Positions 1 to 46,871 of a stretch of 46,871 nucleotides of DNA are shown here, piece after piece. The notes beneath the pieces are model-generated. The model saw nothing but the letters and a program-made list of their open reading frames with translations, was not told the origin of the DNA and ran no database searches. The translations under genes and the position numbers were made by a program. This DNA is from Candidatus Methylomirabilota bacterium (GTDB lineage Bacteria > Methylomirabilota > Methylomirabilia > Methylomirabilales > JACRGL01). Numbering within the stretch: position 1 is the first letter of the stretch; each line of letters opens with the position of its first letter. Where the stretch lies: assembly GCA_016212365.1 (NCBI GenBank), contig JACRGL010000111.1:1-46871 (forward strand), in the 5' to 3' direction.

Positions 1-1
1 A

Positions 2-721
2 AAGGGCTTTGATGAGATAAGGAAGGCCTTTGCCAAACTCTCAGAGGCGCGGAGGAGAGGCTATGGGCCGGGTCACTTCTCCTTCAATGTGGCGGGTGGA
101 AGGTGCGAGACCTGCGAGGGAGCCGGCTATCAAAGACTGGAGATGTACTTTTTCGAGGACCTCTATGTCACCTGCGAGGATTGCCAGGGAAAGCGCTATA
201 AGAGGGAGATCCTGGAGATCACATACCAGGGCAAGAACATCGGCGATGTCCTCTCCATGACGGTAGAGGAGGCCCTCAGGTTCTTCCCTCCCATTCCTGG
301 CCTCCAGGCCCGCCTGAAGGTCCTCTCAGATGTCGGCCTGGGCTACCTCCGTTTGGGGCAGCCCGCCACCACCCTCTCAGGTGGAGAGGCCCAGAGGCTC
401 AAGATTGCGGCGGAGCTAGGGGCCAGACTGTCCAGGGACTATTTATACATCTTAGACGAGCCCACCACCGGCCTCCATTTTGAGGATATAAAGAGGCTCC
501 TCGCCGTCCTCGATAGACTCGTGGAAGCGGGGAACACGGTGGTGGTAGTGGAACACAACCTGGACGTGATCAAGATGGCCGACCATATCATTGATCTGGG
601 ACCAGAGGGAGGGGATAGGGGCGGGGAGATTATAGCCCAGGGCCCGCCGGAGGAGATCATCGAGGTGGAGAGGTCATATACGGGGAGGTTCCTCAAAAAC
701 TACATCTCTCCCTCTCCGTAG
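2..721 (+). CDS. uvrA: Excinuclease ABC subunit UvrA, C-terminal part (5' end lies outside the window)
   Basis: Frame 2 is open from the window edge; the ORF track starts at an internal Met at 89. The translation reads ...[22 protein letters not shown]...CEDCQGKRY (C-terminal zinc module), [12 protein letters not shown] (ABC signature) and [11 protein letters not shown] (Walker B), typical of the second ATPase domain of UvrA. Stop TAG at 719-721. Confidence 0.95.
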
Positions 722-760
722 GCACGTTTCTCAACCGTAGCACCCTAGACACAAACAAGG

Positions 761-878
761 TGTAGGGGCGGGTGGTCCGGGCGTTCACTGTCTCGCGCCC
801 ATGCTAAACTCGTTCGCGCTTATTCGCGCAAACAGGCACCCGTGTCTGCCCGGGCCGACACGGAGGCTGGCCCTTACA
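761..878. repeat. REP-like long palindromic element, family A (TGTAGGGGCG ... GCCCTTACA)
   Basis: Begins TGTAGGGGCGGGTGGTCCGGGCG and ends GCCCGGGCCGACACGGAGGCTGGCCCTTACA, so the ends are imperfect inverted repeats. The same TGTAGGGGC/GCCCCTACA ends recur at 25981-26036 and 34383-34456. It lies in the uvrA-dnaA spacer. Confidence 0.6.
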
Positions 879-960
879 TTAAAACTCTGAGCTCCCGGGT
901 TTGCGATCAGATTAGCTCCCACCTTTCCTTATGTAAAGGGAATTGCAAATCACGAATCCC

Positions 961-1063
961 AAAATTTTTCACAACTTCCACCTCCTTAAAAATTTTTTTT
1001 GACCTAAAGTTTTGTCATCAAAAGAGGAAACCCTGGCGCTACTTATTGTGAAAAAAATTTTTT
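961..1063. promoter_or_regulatory. AT-rich tracts, candidate DNA-unwinding element of an oriC-like region
   Basis: Three A(4-7)T(5-8) tracts: AAAATTTTT at 961-969, AAAAATTTTTTTT at 988-1000 and AAAAAAATTTTTT at 1051-1063. They sit in an otherwise GC-rich genome, about 100-200 bp upstream of the DnaA-box cluster. Confidence 0.4.
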
Positions 1064-1074
1064 GAAAAAGGGGC

Positions 1075-1104
1075 TTGACAATATCATCGGGGTATGTCAA
1101 ATAT
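1075..1104 (+). promoter_or_regulatory. Candidate sigma70-type promoter upstream of dnaA
   Basis: TTGACA at 1075-1080, then an 18-nt spacer and AAATAT at 1099-1104. The DnaA boxes lie downstream of it, an arrangement consistent with autoregulation. Confidence 0.35.
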
Positions 1105-1152
1105 TCCCCGTTTACGTCCATAAATGAGCCATACGTCTGATTTTGCGGCCAT

Positions 1153-1358
1153 TTATCCACATGCCCTCCTCTATGATGAACACTCTATTTCCTGGAATAG
1201 GGTTGGCCAGTCCGTATCAAATAAGGCCCTTCAGCTTATCCACAGTTGTGGATAAGTCTGTGCATAAGTATAGCCTTTGTTTTCAAAGAATTATAATCCT
1301 GATCCAAAATTGAGCCTTCTTTCATGCGAACTTATCCTGAAAGAGGGATTGTGGATAG
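1153..1358. promoter_or_regulatory. DnaA-box cluster (oriC-like or dnaA autoregulatory region)
   Basis: Perfect TTATCCACA at 1153-1161 and 1236-1244, and perfect reverse box TGTGGATAA at 1247-1255. The latter two form the 20-bp palindrome TTATCCACAGTTGTGGATAA. One-mismatch boxes are TGTGCATAA at 1259-1267 and TGTGGATAG at 1350-1358. All lie within 220 bp upstream of dnaA. Confidence 0.8.
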
Positions 1359-1373
1359 GAAAGGAGGTCTAAG

Positions 1374-2717
1374 ATGGAGGTTCCGGCGAGTTCCAAGGAG
1401 CTATGGGAGGAGGCCCTCTCGGTCTTGAGGGAGAAGGTGAACCGGCAGAGCTTCGAGACCTGGTTTCGCCCCATCAACTTGCATTCTGTGGACAATCATC
1501 GCGTGGAGATCCTTCTGCCCAACCGATTCTTCAAAGAATGGTTTGAGGAGCATTACCTGGACCTCCTCAAATCCACCTTGGAGGACCTCCTTTTCAGGAG
1601 AGTAGAAATAGCCCTCACTTACAATACCGGCACGCCCCAGGCCCTAATGCCTGAGGGGGAGGGGAAGACAGCAAGAAGGCTCAGCCGCAAAAGGCCGGAG
1701 CCCTACCTCAATCCCCGTTACACCTTCGACAATTTTGTGGTAGGCCCCTGTAACCAGTTTGCCCGGGCGGCCTGCCTGGCTGTAGCTGAGAAGCTCTCGA
1801 AGGCTTACAATCCCCTCTTTATTTATGGGGGCGTGGGCTTGGGAAAGACCCATCTGCTGCATGCCATTGGGAACTCCGCCTGTAATACGAACCCCAAAAT
1901 CAAGCTCTCATATATCTCTTCAGAGAAGTTTACCAATGACCTCATCAATTCTATCCGCTTCGACTCCACCGCTGAATTCCGGAACCGCTACCGGGGCCTG
2001 GATCTACTTCTCATCGACGACATCCAGTTCATTGCAGGAAAGGAGAGGACCCAGGAGGAGTTCTTCCATACCTTTAATGCCCTCTACGATGCCCACAAGC
2101 AGATCGTTATCTCAAGCGATAGCCCCCCGAAGGAAATCCCAACCCTGGAGGAGCGGCTCCGGTCTCGCTTTGAGTGGGGCCTCATCGCTGACATCCAATC
2201 CCCTGATCTGGAGACTAAAGCCGCTATTCTTAAGAAGAAGGCCCAAGCGGAAGGGGTGAGGATCCCAGATGAAGTGACCCTCTTCATAGCTAAGAAGGTC
2301 CAATCCAACATCAGGGAGCTGGAGGGTTCCCTGGTCCGCCTTATCGCCTTCTCCTCCTTGACGGGAAGGGAGATCACCCTGGAACTAACTCAAGAGGTCT
2401 TAAAAGAACTCGCCCAGGAGGAGGAGAAGATGATAACCATCCCCTTCATCCAACAAAAGGTAGCCGAGTTCTATAATATCGGGGTCGACGATCTAAACTC
2501 CAAAGGAAGAAACAAGACCTTAGTATTACCCCGCCAGGTGGCTATGTATCTTGCCAGGACCCTCACTCAGAGTTCCTTGCCCGCTATTGGAAAGAGCTTT
2601 GGGGGAAAGGACCATACCACCGTGCTCCATGCCTGCAATAAGATCAAGAAAAGGATGGCCGCGGATGAGGCCTTCGGGAAGCAAATCGAGGGCCTGACTA
2701 AGAAGATCACCTCGTAA
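1374..2717 (+). CDS. dnaA: Chromosomal replication initiator protein DnaA
   Basis: 447 aa, with RBS AAGGAGG 7 nt upstream. Motifs: Walker A GGVGLGKTHLL, Walker B LLLIDDIQF, sensor SNIRELEG, and domain IV ...LPRQVAMYLARTLTQSSLPAIGKSFGGKDHTTVLHA. Confidence 0.98.
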   Translation: MEVPASSKELWEEALSVLREKVNRQSFETWFRPINLHSVDNHRVEILLPNRFFKEWFEEHYLDLLKSTLEDLLFRRVEIALTYNTGTPQALMPEGEGKTARRLSRKRPEPYLNPRYTFDNFVVGPCNQFARAACLAVAEKLSKAYNPLFIYGGVGLGKTHLLHAIGNSACNTNPKIKLSYISSEKFTNDLINSIRFDSTAEFRNRYRGLDLLLIDDIQFIAGKERTQEEFFHTFNALYDAHKQIVISSDSPPKEIPTLEERLRSRFEWGLIADIQSPDLETKAAILKKKAQAEGVRIPDEVTLFIAKKVQSNIRELEGSLVRLIAFSSLTGREITLELTQEVLKELAQEEEKMITIPFIQQKVAEFYNIGVDDLNSKGRNKTLVLPRQVAMYLARTLTQSSLPAIGKSFGGKDHTTVLHACNKIKKRMAADEAFGKQIEGLTKKITS

Positions 2718-2735
2718 TAGCCGGGCCTTTTCAGG

Positions 2736-2767
2736 CATTGGGGGTCACATTGGGGGTCAGACTTAAA
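2736..2767. repeat. Tandem CATTGGGGGTCA x2 plus the left inverted repeat flanking the RAYT-like gene
   Basis: CATTGGGGGTCA at 2736-2747 is repeated exactly at 2748-2759. ATTGGGGGTCAGACTTAAA (2749-2767) is the reverse complement of 3740-3757 apart from one C in the C-run. It overlaps the stop codon of the 2763-3698 gene. Confidence 0.7.
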
Positions 2768-3698
2768 TCTTGATACTTTGGAGCGCCCTTTCTGCTTTTC
2801 TGACCTTTTGCTCCCACTCCGGTGCCTCCTTGAGATAACGACTCACCAAGGCTGGATCTCGCTGGATGTAACCCGCTACATCCTTCCCCTTTATCCCATA
2901 GCGGTGCGCCAATAGGACAAAAAGCCTCCGCGCCTGGGCTATGGGGAGGGCCTGGCTTCTCCCCCGGAGATCCCTGGGCTCGATGCCTGTTACCCCTTGC
3001 ACGGCTCGGGCCAGATCCGGAAGACGGATACCACTTGGGAGCCTCCGGGATTCCACCGCCTTCTGGGTCTTCCTCTGGACCTTCTCTACAAAGGCCTCAT
3101 CCCCCAGCACCCTCTGATCCACGGCCCGGTAGTACTGCTCCTGCCGTCCTTCCCCCAAAGCCTCCAGGGTAAAGGCCTCGTATTTCCGCCGAGCCCGAGA
3201 TTTGTTCTCTGAGAAAGTCCATAGCACCAGCTCTGTCTCCACCGGATCATTGAGGTATAAGCCCAGGTACGCCCGGTGACTGCTCCAAGGGTAATCCTTC
3301 GGATCTTTGACGATTTTGGCTCGAACCGGGTTTAGATGGATGTATCGAACCAGCTCCAGAAGATAGGCGTCCCGGTGGCAGAGGATGGCCTTGTAGCGGC
3401 CTTGGAACAGATGGCCGATGGTCTGGTATCTTCGGTTATAGTAGCCGGTGTAGCTCTGCTGGAGGCCCTGGAGGATCTTGGACAGGGGAACCTCACCGGT
3501 CTCTAAGAGGAGGTGCACATGGTTTTCCATGAGGGTGTAGGCATAGAGGGTAAAGCTATAGCGGTTCCGATAGAGCGAAAGGAGGGTAAGGTATTTCCGG
3601 AAGTCGGCCTCCCTGTGGAAGATCTTCTGTTTCTGATTGCCCCGGGCGATGACATGATAGAAGGCGCCTGGGTATTCAAGACGCGGTTTTCGGGCCAT
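2763..3698 (-). CDS. HUH/Y1 tyrosine transposase-like protein (IS200/RAYT family) with a C-terminal DnaA-domain-IV-like HTH
   Basis: Start taken at MARKPRLEYPGAFYHV (ATG 3698); the track ORF extends to a TTG at 3737. HUH motif ENHVHLLLE and catalytic Tyr motif RYIHLNPVRA are present. The C-terminus IEPRDLRGRSQALPIAQARRLFVLLAHRYGIKGKDVAGYIQRDPALVSRYL follows the Bac_DnaA_C pattern. Confidence 0.85.
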   Translation of the reverse strand: MARKPRLEYPGAFYHVIARGNQKQKIFHREADFRKYLTLLSLYRNRYSFTLYAYTLMENHVHLLLETGEVPLSKILQGLQQSYTGYYNRRYQTIGHLFQGRYKAILCHRDAYLLELVRYIHLNPVRAKIVKDPKDYPWSSHRAYLGLYLNDPVETELVLWTFSENKSRARRKYEAFTLEALGEGRQEQYYRAVDQRVLGDEAFVEKVQRKTQKAVESRRLPSGIRLPDLARAVQGVTGIEPRDLRGRSQALPIAQARRLFVLLAHRYGIKGKDVAGYIQRDPALVSRYLKEAPEWEQKVRKAERALQSIKI

Positions 3699-3739
3699 GG
3701 TGAAACACAGAATAGCATCGGGAGGAAAAGGTGTCAAGT

Positions 3740-3848
3740 TTTAAGTCTGACCCCAATTTACTTGCATACATACCACGCCAGGCTATATGGCACCCCATTT
3801 GCATATATCAATTTTCGACTTGCCAGGGAAAACCCCGCTGGGGTCAGG
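3740..3848. repeat. Right-flank inverted copies of the GGGGTCA motif (REPIN-like pair)
   Basis: TTTAAGTCTGACCCCAAT at 3740-3757 is the inverted partner of 2749-2767. CTGACCCCA at 3748-3756 also pairs with TGGGGTCAG at 3840-3848, a 9-bp inverted repeat with an 83-nt spacer. Confidence 0.55.
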
Positions 3849-3894
3849 TAGTAAGAGGTGATTGGAAGGCCTTTTTAATACGGGAGGATAAAAG

Positions 3895-4458
3895 ATGAAG
3901 GAGTTATGGTTTCGCCGTCGAAATTTCTTGGTCAGGCCCTCTTTCCAGATCAAGTACGCCGTTTATATTGTCTCCTTTCTCTTCATCTACACATTCCTCC
4001 TGGGCTTCCTCATCTTTTACCCCCTCCAGCAGGCCCTGCAAGGGAGCTCTTCCCTAGAGGAACGGGTCTTGATCTCCCGTGAAGTCCTGATCCTTCATAA
4101 ACGGCTCTGGCCCTGGTTCTTCGCGGTCATCCTCCTGGTGGGTGTGCACAGCATCCTCACCACCCACCGCATTGCCGGGCCGCTATTTCGGGTGGAGACC
4201 ACCCTACGCCGGATAATCCAGGGGGATTTCTCTCAGAGGATAAAGCTCCGCCGGCACGACGAGTTTCTGGAATTCGAGGAATTGATAAATCAGCTGGCGG
4301 AGCGGCTGGAGGCATCCACCAGGGAAAGCCAAATAGCCCAGGCAGGGATCAAAGAGGAAATAAAAGAGTTCTGTGCCTTAGTTCTGAAGGACCCACTGGC
4401 AGGCCAGGAACTGAAATCCCGGGCCAGCATCCTGGCCTCTGCCCTTAACAGAATCTAA
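3895..4458 (+). CDS. Small membrane protein with two TM helices and a HAMP-like linker, no output domain
   Basis: 187 aa with RBS GGGAGG. Hydrophobic segments are YAVYIVSFLFIYTFLLGFLIFYP and WPWFFAVILLVGVHSIL. They are followed by THRIAGPLFRVETTLRRIIQGDFSQRIKLRRHDEFLEFEELINQLAERLE, a HAMP-type amphipathic pattern. Confidence 0.7.
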   Translation: MKELWFRRRNFLVRPSFQIKYAVYIVSFLFIYTFLLGFLIFYPLQQALQGSSSLEERVLISREVLILHKRLWPWFFAVILLVGVHSILTTHRIAGPLFRVETTLRRIIQGDFSQRIKLRRHDEFLEFEELINQLAERLEASTRESQIAQAGIKEEIKEFCALVLKDPLAGQELKSRASILASALNRI

Positions 4459-4466
4459 CCCTTTTT

Positions 4467-4491
4467 CCGCCGGATGAATCCGGCGGTTCGG
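4467..4491. repeat. Family B hairpin repeat CCGCCGGATGAATCCGGCGGTTCGG between convergent genes
   Basis: Perfect 9-bp stem CCGCCGGAT/ATCCGGCGG with a GA loop. The same 25-mer with one mismatch is at 6200-6224. A second imperfect hairpin, CCCCTGGTTAAAACCGGGGG, follows. Confidence 0.7.
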
Positions 4492-4571
4492 TCTACCTCA
4501 GGCGGACATGTGAAGCTCCCCTGGTTAAAACCGGGGGTATCTCAGATTTGAAGTAACTTTGCCCTCCCTTA

Positions 4572-6197
4572 CTAACTCCCACTCAAGATAGGATAAGCGA
4601 TGCTGGTTATGTGGGAGTTTATCCGCTTCAGGTTGGTAAGCACATCCAGGTGGATCTCACTGGTGTCAATGGACTCCCTGTAGCCATTGTGGAGTCTCTG
4701 GATGTGGTTCTGACGGAAGCGGCGCTCTGTCTGGCTTATCTCCGGCTTGGCCTGGAGGACCTTCTGGGCCAGTTGGGGGTCGTTGGAGGCAAAGGCTGAG
4801 ATGGCCAGCTCCAGGTTCTGGGCCACCTTGTTATGGAGCTCGAGAATCTCCCTCATCCCCGGCTCCGAGAAGTGGACCCCTTTATAGATCTTCTTCTTGG
4901 CCAGCTCCATCAGGTTCTTGTCTACTATGTCCCCCATGTTCTCCAGGTTGTTGACAAAGGAAAGGATAGAGAGCTCCCTCTGGGACTGCTCCTCGGTGAG
5001 GGACTGCTGGGAGAGCTTAGTGAGGTATCGCTTGATCTCCCGGTCCAGGGTATCCACCTGATCGTCCTTCTTGACGATGTATTCCAAAAGGTCCTGGTCG
5101 TCGGTCTCAAGGACATCGAGGGTCTTTTTGAACATCTCTGATACCAGATCCGCCATGCGGAGGGCCTCACGAGTGGCCTGGCCAAGGGCCAGGGCCGGGG
5201 TGTCCAGGACGCGATGGTCGAGATACCTGGACTTGAAGACCCCTTCTGCCTCCCGGTCCTCGGGCACTAAAGCGGTGACAAATCTCGCCAGGGGCCGGGA
5301 GAAGGGGAGGAAGAGGACGGTGATCCCCACGTTGAAGAAGGTATGGGCATTGGCGATCTGGCGGGGGATGTCGGAGCTGGTCAAGGAGACCAGGTGCGCG
5401 AAGGGACCAACGAAGGGGAGGAAGATAGCAACCCCCAACACCTTGAAGAGGATATGGGCAATGGCCACCCTCTTTGCCTCGGCAGTGGTTCCTATGCTGG
5501 AGGCCAGGGCGGTAGCGCAGGTCCCGATGTTTGCCCCAAAGATGATGGGAATGGCAGAGGAAAGGGGGATGAGGCCCTGGAGGGCCAGGGTAAGGGCGAG
5601 CCCGAGGGTGGCCGCTGAGCTATGGACCAAAGCTGTGAATACGGCAGCGACGATGATCCCTAGTAAGGGCTGCTCCCCTAAGGAAAGGATCATGGCCCTG
5701 AAGATCTCATTCCCCCGCAGGGGAACCATGGCATCGGACATCACCTTCATGGCAAAGAATATGAAGCCAAAGCCCAGGACGGCCTCGCCTATATATTTGA
5801 AGATCTTTCGCTTAGAGGCAAAGACCATGGAAAAGCCGATCCCGATGAGGAGAAGGGCGTAGTCAAAGACCCTGAAGGCGATGAGCTGGACGGTGAAGGT
5901 AGTCCCAATGTCCGCCCCAAGGATCACCCCTATGGTCTGGGTAAGGTCCATGAGGCCAGAGCTTACAAAGCCCACCAGCATTACCGTGGTGGCAGAGCTG
6001 GACTGAATAACGGCGGTGATGAAGGCCCCTGCTATTACGCCCAGGAGGCGATTGTAGGTGAGGGAGGAGAGGATCTGGCGCATCCTTCCGCCTGCGGCGA
6101 GTTGTAAGCCCTCACCCGCCAATCGCATCCCGTATAATAGGAGGGCCATTCCCCCGAAGAGGGCAAAGATCATGTAGTTGGTCATCGGTTTATGCAC
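4572..6197 (-). CDS. Na/Pi cotransporter family protein with a C-terminal PhoU-like domain
   Basis: 541 aa, with a GTG start at 6197 (alternative ATG at 6185, MTNYMIF). It has the duplicated polytopic membrane core (QSSSATTVMLVGF ... HSSAATLGLALTL) typical of NptA/YjbB-type transporters, plus a helical PhoU-like tail. Confidence 0.92.
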   Translation of the reverse strand: MHKPMTNYMIFALFGGMALLLYGMRLAGEGLQLAAGGRMRQILSSLTYNRLLGVIAGAFITAVIQSSSATTVMLVGFVSSGLMDLTQTIGVILGADIGTTFTVQLIAFRVFDYALLLIGIGFSMVFASKRKIFKYIGEAVLGFGFIFFAMKVMSDAMVPLRGNEIFRAMILSLGEQPLLGIIVAAVFTALVHSSAATLGLALTLALQGLIPLSSAIPIIFGANIGTCATALASSIGTTAEAKRVAIAHILFKVLGVAIFLPFVGPFAHLVSLTSSDIPRQIANAHTFFNVGITVLFLPFSRPLARFVTALVPEDREAEGVFKSRYLDHRVLDTPALALGQATREALRMADLVSEMFKKTLDVLETDDQDLLEYIVKKDDQVDTLDREIKRYLTKLSQQSLTEEQSQRELSILSFVNNLENMGDIVDKNLMELAKKKIYKGVHFSEPGMREILELHNKVAQNLELAISAFASNDPQLAQKVLQAKPEISQTERRFRQNHIQRLHNGYRESIDTSEIHLDVLTNLKRINSHITSIAYPILSGS

Positions 6198-6199
6198 CC

Positions 6200-6224
6200 C
6201 CGCCTGATGAATCCGGCGGTTCGG
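6200..6224. repeat. Family B hairpin repeat, second copy (CCGCCTGATGAATCCGGCGGTTCGG)
   Basis: Identical to 4467-4491 at 24 of 25 positions and in the same orientation. It lies 2 nt upstream of the annotated GTG start of the Na/Pi transporter gene on the opposite coding strand. Confidence 0.7.
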
Positions 6225-6332
6225 GCCAAGCGCGAAGTTTCATTTCGAGTAAAGACAAAACCCCCTTGCCTTCAGATAGAACAGAGAATTACGGGGGTAA
6301 TACAATACCAGGTTCCAGGTGTCAAGGAAAAA

Positions 6333-6512
6333 TTATAGGAGATATTTTTGGGAAATAAAAACGGCCCCTAGCAAGACGAAGCCCAGGACATCGGTTAGAA
6401 AACCGGGCTTGATCAACAGGAAGGCCGCGCTGATGAGCAGAAGCCTTTCCAGCAAGCCAGCCCTCTTTATGAAATAGCCCATGGCCCCGGCGGCCAGGGA
6501 GATTACCCCCAA
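6333..6512 (-). pseudogene. FxsA-like C-terminal fragment or mini-ORF (below the ORF-track size cutoff)
   Basis: Hand translation: (TTG 6512) GVISLAAGAMGYFIKRAGLLERLLLISAAFLLIKPGFLTDVLGFVLLGAVFISQKYLL, stop TAA at 6333-6335. The PGFLTD(V/A)LG motif is the hallmark of FxsA, but the N-terminal helices of FxsA are missing and an in-frame stop lies at 6549-6551. Confidence 0.35.
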
Positions 6513-6587
6513 TGATGCGGTGATGGACGTTTCTATTTTGGATATCCCCTATTGTCCTTGACGTTAGGAGGTATAAGGCGGCTGCTA

Positions 6588-6818
6588 CTACCGTAGACCA
6601 AAAGACGGCAAGGGATGGATTATAGCCCCTGGGTGGAGGGGGACGGTGGAGACCTCCACCGTCAATTTAGGGATATTTACCCCGGGGTACTTGGCCAGAA
6701 CCTTTTTAATATCCTCATCGCTGAGCCCAAGGATGCGGATGGGGGTGATTGATCGCGGATGGGATTGCCCTAGTAGCCCTAATATTATCGACACTACCCC
6801 CCTTAATACTCCTTTCAT
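6588..6818 (-). CDS. Hypothetical protein (76 aa), no recognisable family
   Basis: Open frame only. It sits in an AT-richer spacer between the FxsA-like fragment and the CoA-transferase gene, and no motif was recognised. Confidence 0.25.
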   Translation of the reverse strand: MKGVLRGVVSIILGLLGQSHPRSITPIRILGLSDEDIKKVLAKYPGVNIPKLTVEVSTVPLHPGAIIHPLPSFGLR

Positions 6819-6985
6819 TTACAGCACCTCCTTTAGGGAAATTATTTGATAGCGTTGAAAAAGGGTTATCCAGCCTCTATTTCATTAAATTCATATCACA
6901 AAAATATAACTGTGTCTCTCATTTTTGGATATTTCATAGGGACTGTGGTATAAGAAATCAAATTTCAACTCGAAGGGGGCCAAAG

Positions 6986-8176
6986 ATGACCCAGCCACTG
7001 GAAGGGATTAGAGTAATAGATTTATCCCGCATTCTGGCAGGACCTTTCTGCTCCATGGTATTGGGGGATCTGGGGGCGGAGGTAATCAAGATCGAACAAC
7101 CCGGCACCGGCGATGACACCAGAGGCTGGGGGCCTCCTTTTATCGATGGGGAGAGCGCCTACTTCCTCTGCATAAACCGGAATAAAAAGAGCCTCACATT
7201 AAACCTGAAGCACGATAAGGGGAAGCGGATCCTCAAAGATTTAGTGAAAAAGGCGGATGTCCTCTTGGAGAATTTCAGGCCCGGGGGTATGGAGGAGTTT
7301 GGCCTGGGTTATGAGGTGCTCAGGGAAATCAATCCCCGTTTAATCTACTGTTCCATTACCGGGTTTGGCTCTACCGGTCCGTATAAAGACAAGGCCGGGT
7401 ATGACGTAATCGTCTCCGCCGTGGGCGGCCTGATGAGCATAACGGGAGAGCCTGGGGGAAGGCCGGTTAAGGTGGGGGTGGCCGTCACCGATATCATGAC
7501 AGGGTTATTTGCACAAGGGGCAATTGCAGCCGCCCTAATTGCCAGGGAAAGGACCGGAAAGGGACAGAAGATTGAGCTGTCCCTGTTGGAAACCCAGGTG
7601 GCCACATTGATAAACATTGGCTCTAGCTATCTACTGGCCGGCGAGATCCCACAGAAATGGGGAAGCGGCCACGCCTCTATCGTCCCCTACCAGGCATTCC
7701 AGGCGAGAGACGACTATCTCATTATAGGTGTGGGAAATGACCGGCTCTGGAGAAAATTCTGCGAGGTCACCGGCCTGGAGGACCTTACCGACGATCCCCG
7801 CTTCGCCACTAACCCTCAAAGGGTAAAGAACCGGGAGGTCCTTGTGGAAATTATAGAGGAGAGGCTAAGGACCAGGACAGTGGCCGAATGGCTCCAGGCC
7901 CTGGACGAGGTGGGGATCCCTTGTGGGCCCATCAACACCATCGATAAGGTCTTCCAGGACCCTCAAGTGCTGCACCTCGGGATGGTGGCAGAAATGGCAC
8001 ATCCCACCCTTGGGGTAATAAAGATGGCCGGAATACCGGTCAAATATTCGGAAACGCCGGCCCTTATTAAAAGCCACCCGCCCCTCTTGGGCGAGCATAC
8101 AGGGGAGGTCCTCAGGGGTATCCTGGGTTACGGGGAAGGGGGGATCGCTAAGCTAAGGGAAGAAGGGGTGATTTGA
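6986..8176 (+). CDS. Family III CoA-transferase (CaiB/BaiF type)
   Basis: Start moved to ATG 6986 (MTQPLEGIRVIDLSRILAGPFCSMVLGDLGAEVIKIE), with RBS AAGGGGG upstream. The N-terminal GxRVxDLSxxxAGP pattern and length (396 aa) are typical. The 79-aa upstream extension in the ORF track is AT-rich spacer. Confidence 0.92.
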   Translation: MTQPLEGIRVIDLSRILAGPFCSMVLGDLGAEVIKIEQPGTGDDTRGWGPPFIDGESAYFLCINRNKKSLTLNLKHDKGKRILKDLVKKADVLLENFRPGGMEEFGLGYEVLREINPRLIYCSITGFGSTGPYKDKAGYDVIVSAVGGLMSITGEPGGRPVKVGVAVTDIMTGLFAQGAIAAALIARERTGKGQKIELSLLETQVATLINIGSSYLLAGEIPQKWGSGHASIVPYQAFQARDDYLIIGVGNDRLWRKFCEVTGLEDLTDDPRFATNPQRVKNREVLVEIIEERLRTRTVAEWLQALDEVGIPCGPINTIDKVFQDPQVLHLGMVAEMAHPTLGVIKMAGIPVKYSETPALIKSHPPLLGEHTGEVLRGILGYGEGGIAKLREEGVI

Positions 8177-8190
8177 GCTAAAGAGCGATT

Positions 8191-9171
8191 CTATACAAAA
8201 TACCTGACCCGGACCTTCTTGTATTCCTTGATGCTCCAGAGAAGGGCATAGTCAGAGATCCCCGTTTTCTCGGAGATAGCCTTGAGGACGGCAAGGCACT
8301 CCTCTTTGGTTCGGCCGTGGACCATGGTAAAGAGGTTATAGGGCCAATCAGGGTAGGTAGGCCGCTGGTAGCAGTGGCTCACCCCAGCGAACGTGGCCAT
8401 GATAGCCCCCACCTGGGGCACCTGCCCCTCAGGTACCCTCCAGACCCCCATTACGTTAACGGAAAAGCCCGCCTTTTGATGGCGCAGCACGGCTGCAAAG
8501 CGGCGCATAAGCCCCTGGCTCTGGAAGGAGCAAGCCTTTTCTAAAAGTTCTTCCTCGGAAATGTCTAACTTTTCGGCCAACTTCTGGAAGGGACGAGTCT
8601 CCAGGCCCAGGTCCTGCTGGAGACCTCGGACGATCTCGATCTCCCCGGATGAGAGGGGCCTTGCCGGGGCCTCCTGGAACCTTCGAGGATGAACTTCATT
8701 AGAGGCCGCAGGGTCCTGCTCCCCGGTCATGTCGAAGCTCACACCAACCTTGAAGGTTCGTATGGCAGGAAGGAGCAAGGTCCTCTCGGCCTTGGCCCTC
8801 CTTTCCAGGTCTTTCACTGTGGACTCCAAATCTTCGGTAGGCGGGATGGTCAAGGTAAACCACAGATTGAGGGCATGGTCACGCTGGTAGTTGTGGCTCA
8901 CCCCGGGGTGCTGGCTTATAACCTCGCTGGCCTTGTCAATCCGGGCAGGATCCACCCCCATGGCCACCAGGGTACTCTTATAACCCAGGGCCCGGGAATC
9001 AAAGATGGCGCTTATCTGGCGAATAATCCCTTGGTTTTTGAGGCGCTGCGTCCTCTCGAGGACCTCCCCTTCTGAAATTCCCAGCTCCTCACCCAGGGCC
9101 CGAAAGGGCTCAGGCACTAGGGGAAAGTGATCCTGGAGGAGGTTCAGGAGTCGCTTGTCAATTACGTCCAT
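8191..9171 (-). CDS. Fused siroheme decarboxylase-like protein (AhbA/AhbB or NirD/NirL type, two Lrp/AsnC-like halves)
   Basis: 326 aa built as two tandem repeats of the same architecture. The halves are DKRLLNLLQDHFPLVPEPFRALGEELGISEGEVLERTQRLKNQGIIR...HPGVSHNYQR...LWFTL and IEIVRGLQQDLGLETRPFQKLAEKLDISEEELLEKACSFQSQGLMRR...FAGVSHCYQRP...LFTMVH. Confidence 0.85.
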   Translation of the reverse strand: MDVIDKRLLNLLQDHFPLVPEPFRALGEELGISEGEVLERTQRLKNQGIIRQISAIFDSRALGYKSTLVAMGVDPARIDKASEVISQHPGVSHNYQRDHALNLWFTLTIPPTEDLESTVKDLERRAKAERTLLLPAIRTFKVGVSFDMTGEQDPAASNEVHPRRFQEAPARPLSSGEIEIVRGLQQDLGLETRPFQKLAEKLDISEEELLEKACSFQSQGLMRRFAAVLRHQKAGFSVNVMGVWRVPEGQVPQVGAIMATFAGVSHCYQRPTYPDWPYNLFTMVHGRTKEECLAVLKAISEKTGISDYALLWSIKEYKKVRVRYFV

Positions 9172-9229
9172 TTATCCCTTAATAATGCCCAGTCATTACA
9201 ACATTCTAAGATGACAAAGGCTATTCCGC

Positions 9230-9511
9230 CTACTTCCCCTCCAGGGCGGCGATGATCTCACGGCAGAAGGCCGGAAGATCGGTGGGCACCCGGGAGGTTA
9301 TCAGATTCCCGTCCCGGACCACCTCCTTATCCACGTAGAGGGCGCCAGCGTTGACCAAATCGTCCTTGATGGACTGAAAGCAGGTAGCGTTTTTCCCCTT
9401 CACGATCCCTGCCGAACACAGCATCCAGCCGGCATGGCAGATGGCGGCTATCACCTTTCCCTGCTCGAAGGCCTCCCTCACCAGCTTCACCATAGCAGGG
9501 TAGCGCCGCAT
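9230..9511 (-). pseudogene. DJ-1/PfpI family gene lacking its N-terminal half (5'-truncated)
   Basis: The 93 aa correspond only to the C-terminal half of a PfpI-type protein (...GKVIAAICHAGWMLCSAGIVKGKNATCF...VVRDGNLITSRVPTDLPAF). The open frame runs straight back to the TAA (9527-9529) that terminates the upstream repressor gene. Confidence 0.75.
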
Positions 9512-9526
9512 GAGGTCAGGAATGAA

Positions 9527-10180
9527 TTACCTTGGCTTGATCCAGACTATCTTATGGATGACCTCCACCTCCTCTTTCTTAAAGGTCAGGGGCTCATACA
9601 AAGGATTGAAGGACTGGAGGGTCACCAAGTCCCCATAATTGAAAATGACCTTTCGCACCCATACCCGGTCATCCCGATGGCGTACTACTGCAAGGTCATG
9701 GGACTTGGCTACCTCTGCCGGAGAGGCAATCACTAAATCCCCCTCGAATAGCCTATGTATCATGGAATCCCCTTCTATCTTTAAGGCATAAGCGAATACA
9801 TCTCTGAGATTGGGGTGCCTTTCAATGAAACCCTCCGCATGGGCATGGCTTTTGCCGTAGCCAGCCATAGATGCCGGGAGGATTGGGATAGGCTCCAGGC
9901 CTGGCCATTCCAGTTTCTCTAGCTGGTTCTTGGGGATTACAATCAGACGCTCCCTCTCCTCGGGAGACATCCTCTCCTGCTGGGCCAGAAAGATGAGCCG
10001 GTTTTCGTCCAGATCCAATGTCCTGGCCAACTCCTTAGTAACCTTTAGGGATGGTATCCTAAAACTGTTCTCTATGGCCGTCACATAGGTAGAAGACACC
10101 CCCACCATTCTGCTCAATTCCGCCTGGGTCAAGGATTTACGCCGCCTGGCCCCCTTCACTAGCTCTCCTAACCTCTCCAT
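9527..10180 (-). CDS. CI/LexA-like repressor: XRE-family HTH plus S24 peptidase domain
   Basis: 217 aa. N-terminal HTH is LTQAELSRMVGVSSTYVTAIENSFRIPS. The C-terminal S24 domain has the Ser motif IEGDSMIHRLFEGDLV and the Lys motif RVWVRKVIF, with a possible Ala-Gly cleavage site in SMAGYG. GC content is lower than in the flanking genes. Confidence 0.9.
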   Translation of the reverse strand: MERLGELVKGARRRKSLTQAELSRMVGVSSTYVTAIENSFRIPSLKVTKELARTLDLDENRLIFLAQQERMSPEERERLIVIPKNQLEKLEWPGLEPIPILPASMAGYGKSHAHAEGFIERHPNLRDVFAYALKIEGDSMIHRLFEGDLVIASPAEVAKSHDLAVVRHRDDRVWVRKVIFNYGDLVTLQSFNPLYEPLTFKKEEVEVIHKIVWIKPR

Positions 10181-10211
10181 CCCTCATCCCCCCTTTCCTT
10201 GCACTGGAACC

Positions 10212-10240
10212 TTTTTATAAAAAAATGGGCATGGTGTCAA
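10212..10240 (-). promoter_or_regulatory. Candidate promoter of the repressor gene
   Basis: On the minus strand, TTGACA (10240-10235), a 16-17-nt spacer, then ATAAAA/TAAAAA (10219-10212). It is about 30 nt upstream of the repressor ATG and back-to-back with the plus-strand promoter. Confidence 0.45.
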
Positions 10241-10254
10241 GAAGAATCTTTACA
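10235..10254. promoter_or_regulatory. Imperfect 20-bp palindrome, candidate operator
   Basis: TGTCAAGAAGAATCTTTACA: the half-sites TGTCAAGAA and TGTAAAGAT match at 7 of 9 positions. It overlaps the -35 of the minus-strand promoter, and a further TTTACA lies at 10276-10281 next to the -35 of the plus-strand promoter. Confidence 0.3.
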
Positions 10255-10269
10255 AATTAGAGTTTTTTC

Positions 10270-10298
10270 TTGACATTTACACACAAGTGAGTTATATT
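10270..10298 (+). promoter_or_regulatory. Strong sigma70-type promoter driving the small-ORF operon
   Basis: TTGACA at 10270-10275, an exact 17-nt spacer, then TATATT at 10293-10298. It is divergent from the repressor gene. Confidence 0.65.
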
Positions 10299-10319
10299 CC
10301 AACTGGAGAAACGAAAAGC

Positions 10320-10412
10320 ATGGCTAACTTAAAAATTGCCAAAGACGGAATAGCCCAAGAAGAAGGCTTCTCTTCACTTATAGATGGGGAGACCGATGGA
10401 AAATTTAAATAA
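10320..10412 (+). CDS. Possible 30-aa leader ORF (MANLKIAKDGIAQEEGFSSLIDGETDGKFK)
   Basis: This is the first ATG after the promoter, with GGAGA 10 nt upstream. It overlaps the next ORF in another frame, and no similarity was recognised. Confidence 0.2.
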   Translation: MANLKIAKDGIAQEEGFSSLIDGETDGKFK

Positions 10413-10722
10413 AAGCAAAAAAACCTTTACAATTGAGCTTGATGGGGGAACACTTAGGGTGCTGAAAGATGGCGTTGAAGAACCGCAAGTCGCTTGCTTT
10501 TTTGGTTACATGAGAAAAGACGGCGATATAATGGTGCTGACGCCTTGGCCCATAGGGCATGCTCTTGCCCCCATTATGTCGGCAATATTCCTCAAAGAAC
10601 CCGCCCTCTTGCATTTGCTCTTTGATTTTTTTCTCGATTTGGCCAGGGAGGATTTTGAGCGCTGGAGAGCCGAGAAATTAAAGCAGAAAAGCGGCGTTGG
10701 GGGTTATGGTTTCTACTTCTAA
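10396..10722 (+). CDS. Hypothetical protein (108 aa), no recognisable family
   Basis: Open frame with an ATG at 10396 preceded by GGGGAG; the track ORF starts at 10384. The region is low in GC. The C-terminus is an aromatic/glycine tail, GVGGYGFYF. Confidence 0.5.
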   Translation: MENLNKSKKTFTIELDGGTLRVLKDGVEEPQVACFFGYMRKDGDIMVLTPWPIGHALAPIMSAIFLKEPALLHLLFDFFLDLAREDFERWRAEKLKQKSGVGGYGFYF

Positions 10723-10728
10723 GCTATA

Positions 10729-11097
10729 ATGAGACGGACCTTTCATGAGCTCTTAAAAAAGGAGATCCCCTATCCCACCCACCTCTACCTGGTTAAAGGG
10801 AGGCCGGAGCATAGGGAGTGCGGGAGGCTATGCCTCTTTAGAAATCGCCAGGGCAGTTGGTACTTCGAGATATACCTCTGGCTCCCCAATATCTATGAAT
10901 TTACTAAAAAGGTGGGAATCCCTCTAAGGGTGGGGATTAAATTTGTGCTCTGGCACGAGATTTACCACGCCAAACTCTTCCATAATGGAGGATTTCTTAT
11001 TCCTCTTAATTGCTACCCAGAGCAGTATGCCAAAGCTGCGGCTCTAAACCACGTCCCTCTTGAGTACCGAGACAAGGTGACCCAGTGGAGCTTCTAA
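10729..11097 (+). CDS. Small HExxH protein (122 aa), putative minimal zinc metallopeptidase (SprT/ImmA-like pattern)
   Basis: It starts 4 nt after the previous ORF's stop codon. The motif is GIKFVLWHEIYHAKLFHNGG (HExxH plus a downstream His), preceded by ECGRLCLFRNRQGSWYFEIYL, which resembles the strand-rich region upstream of the SprT-type active-site helix. Confidence 0.5.
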   Translation: MRRTFHELLKKEIPYPTHLYLVKGRPEHRECGRLCLFRNRQGSWYFEIYLWLPNIYEFTKKVGIPLRVGIKFVLWHEIYHAKLFHNGGFLIPLNCYPEQYAKAAALNHVPLEYRDKVTQWSF

Positions 11098-11188
11098 GGC
11101 AGGATATAGCCTCTCGCCTCAAGGCCCTCGCCCTTGGGAATCGCCCTCGCTCCCGTCCCCATTTAGTTCCCCAACGCCCTGAGGCCCT

Positions 11189-11983
11189 CTATGGCCTTAC
11201 AGGATGAGAGGCCAGAAGGCCCTGGAGGAGGTCAGGGCGGTCAGTAACGATCCCTTCCACCCCTAGGTCTATAAGGCGCCTCATCTCATGAATATCATTC
11301 ACTGTCCAGAGGTAGAGGCCAAGCCTCTCCTTATGGCAGGACTCAACGTCGGCCTTTGTAAGGAGGGAGTGCTCTAGGCATACGGCGTTGGCTCTAGCCC
11401 CTTGAGCTACGGTAACCAGGTCCCGGACACGTCGGGCCAATAAGACCCCAATCCTGGTCCGAAGCTCGAGCTCTTTCACCCGCAAAAGGGCCTGCCGGTC
11501 AAAGGAGGTCACCAGGGCCTGGTCAACAAAGGAGTGCCTTTTAAGCAGCTCCACTAGCCTCTCTTCCAGGCCAGGATAGGTATCAGGGCCGGCCTTGACC
11601 TCGATGTTGAGCTGGGCCTTCCCTTTCACCAGCTCGATGGCCTCCTCCAGGGTTGGGATCCTGGTCCCGGCGAAGGAAGAGGAGAACCAGAAGCCAGCAT
11701 CCAGAGCCTTGAGCTCCCGGAGGCTCTTCTTCCCTACCCTGCCCCGCCCGTCGGTGGTGCGCCCCAGGGTGGCGTCGTGAATGACCACCAGTTCCCCATC
11801 CCTGCTCATGTGGACATCGAGCTCGATCATGTCCACGCCGAGCTCCAGGGCCCGGCTAAAGGCGGGGAGCGTATTCTCAGGGGCCTGGACCGAGGCCCCC
11901 CTATGGGCTATATTGAGCACCTGTATACCATCCGCATCACCTTCATAACCGGCGGATTTAGGACTGGTAAGTGCCTTCGCCAT
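11189..11983 (-). CDS. Glycerophosphodiester phosphodiesterase (GDPD family)
   Basis: 264 aa, with IAHRGASVQAPENTLPAFSRALELGVDMIELDVHMSRDGELVVIHDATLGRTTDG, the canonical GDPD N-terminal catalytic motifs. The start overlaps the comM stop (TAATG). Confidence 0.92.
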   Translation of the reverse strand: MAKALTSPKSAGYEGDADGIQVLNIAHRGASVQAPENTLPAFSRALELGVDMIELDVHMSRDGELVVIHDATLGRTTDGRGRVGKKSLRELKALDAGFWFSSSFAGTRIPTLEEAIELVKGKAQLNIEVKAGPDTYPGLEERLVELLKRHSFVDQALVTSFDRQALLRVKELELRTRIGVLLARRVRDLVTVAQGARANAVCLEHSLLTKADVESCHKERLGLYLWTVNDIHEMRRLIDLGVEGIVTDRPDLLQGLLASHPVRP

Positions 11984-13515
11984 TACCGCCCCAATTCCCT
12001 GTCCAGGCTCCTATACTGGATGGCCTCGGCCAAGTGCTCGGGCCGGATACCGTCGCTACCCTCCAGGTCAGCTATGGTACGGGACACCTTCAAGATGCGG
12101 TCATAGGCCCTGGCGGATAAGCCGAGCCGCTCCATGGCCATTTCCAGCAGGCGTTTTCCCTCCTCATCCAGCTGGCAGTATTTCTTTAGATGTTTCGGAC
12201 CCATGTGGGCATTGGCATAGATCCTGGTCTTCTTAAAGCGCTCCTGTTGAATGAACCGTGCCTGCTTGACCCGCTCCCGGACTGCCGCCGAGGGCTCCCC
12301 GCTGGCCTCCCCCGCCATCTCCCGGTATTTCAGGGCCGGAACCTCGATGTGCAAGTCGATCCGGTCCAGGAGAGGACCGGATATCCGGGACCGGTAGCGC
12401 TGGATCTCGGCAGGTGTGCAGCGGCACTCGTGCCTGGGATCGGTGAGGTAGCCGCAGGGGCAGGGGTTCATAGCCGCGGTCAGCATGAAGCAAGCGGGAT
12501 AGGTGAGGGAGGTGAGGGCCCGGGAGATGGTAACCTGGCCATCCTCCAGGGGCTGCCTCAGGACTTCGAGGACATGGCGATGGAACTCGGGGAGTTCATC
12601 GAGGAAAAGGACCCCGTGGTTGGCCAGGCTTACCTCCCCGGGCCTTGGGATGTGGCCTCCCCCGATGAGGCCGGCATCGGAGATAGTATGGTGGGGGGAC
12701 CGAAAGGGCCTTGTAGCAAGCAGGGCAGTCCGGCTGGGCAGGAGGCCCGCGATGCTCCAAATTTTGGTGGTGGTGATGGCCTCCTCCAAGGAGAGGTTGG
12801 GGAGGATGGTGGGAATCCTCTTAGCCAGCATGGTCTTGCCTGAGCCAGGGGGTCCGATAAGGAGGATATTATGGGCCCCAGCCGCTGCCACCTCCAGGGC
12901 CCGCTTTACGTGGGCCTGGCCCTTCACGTCGGCCAGATCTATGGCGTATTGGGAAGCCTCGGCAAAGGCGGCCCCTAGGTCTATCTGAGCAGGTTCTATA
13001 GACAGCTCTCGGTTCAGGAAGCCTACGGTTTGAGCCAGGGTCTCTATCCCGTAGACCTTTATCCCTTCCACCGCCGCCGCCTCCAGGGCATTGTCAGCAG
13101 GGACCAGGATCCCTTCAATGTTTGCCTCCTTAGCAGCTACAGCCATAGGGAGGGCACCCCGGACAGGCCGGACTCCTCCATCCAAGGAAAGCTCCCCCAG
13201 GAGGACGTGGCTCTTTAATTTCTCAGGCCTCACGAAGCCCAGGGCGGCTAGAACCCCAATAGCTATGGGTAGATCGAAGGCCGGCCCCTCCTTCTTGATG
13301 TCGGCCGGGGCCAGATTGACGGTGATCCTCTTGGGAGGGAATTCAAAACCCGCATTATTGATGGCTGCCTTGACCCGGTCTTTGCTTTCTTTAACGGCCA
13401 CATCGGGAAGGCCCACGGTAGCGAAGGAGGGGAGGCCTGGGCTAATGTCCACCTCCACTTCTACGGTATAGGCATCGATCCCTAGAACGGCACTGGAAAG
13501 GACCTGGGATAGCAT
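11983..13515 (-). CDS. comM: YifB/ComM family Mg-chelatase-like AAA+ ATPase
   Basis: 510 aa. N-terminal Lon-protease-like domain ([40 protein letters not shown]), Walker [12 protein letters not shown], Walker [11 protein letters not shown]. Confidence 0.95.
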
Positions 13516-13567
13516 TCAAGCCCCGCTTAGATCACGGTTCACAGATTAGGGAAAGATTTACTTCGTC

Positions 13568-13993
13568 TCACAACAACTTAGAAGGCCCCACGATGGCAGA
13601 GCAGACGTTGGAGAGTTCCGTTATAAGGACCACCAGGATGTCATCTACCGAAACTATTCCTACCACCCTGCCCTTCCCATCCACGATGGGGAGGCGCCGG
13701 ATGCGGGCCTCGGCCATAGCTCGGGCCGCCCTTAAAAGGATCTCGTCCTCTTTCGCTACGACCACATTGGGGGTCATAACCTGCTTCAACCTCGTGGCCT
13801 TGGGATCGAGCCCCCTTGCCAACACCGATACCACGATGTCCCTGTCGGTGAGGATGCCAAGGGGTCTCTTTTCTTCGTCCAAGACCAGGATACACCCTAC
13901 CCCCCTCTCCCTCATAAACTTCGCAGCCTTGGCCACTTTATCCTCTGGCCGGAGCGCTACCACCTTCTTATTCATAATGCTACTCATCCTCAT
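13568..13993 (-). CDS. CBS domain pair protein
   Basis: Start taken at ATG 13993 (MRMSSIMNKKVVAL), with RBS GGGGAGGG 6 nt upstream. There are two CBS repeats (...GVGCILVLDEEKRPLGILTDRDIV... and ...IRRLPIVDGKGRVVGIVSVDDIL...). Confidence 0.85.
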   Translation of the reverse strand: MRMSSIMNKKVVALRPEDKVAKAAKFMRERGVGCILVLDEEKRPLGILTDRDIVVSVLARGLDPKATRLKQVMTPNVVVAKEDEILLRAARAMAEARIRRLPIVDGKGRVVGIVSVDDILVVLITELSNVCSAIVGPSKLL

Positions 13994-14214
13994 CCACGGC
14001 CCTCCCCTTTCCCATGTCAAGACTTCCCTTTATTGCCGCCGCTGTTTATCGCGGCTTTTCCAATAGGACGCTACTACCGGAAGTTTTGACCTAAGTATCA
14101 CGATTCATGGCCTTATGTCAATGATTTTGGAGGCCTAGAGGGCTTAGCAATAGCGGAGGGGCTAGCGATCTTCTCGTTGGTCTCGCGAAGGCGCTGAGAG
14201 GCGTCTTACAGGCA

Positions 14215-14601
14215 TCAAAAGGTGCGGATCCCGTCTTTGGGAAAGGCATTTTTAATAAGCTCCACCTTTATCTCCCCGCCTTCAAGGCTGGGGCTCACCG
14301 CCACCACGTCGAAGCGGCAATCGACCTGACCAAGCCCTTTCTCCGCCAGGTAAAACTCGGCCACTCTGGCTATTTGGCGCTGTTTATGGAGATTCACTGA
14401 AGACTGTGGAGGGCCGAAATCCCTAGAGCCCTTGGTCCTCACCTCAATAAAGACCAAGGTATCTCCCTGATGAGCGATGAGATCGATTTCCCCCAGACGG
14501 CAGGAATAGTTTTCTTCTAGGATCCGGTAGCCCTGGCGGCGGAGGTAATCCCTGGCCACCCTCTCCCCTTTTTCTCCCAGGTTCCGGCGATTCCTCCCCA
14601 T
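14215..14601 (-). CDS. yraN: YraN family (UPF0102) endonuclease-like protein
   Basis: 128 aa, with GEKGERVARDYLRRQGYRILEENYSCRLGEIDLIAHQGDTLVFIEVRTK, the restriction-endonuclease-like D...E.K core typical of YraN. Confidence 0.9.
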   Translation of the reverse strand: MGRNRRNLGEKGERVARDYLRRQGYRILEENYSCRLGEIDLIAHQGDTLVFIEVRTKGSRDFGPPQSSVNLHKQRQIARVAEFYLAEKGLGQVDCRFDVVAVSPSLEGGEIKVELIKNAFPKDGIRTF

Positions 14602-14605
14602 ACAT

Positions 14606-14637
14606 CAGTCCCCGGTCCTCAGTCGTCAGTCCTCAGT
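14606..14637. repeat. Tandem heptanucleotide repeat (CAGTCCT consensus, about 4.5 units)
   Basis: CAGTCCC CGGTCCT CAGTCGT CAGTCCT CAGT. It spans the rnhB stop codon and the rnhB-yraN spacer. Confidence 0.6.
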
Positions 14638-15305
14638 AAATTAAATACACCAGTAGCCCCAGCTCTGGCCGATTCCTGAAGACCCAGGACTGAAGACTGG
14701 CGACTGTCTTCGACGTGCTCCCTCACCCCCCGGAAGGTCCGGCGGTGGATAGGGGAAGGGCCGTAGCGCCGGAGGGCCTCCATGTGGTCCCTTGTCCCAT
14801 AGCCCTTGTGCCGAAGAAAGCCGTACTGGGGAAACATGCGATGGTAAATGGCCATAAGGCGATCCCGGGTTACCTTGGCCAGGATGGAGGCAGCGGCAAT
14901 GGCAGGGCTTTGATCCTCCCCCTTAGGCAGGGCGGCTTTGGGAAAGGGGCTCGAGGGGAGGTGATTTCCATCAATCAAGAGGTAGTCTGGGGGAGGATGG
15001 AGGGCGGTGATAGCCCTCTCCATGGCGAGGAGGCTGGCCCCCAAAACGTTAAGGGCATCGACAGTCTCGGCCTCGGCTATCCCCAAGCCCATGGCTAGGG
15101 CGTTGGCTTGAATCTCTTCAAAGAGCTCCTCCCTCCGAGAGGAACAGAGCTTCTTAGAATCGGCCAGGCCCTCTATCTTAAATCGAGGGGGAAGAATTAC
15201 GGCCGCTGCCACTACCGGCCCTGCCAGGGAACCTCGCCCTGCCTCGTCCACACCGGCTATAAGCCGAAAGCCCAATCCCCAGAGTCTAGCCTCGTATCCC
15301 CTCAT
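14619..15305 (-). CDS. rnhB: Ribonuclease HII
   Basis: 228 aa, with IAGVDEAGRGSLAGPVVAAAV (catalytic DEAGRG), LIDGN and ASILAKVTRD motifs. The last 30 or so aa are a low-complexity tail encoded by repeat-like DNA. The start overlaps the stop of the upstream gene. Confidence 0.95.
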   Translation of the reverse strand: MRGYEARLWGLGFRLIAGVDEAGRGSLAGPVVAAAVILPPRFKIEGLADSKKLCSSRREELFEEIQANALAMGLGIAEAETVDALNVLGASLLAMERAITALHPPPDYLLIDGNHLPSSPFPKAALPKGEDQSPAIAAASILAKVTRDRLMAIYHRMFPQYGFLRHKGYGTRDHMEALRRYGPSPIHRRTFRGVREHVEDSRQSSVLGLQESARAGATGVFNLLRTDD

Positions 15306-15916
15306 GGGGAAGCCTTCGCGCTGATCTTACTGGGGGTGGTAATGCCGGCGGAGAGGATTACCCGCACCCCTTCTTCCACGGAGAGGTCGGGGAAGTAGAC
15401 CTCCCCCTTTTTGAAGAGGACGACCTCTCCCAGATAGAGGTTATTAGTAGGGATATACACGGCGAGGAGGTCCTCCCGCGCACCCTCTCCCCTTTCCAGG
15501 ATGCTCTCCTCGGTAAGGAAACCAAAGGAATAGGTGCCGGGACGGGGATACTCTACCATTACAAACTTCTTAAAGGCCCCTCTACTCCCGGGCGAGAAGG
15601 CATCCACTAGTTGTTTCACGGCGAAGTAGACGCTCTTCACGATGGGAATCCGCTGGAGTAAACCTTCTGCCCAGGCCAGCAGACGCTGTCCCACTACATT
15701 GGTGGCGACCGCACCTGCCAAGAAGACCAGGAGGATGGCGGAGAGGAAGCCCAGGCCGGGGAGGTGAAAGCCCAGGAAGTGAGCGTAGATGGGGGCCAGG
15801 AGGCCATCGATGAAGTTAAATAGCCACCAAAGGAAGGAGGCGGTGATCAATAACGGTACTGTTACCAAGAGACCGGCGATGAACCTGGTCTTGAAACCGG
15901 CTTTGAAGGTCTCCAC
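15302..15916 (-). CDS. DUF502 family membrane protein
   Basis: 204 aa. It has two N-terminal TM helices, then the conserved ...IPIVKSVYFAVKQLVDAF... and ...VYIPTNNLYLGEVV... pattern of DUF502. Confidence 0.8.
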   Translation of the reverse strand: METFKAGFKTRFIAGLLVTVPLLITASFLWWLFNFIDGLLAPIYAHFLGFHLPGLGFLSAILLVFLAGAVATNVVGQRLLAWAEGLLQRIPIVKSVYFAVKQLVDAFSPGSRGAFKKFVMVEYPRPGTYSFGFLTEESILERGEGAREDLLAVYIPTNNLYLGEVVLFKKGEVYFPDLSVEEGVRVILSAGITTPSKISAKASP

Positions 15917-15925
15917 CGAGGGCTC

Positions 15926-16276
15926 CTACTGGACGAACTTCTTTTCCTTTATGCGGGCGGCTTTCCCCCGCACCTTGCGGAGGTAATACAGTTTGGCCCG
16001 GCGGACCCGGCCCTTTCGCACCACCTCGATCTGCTCAATCATCGGTGAATGCAGGGCGAAGGTGCGTTCCACGCCCACCCCATAGGTTACCTTCCGTACG
16101 GTAAAAGTGGCTCGGAGAGTGCCGCCCCGCCGGCGGATCACTACCCCCTCGAACACCTGGGTCCTCTCCTTCTCCCCCTCTAGAACCCGGACGTGGACCC
16201 GGACAGTGTCCCCTGGGGAGAAGTCGGGGATGCCCTTCTTTATCTGCTCCCCTTCCACGTACTTCACCAGATCCAC
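15926..16276 (-). CDS. rplS: 50S ribosomal protein L19
   Basis: 116 aa, with [44 protein letters not shown]. Confidence 0.97.
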
Positions 16277-16346
16277 CTCTAATTCCTCCTCTCGTGGAAG
16301 CCTTTAGCTATTAGCCTTTGATTTTTTTCGTCTCGGCTAATGGCCA

Positions 16347-17084
16347 TTAGGCCAGTTCCTTCCGGATCTCCTCTAGAAGTCTCCTGTCTTCCTCGGAAAG
16401 AAGGGCCTGGGAAAGCAGGTCTGGCCTCCGAAGGAGGGTTCGCCTCAAGGCATCCTGCCGGCGCCAGATCCGTATCTTCTCGTGATCTCCGGAGCGAAGA
16501 ACAGGGGGCACTTCTAAGCCCCGGAAGGAGGCGGGTCGGGTATAATGGGTATGATCCAGGAGGCCAGCGGAGAAGGAGTCCTCCAGGGCCGAGGTCTCGT
16601 CCCCTAACGCTCCAGGAATCAGCCGCACCAATGCCTCAATTACCACCAAGGCCGGTAGCTCACCCCCCGCTAATACATAGTCCCCGATGGAGACCTCATC
16701 AGTGGCTAGATGGGTCCGCACCCGCTCGTCTACTCCCTCATAGCGGCCACAGATAAAGATGATGTGCCCTTCCGCTGCTAGCTCCCGGGCCAAGGTTTGA
16801 TGGAAGCAGCGGCCCTGGGGGCTTAAGAGGAGGACACGAACTTTCCCTGAACCCTGGGAGAGGTGTTCCACTGCCTCGAAGATGGGCTCAGGCTTGAGCA
16901 CCATCCCCGGCCCGCCCCCATAGGGGACGTCGTCCACCACCCGGTGCTGGTCGTGGGTAAAGGTCCGGAGGTCGTGCACAGTAATCTTGACCAGCCCTTT
17001 ATCCTGGGCCCTCTTAAGGGTGCTCTCCGATAGCGGTCCCTGAAAGATCCCGGGAAAGAGGGTTAATACATCATACCTCTTCAG
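16347..17084 (-). CDS. trmD: tRNA (guanine37-N1)-methyltransferase TrmD
   Basis: The track ORF starts at GVG 16979, but the same frame is open back to 17099. That stretch encodes the conserved TrmD N-terminus (L)[39 protein letters not shown]. No ATG, GTG or TTG is available there, so the 5' end is set at CTG 17084 (tentative). Confidence 0.9.
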
Positions 17085-17601
17085 CTTCCACCAACCCCTC
17101 TAGGAGATGGACACGGAGACAATTGCCTTCCAGATCCACCTCCTTGATAACCTCTCTGGTTGCAGGGAGCAACCACTCCCTGCCTTCCTTTTCCACCACA
17201 TAGACATCGTTGGCAGGCGTTGGGAAGACATCCACGACACGGCCCCAGTTCCGACCATCCCTATCCACCACCTCAAGGCCGATGATGTCATAATGGTAAT
17301 AGGTATCGGGGGGGAGCGATGGTGCCTCCTCTCTGGGGATACAGACCTCAGCCCCTAATAGAGACTCTACCGCTTCCCGGGAGTCGATGCCATGAAACTT
17401 GAGGAAAAGGACTGGCCCTTTCCCCTTCACCTGCTCCAGCCTTAAATAGCGCGGCGACCCTTCCCCTCTCCTTAGGTAAATCCCTTCTACGGCCCGGAGG
17501 TCCCAGGACGAATCCAGATAAGACAGGATTTTTACTTCACCCCTGACCCCCCGGGCCCTAACGACCTTTCCCAGGGCAATGAGACCTGGCCTAACCCTCA
17601 C
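17071..17601 (-). CDS. rimM: 16S rRNA processing protein RimM
   Basis: 176 aa, with [15 protein letters not shown] ... PRC-barrel C-terminus. The GTG start overlaps the stop of the upstream KH gene (GTGA). Confidence 0.92.
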
Positions 17602-17828
17602 TCCAGGATCTCGAGGACCGCCCGTTTATTGGCCTTGGCGGCAGTGGCGGCCAGCAGAGTCCTCATGGCCTTGGCCGTCCGGCCCTGTTTGCCAATGACC
17701 CGGCCCAGGTCCTCCTGAGCCACCCTTAACTGCAAGACGGTAGTCTTATCCCCTTCAATGGCCGACACACTCACCTCTTCCGGGCGATCCACCAGCGACT
17801 TGGCCATAAATTCCACTAGCTCCTTCAT
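17598..17828 (-). CDS. KH domain RNA-binding protein (YlqC/UPF0109)
   Basis: Start at ATG 17828 ([19 protein letters not shown]), with RBS AAGGAGGT 5 nt upstream. [18 protein letters not shown] is the KH GxxG loop. It holds the conserved position between rpsP and rimM. Confidence 0.9.
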
Positions 17829-17843
17829 GCGTGACCTCCTTAT

Positions 17844-17878
17844 CCGATTCCCGGCTCCGGGTTCTGGGTTATGAATCA
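17844..17878. repeat. Degenerate tandem heptanucleotide tract (CGGGTTC-like, about 5 units)
   Basis: CCGATTC CCGGCTC CGGGTTC TGGGTTA TGAATCA, immediately upstream of the RBS of the KH-domain gene. Confidence 0.35.
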
Positions 17879-17930
17879 CAGAAAACTGGCGCTAGGTGCG
17901 CCGGGACCTCTCTCTTGTTTAAAGGCCTGC

Positions 17931-18215
17931 CTATCCGCCTTTGGCGGACCCAGCCTTTAGCTCGGCGAATCTCTGGAGAATCCCTGCCGAGGAAAGGAGC
18001 TTCCTCACGGTCTCCGTTGGCTGGGCGCCTCGCCTGAGCCAGCGCAAGGCCTTTTCCCCGTCGATCTTGGCCGAGCCCTCCCCACCTCTGGGATCGTAAG
18101 TCCCTAAGGTCTCGATGAGTCGCCCATCCCTTGGCATCCGAGCATCGGCAACCACCACCCGGTAGAAAGGCTTTTTCTTGGCCCCTATCCGCTTCAACCT
18201 CATCCTGACTGCCAT
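17931..18215 (-). CDS. rpsP: 30S ribosomal protein S16
   Basis: 94 aa, with [42 protein letters not shown]. Confidence 0.97.
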
Positions 18216-18232
18216 TCCTTCACCCCCGTGAT

Positions 18233-19570
18233 TCAGATGTTAGGAAAAGGGGGCATCCCTTTGCCCATCTTCATGGCCTTACCCCCTTTAAGGAATTGCT
18301 TCATGAGCCGCTCGATCTGGTGGAACTGTTTGAGGAGACGGTTTACCTCGGCCACAGTGGTACCGCTTCCCTGGGCGATCCGCCTACGGCGGCTGCCGTC
18401 AATAATCCCAGGGTTCCGCCGCTCCTTAACCGTCATGGAATCGATAATGGCCTCCATCTGGACGAGTCCCCGCCCCTCTAGCTCTACTCCCGGGAGGCCC
18501 TGGAGACGGGAGACGCCAGGAATCAAGGAGAAGATCTGGTCCAAGGGGCCCATCTTCTTGATCTGACGGAGCTCGGCCTTAAAATCCTCCAAGGTAAAGG
18601 TGGCCTCGCGGAGTTTCTGTTCTACCTCCGCTGCCCTCTCCCGGCCTATGGCCGCCTCCATCCGCTCCACCAGGGTGAGGACATCACCCATCCCCAAGAT
18701 GCGGGAGGCCATCCGCTCAGGATGGAAAACCTCAAGGGCGTCTAACTTTTCCCCCACCCCTATGAACTTGATGGGCTTACCAGTTACTGCCTTGATGGAA
18801 AGGGCCGCCCCACCCCTGGCATCACCGTCCAGCTTGGTGAGGATGACCCCTGTAAGGCCCAGGGCGGCATCGAAGGCGGAGGCAGACTTTACCGCGTCCT
18901 GGCCGGTCATGGCATCGGCCACCAAGAGGACCTCTGTAGGGTGTAAAAGCCCCTTTATTACCCGTAGCTCTTCCATCAGTTCCTGATCGATGTGGAATCG
19001 GCCAGCGGTGTCCGCCAGGAGGACATCGAAACCCTCCCTCCGTAGCCGGGCTAAAGCGTTTTGACAGACCTCCACTGCCGAGGTGCCATCATGGTGAACC
19101 TCCACCTGTAGACGCTCCCCCAGGGCTTGGAGCTGATCAACAGCAGCAGGCCGATAGGGATCAGCAGCCACCAACAGTGGCCTCCGGCCCTCCCTCTGAA
19201 AGAGCCAGGCCAGCTTTCCAGCAGTGGTAGTCTTGCCCGATCCATGTAGCCCTACCAGCATAATGGCAGTGGGCGGCACAGAGGCAAGGGAGAGCTGGAC
19301 GGCCTTTGCACCCATTAATGCGGTTAACTCCTCGTGGACCACCTTGATTACCTGCTGTCCCGGGGTAAGACTTGATAAGACATCTCGGCCGACCGCCCTT
19401 TCCTTCACCCGCTCCAGAAAGGACTTAACCACCAGAAAGTGGACATCGGCCTCAAGAAGCGCCAGCCTCACCTCTCGTAATGCCTCGGCGATATTGGACT
19501 CTGAGAGGCGGCCATGGCCGCGAAGCTTTTTGAAGACCTGCTCTAGCTTGGAGCTCAGGCTTGCAAACAC
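18233..19570 (-). CDS. ffh: Signal recognition particle protein Ffh
   Basis: 445 aa. NG domain with [20 protein letters not shown] and [14 protein letters not shown], plus a Met-rich M domain. GTG start. Confidence 0.98.
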
Positions 19571-19619
19571 TGGGTCCCCCGAAAACAGAGGATAAAATTA
19601 CAAGTGAAGCACCCCTTTG

Positions 19620-20171
19620 TCAAGAAGAAAAAGGCTCAGGTGCGGATCTCTCGCGGGCCAGCTTGGCTCGCGCCTTTATCAGCCTCACCTTATTTACCAT
19701 GAACAAGGTGAGGAAATAGGCGGCCACGGCTGCTAGAGCACCAACCACCGTAGTGCCTACCAACAAGGGCTTGAGAAGGGGCTTGGTTTTGACTACCACC
19801 ACTTTGATCCTGGCCCAGTCCCATTCCCACCAATTAAAGAGGGGTGCCAGCTTCGCCATTATCCTTTCACCACTGGGTCCACCCCTATAAAAGGGCTCAA
19901 TCCTCCTCTCCAATACGACCTTTCCCACTTGGTAACAAAAGCCCCACACTAGAGGTATGGCCGGTGGGATGACCACCAGAGAACCGGTAAGGGTGGCTGC
20001 AGCATTTACACGGAGGAGAAGGGCGCTCACCAGCGCCATAGCCGTATGAAAGCCATAGAAGGGGGTAAAGCTAATGAAGACCCCTACCGCCATCCCAGCA
20101 GCGATCCTCCATGGCTCCTCATCCAAGTGCAGGACTCGCTTGACCTTCTCTTTAAGGTCCTTCCAGCTCAC
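19620..20171 (-). CDS. DUF2062 family membrane protein
   Basis: 183 aa, with PWRIAAGMAVGVFISFTPFYGFHTAMALVSALLLRVN, typical of DUF2062. Confidence 0.8.
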   Translation of the reverse strand: MSWKDLKEKVKRVLHLDEEPWRIAAGMAVGVFISFTPFYGFHTAMALVSALLLRVNAAATLTGSLVVIPPAIPLVWGFCYQVGKVVLERRIEPFYRGGPSGERIMAKLAPLFNWWEWDWARIKVVVVKTKPLLKPLLVGTTVVGALAAVAAYFLTLFMVNKVRLIKARAKLARERSAPEPFSS

Positions 20172-20214
20172 CCTACCCTACCCTCCTACATGCTCACCCG
20201 GGACCTTCAGGCCT

Positions 20215-21906
20215 TCAACGATCCTCCCCAAGGGGTAGTTCCAGTTCGGGCTCTAAACTCTCTATATATAACCAGAAAGAGGGGCCAAACTCAACCCTCT
20301 TTCCTGCCTTGCGGAGCGTCAAAATCGTCCTAGAGGCTTGAGCTGCTGCCTCTTCTGCCGGGATGGCCCTCAGTAAGGCCTGGATCAATTCCCCCCCAGC
20401 CCCCGGACGGGCCATGAAGTTTCCCCAAGCTCGGCGGTAAGCGGAGGCCGCCTGCTCCCATCTCCCTCCCCTGTATAGGGCTTGGGCCAACCCCAGGGCA
20501 GCGTCAACCAGACGGGGGTCTCTCTCCAGGATGCGCTGGTACTCCTGGGCGGCCTCGCGGTGGCGGCCTGTCCGGTTAAGGGCCGAGGCCAACCCCAGAT
20601 GGGCCTCTAGCTGGTACGGGCCCTGGCGCATGGCCTCCTGGAAATGGGGGATGGACTCCCCATAGCGGCCTAGATACCCTAAAGCCAAGGCCAAATTGAA
20701 GTGGGCCTGGCCCGTCCCTTGCCCTTCCCGGAGGCCCTCCTCATACTCCATGATCGCCTCTCCGTAACGGCGGAGTTCAAAGTAAAGGTCTCCCAGTTCC
20801 AGATAATCCCAAGGTTTTAGGGTCCCTTGCTCCCGGGCTTGGCGGAAGGCCTTCAAAGATTCCTCTGGCCGCCCTGCCAGCCGAAGGGTCCGGGCCCACT
20901 GGAGGAGGACCTCCCTCTCCGCAGGCCCCTCCGCCAGATAGCGCTTGAACTGCTCGGCTGCTTCCCCATACCTGCCAATCCCCAGGAGGAGCTGAGCAAG
21001 CTCCAATTGTGCCTGGAGATGACGAGGTCGGGCCTCCAAGTAATCCTGATATTCGGCCACTGCTTCACCGCTTCGACCCCCCGAGGCCAAAAGCCGCGCT
21101 ATGGCCAGGCGGGCCTCATGGTCTTCGGGGTTTGCGCGAAGCACTTCTTGAAGATAGGCAATGGCCTCCTGGCCGCGCCCTGCCTGGATGAGGACCTCGG
21201 CCACTTCAAGGAGGACAAGACGGTCCCCGGGTTTCCTTTCCAGAACCCATAGGTAGGCCTTGGTCGCCTCCTCAAAGCGAAGGGCTTTACGAAAAGCCCG
21301 TGCCAGGGCGAGCCGCAGTCCCAGATCCTGGGGTTCCCATTTCAAGAGATTCCCATACTCGCGAGTGGCCTCCTCGTATCTGCCACTGGAATATAAGGCC
21401 TCAGCGTATCCCAGGCGGGCCTCCAGATGTTGGGGAAACTGGGCTATAACCCTCCGATAAATCCGGAGGGACTCCCCAATCCGGCCCAAGGATGCCAAGG
21501 CACCAGCCAGCTCCAGTTGGGCCCCCAAGTGGTCGGGGTCATCCCTCAGGACCCGCCGGTACTCAGAGACGGCCTCCTCCGGCCGATTCTCCCCTACCAG
21601 GACCCGGGCCAGGTCTAGGCGAGCTTCAGATAGGTTTGGCCAACTCTGGAGCAAGGCTTGGTAGATGACCCTGGCCTGGGCGTATTTACCTTCCCGGAGA
21701 AACCGACGGCCCTGCTCTAGCTTAACCCGGACCTCCGGTGGATAAGTCCGCCAGATATTTCCCTGAGCGGCCTCCGGGCCAGAAGGTATCTCCCTGGCCT
21801 CGCCCGAATCCTGAACCTCCAGGGCCTGGACCCAAAGAGGCCCTAGAAGGGTCCATAGAATGAGGGCGATGGAAGGGACCCATGCCAGAGTTTTAAAACC
21901 CTTCAT
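20215..21906 (-). CDS. Secreted tetratricopeptide (TPR) repeat protein
   Basis: 563 aa. An N-terminal signal-like segment (LAWVPSIALILWTLLGPLWVQA) is followed by many 34-aa A/L/Y/R-rich TPR-type repeats (...YAQARVIYQALLQSWPN...EAVSEYRRVLRDDPDH...). Confidence 0.85.
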   Translation of the reverse strand: MKGFKTLAWVPSIALILWTLLGPLWVQALEVQDSGEAREIPSGPEAAQGNIWRTYPPEVRVKLEQGRRFLREGKYAQARVIYQALLQSWPNLSEARLDLARVLVGENRPEEAVSEYRRVLRDDPDHLGAQLELAGALASLGRIGESLRIYRRVIAQFPQHLEARLGYAEALYSSGRYEEATREYGNLLKWEPQDLGLRLALARAFRKALRFEEATKAYLWVLERKPGDRLVLLEVAEVLIQAGRGQEAIAYLQEVLRANPEDHEARLAIARLLASGGRSGEAVAEYQDYLEARPRHLQAQLELAQLLLGIGRYGEAAEQFKRYLAEGPAEREVLLQWARTLRLAGRPEESLKAFRQAREQGTLKPWDYLELGDLYFELRRYGEAIMEYEEGLREGQGTGQAHFNLALALGYLGRYGESIPHFQEAMRQGPYQLEAHLGLASALNRTGRHREAAQEYQRILERDPRLVDAALGLAQALYRGGRWEQAASAYRRAWGNFMARPGAGGELIQALLRAIPAEEAAAQASRTILTLRKAGKRVEFGPSFWLYIESLEPELELPLGEDR

Positions 21907-23240
21907 CCTACAAGAACCAGACGGATATCCATGACGTTAGTGTTGGTGGGCCCGGTGATCACCAAGCTCCCCAGCTTCTCAAAGAAGGGATAGGAATCGT
22001 TTTCCTCCAGGTGCTTCCAAGGGTCCAATCCCAAGGAAACGGCACGCTCCAGGGTGCCCCCATCTGCCACTGCCCCTGCGGCATCGGTGGGGCCATCGGT
22101 CCCATCGGTCCCTGCGCTCCAAAGGACCACGTCCTGCAATCCTGCGATCTTTATAGCCGCGGCCAGGGCAAACTCCATATTACGCCCGCCCCGACCTTGA
22201 CCCCGGATGGTGACTGTAGTCTCCCCCCCCGAGATGAGGCAAGCGGGGGGCAAAAGCGGATGACCACTCATCCGGATCTCCCTGGCGAGGGCTGCATGAA
22301 CTACCGCCACTTCCCTGGCCTCCCCCTCGATGGAGGAGGAGAGGATGAGAGACCGGAAGCCCAGCTCTAAAGCCTTTTCCTGGGCAGCGAGGAGGGCTTT
22401 GAGGTTGCTCCCCACGACCAGGTTGGTGACCCGGGCAAAGATGGGATCATCCTCCTTTGGGGTCTCCGGGACCTCCCCCCTGATCCCGGCCTTAAGATGA
22501 CGAAGAATGGAGACGGGAACCTCATCCACTAGCCGATGCCTTTCTAAAATCTGGAGGGCCTGGGCATAGCTCGACCCATCAGGGACGGTGGGGCCAGAGG
22601 CGATTACATCCAAAGGGTCGCCTATCACGTCCGATAATATCAAAGTAGCCACCGCCGCTGGGTAGGCGGCTCTGGCCAAGCCTCCCCCTTTGACCTTGGA
22701 TAGGTGCTTCCTAAGGATATTGATTTCCCGGATGTCAGCCCCCGAAGCCAGGAGGAGGCGAGTAAACTCCTGCTTCTCTTCCAAAGAGACCCCCGCCACA
22801 GGGAGGGGCAGCAGCGCCGATCCACCCCCTGATATAAGGCAGATCACTAAATCGTCCTCCCCTGCCCCTTGCAATAACTCCAAGATGGCCTGGGTGCCCT
22901 GGAGGCCAGCCTCATCTGGAAAGGGGTGCCCAGCTTCATGGAGATGGACCTTCCGGGTCTCGGCTAAGTGCCCGTATTTCACGTTCACCCATCCTGTGGT
23001 AATCCGTTCCCCCAGGACCTCCTCTACTGCCCCAGCCATTGGCGCCCCCGCCTTGCCAGCCCCCACTACCAGAACCCGCCGGAATTGGGAGAGGTCAAAA
23101 CTATGGCCATCCGCTCGAAGCCACTTGCCCTGCCGGCTGAAATGACGCCGCACCGCCTCGGCCGGATCCACTGCCCGTAGGGCCGCCTGGAAGATTTCGG
23201 CAGCCGCCTGGCGAAGCTCGGCCCCATTTTTTTGGTTCAT
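21903..23240 (-). CDS. Glycerate 2-kinase / hydroxypyruvate reductase-like protein (DUF4147 + MOFRL)
   Basis: Start taken at ATG 23240 (MNQKNGAELRQAAAEIFQAALRAVDP). VLVVGAGKAGAPMA, LISGGGSALL and the C-terminal SAGTDGTDGPTDAAGA motif match the TtuD/GckA family. Confidence 0.88.
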   Translation of the reverse strand: MNQKNGAELRQAAAEIFQAALRAVDPAEAVRRHFSRQGKWLRADGHSFDLSQFRRVLVVGAGKAGAPMAGAVEEVLGERITTGWVNVKYGHLAETRKVHLHEAGHPFPDEAGLQGTQAILELLQGAGEDDLVICLISGGGSALLPLPVAGVSLEEKQEFTRLLLASGADIREINILRKHLSKVKGGGLARAAYPAAVATLILSDVIGDPLDVIASGPTVPDGSSYAQALQILERHRLVDEVPVSILRHLKAGIRGEVPETPKEDDPIFARVTNLVVGSNLKALLAAQEKALELGFRSLILSSSIEGEAREVAVVHAALAREIRMSGHPLLPPACLISGGETTVTIRGQGRGGRNMEFALAAAIKIAGLQDVVLWSAGTDGTDGPTDAAGAVADGGTLERAVSLGLDPWKHLEENDSYPFFEKLGSLVITGPTNTNVMDIRLVLVG

Positions 23241-23244
23241 CTCG

Positions 23245-23265
23245 GTCTCAGGTCTCGGGTCTTCC
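23245..23265. repeat. Tandem heptanucleotide repeat GGTCTCA GGTCTCG GGTCTTC
   Basis: Three phased units span the thpR stop codon and end 5 nt from the glycerate kinase ATG. Confidence 0.5.
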
Positions 23266-23847
23266 CAGGGGGAAACCCTCCAAAATAGTATAAATTGCCC
23301 CTTTAGGGGAAAGGTCACTCCGCATGAGGTCCACCCGCTCCACCTGCATACCGCCCAAATATTCGGCCTTGAGGGTACTCAAGCATTCAGCCAGCCCCTC
23401 CCGATTCCTGGGAGAGCGCACCCGACCTAACGTGAGATGGGGGGTATAGGACCGCCCCTCTCTGGGGAAGCCCCGCAGACCTAGGGCCGTTTCCAACCCC
23501 TCTTGAAGCCTCTGGAGTTCCAAGGCCCCATCTTGGATGCCCACCCAGACGACCCTCGGCGCTCTAGAGTTAGGGAAGGCCCCCAGGCCAGAGAGGGATA
23601 AAATAAACGGGGGCATGGTTCGGGCAATCCCCTGTAAGACCACCTTTACCGTATCCAGGCGTTTTGCCGACACCTCCCCCAAGAACTTGAGGGTAAGATG
23701 CAAATTCTCGGGCCTGACCCAGCTTACATCAGCGGCGGGTGCCCTGAGGACCTCTTGAAGCTGGGAGAGGGGCTGCCTGAGCCCCTCAGTCAAGTTGACG
23801 GCGATGAAGGAGCGAATGGGCTCGGATTCTTTACTCAAGGTCTTCAC
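23248..23847 (-). CDS. thpR: RNA 2',3'-cyclic phosphodiesterase (2H phosphoesterase, ThpR/LigT)
   Basis: 199 aa, with the two HxT motifs HLTLKFLGEV and HLTLGRV. Confidence 0.9.
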   Translation of the reverse strand: MKTLSKESEPIRSFIAVNLTEGLRQPLSQLQEVLRAPAADVSWVRPENLHLTLKFLGEVSAKRLDTVKVVLQGIARTMPPFILSLSGLGAFPNSRAPRVVWVGIQDGALELQRLQEGLETALGLRGFPREGRSYTPHLTLGRVRSPRNREGLAECLSTLKAEYLGGMQVERVDLMRSDLSPKGAIYTILEGFPLGRPET

Positions 23848-24674
23848 TGCCTGGACTTCCTCTCTTCCCTTTCCCGGATTCGCGCTTTTACATGCTGGAA
23901 ATAATCACTGTCTTGGATTTGGCCCTCCCGGGGTGGGAGGTGCGCGATGTCTCCCCTCACCTTGGCAATCCGCTCAGAGGTGGGGGGATGGGAGGAGAAA
24001 GACTTCTCCAGAAGGTCGGGTTCCCGCTTCTGGAGCGCCAGGAGCTTCTGAAAAAAGGCGATCATAGCGCCAGGGTCATAACCAGACCGGTATAGGTAAC
24101 GGACCCCCAACTCATCGGCTTCAGACTCGTCGGCCCGGCTATAGGCCAAAAGCCCGGCAGTGCCAAAAAGGTCAGCCACTAGAGCCTTCCAGAAGGCGGG
24201 GTTCGGACCCAACAGGACTGTCGCCAATAAGTCATAGCCATACATCATAGAGAGGCGGGCAGCCCCATGGCGGCCCACCACATGGCCGATCTCATGGCCT
24301 ATGACCCCGGCCAGCTCCGCCTCATTGTCTGAGGCAAGGATGAGCCCTTTATTGACGTATATGTATCCACCTGGAAGGGCAAAGGCATTGACTTCCTTGC
24401 TATCAACCACCTGGAAGCGGTAGCGGACATCCCTGCGGTCGGAGATTTGCGCCAGGCGCCCTCCAAGTTCGCTGATGTACTCTACCACTCCTGGGTCCCG
24501 ATACATAGGGTACTTCCGCTCCACCTCTCTGGCGATTTGCCTTCCCATCTCGACCTCCTCAGCACTCGATATGAGGATGAGCTGGGACCTCCCTGTTGGG
24601 GACGTGGCGCAGGCAGAGAGAAGTCCAAGAAAGAGAACAACTAGAAACGATCTGTTTATGACCTTCCGTCTCAA
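23844..24674 (-). CDS. M48 family zinc metallopeptidase, lipoprotein
   Basis: 276 aa with a TTG start. Lipobox LLSAC, zinc motif HEIGHVVGRH, downstream ESEADELG. Confidence 0.9.
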   Translation of the reverse strand: MRRKVINRSFLVVLFLGLLSACATSPTGRSQLILISSAEEVEMGRQIAREVERKYPMYRDPGVVEYISELGGRLAQISDRRDVRYRFQVVDSKEVNAFALPGGYIYVNKGLILASDNEAELAGVIGHEIGHVVGRHGAARLSMMYGYDLLATVLLGPNPAFWKALVADLFGTAGLLAYSRADESEADELGVRYLYRSGYDPGAMIAFFQKLLALQKREPDLLEKSFSSHPPTSERIAKVRGDIAHLPPREGQIQDSDYFQHVKARIREREERKSRQ

Positions 24675-24687
24675 GTCTCCGGTCTCT
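24667..24687. repeat. Tandem heptanucleotide repeat CGTCTCA AGTCTCC GGTCTCT
   Basis: Three phased units overlap the start codon region of the M48 gene. The NGTCTCN core is the same as at 23245-23265. Confidence 0.45.
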
Positions 24688-24703
24688 TCTTTCTACACTA
24701 GTC

Positions 24704-25945
24704 TCATATCTGCAACAGGTAGCGCCTCACCATCTCCAGGGCCATCTGAGAAGCCCGGAACTTGTTGACCTCCCTATCCCCCAGGATGCGGTGCTCCTGA
24801 GATGTGACGCCTTCCTCGGTAGCCAGGGCTATATAGACCAGGCCCACCGGCTTCTCCGGGCTCCCCCCACTTGGGCCAGCAATCCCGGTCACCCCTAATC
24901 CCAGATGGGTACGGGCCGGACGCCGCACTCCGGTAGCCATGGCCTCGGCTACCTCCCGGCTCACCGCACCCCTTGACCGCAGAAGTTCGGGTGGAACGCC
25001 CAGGAGGGCCTCCATGGCCCGGTTGCTGTAGGCTACTACCGCCCGCTCAAAGTAGTCTGAGCTTCCAGGGACGTTGGTAAGGCGGTGCCCGATAAGACCA
25101 CCGGTACAGGACTCGGCTAAGGCCAGGGTCCTTCCCTTCTCCCGGAGGAGCAAGCCCACTACCTCCTCCAGGGTCTGGGCATCCCGACCAAATATATGCC
25201 CCCCCAGGCGCTCTCGGATACTCCCTTCGAGCCCCGAGAGTAGGCCCTCCACTTCCTCCTCATTAGAGCCCCTGGCGGTTAGACGGATATGAACCTCGCC
25301 CGGGTAGGCCAGCAATCCGATGGTAGGGTTTCTTGAAGCCCGGATGAGGTCCCCAAGGGTTTGATCCACGACAGACTCACCTATGGAGCAGGTCTTCAGG
25401 ATCCGGGAGCGGGTTCGGGCGCCGGGTTTATAGCTCTCGCAGAGATATGGGATAACCTGCTCCACTAGGATGGGCCGCATCTCGCTGGGAACCCCAGGAA
25501 GGGCCACCACCGTCTTGGACCCTGAGCACATGAGAAGGCCGGGCGCCGTCCCTCTAGGATTCTCCAGGACCTTTGCCCCCCTTGGGATTAAGGCCTGTTT
25601 CTCGTTGTTTGGGGACATGGGAAGGCCCCTGGAGGAAAAGCGGTGGCGGATCTTTTCTAAGATCTCATCATGGAGGATCAGGCGCTTTTCCAGAACCCGG
25701 CTAAAGACCTTCTTGGTGAGGTCATCTTCGGTAGGCCCCAATCCCCCGGTGGCAATCACTATATCCGAACGCTCCAGGGCCTGGCGGAGGGCAGCCTCTA
25801 TGGAGCGCTCATTATCGCCCACTGTGGTCTTGAAGTGGACCTCGATCCCGACTGCCATAAGCTCGGAGGCAATTGAGGCGGCGTTTGTATCCAGGACTTG
25901 ACCTATAAGGAGCTCTGTCCCAATGGTAATAATCTCGGCCGGCAT
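24704..25945 (-). CDS. cinA: CinA family protein (MoCF-binding domain plus nicotinamide-nucleotide amidohydrolase PncC domain)
   Basis: 413 aa, with MPAEIITIGTELLIGQVLDTNAASIA..., GGLGPTEDDLT, and C-terminal AESCTGGLIGHRLTNVPGSSDYF. Confidence 0.93.
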   Translation of the reverse strand: MPAEIITIGTELLIGQVLDTNAASIASELMAVGIEVHFKTTVGDNERSIEAALRQALERSDIVIATGGLGPTEDDLTKKVFSRVLEKRLILHDEILEKIRHRFSSRGLPMSPNNEKQALIPRGAKVLENPRGTAPGLLMCSGSKTVVALPGVPSEMRPILVEQVIPYLCESYKPGARTRSRILKTCSIGESVVDQTLGDLIRASRNPTIGLLAYPGEVHIRLTARGSNEEEVEGLLSGLEGSIRERLGGHIFGRDAQTLEEVVGLLLREKGRTLALAESCTGGLIGHRLTNVPGSSDYFERAVVAYSNRAMEALLGVPPELLRSRGAVSREVAEAMATGVRRPARTHLGLGVTGIAGPSGGSPEKPVGLVYIALATEEGVTSQEHRILGDREVNKFRASQMALEMVRRYLLQI

Positions 25946-25980
25946 GACTCACCCCGCTTCCAGCAATCAGCCATTAGCGA

Positions 25981-26088
25981 TGTAGGGGCGAACGTCCCTG
26001 TTCGCCCTTGGGACGACACAGAGGTCCTCCCCTACATGATTGATTATGATTCCTGCACGTAGGGTCTCGTAGGGGCAAACGTCCCTAC
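25981..26088. repeat. REP-like palindromic elements, family A (composite)
   Basis: 25981-26036 has TGTAGGGG...CCCCTACA ends and an internal 8-bp hairpin, GGGCGAAC-GTCCCT-GTTCGCCC (25986-26007). 26069-26088 is a second hairpin, GTAGGGGCAAACGTCCCTAC, that contains the pgpA stop codon (26085-26087). Confidence 0.6.
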
Positions 26089-26540
26089 ACTCCCCCGAAA
26101 AGGGAGCTAAAGATCCGCAATGTGATATTCGTATAGGCCCCGGCCACCAAGTCATCGGCCATTACCCCCAAGCCCCCAGGGAGGATCTGGGTCTGCTTGA
26201 CAGGGAAGGGCTTCCAGATATCGTATAGGCGAAAGAAGAAGAGGGCAAGGAGAAGGGGAAGGGGGCGGGGGGGAAGAAAGAGCATTGCTACCTGGTAGCC
26301 GAAGATCTCGTCAATTACGATGGGCTTGGCGTCGCGCGCACCTAGGAGAACCTCGGCCCGGCCTGCTGTATAGACCCCAATGGCGCCGAGGGCCAAGAGC
26401 AAGGCTAGATGGAGGCCCTGGGGGATACGGGAAAGAAGGAGGAAGACCCCTACACCCAGGGTGCTCCCGACAGTCCCGGGAAAATAAGGGAAGAAACCGC
26501 TATAGGCACCTGTGGCCAGGAAGAGGATGACCTTGTCCAA
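26085..26540 (-). CDS. pgpA: Phosphatidylglycerophosphatase A
   Basis: 151 aa, with GAYSGFFPYFPGTVGSTLGV..., IVIDEIFGY, DIWKPFP, and GGLGVMADDLVAGAY. Confidence 0.9.
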   Translation of the reverse strand: MDKVILFLATGAYSGFFPYFPGTVGSTLGVGVFLLLSRIPQGLHLALLLALGAIGVYTAGRAEVLLGARDAKPIVIDEIFGYQVAMLFLPPRPLPLLLALFFFRLYDIWKPFPVKQTQILPGGLGVMADDLVAGAYTNITLRIFSSLFGGV

Positions 26541-26595
26541 AGAAGCCCCACTAAGATGGATAAAGCCGCAGGTATTGCCAAGGTGATAAGGGCAG

Positions 26596-28506
26596 TCACC
26601 TCTCAGTTTTTTCTGATTGCTGATCGCTGCCTTTTTCGCCGGCCAGGCACACCTGGTTCCTCCCCTGGGCCTTGGCTCGATAGAGGGCCTGATCGGCGGC
26701 GTGGACCAGCTCTTCCATCCGCTTCACAGGGGGGAAGTAGGTGGCCACCCCCAGACTGATGGTGAGCTTACCCCGGGGCTGGACCTCCTCGGCCTCAAAG
26801 AGATGCCGCTCCACTGCAGCACGGATCCTCTCCGCCTGGACCTCTGCCTGGGCCAGGTCGGTCTCGGGGAGGATGAGGGTAAACTCCTCACCCCCATAGC
26901 GGGCGATCACGTCCACATCGCGGGCGTTTCGCCGTAGAACCCCGGCCAATTGCCGTAAAGCCTCATCCCCCTTGAGGTGCCCACAGCGGTCGTTATAGTT
27001 CTTAAAGTAGTCTATATCAACCATGATCAGGGAGAGGGGACGCTTGTAGCGCTGGGCCCGCTTGATCTCCGCCTCCAATACCTGATAGAAGTGACGGTGG
27101 TTATAAAGGCCGGTTAGCTCATCGGTGATAGCCAGGCGGGTCTTCTCCTCAAAGAGGAGGGCATTCTCGATGGCAATGGCCGCCTGGTTAGCAAAGTGGG
27201 AGAGGAGCTCCACCTCCTCGTTGCTGAAGCGGTGAACCTGGGCCAGGTAGACATTCAGGACTCCCAGGGCCCGCTCATGAAGCACCAGGGGAACAGAAAT
27301 AAAGGAGGAATAGCCGACCAATTTGGCCACTTCCCGCCAGGGAACGAAGAGCTCGTCCCGGTGGATGTCAGTAATGGCCACCGGCCGCTTCTCCTCAAGC
27401 GCCAGCAGCGATGGGCTCCTTTCCACTCGGCTACGGATATCCTCCGCTTTTCGGATATATTCGGGGGAGAGGTTATAGCCTGCCACCACCCGGAGTTTTT
27501 TGGTGATGGGGTCCCATAGCATCAAGGAAGCCGCCACGGCATCCATTACCTGAGAGATGGAGGTGGTGAGCAGGGGCAGCACATCCTGGAGGTCGAAGGT
27601 AGAGGCCATGGTCTTCCCCACCTCGTAAAGGGCCCTAAACTCCCGTTCCCTCCGCTGGCTCTCCCCATAAAGCCGAGCCTTCTCCAAGGCCATGCCGATC
27701 TGCTGTCCTATGGATACCAAGAGTTCCCGGTCAAGGGGAAGGAAGGGATGGGGCTGCTGCCTGGCAATGCCCAGGGACCCCAGAAGTCGATCCTTGGCCT
27801 TTAAGGGGGCACAGAGTAGGTCTCGGAGCCCCTCCTTCCGGACCGCCGGGAGACGAGCCGATAAGACCGCCCCTTCCTTTATCCCAATGCGGGCCGCCAC
27901 TTCCTCTAAGAAGGCCGGAGAGAGCCCGCGCTGGACCTGAATCTGAAGTCCCGCGTCTTCCTGGAATAGGCCAATCCAACCGGCCTCCGCCTCCATGACC
28001 TGGAGCACCCCTTCCAGGGCAATCTCCAGGATCTCTCCCTGATCCAGGGATTGGCTCACCGCGGCAATAATAGCGTTCAAGGCGGAGAGCTCCCGGTTTA
28101 GCTGGATGATCTCGTGGTCTACCCTCTTGGCCCGCAAGAGGGCCTTCACCCTGGCTAGGAGCTCCTCGTTATTAAAGGGTTTAGTGAGGTAATCGTCGGC
28201 CCCAAACTCCAGACCTTCCACCTTCTCCTGGAGGGCATCCTTAGCGGTGACCATCATCACTGGGATGTGCCGGAGGCGACCATCCTCTTTAATGGCCCGA
28301 CACACCTCAAAGCCGTCGAAGCCGGGAAGCATTATGTCCAGGAGAACCAAGTCCACAGGCTGGATCTCCATGGCCTCTAAGGCCTCCTTCCCGGTATAGG
28401 CAAGACTCACCGCATAGCCTCGGCCTTCCAGGAGCACCTGGAGCATCCGAGCAATGTGGGGCTCGTCCTCGACCACTAGGATCCGAGAGCTCCCTTCCCT
28501 GCTCAT
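26596..28506 (-). CDS. Response regulator receiver - GAF - GAF - GGDEF diguanylate cyclase
   Basis: Start taken at ATG 28506 (MSREGSSRILVVEDEPH). REC domain (DLVLLDIMLPGFDG, phospho-acceptor Asp), two GAF-like segments, and a C-terminal GGDEF domain with ARYGGEEF and an RxxD-like I-site context. The track's 33-aa N-terminal extension is the terminator hairpin. Confidence 0.9.
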   Translation of the reverse strand: MSREGSSRILVVEDEPHIARMLQVLLEGRGYAVSLAYTGKEALEAMEIQPVDLVLLDIMLPGFDGFEVCRAIKEDGRLRHIPVMMVTAKDALQEKVEGLEFGADDYLTKPFNNEELLARVKALLRAKRVDHEIIQLNRELSALNAIIAAVSQSLDQGEILEIALEGVLQVMEAEAGWIGLFQEDAGLQIQVQRGLSPAFLEEVAARIGIKEGAVLSARLPAVRKEGLRDLLCAPLKAKDRLLGSLGIARQQPHPFLPLDRELLVSIGQQIGMALEKARLYGESQRREREFRALYEVGKTMASTFDLQDVLPLLTTSISQVMDAVAASLMLWDPITKKLRVVAGYNLSPEYIRKAEDIRSRVERSPSLLALEEKRPVAITDIHRDELFVPWREVAKLVGYSSFISVPLVLHERALGVLNVYLAQVHRFSNEEVELLSHFANQAAIAIENALLFEEKTRLAITDELTGLYNHRHFYQVLEAEIKRAQRYKRPLSLIMVDIDYFKNYNDRCGHLKGDEALRQLAGVLRRNARDVDVIARYGGEEFTLILPETDLAQAEVQAERIRAAVERHLFEAEEVQPRGKLTISLGVATYFPPVKRMEELVHAADQALYRAKAQGRNQVCLAGEKGSDQQSEKTER

Positions 28507-28584
28507 TATTAGGCAACCTCTTTCCGGAACTCTGACACCCAGAGTCCCAACCAATAGCTTCGCCTCACCATAAATCAATAGCCT

Positions 28585-28627
28585 AAAAAAGTCAAGGGGC
28601 ACCAAGGCATTTACCCGGTGCCCCTTG
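28585..28627 (-). terminator. Rho-independent terminator downstream of the kinase genes
   Basis: On the minus strand, an 11-bp perfect stem CAAGGGGCACC/GGTGCCCCTTG (28617-28627 pairs with 28593-28603) with a 13-nt loop, followed by AC TTTTTT (28590-28585). Confidence 0.75.
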
Positions 28628-28742
28628 TCATTTATATCGCGGCGCGGCCTAGGAAACCTCCAGAACTCCCCTTATCTGCCCCCCAGGTTTTCCAGCTCGA
28701 ATGGCTTGAGAAGGGCATCAATTGATCTAGGAACCGGCTCTA

Positions 28743-29693
28743 TCACGGTGTCTTGGGTGCCTTGGGGATGGTGAAGGAGAAGCGGCTGCCCTTCCCCTCT
28801 TCGCTCTCAACCCAGATCCTGCCTCCGTGTTCCTCTACGATGGCCTTGGCTATGCTGAGGCCCAGGCCGAGGCCGCCAGGGGTCCGAGGATCGGCTGGCT
28901 TTCCCTGGTAAAACTTATCAAAGACCTTGGCCTGTTCCTCAAGGGGAATGCCGCCACCGGTATCGGTCACCGCCACTAACAGGTCCTCCTCCCGCTCTCT
29001 GAGCTCTACCCGTACCCTCCCTCCCCTAGGGGTAAACTTAATGGCATTGTCGAGGAGGTTTATGAGCACTTCCTTCAGCCTGTCCTCATCGGCAAGGGCT
29101 AGGGGTACCCCTTCTGGTAGCTCCAGTTTCACCTCTATCCCTTTCTCCTGGGCAAATCCCTGGAGGCCCTCCCAAGAGAAGCGGATGACTGGGGCCAGGT
29201 CGATGGGGGCCAACTCCAGACCCAACCGGCCAGATTCGATACGGACCAGGTCCAGGAGGTTACTTATCAGGCGGATGAGCCGATCGGTATTAAGCCGGGC
29301 AATAGCAAGGAACTCCCGGGGGACCTCACCTTCCAGGGAGACCTCGCCTGCCAGGATACCCAGGGCACCCTTGATGGAGGTTAGGGGGGTGCGAAGCTCG
29401 TGAGAGACAGTGGCCAGTATTTCCGACTTCCTTTGATCCAGCCCCTTGAGCTCTTCCATGGACCTCTCCAGTTCCTCCCTCCTCCCCTGGAGGTCGGCCA
29501 CATGTTTGACCAGATCCAGATTGACCCCTAGAAGGTCGCGGTTGGCCCTCTCCAACTCCTCCGCCCGTTCCTTCACCCGGGCCCAGGAGGACTCCAGTTC
29601 GACGACCCGCTCGGAAAGGTGCTTAGCCAGTAAGCGGTGGGACTCCGCCATCTTTTCAAAGGCTTGGGCCAAGTGGCTGAGGATATCGGCCAC
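28743..29693 (-). CDS. Cytoplasmic histidine kinase (coiled-coil N-terminus, HisKA, HATPase_c)
   Basis: 316 aa. The GTG start is 2 nt after the upstream stop, with RBS AAGGGAGG. H-box [15 protein letters not shown]-box [13 protein letters not shown]-boxes DTGGGIP and [11 protein letters not shown]. No TM or recognised sensor domain. Confidence 0.9.
28762..28868. repeat. 107-nt near-identical segment, copy 1 (3' end of the kinase gene)
   Basis: Matches 29706-29812 at 106 of 107 positions (C at 28806 versus T). It encodes [36 protein letters not shown] in both genes. Confidence 0.9.
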
Positions 29694-29695
29694 CT

Positions 29696-31249
29696 TTACC
29701 TCCCTTTGGGGATGGTGAAGGAGAAGCGGCTGCCCTTCCCCTCTTCGCTTTCAACCCAGATCCTGCCTCCGTGTTCCTCTACGATGGCCTTGGCTATGCT
29801 GAGGCCCAGGCCAGTCCCTTCGGCCTTCCCTTCACCCGGGGCCGGGGCCCGAAAGAATCTATCAAAGATCCGGTTCAGATACCTTCGAGGGACCCCTACC
29901 CCTGAGTCCTGGACAGCGACCTGGACCTCCCCGGGGGCATCCTTCACCTCCACGGCGATGGTACCCCTTGGGGGCGTGAATTTTATGGCATTACCCAGGA
30001 GGTTTAGGAAGACCTGTTCCATCCGTAAGGGATCTGCGAGGAGTGTAGGGATCTCCTCCTTCACAACCATGCTCATGGATAGACCTTTCTCATCAGCCAG
30101 GTTTTTGACTCTTTCCATAACGGATCGGAGGGAGCCCGGTAGATCAAAGGGCTCCTTTCGAACCTCTAGCCTCCCGGCCTCAATACGCGATAGATCCAGG
30201 AGGTCGCTCACCATGTGGAATAGCCGATCGGTATTCTTGTTGGCGATCTGGAGCAACTCCCGCCGGAGATCAATGCCAGTATCTTTATCGGCGAGGACCT
30301 CTAAGGAGCCCTTTATTGCAGCTAAAGGGGTATGGAGATCGTGGGAGACCATGGCTAGGAAATCCGTCTTCAATTGATCCAGCTCCTGGAGCCTCTGGTT
30401 GAGGATGGAAAGCTCCTCGATCTTCTTCACCAGCTCGGTGATGTCCTGGATGATCATGAAAAAACCATCGTACTTTGGGCCCTCCCACATGCTGGCGAAG
30501 TTGACCCGCAAAACCCTGTCCCCATAGGGTAGGGTAATGGCCTCGTCCTTGGGGTGCCCTGCCCTGGCCAGCCGGTCTAAGATCTCCCTCACTTCGGGAT
30601 GGACCTGGGGATCGAAGATCTGGAGGAAGGACCTCCCGATGAGTTCCACCTCGCCTCTCCCCAGCATCCTTAGCCCCGCCGGGTTCGCATAAATCACTTT
30701 ATCAGCCAGGTCCACTTCCACCACCCCCTCCCCCATATTCTTGAGGAGGGCCTCCCGATGTCGGCGAATGGCCAATAGCTCCTTAACCAGCTCCCGCGGA
30801 TGGGCCTTATCTAAGCCCAGGATAGCTTCCCCTTCGACCCTTTCCGCCTCCCTTCCCTCCAGCCTCCTGAGGGTAGTGATTACGTGGCCCTTGAGCTCCT
30901 CGATACGCCCCTTGGCCACATAAGCATCGGCCCCGATCTCCAGGATCTTGGCCTTATCCTCGGCCATAGTGGCCGAGAGGATCACCACCGGGATGTCCCG
31001 GGTGCGGGGGTTCCCTTTGAGATACTGGCACACCCGGTCCCCGTCGATCTTTGGCATTACGATGTCAAGAAAGATGAGGTCAGGGGATTCCGCTTCGACC
31101 TTTTCCAGGGCCTCTAGCCCGTCATAGGCCTTGATCACCCTATACCCTTGAGCATAGAGGACATCCCCAATGAATTCCACGTAGAACTTGTCATTATCAA
31201 CCACCAGGGCCTTTTTCATGCCTACTGCCGATTCAGGGTTTCTTCTCAT
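29696..31249 (-). CDS. Receiver - PAS - histidine kinase (REC-HK hybrid)
   Basis: 517 aa (alternative start ATG 31219, [10 protein letters not shown]). REC ([14 protein letters not shown]), a PAS-like middle section ([24 protein letters not shown]), H-box [13 protein letters not shown], and an HATPase_c C-terminus. Confidence 0.9.
29706..29812. repeat. 107-nt near-identical segment, copy 2 (3' end of the hybrid kinase gene)
   Basis: See 28762-28868. It is a direct repeat 944 nt away, and sequence outside the block is clearly diverged. Confidence 0.9.
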
Positions 31250-31252
31250 TTC

Positions 31253-31263
31253 CTGACCCCATT
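31253..31263. repeat. Solo copy of the CTGACCCCA(A)TT motif that flanks the RAYT-like gene
   Basis: CTGACCCCATT lies in the spacer just upstream of the REC-HK gene; compare CTGACCCCAATT at 3747-3758. The match is short and could be chance. Confidence 0.3.
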
Positions 31264-31472
31264 AAATTTTTGTGCAATCTTCGTGCCTTTTATAGGCATT
31301 TAGTGTCAACGCTTGCCAGATGCGGGTTTTTGGCTTCATACCTTTTAGAATCGTCCAGGAGACCCTGAACTACGGGGATCTTTCCGCACGAGGTGTAGGA
31401 TAATCCTCCACCCTTGATTCTATTAGGGGGTCCGAAGGGGATGCCAGCCCTGAGAGGCCCTGGGCTCCTACC

Positions 31473-32168
31473 TCATTTCCCTGGCATAAGAGGGGACTTT
31501 AAGACCTCCGCCCCTGGAGGCGGCTCGAAGGTAAACTTTGAATCGGCCAAGCCGACGTTTAATCGCATACCTTTAATGGCGATGGCGGTGGTGTTGGCGT
31601 AGACATCATAGACCGTAGCCTTATCGACCAGAAAGGTCTTGGGATTCACTTCAAGGCTCACCTTTCCCAGGGTAGCATCGGGCCTCTTGGGGTAGAGATC
31701 GAGAAGGTAGAATCCCTGTTTGTTCGTCCCTGTTCTGGTGCTGAACTTGACATCGAAGTCGGCCCGGATGTTCCCCTTACCCGTCAGAAAACCCAAAGGG
31801 ACCTCCGAGGAGAAGGCGGTCGAGACATCTTGGATGATGACTTGCTTTGACTCAGGGGTGTAGATCCAGAGGGTCTGGCCATCGCTTACTACCAGGCGGG
31901 CCTCAGGGACCTTATATTCCCAGCGCATCTTTCCCGGTCTCTTCATGTAGACCAGCCCCCCGGCCTCCTGGGTCTGTCCGAGGGACTTTAATGTAGAGAC
32001 CTGATGGAAGCGGCCGGAAAAGTCCTCCACCTTTTGATAGGAGGCTTGGAGCCGATCTATCACCTCCTCCAGGGTAAGGGAGAAAGCTGGGAGAGCTGAG
32101 AGCAGGATTAGGAGTGCTGTGGGGAGGATTAAAGCGAACCTGACAGCCCACTGTCGGAGGTTAGCCAT
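31473..32168 (-). CDS. lolA: Outer-membrane lipoprotein carrier protein LolA
   Basis: 231 aa. Signal peptide, then SFQASY-type N-terminus (LQASYQKVEDFSGRFHQ) and GLVYMKRPGKMRWEY. It holds the conserved position downstream of ftsK. Confidence 0.85.
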   Translation of the reverse strand: MANLRQWAVRFALILPTALLILLSALPAFSLTLEEVIDRLQASYQKVEDFSGRFHQVSTLKSLGQTQEAGGLVYMKRPGKMRWEYKVPEARLVVSDGQTLWIYTPESKQVIIQDVSTAFSSEVPLGFLTGKGNIRADFDVKFSTRTGTNKQGFYLLDLYPKRPDATLGKVSLEVNPKTFLVDKATVYDVYANTTAIAIKGMRLNVGLADSKFTFEPPPGAEVLKSPLMPGK

Positions 32169-32198
32169 TTTTAAAGAAGGTAGTAAGGATCATCATCT

Positions 32199-34337
32199 CT
32201 ACTCTCTAGCCCTCCTCCCCACCAATACCTCCCTGGGCTTGCCACCCTCCAACGGGCTCACTATCCCCTCGCTTTCCATCTTCTCTATCATCCGAGCGGC
32301 GCGGTTATATCCAACCCGGAGCCGACGCTGGAGCATGGAAATGGAGGCCTGCCTGGTCTCAAGCACTAGGGATACCGCTTGGGGGTAAAGTGCGTCCACC
32401 TCATCGCCCCACGGCTCCGGGGCCTCCGGTCCAGGGAGCCATAGGAGGTCCTCTTCAGGGGCAGGGCCCTGCCGGACCAGGAAGTCTACAACCCTACGAA
32501 CCTCGGGCTCCGAGACATAGCAACCATGGACCCTTACTGGCTTACCGCTTCCCGGTGGGATAAAGAGCATATCTCCGTTCCCCAGGAGCTGCTCGGCCCC
32601 ATTCATGTCCAAAATGGTGCGGGAGTCCACCTTTGAGGAGACCTGGAAGGAAATGCGCGCCGGGAAGTTGGCCTTAATAACCCCGGTAATGACGTCCACC
32701 GAGGGCCGTTGGGTAGCCACAATGAGGTGGATCCCCACTCCCCGTGCCATTTGGGTGAGCCTGGCAACGGCGTTTTCCACCTCGGCTAAGGCGAGCATCA
32801 TGAGGTCGGCTAGCTCGTCAATGATGACTACCAGATAGGGTAAGGACCTTAGCCCCTCGCCTTTGGTGTTTAGGAGCATCTGGTTATAGGCGGCGAGGCT
32901 CCGCGCCCCACGCTCGGCAAAGAGACGGTAACGCTCCTCCATGTGGGTCACCAACTGCTGGAGCTTCCTGGCCGCCTCTTTTGCGTCTACCACTACCGGG
33001 TCTGCCAGATGGGGCAGGCCGTTATAGGCCGAGAGCTCCACTCGCTTAGGATCAACGAGCAAAAGGCGCACCTCTTCCGGGGTGGCCTTATAGACTAGAC
33101 TGAGGATGAGGGCGTTCAAAAATACGCTCTTTCCAGAACCAGTAGCCCCAGCTATGAGGAGATGGGGCATCTGGCCCAGATCAGCCACGTAAGGGTTCCC
33201 GGCGGTATCCTTGCCCAAGGCCAGGCAGAGCTTGGAAATCGCATCCTGGTATCCGGGGAAGGCCAGGACTTCCCTCAAGTATACTACCGCCCTGTTCTTA
33301 TTGGGGATCTCTACCCCCACTGCTGCCTTTCCCGGGATCGGGGCCACTACCCGAACACTCATGGCCTTGAGGGCCAAGGCCAGATCATCGGCCAAGCTCA
33401 CGATGCGGTGGATCTTGATCCCAGGGGCAGGCTCGATCTCATAGCGGGTAATGACCGGCCCTGGATGGATCTCGATTACCCGGCCCTCAACCCCAAAGTC
33501 AAGGAGCTTGCGCTCTAGAATCTGGGAGTTGGCCAAGAGCTCATCTTCGGTGATCCCACCCTCTGGGGCTGCCGGGAGCTCCAAGAGGGACAAAGGGGGG
33601 AGGTGAAATCCCTCTGGAGGGGGAGAGGCCTCTTCGGCCTCCTCGGCTTCGAGGGCCATCCCGGCCTCAGGCGGAGAGGTCGGGAAAGCCACCTCCCGAC
33701 AAGGCCGGCTATCATCCACTGCCGGGAGCCGCCGCCGTATCGTAGCCAGCCCTTTCCAAGAAGAGCGGGCCTCCGCTACCAGCCTTCCCCAGGTCTCCAG
33801 GGCAGAACGAGAGAGGGAAAGGAGGGTCCGGCGGCTATAAAGGGCCAGGCTAAGGAGGATCCCTGTTAGACTCGAAAGATAGAGGCCGAATCCACCTAGC
33901 AGGGGATAGAGGTAGCGGCTGAGCTCTTTCCCTAAAAAGCCCCCTGGGGATTCTATCCTCAGCCGTCCTAGAAGGTTGGCTTGCCCCAGCAGTGCACTGA
34001 GCAGGCCAAGGGAGACAAGCAAGAGGAGAGAGGCAAAAACTTTCAGAGGAAAGAGATCCAGGGTTTTAGAGGTAAAGCCATACCAGCCCAGAAGGAAGAG
34101 GAGTGGCGAGAGCAAGAGGGAGGCAATCCCCAGGGTCCCTAAGAGGAATCCCGCCATGTGGGCACCGACTTTCCCGACTAGGTTTTTCACCGGGGAGCCA
34201 GAACCGCTAGAAAAGAATGAGGGGTCCTCGGGATCAAAGGAGGCAAAGCTGACCAAGAGGAGGGCAGCAAAGGCCATGAGGAGGATACCCGCCACTTCCC
34301 TTGTCTTCTCGTGCCTGAGAAGAGCTACAAACCTCAC
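32199..34337 (-). CDS. ftsK: DNA translocase FtsK
   Basis: 712 aa with a GTG start. N-terminal TM helices, a linker, a motor domain with PHLLIAGATGSGKSV and VVIIDELADLMM, and a C-terminal gamma wHTH (SISMLQRRLRVGYNRAARMIEKME). Confidence 0.97.
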   Translation of the reverse strand: MRFVALLRHEKTREVAGILLMAFAALLLVSFASFDPEDPSFFSSGSGSPVKNLVGKVGAHMAGFLLGTLGIASLLLSPLLFLLGWYGFTSKTLDLFPLKVFASLLLLVSLGLLSALLGQANLLGRLRIESPGGFLGKELSRYLYPLLGGFGLYLSSLTGILLSLALYSRRTLLSLSRSALETWGRLVAEARSSWKGLATIRRRLPAVDDSRPCREVAFPTSPPEAGMALEAEEAEEASPPPEGFHLPPLSLLELPAAPEGGITEDELLANSQILERKLLDFGVEGRVIEIHPGPVITRYEIEPAPGIKIHRIVSLADDLALALKAMSVRVVAPIPGKAAVGVEIPNKNRAVVYLREVLAFPGYQDAISKLCLALGKDTAGNPYVADLGQMPHLLIAGATGSGKSVFLNALILSLVYKATPEEVRLLLVDPKRVELSAYNGLPHLADPVVVDAKEAARKLQQLVTHMEERYRLFAERGARSLAAYNQMLLNTKGEGLRSLPYLVVIIDELADLMMLALAEVENAVARLTQMARGVGIHLIVATQRPSVDVITGVIKANFPARISFQVSSKVDSRTILDMNGAEQLLGNGDMLFIPPGSGKPVRVHGCYVSEPEVRRVVDFLVRQGPAPEEDLLWLPGPEAPEPWGDEVDALYPQAVSLVLETRQASISMLQRRLRVGYNRAARMIEKMESEGIVSPLEGGKPREVLVGRRARE

Positions 34338-34382
34338 ACCTATCCCTTTTTTGGAAACATTACGGATTTCGAATGACCTCCT

Positions 34383-34456
34383 TGTAGGGGCCGACCTCCG
34401 GGCACACGCCTTTGGCGGGTCGGGCCCTAGGGCGGGGACAGAGCCCCGCCCCTACA
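34383..34456. repeat. REP-like palindromic element, family A
   Basis: TGTAGGGGCCGACC...GGTCGGGCCCTAGGGCGGGGACAGAGCCCCGCCCCTACA: 8-bp terminal inverted repeat TGTAGGGG/CCCCTACA plus internal stems CCGACC/GGTCGG and GCGGGG/CCCCGC. It lies between rnj and ftsK. Confidence 0.65.
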
Positions 34457-34470
34457 TCTAATGACTATTT

Positions 34471-36135
34471 TTATATTTCTATAATCACCGGCAGGATCAT
34501 GGGCCGTCTCTCCATGGTTTTATAGAGGAACTTCCGGAGTATGGCCCGGATGCGTTGCTTGATCAGAGACCAGTCCGCCTTTTCTTCAACGGAAAGACCT
34601 TGAAGGACCTCGAGGACCAATTTTCTGGCCTCCTCGAAAAGGGCGGCCGAGGACTCGACATAGACGAAGCCCCTCGAGATGATCTCAGGGCCAGCGATCA
34701 CCTCTCCCCTCTGCTTATCTATCCCCAGGACCACGATGACCATCCCATCCTGGGCCAAATGCTGGCGGTCGCGAAGCACGGTATCCCCTACGTCCCCCAC
34801 CCCCTTGCCGTCCACGAAGACCCTCCCTGCTGAGACGTGCCCTACGATTTTTCCTGAATTAGGGGTGAACTCCAAGACATCGCCATTCTCGGCCAGGATG
34901 ATGTTTTCTTTGGGGATCATCACCCGCTGGGCCATCCGTGCATGGAAATGGAGGTGTCGGTATTCGCCATGGATGGGGACGAAGAATCTCGGTCTCACCA
35001 AATTGAGCATCAACTTGAGCTCCTCCTGGCTTGGGTGGCCTGAGACATGGATTCGGGCCACCTCCTCGGTGATCACCTCCGCCCCTCGCTTAATGAGCTG
35101 ATTGATAGCCCGTGCTATAGACTTCTCGTTTCCAGGAATGACCCGGGCCGAGAAGATCACCATGTCCCCCTTTTGAATCTGGATCTGCTTGTGCTCTCCC
35201 ACCGCAATTCTGGCTATGGCGCTGAGGGGCTCTCCCTGGCTCCCGGTGGTAACAATCACCCCTCTCTCAGGTGGAAGGCCTCGGAGCTCATCGAGGCGAA
35301 CCAGGACCCCCTCTGGCACCCGGAGGTAGCCAAGCTCGGCAGCAATCCGGACATTAGCCACCATGCTCTTTCCATTAATGGCCACCTTCTTCCCCAGCTT
35401 TTCCGCCACATCCAGGACCTGCTGGATACGGTGGATGTTAGAGGCAAAGCAGGCCACAATGATCCGCCGCTGCGCAACCCGGAAGATGTCCTTGAAGGTA
35501 GAACCCACCTCCCGTTCAGAAGGAGTAAAGCCCTCCCGTAATGCGTTGGTGCTGTCGGAGAGGAGGACCAGGACCCCCTGATCCCCAAGCTCCGCCAACT
35601 TGTGATAATCGGTGAGCTCCCCATCCACGGGGGTTTGGTCGAATTTGAAGTCACCAGCATGGAGGACCAAGCCCAGGGGGGTATGGATGGCTATTGCCAC
35701 CCCATCGGGGATAGAATGGGCCACTCGGATAAAATCCAGACGGAGGGAGCTAAGCTCTATGGCCTCCCGGGGCCGGATTCGGCGGAGGTCTATTTGTCCC
35801 TGAAGGCCAAACTCCTTGAGTTTTTCCTCCACCAAGCCCAGGGATAGGAGAGTCCCATAAACGGGCACTGGAAGCTCACGGAGTAGGAAGGGAAGTGCCC
35901 CCGTGTGGTCCTCATGGCCGTGGGTGAGGACTATAGCTCGGACCTTTTCCCGGTTCTGGAGGATATAAGTGAAGTCGGGGATTACCAGGTCGATCCCCAG
36001 CATCTCTTCCTCTGGGAACATGAGTCCGGCGTCAATGACCAGGAGGTCCTCCCGGGTCTCCAGGAGGCACATGTTCATCCCGATCTCCCCTAAACCTCCT
36101 AAGGGGATAATCCGGACCCAATTGCCTGCCTGCAA
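34471..36135 (-). CDS. rnj: Ribonuclease J (metallo-beta-lactamase / beta-CASP)
   Basis: 554 aa. TTG start with GGAGG 4 nt upstream. Motifs include LTHGHEDHTGALPFL, the beta-CASP region, and HVSGHPSQEEL. Confidence 0.95.
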   Translation of the reverse strand: MQAGNWVRIIPLGGLGEIGMNMCLLETREDLLVIDAGLMFPEEEMLGIDLVIPDFTYILQNREKVRAIVLTHGHEDHTGALPFLLRELPVPVYGTLLSLGLVEEKLKEFGLQGQIDLRRIRPREAIELSSLRLDFIRVAHSIPDGVAIAIHTPLGLVLHAGDFKFDQTPVDGELTDYHKLAELGDQGVLVLLSDSTNALREGFTPSEREVGSTFKDIFRVAQRRIIVACFASNIHRIQQVLDVAEKLGKKVAINGKSMVANVRIAAELGYLRVPEGVLVRLDELRGLPPERGVIVTTGSQGEPLSAIARIAVGEHKQIQIQKGDMVIFSARVIPGNEKSIARAINQLIKRGAEVITEEVARIHVSGHPSQEELKLMLNLVRPRFFVPIHGEYRHLHFHARMAQRVMIPKENIILAENGDVLEFTPNSGKIVGHVSAGRVFVDGKGVGDVGDTVLRDRQHLAQDGMVIVVLGIDKQRGEVIAGPEIISRGFVYVESSAALFEEARKLVLEVLQGLSVEEKADWSLIKQRIRAILRKFLYKTMERRPMILPVIIEI

Positions 36136-36249
36136 TGGACCTCCTTCCCTTAGAGAGGTTGACGGTTGGCGGAAAACGGAAGACGACCTACTTCTCTCAG
36201 GTTGGCATTAACTGCCATCTGTCACCCTGTCACCGTCATCGGTCAACGC

Positions 36250-38706
36250 TTAGCTAGGTCGGTGAGCGTGGGAGGCCACCGATACCTTGGACTTGAGTTC
36301 CTTGGTCGGTGTGGCCTCCCGTCGCAGGGCTGCTTCCAGCACCTGGTCCATGTGATCCACCAGGATGAAATGGAGGCCCCGCTTGACGTTGGCTGGCAGC
36401 TCCTTCACATCCTTATCGTTCTCCTGGGGAAGGACGATGGTCTTAATGCCCACCCGCCGACCGGCTAGCACTTTCTCTTTGATCCCCCCCACCGGGAGGA
36501 CCTTGCCTCTCAAGGTCACCTCCCCTGTCATGGCTACATCCCGCCGGACAGGGGTCTTGGTGAGGGCAGAAATAAGGGCGGTAGCCATAGTAATCCCTGC
36601 TGAGGGGCCGTCCTTTGGGATGGCCCCTGCCGGCACGTGGACGTGGAGGTCAAGATTAGCAAAGATGTCCTCCTCGATCCCTAGCTCACGGGCCCGGGAG
36701 CGGGTGTAACTAAGGGCTGCCTGGGCTGACTCCTTCATGACGTCGCCCAGATGTCCGGTTAGGGCCAAGGAGCCCTTCCCCTTCATTACCGTGGCTTCAA
36801 TGTATATCACGTCGCCCCCCGTCTGGGTCCAGGCAAGCCCTGTGGCCACCCCCATTTCATCCTTTTCCTGCTCGGGCTCCCGGAGGAACCTGGGAGCTCT
36901 CAAATATTTATGGAGGCTTGCGACGGTAACCTTTGCTAGGCCCTTCTTTCCCTCGGCAACCCCCTTGGCCACCTTGCGGCAGATGGTGGCGATCTCCCGC
37001 TCCAGGTTCCGGAGCCCTGCCTCGCGGGTGTATTCGTTGATGATTTTTAGGATGGCCTCGTCGGAAATCTCCAGGTGGCGGCGGTCTATACCATGCTCCT
37101 TGTATTGGCGAGGGATAAGGTAGCGCTTGGCGATGTGGAGTTTTTCCTCCTCGGTGTAGCCGGAGATCTCGATCACCTCCATCCGATCCTTCAGGGCCGG
37201 GAGGATCGGGTCGGCCAGGTTAGCGGTAGTGATGAACATCACATTAGAGAGGTCGAAGGGCACTCCTAGGTAATGGTCGGTGAAGCTCACATTCTGCTCG
37301 GGATCCAGGACCTCCAGCAGGGCGGCCGAGGGGTCCCCGCGGAAGTCGGCCCCAACCTTGTCCACCTCGTCCATCATGAAGACAGGGTTGTTAGAGCCTG
37401 CCTGCTTGATCGACTGGATGATCTTGCCGGGAAGGGCACCAATGTAAGTGCGGCGATGACCCCGGATCTCCGCCTCGTCCCGGACTCCCCCCAGGGAGAT
37501 GCGCACGAACTTCCGACTCAGGGCCCTGGCAATGGACCTGCCCAAGGAGGTCTTCCCAACCCCAGGGGGGCCCACAAAGCAGAGGATGGGGCCTTTCATC
37601 TTCTTTTTCAGCTTCCGCACCGCCAGGTATTCCAGGATACGCTCCTTCACCTTCTCCAGGTCGTAGTGGTCCTCCTCCAGAATGGAGGAGGCCTTTTTGA
37701 TACTAAGCTTATCCTTGGTCTGGCGACCCCAGGGGAGCTCAATGAGCCAGTCCAGGTAGGTCCGGATAACCGAGGCTTCAGCGGCGTCGGGGTGCATCCG
37801 CTGGAGGCGACCGAGCTGCTGTCTAGCCTCGGCCTCTACCTGAGGCGGCATCTTGGCCTTCTCGATTTTAGCGCTGTATTCTTGTATCTCCTGGGCCCGC
37901 TCATCGGCCTCCCCTAGCTCCTTTTGGATGGCCTTGAGCTGCTCCCGAAGGTAATACTCCTTTTGGGTCTTGTCCATCTCCCCCCGGGCCTGTGACTGGA
38001 TCTTCTGCTGCATCTCCAGAACCTCGATCTCCTTGCCCAAGAGTTCGGCGATCCTCCGCAGCCTCACCACAGGATCCATGATCTCCAGGATCTCCTGGGC
38101 ATCCTCCACTTTAAGATCGAGATTGGAGGCCACCAGATCCCCCAGCCTTCCCGGATGGTCCAAATTATTGATGATGACTAGCACGTCAGGGGAGATGCCC
38201 TTTCCCAGCTGGACGCTCTTTCCCACCTGTTCCTTTACAGAGCGCATGAGGGCTTCCATTTCCAGGGGTGGGGCAGTCGCCTCCGCCTCTGGGACCTCTG
38301 CCACCCTTACCTCGAAGTAAGGGTTCTTTCGGAGGTATTCCGTGATTCGCGCCCTGGCCACTCCTTGCACCAAGACCTTTACCCTCCCATCGGGCATCTT
38401 CAGCATGCGCATAATCATGGAAATAGTGCCCACAGGGTAGATCTCCTCCTGGGAGGGATCTTCGGCCTCCGCGTCCTTTTGGGCCACCAAGAGGATTATG
38501 CGGTCTCTGGACAGGGATTCATCCACCGCCCGGATGGATTTATCCCGGCCCACAAAAAGGGGCAGGATCATGAAAGGGTAAATCACCACATCGCGAACCG
38601 GCAATAGAGGAATCACTGCCGGAAGCCTGCGTTCCTGTCCGCTAGGACTCTGACCCTCAGAGTCTTTTTCTTCGGTCTTGGGCTCTTTCTCCTCTGACAT
38701 GCCCAC
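36250..38706 (-). CDS. lon: ATP-dependent Lon protease
   Basis: 818 aa. LON N-domain, Walker [12 protein letters not shown], Walker [10 protein letters not shown], and proteolytic Ser in [15 protein letters not shown]. Confidence 0.98.
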
Positions 38707-38791
38707 TCCTCCTCCTGATAGTTTTCTTCTGGGTCATTGATGGGCATCGACTCCTCATCAGCCCGCCTTCTCACCTTCTTCCCCCCTTCCT

Positions 38792-39223
38792 TCAGGGCCC
38801 TTGGGATATGACCACCTTCTGGCCCCGTTTGGGAATCACCACCTTGAGGATCCCCCCATCCAGGGAAGCCTTGGCTTCTGCACCAATGGCGGCCTTCGGT
38901 AGGGTGAGGATCCTCCTAAAGGGGCCGAAGACCCTTTCGGCGCGATGGTAGCGTTTCTTAAGGGCCACATCCAGATCCTCCTTCAGGCCCTGGATGACCA
39001 AGGCCCCTGAGGTAACATGGATCCGGATCCGATCAGGGCTCACCCCTGGCAATTCCAACTCTACCCATATAGCGGAAGGGGTCTCGTAGACGTCGAGGGC
39101 TGGGAGATGGAAGCTGGAGGGCCCTTTCTCCCAGAGCGATCCCTCCTCCCTGGGGAGGTCTAAGGCCTCCCCCCCGGTCTCCTTGGAAAATAGCAGGGCG
39201 ATGGACCTCCACCCCTTACCCAT
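38792..39223 (-). CDS. Hsp20/alpha-crystallin family small heat-shock protein
   Basis: 143 aa. The alpha-crystallin domain pattern runs PALDVYETPSAIWVELELPGVSPDRIRIHV...GALVIQG...ERVFGPFRRILTLP...GILKVVIPK. The start is 2 nt after the galU stop. Confidence 0.88.
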   Translation of the reverse strand: MGKGWRSIALLFSKETGGEALDLPREEGSLWEKGPSSFHLPALDVYETPSAIWVELELPGVSPDRIRIHVTSGALVIQGLKEDLDVALKKRYHRAERVFGPFRRILTLPKAAIGAEAKASLDGGILKVVIPKRGQKVVISQGP

Positions 39224-39225
39224 TT

Positions 39226-40143
39226 CTATACCCCCGTGTTGTCCTGGGGTCGCCTTCTATGGCCCTCAGGGCCAAATGCCTCCAAGTCTAAGGTCCGGAG
39301 ATATTCCTTGAACCCGTATGCCAGGTCGGGCCGCTTCAGGGCAAATTCCACCGTGGCCTTGAGGAATCCCAGCTTGCTTCCCGCATCGTAGCGCTTCCCT
39401 TCGAACTCGTAGCCGTAGATCTTCTGTTTCTTCAGGAGGACCTTTAGACCATTGGTGAGCTGGATCTCGCCTGCCCTATCCTGGGGGGTTCGCTCTAAGG
39501 CTTCAAATATCTCAGGGGTCAGGATGTATCGGCCGATAATGGCCAGGTCAGAAGGGGCTTTGGATTGGGGGGGTTTCTCCACTAGATCCAAGACCTGGTA
39601 GACGTAGTCCTCTAAAGGCCGGGCCTTAATGATCCCGTAACTCGAAACTTCCTCTTTAGGCACCCGCTGGACCCCCAGGATGGTGCACTGGTACTTCTCA
39701 TAGACCTCCATCATCTGCTTCATACAAGGGACGATCGAATCAATGACGTCGTCCCCTAAAAAAACGGCGAAGGGCTCTTCCCCTACTATATCCTTAGCCA
39801 CCAAGATGGCATGACCCAATCCTATTGGCTCTTTTTGCCGGACGTAGCAGAATGAAATAAGGCCGGAGATCTTCAAAATCTCATCCAATAGGTCAGGACG
39901 CCCCTTCTTAATTAGGGCCTGCTCTAGTTCGAGGGAGCGGTCGAAGTGGTCCTCGATGGCGTTCTTTCCCCTGCCCGTAACAATGATGATGTGTTGGATC
40001 CCAGAGGCTGCCGCCTCCTCAACCACATACTGAATGGTGGGCTTGTCCACTATGGGTAGCATTTCCTTGGGCTGGGCCTTTGTGGCCGGCAAAAATCGCG
40101 TTCCCAGCCCTGCCGCCGGGAAAACCGCCTTCCGGATCCTCAT
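39226..40143 (-). CDS. galU: UTP--glucose-1-phosphate uridylyltransferase
   Basis: 305 aa, with KAVFPAAGLGTRFLPATKAQPKEMLPIVDKPTIQYVVEEA, the canonical GalU N-terminus. Confidence 0.95.
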   Translation of the reverse strand: MRIRKAVFPAAGLGTRFLPATKAQPKEMLPIVDKPTIQYVVEEAAASGIQHIIIVTGRGKNAIEDHFDRSLELEQALIKKGRPDLLDEILKISGLISFCYVRQKEPIGLGHAILVAKDIVGEEPFAVFLGDDVIDSIVPCMKQMMEVYEKYQCTILGVQRVPKEEVSSYGIIKARPLEDYVYQVLDLVEKPPQSKAPSDLAIIGRYILTPEIFEALERTPQDRAGEIQLTNGLKVLLKKQKIYGYEFEGKRYDAGSKLGFLKATVEFALKRPDLAYGFKEYLRTLDLEAFGPEGHRRRPQDNTGV

Positions 40144-40353
40144 CCCTTCTCCTATTTTTTTATTTTTTATAGCATCTTTCTCAAAAAGTCAACGGGAAAA
40201 CCTGATCCCGGACATGGGTATTTCTGAAAAAAATGGTTGACATCTCCCTTCCTTCTATAGTAGCCTCCGAATCGTTTTGAGATGGCTTTTTCCGGCCAAG
40301 CCCATTTTCTGGACTTCCGTGGATTATCCCTTTTGTCCCCAATGAGGACGTAG

Positions 40354-42132
40354 ATGAGGCTTCTCCTCATTTCGCCAGAGGTGCAGTCGAGCACTTTCCG
40401 CTTTACTCCTAAAGAGGTACGGGCCTTTTGGTTCCCCCGCCTAAGCCTGGCCGCCCTTGCCGCCCTCACCCCCCCAGATGTGGAGGTGAGGATCGTGGAC
40501 GAGTGTGTGGAGGGGGTGAACCTCGATGAACCCGCTGACCTGGTGGGCATCTCCCTCATGACCTATATGGCCCCTAGGGGCTATGAGATCGCTGCGGCCT
40601 TTCGATCCCGGGGGACCAAGGTTGTATTGGGAGGCCATCACCCTTCAGCGCTGCCCGATGAGGCCATCCAACATGCTGACGCAGTGGTAATCGGGGAAGC
40701 CGAGGAGACCTGGCCCCAGGTCATTGCTGATTTTAAGACCGGTCGGCTCAAGAAATTCTATCGCAGCCAGGCCAGACCCAGCCTGGTGGGGCTTCCCAGG
40801 CCCCGCTTGGACCTTCTGAAAAGGGAGGCTTACATGACGGCCAACTGTGTCCAGGCCGGCCGCGGCTGTCCCTTTAATTGCGACTTTTGCTCGGTTACCA
40901 ACTTCTTCGGCAACACCTTCCGCCTCCGCCCCGTGGAAGAGGTAGTGGCGGAGGTGAAGGCCCTCCCTGGGAATCACCTCTTTTTTGTAGATGACAATAT
41001 CGCCGGAAACAAGGCCTATGCCAGGAGGCTCTTCCAGGCCCTCATCCCATTGGGAAAGAAGTGGGCCAGCCAGTCTAGCCTCAACCTGGCCGAGGATCCA
41101 GAACTGCTAGCCCTAGCCGCCCGAAGTGGCTGTAGTGGCCTCTTTGTAGGGATCGAAACCCTATCCCAGGCGGCCCTAGAGGGGGTGGGCAAGTCCTTCA
41201 ACCGGGTCCAAAGGTACGAGGAGTGTATTTCCCGCTTCCATGACCACGGGATTCTCCTGGATGCAGGGATAATCTTTGGTCTGGACGAGGACGATGAATC
41301 GGTATTCGAGCGGACCGTAGAATTCCTCCGCCGGAATCGGGTGGGCCTCGCCCTCTTCAATATCTTGACGCCCCTTCCAGGGACCGCCCTCTACCAGCGC
41401 CTACTCCGCGAGGGGAGGATCTTTGATAGGAACTGGGCTCACTACGATGGCAGGCACGTGGTCTTTGAACCCAGACACATGACACCTGAGGTGCTTCAGG
41501 AAGGCTTCTACTGGGCCTGCCATCAATTCTGTTCCTATAGAAGCATTCTTCAGCGGGTCCTCCGCCCTCAACCTTACTTTTTCTCCCGCCTCTATGTGAA
41601 TTATGCCCATCGCCGATTCGTGGCGCGGATGCCTAAAGGAGGAATAACGCCCCTCTCACGGATTTTGTCCAGAATCCCGGGATGTATCCCCATTAAGGAG
41701 AGGCTGGATCTAATCATTCCCAATGCCTTTGATGCCTTAAAGCTCCAGGCTGAAAAGGTCTCTGGGAGGATAGAATCCTACCTCAAGATCGAGATCCGCC
41801 CTATTGATAGGCTGAGGGGGTTACGGATCGAGCTCGAGGGAGCCATGGACAAGCTAGGGGCACGAAGGCTGCTCAAAAGGATAGACCGGCTGCTCAAGAA
41901 GATAAAGATGGATGTAGTTATTGATTGCCACCGCCTTCGCTATGCCACTCCCAAAGCCCTAGAAGTCCTCTTCGCCCAGCGAGCTCAAGACCTCTTTAGG
42001 GGGGCGCGAATCCGGATCCTCAATGTCCACTCTTCCCTGCGGGAGATGCTAGAGAAATTTAACGCCCCAAGGGGCCTCTTTGAGATATCAGAAGAGGAAA
42101 CAGAAAAAATCTTCCTCCGAAAGGAAAAATAA
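40354..42132 (+). CDS. B12-binding-domain radical SAM protein (with DUF4070-like region) carrying a C-terminal STAS-like domain
   Basis: 592 aa with RBS GAGGA. N-terminal B12-binding-like Rossmann segment (VGISLMTYMAPRGYEIAAAFRSRGTKVVLGGHH), and radical SAM cluster motif CPFNCDFC (aa 172-179). The DUF4070-like segment is FDRNWAHYDGRHVVF... . A 105-aa tail or so (aa 476-580) shows a beta-alpha alternation resembling SpoIIAA/STAS. Confidence 0.85.
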   Translation: MRLLLISPEVQSSTFRFTPKEVRAFWFPRLSLAALAALTPPDVEVRIVDECVEGVNLDEPADLVGISLMTYMAPRGYEIAAAFRSRGTKVVLGGHHPSALPDEAIQHADAVVIGEAEETWPQVIADFKTGRLKKFYRSQARPSLVGLPRPRLDLLKREAYMTANCVQAGRGCPFNCDFCSVTNFFGNTFRLRPVEEVVAEVKALPGNHLFFVDDNIAGNKAYARRLFQALIPLGKKWASQSSLNLAEDPELLALAARSGCSGLFVGIETLSQAALEGVGKSFNRVQRYEECISRFHDHGILLDAGIIFGLDEDDESVFERTVEFLRRNRVGLALFNILTPLPGTALYQRLLREGRIFDRNWAHYDGRHVVFEPRHMTPEVLQEGFYWACHQFCSYRSILQRVLRPQPYFFSRLYVNYAHRRFVARMPKGGITPLSRILSRIPGCIPIKERLDLIIPNAFDALKLQAEKVSGRIESYLKIEIRPIDRLRGLRIELEGAMDKLGARRLLKRIDRLLKKIKMDVVIDCHRLRYATPKALEVLFAQRAQDLFRGARIRILNVHSSLREMLEKFNAPRGLFEISEEETEKIFLRKEK

Positions 42133-42135
42133 AGC

Positions 42136-42164
42136 TTGACAAAGGGGGATCTATTCTTTATATT
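42136..42164 (+). promoter_or_regulatory. Strong sigma70-type promoter (csp)
   Basis: TTGACA at 42136-42141, an exact 17-nt spacer, then TATATT at 42159-42164. It starts 4 nt after the radical SAM stop codon. Confidence 0.65.
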
Positions 42165-42216
42165 TTCCCTGTTTTAGTAGTAAGCCTTTTGTTTGCTGCG
42201 GTTTTTGAGACCAGGG

Positions 42217-42256
42217 CCGCGAAAGCTTAGTACTAGACGGCTTTCGCGGTTTTTTT
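42217..42256 (+). terminator. Terminator-like hairpin with a U-tract (radical SAM gene terminator and/or csp leader attenuator)
   Basis: 10-bp perfect stem CCGCGAAAGC (42217-42226) / GCTTTCGCGG (42240-42249), a 13-nt loop, then TTTTTTT at 42250-42256. It lies about 50 nt downstream of the predicted csp transcription start and 110 nt upstream of the csp start codon. Confidence 0.6.
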
Positions 42257-42366
42257 ATGATTGGCACTCTGGAATACCCTTAGTAGGTAGCTAGGATCCT
42301 TTTTCAGGATCTTTGCTTCTCCGAGGCCTCTGGCATCGGGATTTTAGAAAGAAAGGAGGTAAAGCT

Positions 42367-42570
42367 GTGAGGAGTACCGGTAAGGTTAAGTGGTTCAACG
42401 ACGCCAAGGGCTTTGGCTTCATTGAGCGTTCCGACGGCGAGGATGTGTTCGTTCACTTCACCGCCATTCAAGGGAGCGGGTTCCGTTCCTTAAGCGAAGG
42501 ACAAGAAGTCGAGTTCGACATCGTTGAAGGCCCGAAGGGCAAGCAAGCCGCCAACGTGACCAAACGGTAG
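42367..42570 (+). CDS. cspA: Cold-shock protein (CspA family, S1-like cold-shock domain)
   Basis: Start at GTG 42367, with AGGAGG 7 nt upstream. [30 protein letters not shown] contains the RNP1 (KGFGFI) and RNP2 (VFVHF) motifs. 67 aa. Confidence 0.95.
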
Positions 42571-42600
42571 CTTGACGAAGATCATCTGAACCCCAGGAGA

Positions 42601-42638
42601 CCCCGACCAGCATGACTGCGTCGGGGTTTTCCTTTTTT
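42601..42638 (+). terminator. Rho-independent terminator of csp
   Basis: Stem CCCCGAC (42601-42607) / GTCGGGG (42620-42626) followed by TTTTCCTTTTTT. Confidence 0.75.
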
Positions 42639-42647
42639 GGCCTTCCC

Positions 42648-42676
42648 TTGCCCCCCAAAGGAACTTCGGTTATAAT
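42648..42676 (+). promoter_or_regulatory. Candidate promoter of the ABC-2 transporter operon
   Basis: TTGCCC at 42648-42653, a 17-nt spacer, then consensus TATAAT at 42671-42676. Confidence 0.5.
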
Positions 42677-42729
42677 ATAGTGATTTTATAAAGCTCGGAA
42701 CCCCTACTACCTTAAAAGGGGTTAGGGCG

Positions 42730-43656
42730 GTGAAAATGGGGAAGGGAATAATTCAGGCCCGGGATCTGGTCAAGCGCTTCGGCGAGCTGACTGCTGTAGA
42801 TGGGATCTCCTTTGTGGTCAGGGAAGGGGAATGCCTTGGCTTCCTGGGGCCTAACGGGGCAGGGAAGACCACCACTATCCGAATGATTTACGCAATATCC
42901 CCCCTTACCGCTGGCGAGCTCTATGTGGCTGATTACGACATACGCCACCATCCCCGAAAGATCAAAGGGATGATCGGGGTTGTCCCCCAGGAGAACAACC
43001 TGGACCCCGACCTCACCGTCCTTGAGAACCTTCTGGTCTATGCCCGCTACTTTGAAATTCACAAGCAGGAAGCAGTGAGGCGGGCTTTCGAACTCCTCGA
43101 CTTCTTGGAGCTACGAGAGAAGAAGGATCGCCTCATCGAGGAGCTCTCGGCGGGGATGAAGAGACGCCTAATCATCGCCAGGGCCCTCATCCAACGGCCC
43201 AGGATCCTTATCCTGGACGAGCCTACCACTGGCCTGGACCCCCAGGCCCGTCACCTCATCTGGCAGCGCCTCCGCTCCTTAAAGCGGGAAGGGGTCACCC
43301 AAATCCTCACCACCCATTACATGGAGGAAGCAACTCAGCTCTGCGACCGTGTGGCCATCATGGATCAGGGAATGATCCTCCGGCTCGGAAGCCCCCAAGA
43401 GCTAGTAGCTGCAGAGGTAGGGGAAGAGGTTATTGAGCTCCAGGTGGGGGAAGACGAGGAGGCCAGAATAAAGGGTTTCCTCGAAGGTAGCCCTTTCATC
43501 TGGGAGCAGGCCGGGGACACCCTTTACCTTTACTGCTCCAACGGGAGGGAGGTCCTGGCCTCTCTGGCAAGGTACCCCCATTTAAGGCTGGTCCACAGGC
43601 CCGCTACCCTGGAGGACCTCTTCCTCAAGCTAACGGGCAGGAGGCTACGCGAATAA
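42730..43656 (+). CDS. ABC transporter ATP-binding protein (ABC-2/DrrA-NodI type)
   Basis: 308 aa (GTG 42730, alternative ATG 42736). Walker A GPNGAGKTT, signature LSAGMKRRL, Walker [13 protein letters not shown]. Confidence 0.92.
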   Translation: MKMGKGIIQARDLVKRFGELTAVDGISFVVREGECLGFLGPNGAGKTTTIRMIYAISPLTAGELYVADYDIRHHPRKIKGMIGVVPQENNLDPDLTVLENLLVYARYFEIHKQEAVRRAFELLDFLELREKKDRLIEELSAGMKRRLIIARALIQRPRILILDEPTTGLDPQARHLIWQRLRSLKREGVTQILTTHYMEEATQLCDRVAIMDQGMILRLGSPQELVAAEVGEEVIELQVGEDEEARIKGFLEGSPFIWEQAGDTLYLYCSNGREVLASLARYPHLRLVHRPATLEDLFLKLTGRRLRE

Positions 43657-43669
43657 ACTTGGTTGACCT

Positions 43670-44479
43670 TTGACGTCAATGGGTGGAGGCTCTATGTATA
43701 GGGAATTATTGGCCCTTTCCTGGCCGAGTTGGCGCGCCTACCGGGTTTGGCAGCGAAACCTCGACTCCTACCGCAGATACTATTGGGCCAGCCTGGTGGG
43801 CAACCTGGGTGAGCCCTTCCTCTATCTTCTAGCCATGGGATACGGGCTTGGCTCATACATTGGAGAGATCGAGGGTATGAGCTACCTTCAATACCTTGCC
43901 CCTGGCCTTCTGGTTTCCTCAGCTATGTTTGCCGCCACCTTTGAGGGCACCTACGGCACATACCTCCGGATGGCCCATCTTAAGACCTACGAGGCCATTC
44001 TGGCCACGCCCCTCACCCTTCAGGATGTAGTGTTGGGAGACCTCCTCTGGGCCACTACAAAGGGCCTGATAAGCGGATTAATTATGCTCCTGGTTCTCCT
44101 ACCCTTCGGCCTCCTCCCTTCCCCTTGGGCCCTCCTTTTGCCCCTAGTCCTCATTGTGGTAGGGCTCCTCTTCTCCGCCCTTGCCATGGTGGTCGCCGCC
44201 CTCAGCCCCAATTGGGAGTTCTTTAACTACTACCTCACCCTCTTCATTTCCCCTATGTTCTTCTTCTCCGGGGTCTTCTTCCCTTTGACTAATTTCCCAT
44301 CCTGGGTAAAGGGGGTCTCGGCCTTCCTCCCCCTCACCTATGCAGTTGCCCTCAGCCGGGCCTTGACTATGGGGGAGGTAAGCGTTTCCCTCCTGGCGCC
44401 CCTCCTCTGGATGCTTCTACCCACCCTCCTATTTGGCTGCATCTCCCTTAGCCTCATCCGACGCCGAATCATCAAATAA
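43670..44479 (+). CDS. ABC-2 type transporter permease
   Basis: The track ORF begins at TTG 43670, but ATG 43694 (MYRELLALSW) follows GGAGG and is the more likely start. It has six hydrophobic segments and the ABC-2 membrane pattern, and sits directly downstream of the ATPase. Confidence 0.88.
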   Translation: MTSMGGGSMYRELLALSWPSWRAYRVWQRNLDSYRRYYWASLVGNLGEPFLYLLAMGYGLGSYIGEIEGMSYLQYLAPGLLVSSAMFAATFEGTYGTYLRMAHLKTYEAILATPLTLQDVVLGDLLWATTKGLISGLIMLLVLLPFGLLPSPWALLLPLVLIVVGLLFSALAMVVAALSPNWEFFNYYLTLFISPMFFFSGVFFPLTNFPSWVKGVSAFLPLTYAVALSRALTMGEVSVSLLAPLLWMLLPTLLFGCISLSLIRRRIIK

Positions 44480-44537
44480 TCCTTGACAAGGAGAAGACAT
44501 ATTAGAGGGCTGAGGCCATCAGCGGTCCGCCGCCCAT

Positions 44538-45872
44538 TCATAGTGCCGCCCTCTTAGTGAGCGCGGCTACCGCCTCGATATGGTAGGTCTGGGGATAGAG
44601 GTCCAGGGGCTGGACCTCGAGGCACCTGTAGCCCCGGCTACAGAAGCGCGAGAGGTCTCGAGCCAGGGTGCTGGGGTCACAAGAAACGTATATAATCCTT
44701 TCGGGCTTAAGTCGCAAGAGGCCCTCCAGGGCTCGCCTAGTGAGACCCTGGCGGGGGGGATCCAAGACCACCAGGTCCCATTTATCCCTCACCAGGGAAG
44801 ACTCCAGGGCCTCTTCCAACGCCATATTCCAAACCTCGCAGTTTTCGATCCCATTTGCCCCTAGATTATACAGGGCATCGGCCACTGCCTGCATATCAAG
44901 CTCCACTCCCACCGTCCTCTTGGACCTCTGGGCCAGAGGAAGGGTGAAGGTGCCAACCCCAGCATAGAGGTCCAGGACCGCCTCCTCACCGGTCAGGGCA
45001 GCGTATTCTAAGACCTTATCCACTAATGCCTCAGCCGCGGCCGTAGCCACCTGAAAGAAGGAACCAGCACTAACGCATAGATGGAGCCCACCGACTCCCG
45101 CAGTGACATGGCCCCGGCCCCAAACACTGATAGAGCTCTTGCCTTCCTTTCGCTCCTTATCTTGATAGACGATCCCTTGGAGGAAAGGCAGTTCGGGCCT
45201 CAGGCTTTGCCCCACGAACTCACCCACCTTGGTCTCCATCCTAGGACCCAGGAGGTAAAGCAGGACCTCCTTTTCGCCGGCACCAGCTATAAGTTGAATC
45301 TCGTGCAAGGAAGAGAGGAGGCTGGGCAGCCTGGGATCCCTTGCCAACAGGCCACGGAGGATGGTGAGGACTTGGTTCAGGCACCCTTGGAGGAGGGGGC
45401 ACTCGCTCACCTCCACCACCTGATTGGAGCGGCTCTTGTAAAACCCCAGGATAAGACCCCTACCCCCGGCCTCGATTTTGAGCTGGGCCCGAGCCCGGTA
45501 GTTCCAAGGGCTTAAAGGGGCCAAGGTAGGGTGGATAGGGACCTCTGGGATCCTCCCCACCTTCGCCAGCAATTCCTGTAGGATTGTCCTTTTTGCCTTC
45601 ACCTGGGCCTGGTATTCCAGGTGCTGCCAATGGCAGCCCCCGCACCTCCCGAATATAGGGCAAAGGGGATTGCCTCGCAGAGGCGAAGGCTCTAAGACCT
45701 CCAAGGCTTGGGCCCGAAGGAAATCGGGCTTCGCCTCCGTAATCCGGGCCAGGACCCGGTCTCCAGGGGCTGTGAAAGGGACAAAGACCGCTCTGCCCTC
45801 CTTGTCCCGTCCCAGGCCGTCGCCCCGGTAAACCAGTTTCTCGATGGTTAATGGGATTGCCTCGTTTTTGAT
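44538..45872 (-). CDS. TRAM-domain 23S rRNA (uracil-5-)-methyltransferase, RlmD/RumA family
   Basis: The track ORF (TTG 45704) lacks the TRAM domain. The same frame is open to 45887 and encodes IKNEAIPLTIEKLVYRGDGLGRDKEGRAVFVPFTAPGDRVLARITEAKPDF (TRAM). The 5' end is set at ATC 45872, 7 nt after GGGAGGGAG (tentative). The 4Fe-4S Cys cluster CPIFGRCGGCHWQH, SAM motif DLYAGVGTF and catalytic YVSCDP are present. Confidence 0.88.
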   Translation of the reverse strand: MKNEAIPLTIEKLVYRGDGLGRDKEGRAVFVPFTAPGDRVLARITEAKPDFLRAQALEVLEPSPLRGNPLCPIFGRCGGCHWQHLEYQAQVKAKRTILQELLAKVGRIPEVPIHPTLAPLSPWNYRARAQLKIEAGGRGLILGFYKSRSNQVVEVSECPLLQGCLNQVLTILRGLLARDPRLPSLLSSLHEIQLIAGAGEKEVLLYLLGPRMETKVGEFVGQSLRPELPFLQGIVYQDKERKEGKSSISVWGRGHVTAGVGGLHLCVSAGSFFQVATAAAEALVDKVLEYAALTGEEAVLDLYAGVGTFTLPLAQRSKRTVGVELDMQAVADALYNLGANGIENCEVWNMALEEALESSLVRDKWDLVVLDPPRQGLTRRALEGLLRLKPERIIYVSCDPSTLARDLSRFCSRGYRCLEVQPLDLYPQTYHIEAVAALTKRAAL

Positions 45873-45931
45873 TTGATTTCTCCCTCCCTTTGGCCTATCC
45901 TATCGGGGATTATCCTAAAGGGGGCAGATGG

Positions 45932-46798
45932 ATGATTAAGACCAGGATTCATAAACCTGTGGATGCCCTCTCCTTCTTTTTCCTCCTCTTCCTTGTCCTT
46001 CTGGTGTTACTCTATTACGACCGGATCCCCGACCTCTGGCCCCGCATGGTCCGATATTTCTTATTAATGGGCCTCCTCGCAGGCCCGGTCTATGCCCGAG
46101 GAGTCTGGGATGGCCCCTTCCTCCGGTTTCTCCACTCCTTTATGCCTGTGGCCCTCGTCGCCCTGATCTACGACTCCATGGATATGGTCCCATACATCAA
46201 TCCCCAGGACCGGGATGGCTGGCTCATCCAGCTTGACCTCTATCTCCTCGGCACTCATCCTACTGTGTGGCTAGAACGAATCACCGCACCCTGGCTCACC
46301 GAGCTAATGCAGGTATCCTATACCGCCTACTATTTCATGCCCATTATCCTGGCCGGGGTCCTTTACCGGCAGGGCCGGGATGAGGAGTTCGATATCACCG
46401 TTTTTAGCACTATCCTTAGCCTCTATATCTCCTTTATCGGCTACATGTTGGTCCCGGCCCTGGGACCACGCTTCACCCTCGCCAATTTACAAAAAATAGA
46501 ACTCAAGGGTCTCCTCCTGGCAGAGCCCATCCGCCAAACCCTGGACTTCCTGGAAGGGATCAAGCGAGACGCCTTCCCCAGCGGCCACACGGCAGTGGTT
46601 GTTGTCGTCCTCTACTTCGCCCACCGTTACCAGCGGAGCCTCTATTATATATTTCTCCCCTTCGTATTAGCCCTCGTCTTTTCTACGGTCTATGCCCGCT
46701 ACCACTATGTAGTGGACGTCCTGGCCGGCCTTTTATTGGCGCTGTTCTGCGTCCTCCTGGGCCCGCGCCTTTCTGCCACTTTTAAAAGGCTCATCTAG
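45932..46798 (+). CDS. PAP2_C-type membrane protein (sphingomyelin/IPC-synthase-like phosphatidyl transferase fold)
   Basis: Start taken at ATG 45932 (MIKTRIHKP), with AAGGGGG upstream. It is polytopic, with motifs FPSGHTAVV and ARYHYVVDVLAG matching the SGHT and HYxxDV catalytic motifs of the PAP2_C subfamily. Confidence 0.75.
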   Translation: MIKTRIHKPVDALSFFFLLFLVLLVLLYYDRIPDLWPRMVRYFLLMGLLAGPVYARGVWDGPFLRFLHSFMPVALVALIYDSMDMVPYINPQDRDGWLIQLDLYLLGTHPTVWLERITAPWLTELMQVSYTAYYFMPIILAGVLYRQGRDEEFDITVFSTILSLYISFIGYMLVPALGPRFTLANLQKIELKGLLLAEPIRQTLDFLEGIKRDAFPSGHTAVVVVVLYFAHRYQRSLYYIFLPFVLALVFSTVYARYHYVVDVLAGLLLALFCVLLGPRLSATFKRLI

Positions 46799-46871
46799 AC
46801 CTCACCCTCGAAGACCCGATACCGCTTGTAAGGCCTGGCTCCCCAAAAGGCCGCCACCCGGTGGAGGAGGA
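46795..46871 (-). CDS. 3' end of an unidentified convergent gene (partial)
   Basis: A minus-strand frame is open from the window edge: ...LLHRVAAFWGARPYKRYRVFEGEV, stop TAG at 46795-46797. It overlaps the plus-strand stop in CTAG. Too short to identify. Confidence 0.2.
   Translation of the reverse strand, partial: LLHRVAAFWGARPYKRYRVFEGEV

Follow-up and report, generated by a model that had tools for sequence, protein, structure and literature searches.

The window (the whole 46.9-kb stretch of DNA that was analysed) carries a single-gene cassette 45 bp behind dnaA and about 1.5 kb from a cluster of DnaA boxes (Table 1). The reading frame is intact, and its 311-aa product begins with MARKPR; the start codon is ATG in all homologues, though a TTG at 3737 would give a longer reading. 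At least 8000 homologues of about 310 aa were found as cluster representatives, many of them with precomputed matches to both PF01797 and PF08299, and a 62-sequence alignment showed that the family is strongly conserved across its full length. Genes of this kind were named TIRYT, and their cassettes TIRtrons, by Di Nocera, De Gregorio & Rocco (2013, BMC Genomics 14:522; PMC3733652), who give GGGGWSAS as the majority type of the motif in the terminal inverted repeat (TIR).

Table 1. Features of the cassette beside dnaA (positions in the window)
Feature	Position	Strand	Remarks
Exact tandem doublet, CATTGGGGGTCA x2	2736..2759	+	6 nt of flank plus first TIR-tip bases, period 12 (family D4)
TIR 3' of the gene, ATTGGGGGTCAGACTTAAATCTTGATACTTT	2749..2779	+	Overlaps the stop codon; tip GGGGTCAG fits the published GGGGWSAS
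TIRYT gene, 311 aa	2763..3698	-	Y1/HUH transposase, helical linker and DnaA-domain-IV-like HTH
DnaA-domain-IV-like helix-turn-helix (HTH) domain, residues 223-311	2766..3032	-	Profile and fold matches
Y1_Tnp catalytic core, residues 14-121	3336..3659	-	HUH at 3513-3521, catalytic Tyr119 at 3342-3344
Sigma-70-like promoter, TTGACA-17-(TG)TATTCT	3709..3737	-	-35 inside the upstream TIR; -10 ends 10 nt before the ATG
TIR 5' of the gene, AATTGGGGTCAGACTTAAAACTTGACACCTT on the minus strand	3728..3758	-	Ends 29 nt before the ATG
Solitary extra GGGGTCAG	3840..3847	+	85 nt outside the 5' TIR, facing it

Transposase core and DnaA-like tail

A sequence-only search of the PDB with the single protein gave a marginal match to TnpAREP (E = 0.11), so profile and fold searches were needed. 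Pfam matched the protein to Y1_Tnp (E = 1.6e-13), the HUH motif (H60, H62) and the Tyr motif (Y119-x3-N123-P124) were invariant in the 62-sequence alignment, and the best PDB fold match of the catalytic core was TnpAREP (4er8, TM 0.74). These results bear out the first-pass annotation, made from the letters alone, that the gene encodes a Y1 transposase with HUH and catalytic Tyr motifs, and they support its assignment to the RAYT-related branch of Y1/HUH transposases. The Class 2 signature Y---NP is present as Y119-I-H-L-N123-P124. Among NCBIfam models, REP_Tyr_transpos (NF047646) was the top match at 76.1 bits, short of its cut-off of 80, and transpos_IS200 (NF033573) scored 13.9 bits against a cut-off of 55. 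The N-terminal HUH/Tyr single-strand nuclease-ligase core resembles TnpAREP and IS608 TnpA.

The last 90 or so residues had been likened to DnaA domain IV, and this likeness held. Bac_DnaA_C (PF08299) scored 22.1 bits (E = 1.6e-4), below its gathering threshold of 31.5 bits; it was matched at E < 1e-3 by 33 of the 62 homologues (best 3.5e-8), and the only match of the family profile in the PDB was E. coli DnaA domain IV (1j1v, E = 0.0023). When the AF2 model of residues 223-311 (pLDDT 92.5) was searched against the PDB, the six best fold matches were all DnaA domain IV (TM 0.73-0.76 over 87-90 residues), and the next HTH proteins reached TM 0.44 at most. Folded like DnaA domain IV, the C-terminal domain is joined to the HUH/Tyr core via a helical linker. 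The two proteins thus have a whole-domain fold in common (1j1v, 3pvp), with weak but consistent sequence-profile similarity; TIRYT, unlike DnaA, is without an AAA+ module and without DnaA-box association. The residues that read the DnaA box in E. coli are D433-H434-T435..H439 (structure 1j1v). The window's own DnaA has KDHTTVLH at the base-reading position, whereas the TIRYT counterpart is RDPALVSRY and the family consensus KDPAxVTRY, so that the recognition-helix D-H-T-T..H becomes D-P-A-L..R.

These replaced contacts bear on the view, put forward in the first-pass annotation, that the DnaA-like domain directs a RAYT-type cassette to origin-proximal or DnaA-box-like DNA (DnaA box TTATCCACA), which would explain the adjacency to dnaA. 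The true DnaA domain IV fold and the short distances to dnaA and the box cluster favour such targeting, and Quentin, Siguier, Chandler & Fichant (2018, BMC Genomics 19:475; PMC6006769) speculated that the domain acts in targeting replication forks, yet the DHTT..H motif is not conserved, dnaA was found in the flanks of 0 of 80 homologous loci, and in three NC10 relatives dnaA is followed by other genes and not by TIRYT. All six DnaA boxes in the window lie at 965-1267 and none within 2736-3848; the TIR is also unlike a DnaA box, as PMC6006769 likewise states for subclass 2.1. Origin targeting was rejected on account of the lacking synteny, the replaced contact residues and the absence of DnaA boxes from the cassette; the idea is largely refuted, and we judge it highly improbable. 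In the closest dnaA relative (L081, 81% identity), the alignment stops at window position 2710 and an H+-PPase gene follows; two further relatives, at 69% identity, are too distant for an empty-site comparison, and none of the three yielded a clean empty site or a target sequence. The site behind dnaA appears to be a coincidence, a candidate insertion that landed by chance in a variable intergenic region, and the adjacency tells nothing about replication.

Inverted repeats and promoter

Inverted GGGGTCA(G) repeats stand on either side of the gene, as had been noticed, and the pairing proved longer than first described, covering 27 nt (2753-2779 with 3728-3754) at 89% (24/27 positions). Both 27-31-bp repeats carry the tip TGGGGTCAG, with GGGGTCAG at 2753-2760 (+) and 3747-3754 (-). 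The 19-mer of the flanking repeat had 2 matches in the window against 0.02 expected. For the shorter motifs, the window counts were 6 against 4.3 expected for GGGGTCAG and 3 against 0.9 for TGGGGGTCA; the copies at 13764 and 31253, earlier listed as related, are therefore at chance level. Single-stranded DNA folds revealed no hairpin potential at either TIR end (z = -0.11 and +0.38). The solitary copy at 3840, which had been taken to complete a REPIN-like inverted pair, can pair over no more than 9 bp around a loop of 99 nt, a fold no better than shuffles (z = -0.21). This copy is possibly a relic tip or a product of chance; across 85 ends, inverted extra tips near TIRs numbered 5 against 1.4 expected.

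The same measurements weigh on the possibility of a classical REPtron, in which a RAYT spreads the REP/REPIN sequences flanking it around the genome. The gene does lie between inverted copies of a short G-rich motif, REP_Tyr_transpos is the best NCBIfam match, and several sources name homologues 'REP element-mobilizing transposase RayT'; but that match falls short of its cut-off, the flanking repeats have neither hairpin potential nor a GTAG-type tag, the motif is not enriched within the 46.9 kb, and in PMC6006769 REPs were not found in the vicinity of subclass 2.1 genes. REP/REPIN organisation was rejected because the window motif counts were at chance level and the single-stranded folds insignificant. 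The flanking repeats are plain TIRs and not REPs or REPINs, and we give the REPtron next to no credence.

E. coli TnpAREP (RAYT group 2, 4er8) shares the catalytic fold and the HUH and Y---NP motifs, and it too is encoded by a lone gene between inverted copies of the sequence presumed to be its substrate, but it has 165 aa without an HTH and recognises GTAG-tagged REP hairpins in single-stranded DNA, with REPs in the hundreds per genome; the window cassette has plain TIRs devoid of hairpins, and its protein a DnaA-like domain in addition. TnpA of IS200/IS605 elements (IS608, ISDra2) has the same Y1 HUH core, and these elements likewise show no target-site duplication and have MITE-like non-autonomous derivatives, but their ends are asymmetric subterminal hairpins and not TIRs, and their TnpA is without a C-terminal HTH. 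At the present locus TIRs are present and hairpins absent.

The upstream TIR also holds the -35 element of the promoter. The same promoter pattern was found at 28 of 61 family loci, and in 26 of these 28 the -10 ends 5-10 nt before the ATG. In the window copy 10 nt separate the end of the -10 from the ATG, and a near-leaderless mRNA is predicted; as read from the sequence, transcription would start from this promoter, at about 3698-3702 on the minus strand, and yield a leaderless mRNA. Because the -35 lies in the TIR, protein bound at the upstream TIR could regulate its own gene. A promoter in the upstream TIR and a leaderless mRNA were not found in the available portions of PMC3733652 or PMC6006769, and both may be new.

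Family layout, identity and probable mobility

The layout of the window cassette recurs at 56 of 63 evaluable loci, with inverted repeats scoring at least 14, against 0 of 381 pseudo-gene controls. It is kept across phyla with a conserved tip logo; the family tip sequence is (A/T)TGGGGTCAG-R-C, the median distance from the end of the upstream arm to the ATG is 28 nt, and on the downstream side arm and stop codon overlap. Tips of the GGGGWSAS type, represented by GGGGTCAG in the window, were present in 39 of the 56 related loci with good TIRs.

The feature is a TIRtron, an IS-like single-gene cassette of about 1.0 kb with a TIRYT gene (TnpAY1 subclass 2.1; RAYT group 1) between 27-31-bp TIRs. 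With the TIRtrons of PMC3733652 it shares a RAYT-like Y1 gene flanked by TIRs instead of REP hairpins, GGGGWSAS in the TIR, one arm overlapping the 3' end of the ORF, and extra TIR copies in some genomes; nothing essential differs, and NC10/Methylomirabilota is not among the examples given there. In PMC6006769, the C-terminus of subclass 2.1 is described as Bac_DnaA_C-like, and group 2.1.2 agrees with the present protein in the Y---NP motif, the length of about 310 aa, the Bac_DnaA_C-like C-terminal extension, the lack of REPs nearby and a wide, patchy taxonomic distribution. Subclass 2.1 is defined by a C-terminal HTH similar to Bac_DnaA_C, HTH_23 or HTH_28, and such an HTH is present here; our placement in this subclass, which corresponds to RAYT group 1 of Bertels et al. 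2017 (PMC5581495), rests on shared features and not on the authors' HMMs or MCL clustering. The combination of transposase, DnaA-like tail and TIRs is already known as TnpAY1 subclass 2.1 / TIRYT (PMC6006769, PMC3733652); the first-pass annotation had named no described function for the domain combination. The cassette is an ordinary member of a described, very widespread class, which with more than 8000 cluster representatives ranks with the most common types of Y1 transposase that environmental bacteria carry; in itself it matters little, being one more copy of an abundant family.

Members of a TIRtron family of about 1,005 bp (L017-type), 85-96% identical to one another, lie in at least 10 unrelated flanks, with homology stopping at the tips. 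The first-pass annotation had named the presence of several copies of the entire cassette in relatives as contrary to its own reading, and at the family level this is the case. A further 26 elements, 53-248 bp long, are bounded by TIRs but have no gene; a 97-bp family among them occupies at least 11 sites with different flanks. Together, the short derivatives and the 1-kb family in many unrelated flanks argue for mobility, and they may be new. No target-site duplications were seen by eye at the MITE-like elements or the family of about 1,005 bp. Outside the left tip of the 97-bp elements, about 9 nt (GAAAAGCCT) are conserved, which are either part of the element or a target preference. The exact 24-nt TIR pattern of the window had 0 matches in metagenome contigs, and what a relaxed 21-nt pattern picked up were related TIR types in other organisms. 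With arms matching at 24/27, one copy in 46.9 kb and this exact TIR unmatched, the window copy may be inactive.

Such a copy could also be a domesticated or decaying, immobile gene, kept because it serves the host, for example in DNA-end processing or in regulation, its TIRs being binding or regulatory sites or relics. RAYT group 1 is mostly low-copy (1.3-1.8 per replicon), with near-identical duplicates in only 6.3%, and on the other hand it is the most IS-like RAYT group, including presence on plasmids. Copies within a genome are divergent (e.g. L001/L021), the window arms differ at 3 of 27 nt, and the intact ORF, the strong full-length conservation and an in-TIR promoter suited to autoregulation also speak for this reading; yet many unrelated flanks harbour closely related TIR-to-TIR units, gene-less MITE-like derivatives exist, and the patchy spread over many phyla fits horizontal movement. 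We consider domestication or decay unlikely.

Proposed mechanism and tandem duplications

We hold with good confidence the explanation as a whole, comprising the TIRtron identity, the domains, a TIR-tip-binding mechanism, the in-TIR promoter and an incidental dnaA adjacency; the interpretation in the first-pass annotation is supported in part. Because transposition, DNA binding or cleavage is demonstrated for no TIRYT in the available portions of PMC3733652 and PMC6006769, we infer the mechanism of the TIRtron as follows. The HTH would bind the conserved double-stranded TIR tip (TGGGGTCAGAC) and not DnaA boxes, the HUH/Tyr core, placed by this binding, would nick DNA at the tips or immediately beyond them and rejoin it, and the TIR-to-TIR unit would then move without target-site duplication. 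Running counter to this mechanism, Y1 enzymes act on single strands via hairpin recognition, and hairpins are absent here. At some loci, variant tips (GTGTCAG, GGGTCAAA, GGGTCAGGT) co-occur with variant recognition helices, a covariation confounded by phylogeny in that each variant is one clade. DnaA's contact motif is replaced and the cassette has no DnaA boxes, and the HTH probably reads the TIR tip. The fixed TIR layout, the in-TIR promoter, the MITE-like derivatives, the tip duplications and the helix/tip covariation provide testable handles on an HUH enzyme that works with TIRs instead of hairpins.

Tandem duplications of flank and tip were found at 27 of 111 TIR ends (24%), compared with 0.34% of random positions, an enrichment of about 70-fold. 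An occasional aberrant nick, followed by fill-in and rejoining, would produce such duplications, the CATTGGGGGTCA doublet among them. Replication slippage at a protein-bound site is an alternative source and would leave the same products. We tentatively suggest, as a possibility that we rate well below even, that TIRtrons are a mechanistically distinct, uncharacterised transposon type, in which the double-stranded TIR tips are recognised by a DnaA-domain-IV-like HTH that serves an HUH/Tyr single-strand nuclease. The tandem duplications would then be footprints of the cleavage geometry, with one cut a few nt outside the tip and the other at the tip or about 7 nt inside it. The portion of PMC3733652 available mentions neither tandem flank and tip duplications nor an in-TIR promoter, and the enriched duplications, likewise not found in that of PMC6006769, may be new. 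Across the family, the duplicated unit consists of 4-14 nt of flank plus 0 or about 7 nt of tip, and the doublet in the window, correctly reported in the first pass as an exact repeat, is one instance of this pattern.

Domain composition and genomic setting of the transposase gene

The first-pass annotation described a RAYT-like Y1 transposase with HUH and Tyr motifs, fused to a DnaA-like HTH and bracketed by inverted repeats beside dnaA (Table). The contig that forms the window belongs to a MAG of candidate division NC10. This observation was confirmed and the protein-domain reading was right, while the REP/REPIN and origin-targeting interpretations were not supported. The ORF starts at the ATG at 3698 (MARKPR), a start common to all homologues in a 62-sequence alignment. 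Pfam returned Y1_Tnp at residues 14-121 (E=1.6e-13). REP_Tyr_transpos was the top NCBIfam model (76.1 bits, slightly below its 80-bit cut-off), and the IS200 model did not reach its own (13.9 vs 55 bits). The HUH histidines (H60, H62) and the class-2 tyrosine signature (Y119-x3-N-P) were invariant across the 62 sequences. In the whole-protein AF2 model (pLDDT 83), a fold search related the N-terminal half to TnpAREP (4er8, E=2e-6, TM 0.74) and also to TnpA of IS608/ISDra2.

Profile and predicted-structure checks likewise upheld the DnaA-domain-IV-like C-terminus. Bac_DnaA_C matched residues 230-286 (E=1.6e-4; 22.1 bits, under the 31.5-bit Pfam threshold) and was detected at E<1e-3 in 33 of 62 homologues. 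Residues 223-311, modelled alone, reached a pLDDT of 92.5; their top six PDB fold matches were all DnaA domain IV (3pvp, 1j1v, 8btg), with TM 0.73-0.76 over 87-90 residues, versus at most 0.44 for the next-ranked HTH proteins. The sole PDB match to the family profile was 1j1v (E=0.0023), and hhalign placed 45 columns of the family and DnaA alignments in register (E=1.4e-4). The fold assignment is sound.

The first-pass annotation knew of no described function for this domain combination. The cassette architecture is already known from the literature (PMC3733652, PMC6006769). In Di Nocera et al. 2013 (PMC3733652), RAYT-like genes flanked by terminal inverted repeats (TIRs) sharing GGGGWSAS are named TIRYTs and their cassettes TIRtrons; the TIR tip in the window (GGGGTCAG) fits this motif exactly. 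Quentin et al. 2018 (PMC6006769) place most TIRYTs in TnpAY1 subclass 2.1, present in 14.9% of strains, with a C-terminus like Bac_DnaA_C, HTH_23 or HTH_28, no REPs near the genes, and a motif, GGGG[AT][CG]A[CG], unlike a DnaA box. In their scheme, subclass 2.1 is the same as RAYT group 1 of Bertels et al. 2017, which is larger and more IS-like than any other RAYT group.

A protein search for TIRYT homologues gave at least 8000 matches, and we analysed 80 genomic loci from many phyla (34-66% identity). The proposed targeting of the origin or of DnaA boxes found no backing: dnaA flanked none of the 80 loci, one of which had an AAA+ match (29% identical) in its flank, and the DnaA base-reading stretch is replaced (KDHTTVLH in window DnaA vs RDPALVSRY in TIRYT; family consensus KDPAxVTRY). 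Adjacency to dnaA was not conserved either. What comes after dnaA changed from one NC10 relative to the next: in three, whose dnaA is 81%, 69% and 69% identical to that of the window, it is an H+-PPase, CsgG with a PIN/RHH toxin-antitoxin pair, or a gene of the metallo-beta-lactamase fold (dnaA loci L081-L085). In the window, the TIRtron and then a HAMP-domain membrane protein of 187 aa follow (2718-4458), and nucleotide homology to the closest NC10 relative ends at 2710. The spot downstream of dnaA is a variable region in this lineage. The DnaA-box cluster contains an inverted pair at 1236-1255 and likely represents the oriC/dnaA promoter region.

Table. Features in and around the TIRtron
Feature	Position	Strand	Remark
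uvrA end			ahead of DnaA-box region
Six DnaA boxes	965-1267		uvrA-dnaA intergenic; TTWTNCACA, 1.0 expected
dnaA	1374-2717
TIRYT ORF, 311 aa	2763-3698	minus	45 bases beyond dnaA
Sigma-70-like promoter	3709-3737	minus	-35 within upstream TIR

Terminal inverted repeats and a putative embedded promoter

In the window, an exact tandem doublet of CATTGGGGGTCA occupies 2736-2759, and its second copy leads into an arm of 27 nt (2753-2779). This arm and 3728-3754 are complementary at 89%, and by eye the pairing can be followed over about 31 nt (2749-2779 with 3728-3758). Two occurrences of the 19-mer were counted in the window at up to 3 mismatches vs 0.02 expected. The inverted bracketing repeats annotated earlier stand, and their REP/REPIN nature is not supported: folding revealed no hairpin at either TIR end (z=-0.11 and +0.38), and neither GGGGTCAG (6 observed vs 4.3 expected) nor TGGGGGTCA (3 vs 0.9) was counted as enriched in the window. 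Since the short core is not enriched, the presumed related copies at 13764 and 31253 are at chance level. The copy at 3840, taken as half of a REPIN-like pair, folds merely into a stem of 9 bp around a 99-nt loop, no better than shuffles (z=-0.21). The repeats that bracket the gene are TIRs rather than REPs.

An outer inverted repeat (16/17 nt) joins GAGGGCCTGACTAAGAA at 2688-2704, inside the dnaA 3' end, to TTCTTGGTCAGGCCCTC at 3925-3941, inside the 5' end of the HAMP-domain gene. It includes GTCAGGCC, which is TIR-tip-like and faces outward; any such 17-mer pair arises in about 0.3% of shuffles.

A flanking inverted repeat scoring at least 14 was found at 56 of 63 evaluable loci vs 0 of 381 pseudo-gene controls, with the tip consensus (A/T)TG-GGGTCAG-R-C-T-T. 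Across family loci, the median distance from the end of the upstream arm to the ATG is 28 nt, and the downstream arm runs over the stop codon. The recognition helix begins [KR]-D at loci with GGGGTCAG tips, C-H/S with GTGTCAG (L045, L055, L065, L068), I-S/T with GGGTCAAA (L056, L079), and other residues, not [KR]-D, with GGGTCAGGT (L078, L080). These sequence correlations suggest that the HTH reads the TIR tip, with each variant tip representing one clade, so that phylogeny confounds the comparison.

The window promoter has TTGACA at 3737-3732, a 17-nt spacer and an extended -10 (TGnTATTCT; hexamer 3714-3709) ending 10 nt ahead of the ATG. A promoter match of at least 9/12 was present at 28 of 61 family loci vs 5% of controls; in 26 of these 28, the -10 ends 5-10 nt ahead of the ATG and the -35 begins 9-18 nt from the tip. 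With this arrangement, transcription from the TIR-embedded promoter is predicted to yield a leaderless mRNA, and autoregulation by TIR-bound protein is possible.

Dispersal of the TIRtron family

One ~1,005-bp TIRtron, with copies 85-96% identical, emerged from an all-against-all comparison; it sits in at least 10 unrelated flanks (L017, L197, L161, L180, L203, L154, L088, L099, L117, L176). Similarity between the copies breaks off at the TG|GGGTCAG tips, with no target-site duplication. A relaxed TIR pattern matched at least 120 metagenome contigs; among the matches listed, 36 had a TIRYT gene just inside the TIR and 78 did not, and 26 were short gene-less TIR-bounded elements of 53-248 bp (including L090, L094, L098, L113, L114, L118, L126, L129, L138, L145, L153, L184, L192). 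The dominant gene-less family, 97 bp long, occupied 11 or more distinct flanking sites; contig L113 has two copies, and a target-site duplication was not obvious. Beyond the left tip of this family, about 9 nt (GAAAAGCCT) are conserved as well, and these may belong to the element or reflect a target preference. Whole-cassette dispersal in the family resembles that of an IS. The copy in the window may be old: its arms agree at 24/27 positions, the 46.9 kb contain no second copy, and its exact TIR had no match in metagenome contigs.

Tandem duplications at TIRtron tips

Near-complete tandem duplications with a period of 8-29 nt were present at 27 of 111 TIRtron ends (25 of 60 loci, among them L001, L003, L007, L009, L011, L012, L018, L019, L024, L027, L030, L036, L038, L040, L042, L047, L049, L068, L070 and L072), vs 0.34% at random positions. 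They sit at the outer TIR edge, and the CATTGGGGGTCA doublet of the window is one case rather than an idiosyncrasy. Each duplicated unit is made up of 4-14 nt of unique flank and 0-19 nt of TIR tip, with the tip share peaking at about 0-1 nt and again at about 7 nt. In the ~1,005-bp family, which diverged recently, 8 or more of 20 ends carried duplications. Additional direct copies of the tip were ten-fold enriched in the 200 nt outside TIRs (14 vs 1.4 expected). An element has different duplicated flanks at its two ends, indicating that the duplications arise locally.

Staggered nicking followed by fill-in and rejoining would generate such units; slippage at a protein-bound tip would give the same products. 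The duplications may be a footprint of the enzyme's nick-and-rejoin geometry. Reiteration of REP clusters together with flanking DNA is reported by Di Nocera et al. (PMC3733652), and the available portions of PMC3733652 and PMC6006769 contain no description of this footprint for TIRtrons. Little is at stake at the window locus itself; the family-level footprints offer a modest lead.

On three metagenome contigs (L087, L132, L169), a second and different tip (GGGGTCAGGC or GGGGGCAGGT type) lies about 100 nt beyond a GGGGTCAGAC-type tip and points the same way; these pairs may be adjacent or nested TIR elements. In L169, the first tip is also tandemly repeated (36 nt).

Follow-up and report, generated by a model that had tools for sequence, protein, structure and literature searches.

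The DNA analysed here, which we refer to as the window, is the whole 46,871-nt stretch of contig JACRGL010000111.1 from an NC10 (Methylomirabilota) bacterium. It contains a compact locus in which a gene for an XRE-S24 repressor (9527–10180, minus strand) is divergent from two small orphan genes on the plus strand, orfA (10396–10722; 108 amino acids) and orfB (10729–11097; 122 amino acids). NC10 bacteria perform nitrite-dependent methane oxidation and, since they are largely uncultured, almost nothing is known, to our knowledge, of their stress responses. OrfA is acidic (pI 6.1) and ends in GVGGYGFYF, and OrfB is basic (pI 9.5) and carries HEIYH at residues 76–80 followed by H85 (residues 74–85 read LWHEIYHAKLFH); the three ORFs of the original prediction, the aromatic tail and the HExxH motif were all recovered at their positions. 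The orfA frame is open over 10384–10722, or 112 amino acids when counted from its first ATG. The ATG at 10396, which is preceded by a GGGGAG Shine-Dalgarno sequence, yields 108 amino acids, the same length as in the NCBI annotation. A gap of 6 nt separates the orfA stop from the orfB start; the predicted short spacing is thus correct, and its figure of 4 nt is not.

The third ORF, a 30-amino acid frame upstream of orfA (10320–10412, plus strand), had been read as a possible leader peptide. Its lack of conservation led us to reject it as a gene: in the syntenic NC10 contig L001 the same ATG meets a stop after 5 codons, and the length of the leader differs. This segment matches no family and is most likely a plain 5' untranslated leader. 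Rfam and tRNA scans of the region returned nothing, and no terminator-like or unusually stable structure was detected in the interval between orfB and the GDPD gene. The low GC content of the segment, predicted by comparison with a value of about 60% for GDPD, was borne out: positions 10320–11188 have 48.2% GC versus 59.5% for the GDPD gene and 56.7% for the whole window, which places them among the lowest 3% of segments of equal size. The minimum for such segments, 44.3%, is reached in the one starting at 10161.

Contig L001 carries homologues of both OrfA (70% identity) and OrfB (74%), and a second related contig, L002, carries an OrfA homologue that is 72% identical. When the window is compared to L001, the dN/dS ratio of orfA is approximately 0.27, while orfB has a pN of 0.157 and a pS of 0.78, at which synonymous sites are saturated; no frameshifts were found. 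Conservation is most pronounced in a block of 21 residues, PLRVGIKFVLWHEIYHAKLFH, which corresponds to OrfB residues 65–85 (10921–10983, plus strand; HExxH codons at 10954–10968), where 11 of 21 codons differ synonymously and no amino acid has changed. By these substitution patterns, orfA and orfB are real genes under purifying selection, and the absence of a coding signal that would have spoken against the original prediction was not observed. The 6-nt gap and the pairing of an acidic with a basic protein fit a two-protein unit, whose genes would be co-transcribed. The middle of OrfA is hydrophobic or amphipathic, as had been proposed, but remains below the transmembrane score (best 19-residue Kyte-Doolittle mean of 1.44); OrfA is predicted to fold into N-terminal beta hairpins and a long C-terminal helix, ahead of the aromatic GYGFYF tail.

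The divergent gene encodes a repressor with its own S24 domain, in agreement with the original prediction: HTH_3 (9.5e-10) and Peptidase_S24 (2.1e-15) both match above their Pfam gathering scores. The protein consists of an XRE helix-turn-helix (residues 1–65), a linker with a putative Ala106-Gly107 cleavage site, and an S24 autopeptidase domain with a predicted catalytic dyad formed by Ser139 (in GDSM) and Lys177 (in VRKV). This domain aligns with LexA (3k2z) and with UmuD', the alignment to the latter beginning at residue 103–106; the GDSM serine pairs with the KGESM serine of 3k2z, and Lys177 with its lysine. A106-G107, S139 and K177 are invariant across 4 repressor orthologues. The best PHROG family is PHROG 4, transcriptional repressor (2.2e-24), and phage CI repressors match over the full length at 23–29% identity. 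No match for the repressor was found in the GTDB species genomes and no homologue in IMG/VR; a metagenome scan identified one true orthologue, the remaining hits being canonical LexA genes and thus uninformative. As judged from its sequence, the repressor carries every feature of a RecA-responsive S24 autopeptidase, and its cleavage is predicted to depend on RecA. Among some LexA-like proteins, such as IrvR, cleavage is RecA-independent (PMC7101444).

Between the repressor gene and orfA lies a control region of 39.5% GC (10181–10395) with two back-to-back −35 boxes: TTGACA on the minus strand (10240–10235) for the repressor gene, and TTGACA on the plus strand (10270–10275) for orfA-orfB. Both fall within an inverted repeat (10235–10252/10258–10275). 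A promoter scan identified a sigma-70 type promoter for orfA-orfB at 10270–10298 (plus strand; TTGACA, 17 nt, TATATT; 11/12 matches). In an alignment of this region from five loci, the block TTGACAT.TAC..ACAAGTGAGTTAT is kept in the window, L001, L002 and a third contig, L003, whereas identity in the spacer around it is only about 60%. A 14-bp palindrome, ACTCAC-AA-GTGAGT (10279–10292; ACACACAAGTGAGT in the window), lies wholly within the promoter spacer; it is perfect (6+2+6) in L002, has one mismatch in the window, L001 and L003, and is the sole site within 3 mismatches across the 47-kb window. The repressor probably binds at this palindrome, a candidate operator defined as a single site from four related sequences.

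These features suggest a mechanism in which the repressor, bound as a dimer to the 14-bp palindrome within the spacer of the strong 10270–10298 promoter, would keep the divergent orfA-orfB bicistron silent. RecA bound to single-stranded DNA would trigger self-cleavage of the repressor at Ala106-Gly107, the DNA-binding domain would be let go, and OrfA and OrfB would be expressed. An SOS-controlled effector module, one of the readings originally offered, is the best reading of the architecture, because low-GC ORFs that are real genes under purifying selection diverge from a repressor with the features of an S24 autopeptidase.

The slot that holds the repressor, the cargo genes and GDPD lies on the chromosome between a nirDL-like gene and comM, and synteny is kept in four related NC10 contigs. 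In the window a DJ-1 gene fragment adjoins it; L001 and L003 have different neighbours, and small HTH_3, DUF5647 and DUF7718 genes lie near the locus in L001. In L003, an unrelated ORF of 69 amino acids, with no similarity to OrfA, stands behind the same promoter in the same slot, and tblastn detected no orfB in this contig although the orthologous repressor and promoter are present. As read from these alignments, the cargo slot is exchangeable.

Nucleotide identity to L001 and L002 drops at approximately 9980, inside the repressor gene, from 87–98% to 55–72%, and within the block that follows it stays at 70–78% as far as 11983 (the comM stop), compared to 94.5% in the flanks. The same break is seen in dS, which rises from about 0.1 in the flanks to 0.95 for orfA and 1.2 for GDPD and reaches saturation in orfB, and in the repressor itself, whose helix-turn-helix is 60–65% identical versus 82–92% for the remainder of the protein. 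The foreign part of the window is, on these comparisons, a divergent allele of the same module, which spans approximately 9980–11983 and takes in the helix-turn-helix domain, control region, orfA, orfB and GDPD. We suggest that helix-turn-helix domain, operator, cargo and GDPD entered this genome jointly by homologous recombination. The original claim of a horizontally acquired island is therefore oversimplified: the allele appears foreign, but the slot itself is chromosomal and syntenic.

The low GC, a repressor whose best family is phage PHROG 4 and which aligns end to end with phage CI proteins, and the rearranged slot could also be explained by a decaying immunity region of a prophage or integrative element, in which the repressor is a leftover cI, and orfA and orfB are leftover cro-side early genes that have no present function for the host. 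This is unlikely, however, given that no integrase, att repeat, tRNA or phage gene is present near the locus, that IMG/VR yields no homologue of OrfA, OrfB or the repressor, and that tblastn of OrfB against GenBank phages found nothing (nor did it against plasmids). Homologues confined to prophages, which would have weakened the original prediction, were not seen in these searches; none occurs in any phage or viral contig. In addition, the repressor keeps its chromosomal position where the flanking genes have diverged to approximately 75% identity and is as conserved as they are, and purifying selection on both ORFs is clear despite saturated synonymous divergence.

The cargo proteins are nearly without relatives. 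Scans of OrfA, OrfB and the leader ORF against Pfam, NCBIfam, PHROG and PADLOC assigned no family (for OrfB, Pfam, PADLOC and NCBIfam were read at E<=1), the only marginal hits being Lit (E=0.16, through the motif alone) and DUF6845 (E=0.14); Pfam repeated to E<=10 gave nothing for OrfB or its homologue. A word-indexed search of 5.8 billion protein clusters returned, for each ORF, nothing beyond the query and a single JGI homologue. When OrfB was run by full phmmer against 1.8 billion representatives, the only hits were OrfB itself and P0005, a repetitive sequence of 552 amino acids with nine matches to the motif region, which we judged spurious. The GTDB species genomes contain no match for OrfB; the PDB has no sequence match for OrfB at E<=10 and nothing meaningful for OrfA. 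AlphaFold2 models built on two-sequence alignments are unusable (mean pLDDT of 39.7 for OrfB and 47.8 for OrfA), and Foldseek searches with them returned only noise, all OrfB matches being unrelated with E>0.2. With one relative among approximately 15 billion predicted proteins, the cargo is lineage-restricted and has no assignable function.

None of the tested features favours the defence or abortive-infection role put forward originally, and PADLOC matches neither ORF. In a more specific form of this idea, a basic, toxic OrfB enzyme would be neutralised by acidic OrfA, as in a toxin-antitoxin-like or anti-phage pair fired by cleavage of the repressor. The order of an acidic upstream and a basic downstream protein 6 nt apart agrees with it, as do the hypervariable, exchangeable locus with its strongly raised divergence, which resembles that of defence islands, and the small HTH_3, DUF5647 and DUF7718 genes in L001. 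We consider it distinctly unlikely: Pfam, NCBIfam and PHROGs are as silent on both ORFs as PADLOC, L003 has one ORF and not a pair as its alternative cargo, and the neighbours in the window are housekeeping genes with no recognised defence genes adjacent. Furthermore, type II toxin-antitoxin operons normally autoregulate through the antitoxin, and here a separate S24 repressor is present.

The description of OrfB as a mini-zincin resembling SprT or ImmA/IrrE is backed by nothing other than the motif. Both family members (the window and L001) carry H76-E77-x-x-H80 unchanged, but the conservation of the motif block, as it comes from two full sequences, is inseparable from general structural constraint. 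An HExxH alone is weak evidence, since chance yields the motif fairly often; translating the window in all six frames gives 5, and for 3 of them the ORF concerned is overlapped by a longer one on the opposite strand. The pLDDT around the OrfB motif is 25–30, and this low-confidence model places it outside any helix. By eye, the sequence recalls YgjP/DUF45 (HELAHLKEKEH...F..L....P.Y), and hhalign pairs IKFVLWHEIYHAKL-FH of OrfB with LRMIVVHELAHLKEKEH of YgjP. The values obtained (P=0.086 versus E. coli YgjP and P=0.044 versus a 6-sequence YgjP profile) cover only 21–26 columns around the motif, and 31/200 motif-preserving column shuffles scored at least as high as the YgjP comparison, so that the likeness is not better than chance once the motif is given. 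With no family match and unusable models, the mini-zincin call is carried solely by the HExxH motif inside the 21-residue invariant block.

Like the minimal zincins (YgjP-like/DUF45, SprT-like and WLM), OrfB has hydrophobic residues before its HExxH, a histidine soon after, and an N-terminal region predicted to consist of strands and a helix. In contrast to them, its spacing to the third histidine is one residue shorter, it has no zinc ribbon or other DNA-binding module, and its profile similarity stops at the HExxH region. As a best guess, OrfB may be a small hydrolase or peptidase that depends on metal and would employ H76, E77 and H80, with H85, H108 or E112 as third ligand. OrfA would then, again as a best guess, be the partner protein of OrfB and serve as its substrate, inhibitor or adaptor. 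It speaks against this reading that E98, the sole acidic candidate for a third ligand at the customary spacing, is an Asp in the homologue. A bolder and rather doubtful proposal is that OrfB founds a zincin family of approximately 120 amino acids, unseen by current profiles, which a cI-like repressor would allow to be produced only once DNA is damaged, and that, as a general principle, S24 sensors stay while helix-turn-helix, operator and cargo are swapped as cassettes. One example would be a damage-induced protease that works jointly with OrfA on a target from DNA repair, DNA-protein crosslinks or the cell cycle. If OrfB is a metalloenzyme, it would represent a new minimal family; if it is not, it provides a caution against taking HExxH as a peptidase signature.

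The arrangement also brings to mind ImmR/ImmA, DdrO/IrrE and CapH/CapP, in which an XRE repressor likewise lies beside a small HExxH (COG2856) protein in a DNA-damage context, and the repressor helix-turn-helix matches the PADLOC capH model (9.3e-07). OrfB could by this analogy be an anti-repressor protease that cuts the neighbouring repressor, providing positive feedback or a second input. Such cleavage, part of the original prediction, gains nothing from any tested feature, and we regard it as highly improbable. OrfB shares the zinc-site motif with ImmA, IrrE and CapP but matches no Peptidase_M78/COG2856 or CapP model, and its 122 amino acids leave out the sensor domain that IrrE and CapP carry. 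The repressor is already equipped to cleave itself through its S24 domain, whose catalytic residues are intact. The genes are co-transcribed in the known systems and divergent here, and consequently an OrfB protease would be made only after derepression. Finally, the constant pairing with an XRE repressor fails in L003, which retains the same repressor and promoter but lacks orfB.

A damage-induced checkpoint or regulatory protein, comparable to the division inhibitors YneA, ChiZ and DivS or to the co-repressor DdrR, would make the HExxH incidental, which the chance frequency of the motif allows. In lexA-yneA, lexA-chiZ and umuDAb-ddrR, small lineage-specific genes lie divergent from a LexA-like gene, and the cargo described here shares this arrangement, being lineage-restricted and quickly replaced. 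We nevertheless hold this to be very unlikely: neither OrfA nor OrfB has a segment at the transmembrane hydropathy score, a LysM or any other domain, and thus both lack the membrane anchor or LysM of YneA, ChiZ, DivS and SidA, with which the divergent layout is shared, and the motif falls within the most strongly conserved OrfB block.

Taken as a whole, we give about an even chance to the locus being a self-contained chromosomal DNA-damage-inducible unit that comprises an S24 repressor and the divergent orphan genes orfA and orfB, with cargo swapped by recombination. Its predicted operator, promoter and cleavage site make it a concrete, testable unit, and it offers a natural example of how such units may evolve, with the S24 sensor part kept while DNA-binding domain, operator and cargo are exchanged.

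The overall kind, an S24 repressor with a divergent unit, is already known; the cargo is orphan. A known chromosomal cI-like S24 unit with a GTG-N11-CAC palindrome resembles this locus in its conserved catalytic residues, in a palindromic site in the shared divergent promoter region and in uncharacterised, lineage-specific cargo that differs behind related repressors; we claim no sequence relationship between the two. The palindrome here is ACTCAC-AA-GTGAGT instead, the cargo is, unlike in that system, a putatively co-transcribed two-gene operon, and this locus is known from sequence alone. The lambdoid cI, PrtR and AlpR repressors share HTH_3 and Peptidase_S24 domains, the Ala-Gly site, the Ser/Lys dyad and a divergent target promoter, but the repressor described here is only 23–29% identical to phage CI proteins, has no attached prophage, lysis or pyocin genes, and faces unrelated orphans as its targets. 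In lambdoid immunity regions, too, the N-terminal domain and its operators are exchanged jointly in mosaic fashion.

All three small ORFs predicted in 10320-11188 are present on this contig, which belongs to a metagenome-assembled genome of candidate division NC10 (Methylomirabilota): a 30-aa ORF (10320-10412), orfA (10384-10722), whose likely start at ATG 10396, after a GGGGAG Shine-Dalgarno sequence, yields 108 aa in agreement with the NCBI annotation, and orfB (10729-11097, 122 aa). The GVGGYGFYF tail of orfA and the LWHEIYHAKLFH motif of orfB (residues 74-85) are as described, while orfB starts 6 nt past the orfA TAA instead of the 4 nt originally counted. The products, acidic for orfA (pI about 6) and basic for orfB (pI 9.0-9.5), are identical to NCBI hypothetical proteins HY998_04970 and HY998_04975, respectively. 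Low GC content was also confirmed: 10320-11188 has 48.2% GC, as compared to 59.5% for the neighbouring GDPD gene and 56.7% for the window, and ranks in the bottom 3% of equal-sized windows, with the minimum (44.3%) beginning at 10161.

A search of a 5.8-billion-cluster database identified only one full-length relative each for orfA and orfB, both on a single JGI contig (L001); a third orfA copy is partial, since the Logan contig that carries it (L002) stops within the gene. L001 has the syntenic order CoA-transferase, nirDL-like AsnC-type gene, XRE-S24 repressor, orfA, orfB, GDPD and, further on, comM. Between the window and L001, protein identity is 96–97% for CoA-transferase, comM and CBS (dS about 0.09–0.13), 91% for the AsnC-like protein (dS 0.22), 79% for the repressor (dS 0.50), 70% for orfA (dS 0.95, dN/dS 0.27), 74% for orfB (saturated pS of 0.78, pN 0.157) and 61% for GDPD (dS 1.2). 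Frame and length of both orfA and orfB are preserved, and the P65-H85 block of orfB (PLRVGIKFVLWHEIYHAKLFH) carries no replacements, with synonymous differences in 11 of its 21 codons. Thus, orfA and orfB are genes under purifying selection. The 30-aa ORF has the same ATG in L001, and is ruled out as a conserved leader by a stop five codons later and a differing leader length.

The predicted divergent repressor was recovered as gene 9527-10180(-), which encodes an XRE HTH and a Peptidase_S24 domain. Its GDSM serine, VRK lysine and Ala106-Gly107 pair are invariant across four orthologues, and align with those of LexA (3k2z) and UmuD'. The protein matches family PHROG 4 and is 23–29% identical to phage CI repressors over its full length; a rival reading would have the repressor and orfA-orfB as a prophage immunity remnant. 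The same chromosomal position, upstream of the nirDL-like gene, holds the repressor in L001, L002 and two further related NC10 contigs, L003 and L004, and the AsnC-like gene of the latter two is only about 75% identical to that of the window, which indicates a long-resident chromosomal gene and not a recent insertion.

The 215-bp control region between the repressor and orfA carries two back-to-back TTGACA boxes. The plus-strand promoter (TTGACA-17-TATATT, 10270-10298, score 11/12) includes ACACACAAGTGAGT within its spacer, whose palindrome, ACTCAC-AA-GTGAGT, is perfect in L002 and has one mismatch in the window, L001 and L003. This promoter-palindrome block is kept while adjoining DNA is only 55–70% identical, and no second palindrome site was found within the 47-kb window. 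The palindrome is thus a putative operator, at which the S24 repressor would keep orfA-orfB off; upon DNA damage, RecA-stimulated self-cleavage of the repressor would derepress the unit and allow orfA-orfB expression. The L003 and L004 repressor proteins are identical, yet the DNA of L004 departs completely from that of L003 approximately 65 nt before the start codon (L004 1-117, L003 3024-3132) and holds a different inverted repeat (ATCACACG...CGTGAT), suggesting a third promoter/cargo variant, at which the contig ends.

Identity between the window and L001/L002 is 87–98% through the part coding for S24 and linker, falls sharply to 55–72% at about 9980, is 70–78% up to the comM stop (11983) and returns to 94.7% past it. 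Correspondingly, the HTH domain of the window is 60–65% identical to those of all relatives, as compared to 82–92% for the remaining repressor protein, and its GDPD is 61% identical to both L001 and L003, which share 79% with each other. HTH domain, operator, orfA, orfB and GDPD thus came into this genome jointly, as one divergent allele, in a manner similar to the exchange of lambdoid immunity regions. The predicted island is therefore real, but represents allelic replacement inside a conserved slot; low GC is common to both alleles. In L003, the same promoter and palindrome precede an unrelated 69-aa ORF, after which comes GDPD, and there is no trace of orfA or orfB. This exchange of HTH, operator and cargo, together with alternative cargo behind one promoter, is the most instructive feature of the locus.

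In the window, the gap separating the repressor from the nirDL-like gene holds a 93-aa ORF (9230-9511(-), within 9174-9532) that corresponds to no more than the C-terminal half of DJ-1/PfpI (profile 78-164 of 165, E=5e-31). Since the corresponding spacer is just 44–48 nt in L001, L002 and L003, this piece is a gene fragment, truncated and inserted in the lineage of the window, and it shows that the module has been rearranged at its left edge. In the relatives (L001 2730-2775, L002 1279-1324, L003 3786-3832), the gene 3' of the repressor on the same strand, at a distance of only 44–45 nt, is a fused nirD/nirL-like gene (siroheme decarboxylase type, AsnC_trans_reg2), so that read-through from the damage repressor gene could co-transcribe a gene of haem d1/haem biosynthesis. 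L001 also carries a 69-bp copy of the comM 3' end (6059-6127; 90% identical) adjoining the start of Kinase-PPPase. Between this copy and the genuine end of comM (7958 onward) lies a ~1.8-kb insert, with genes for an HTH_3 protein of 50 aa and a DUF5647/DUF7718 pair as well as two tiny ORFs; the arrangement resembles an insertion that duplicated its target at the 3' end of comM. Kinase-PPPase (PF03618), present between comM and GDPD in L001 and L003, is absent from the window, where comM and GDPD overlap by stop and start codon at 11983. Upstream of CoA-transferase, 6546-6922 has low GC (36–47%), includes a 76-aa ORF (6588-6818(-)) and has no L001 counterpart.

Neither orfA nor orfB matched Pfam, NCBIfam, PHROGs or PADLOC at E<=1, and orfB and its homologue remained without a Pfam match at E<=10. 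PDB profiles, phage and plasmid tblastn, GTDB genomes and IMG/VR yielded nothing for the cargo proteins, and neither has a transmembrane-grade segment. AlphaFold2 models were unusable (pLDDT 39.7 for orfB, 47.8 for orfA) and gave only noise in Foldseek. A full phmmer search of 1.8 billion representatives returned orfB itself and one spurious protein, P0005, whose 552 aa of degenerate repeats (VPYHIWHVTYHSQLYSGSS...) gave nine matches to the motif region; this protein almost certainly stems from translation of a repeat, and exemplifies how His-rich repeats can mimic the HExxH motif. An alignment of orfB to the YgjP/DUF45 signature, made by eye, was recovered by hhalign. With a YgjP profile of six sequences the comparison covered 21 columns at P=0.044, but 31 of 200 column shuffles keeping only HExxH equalled or beat its score, and this relationship was rejected. 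Support for the proposed 'mini-zincin' thus comes from the motif and its place in the most constrained part of orfB, with no family or profile similarity beyond it; HExxH alone is weak evidence, since the six-frame translation of the window contains five. Separately, a 276-aa ORF (23844-24674(-)) carries GVIGHEIGHVVGRHG, a motif context typical of M48-type zinc peptidases, and may be a conventional HExxH enzyme.

We propose, with low confidence, that orfB is a small metal-dependent hydrolase with orfA as its partner. The two could instead form a toxin-neutraliser or abortive-infection pair, or orfB could be a checkpoint or co-regulator protein in which HExxH is incidental. The weakest alternative is an ImmA/IrrE-like anti-repressor, because the repressor has its own protease, its gene is divergent from orfB, orfB shows no M78/CapP similarity, and L003 retains the repressor without orfB.

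The original observation is thus confirmed with small corrections and its interpretation partly supported; the best-supported reading is a self-contained S24-repressor unit with a two-gene orphan cargo, switched on by DNA damage. An S24 repressor with a divergent unit is of a kind already described, as in lexA-yneA, lexA-chiZ, umuDAb-ddrR, alpR-alpA and prtR-prtN, to which this locus adds an example with orphan cargo.
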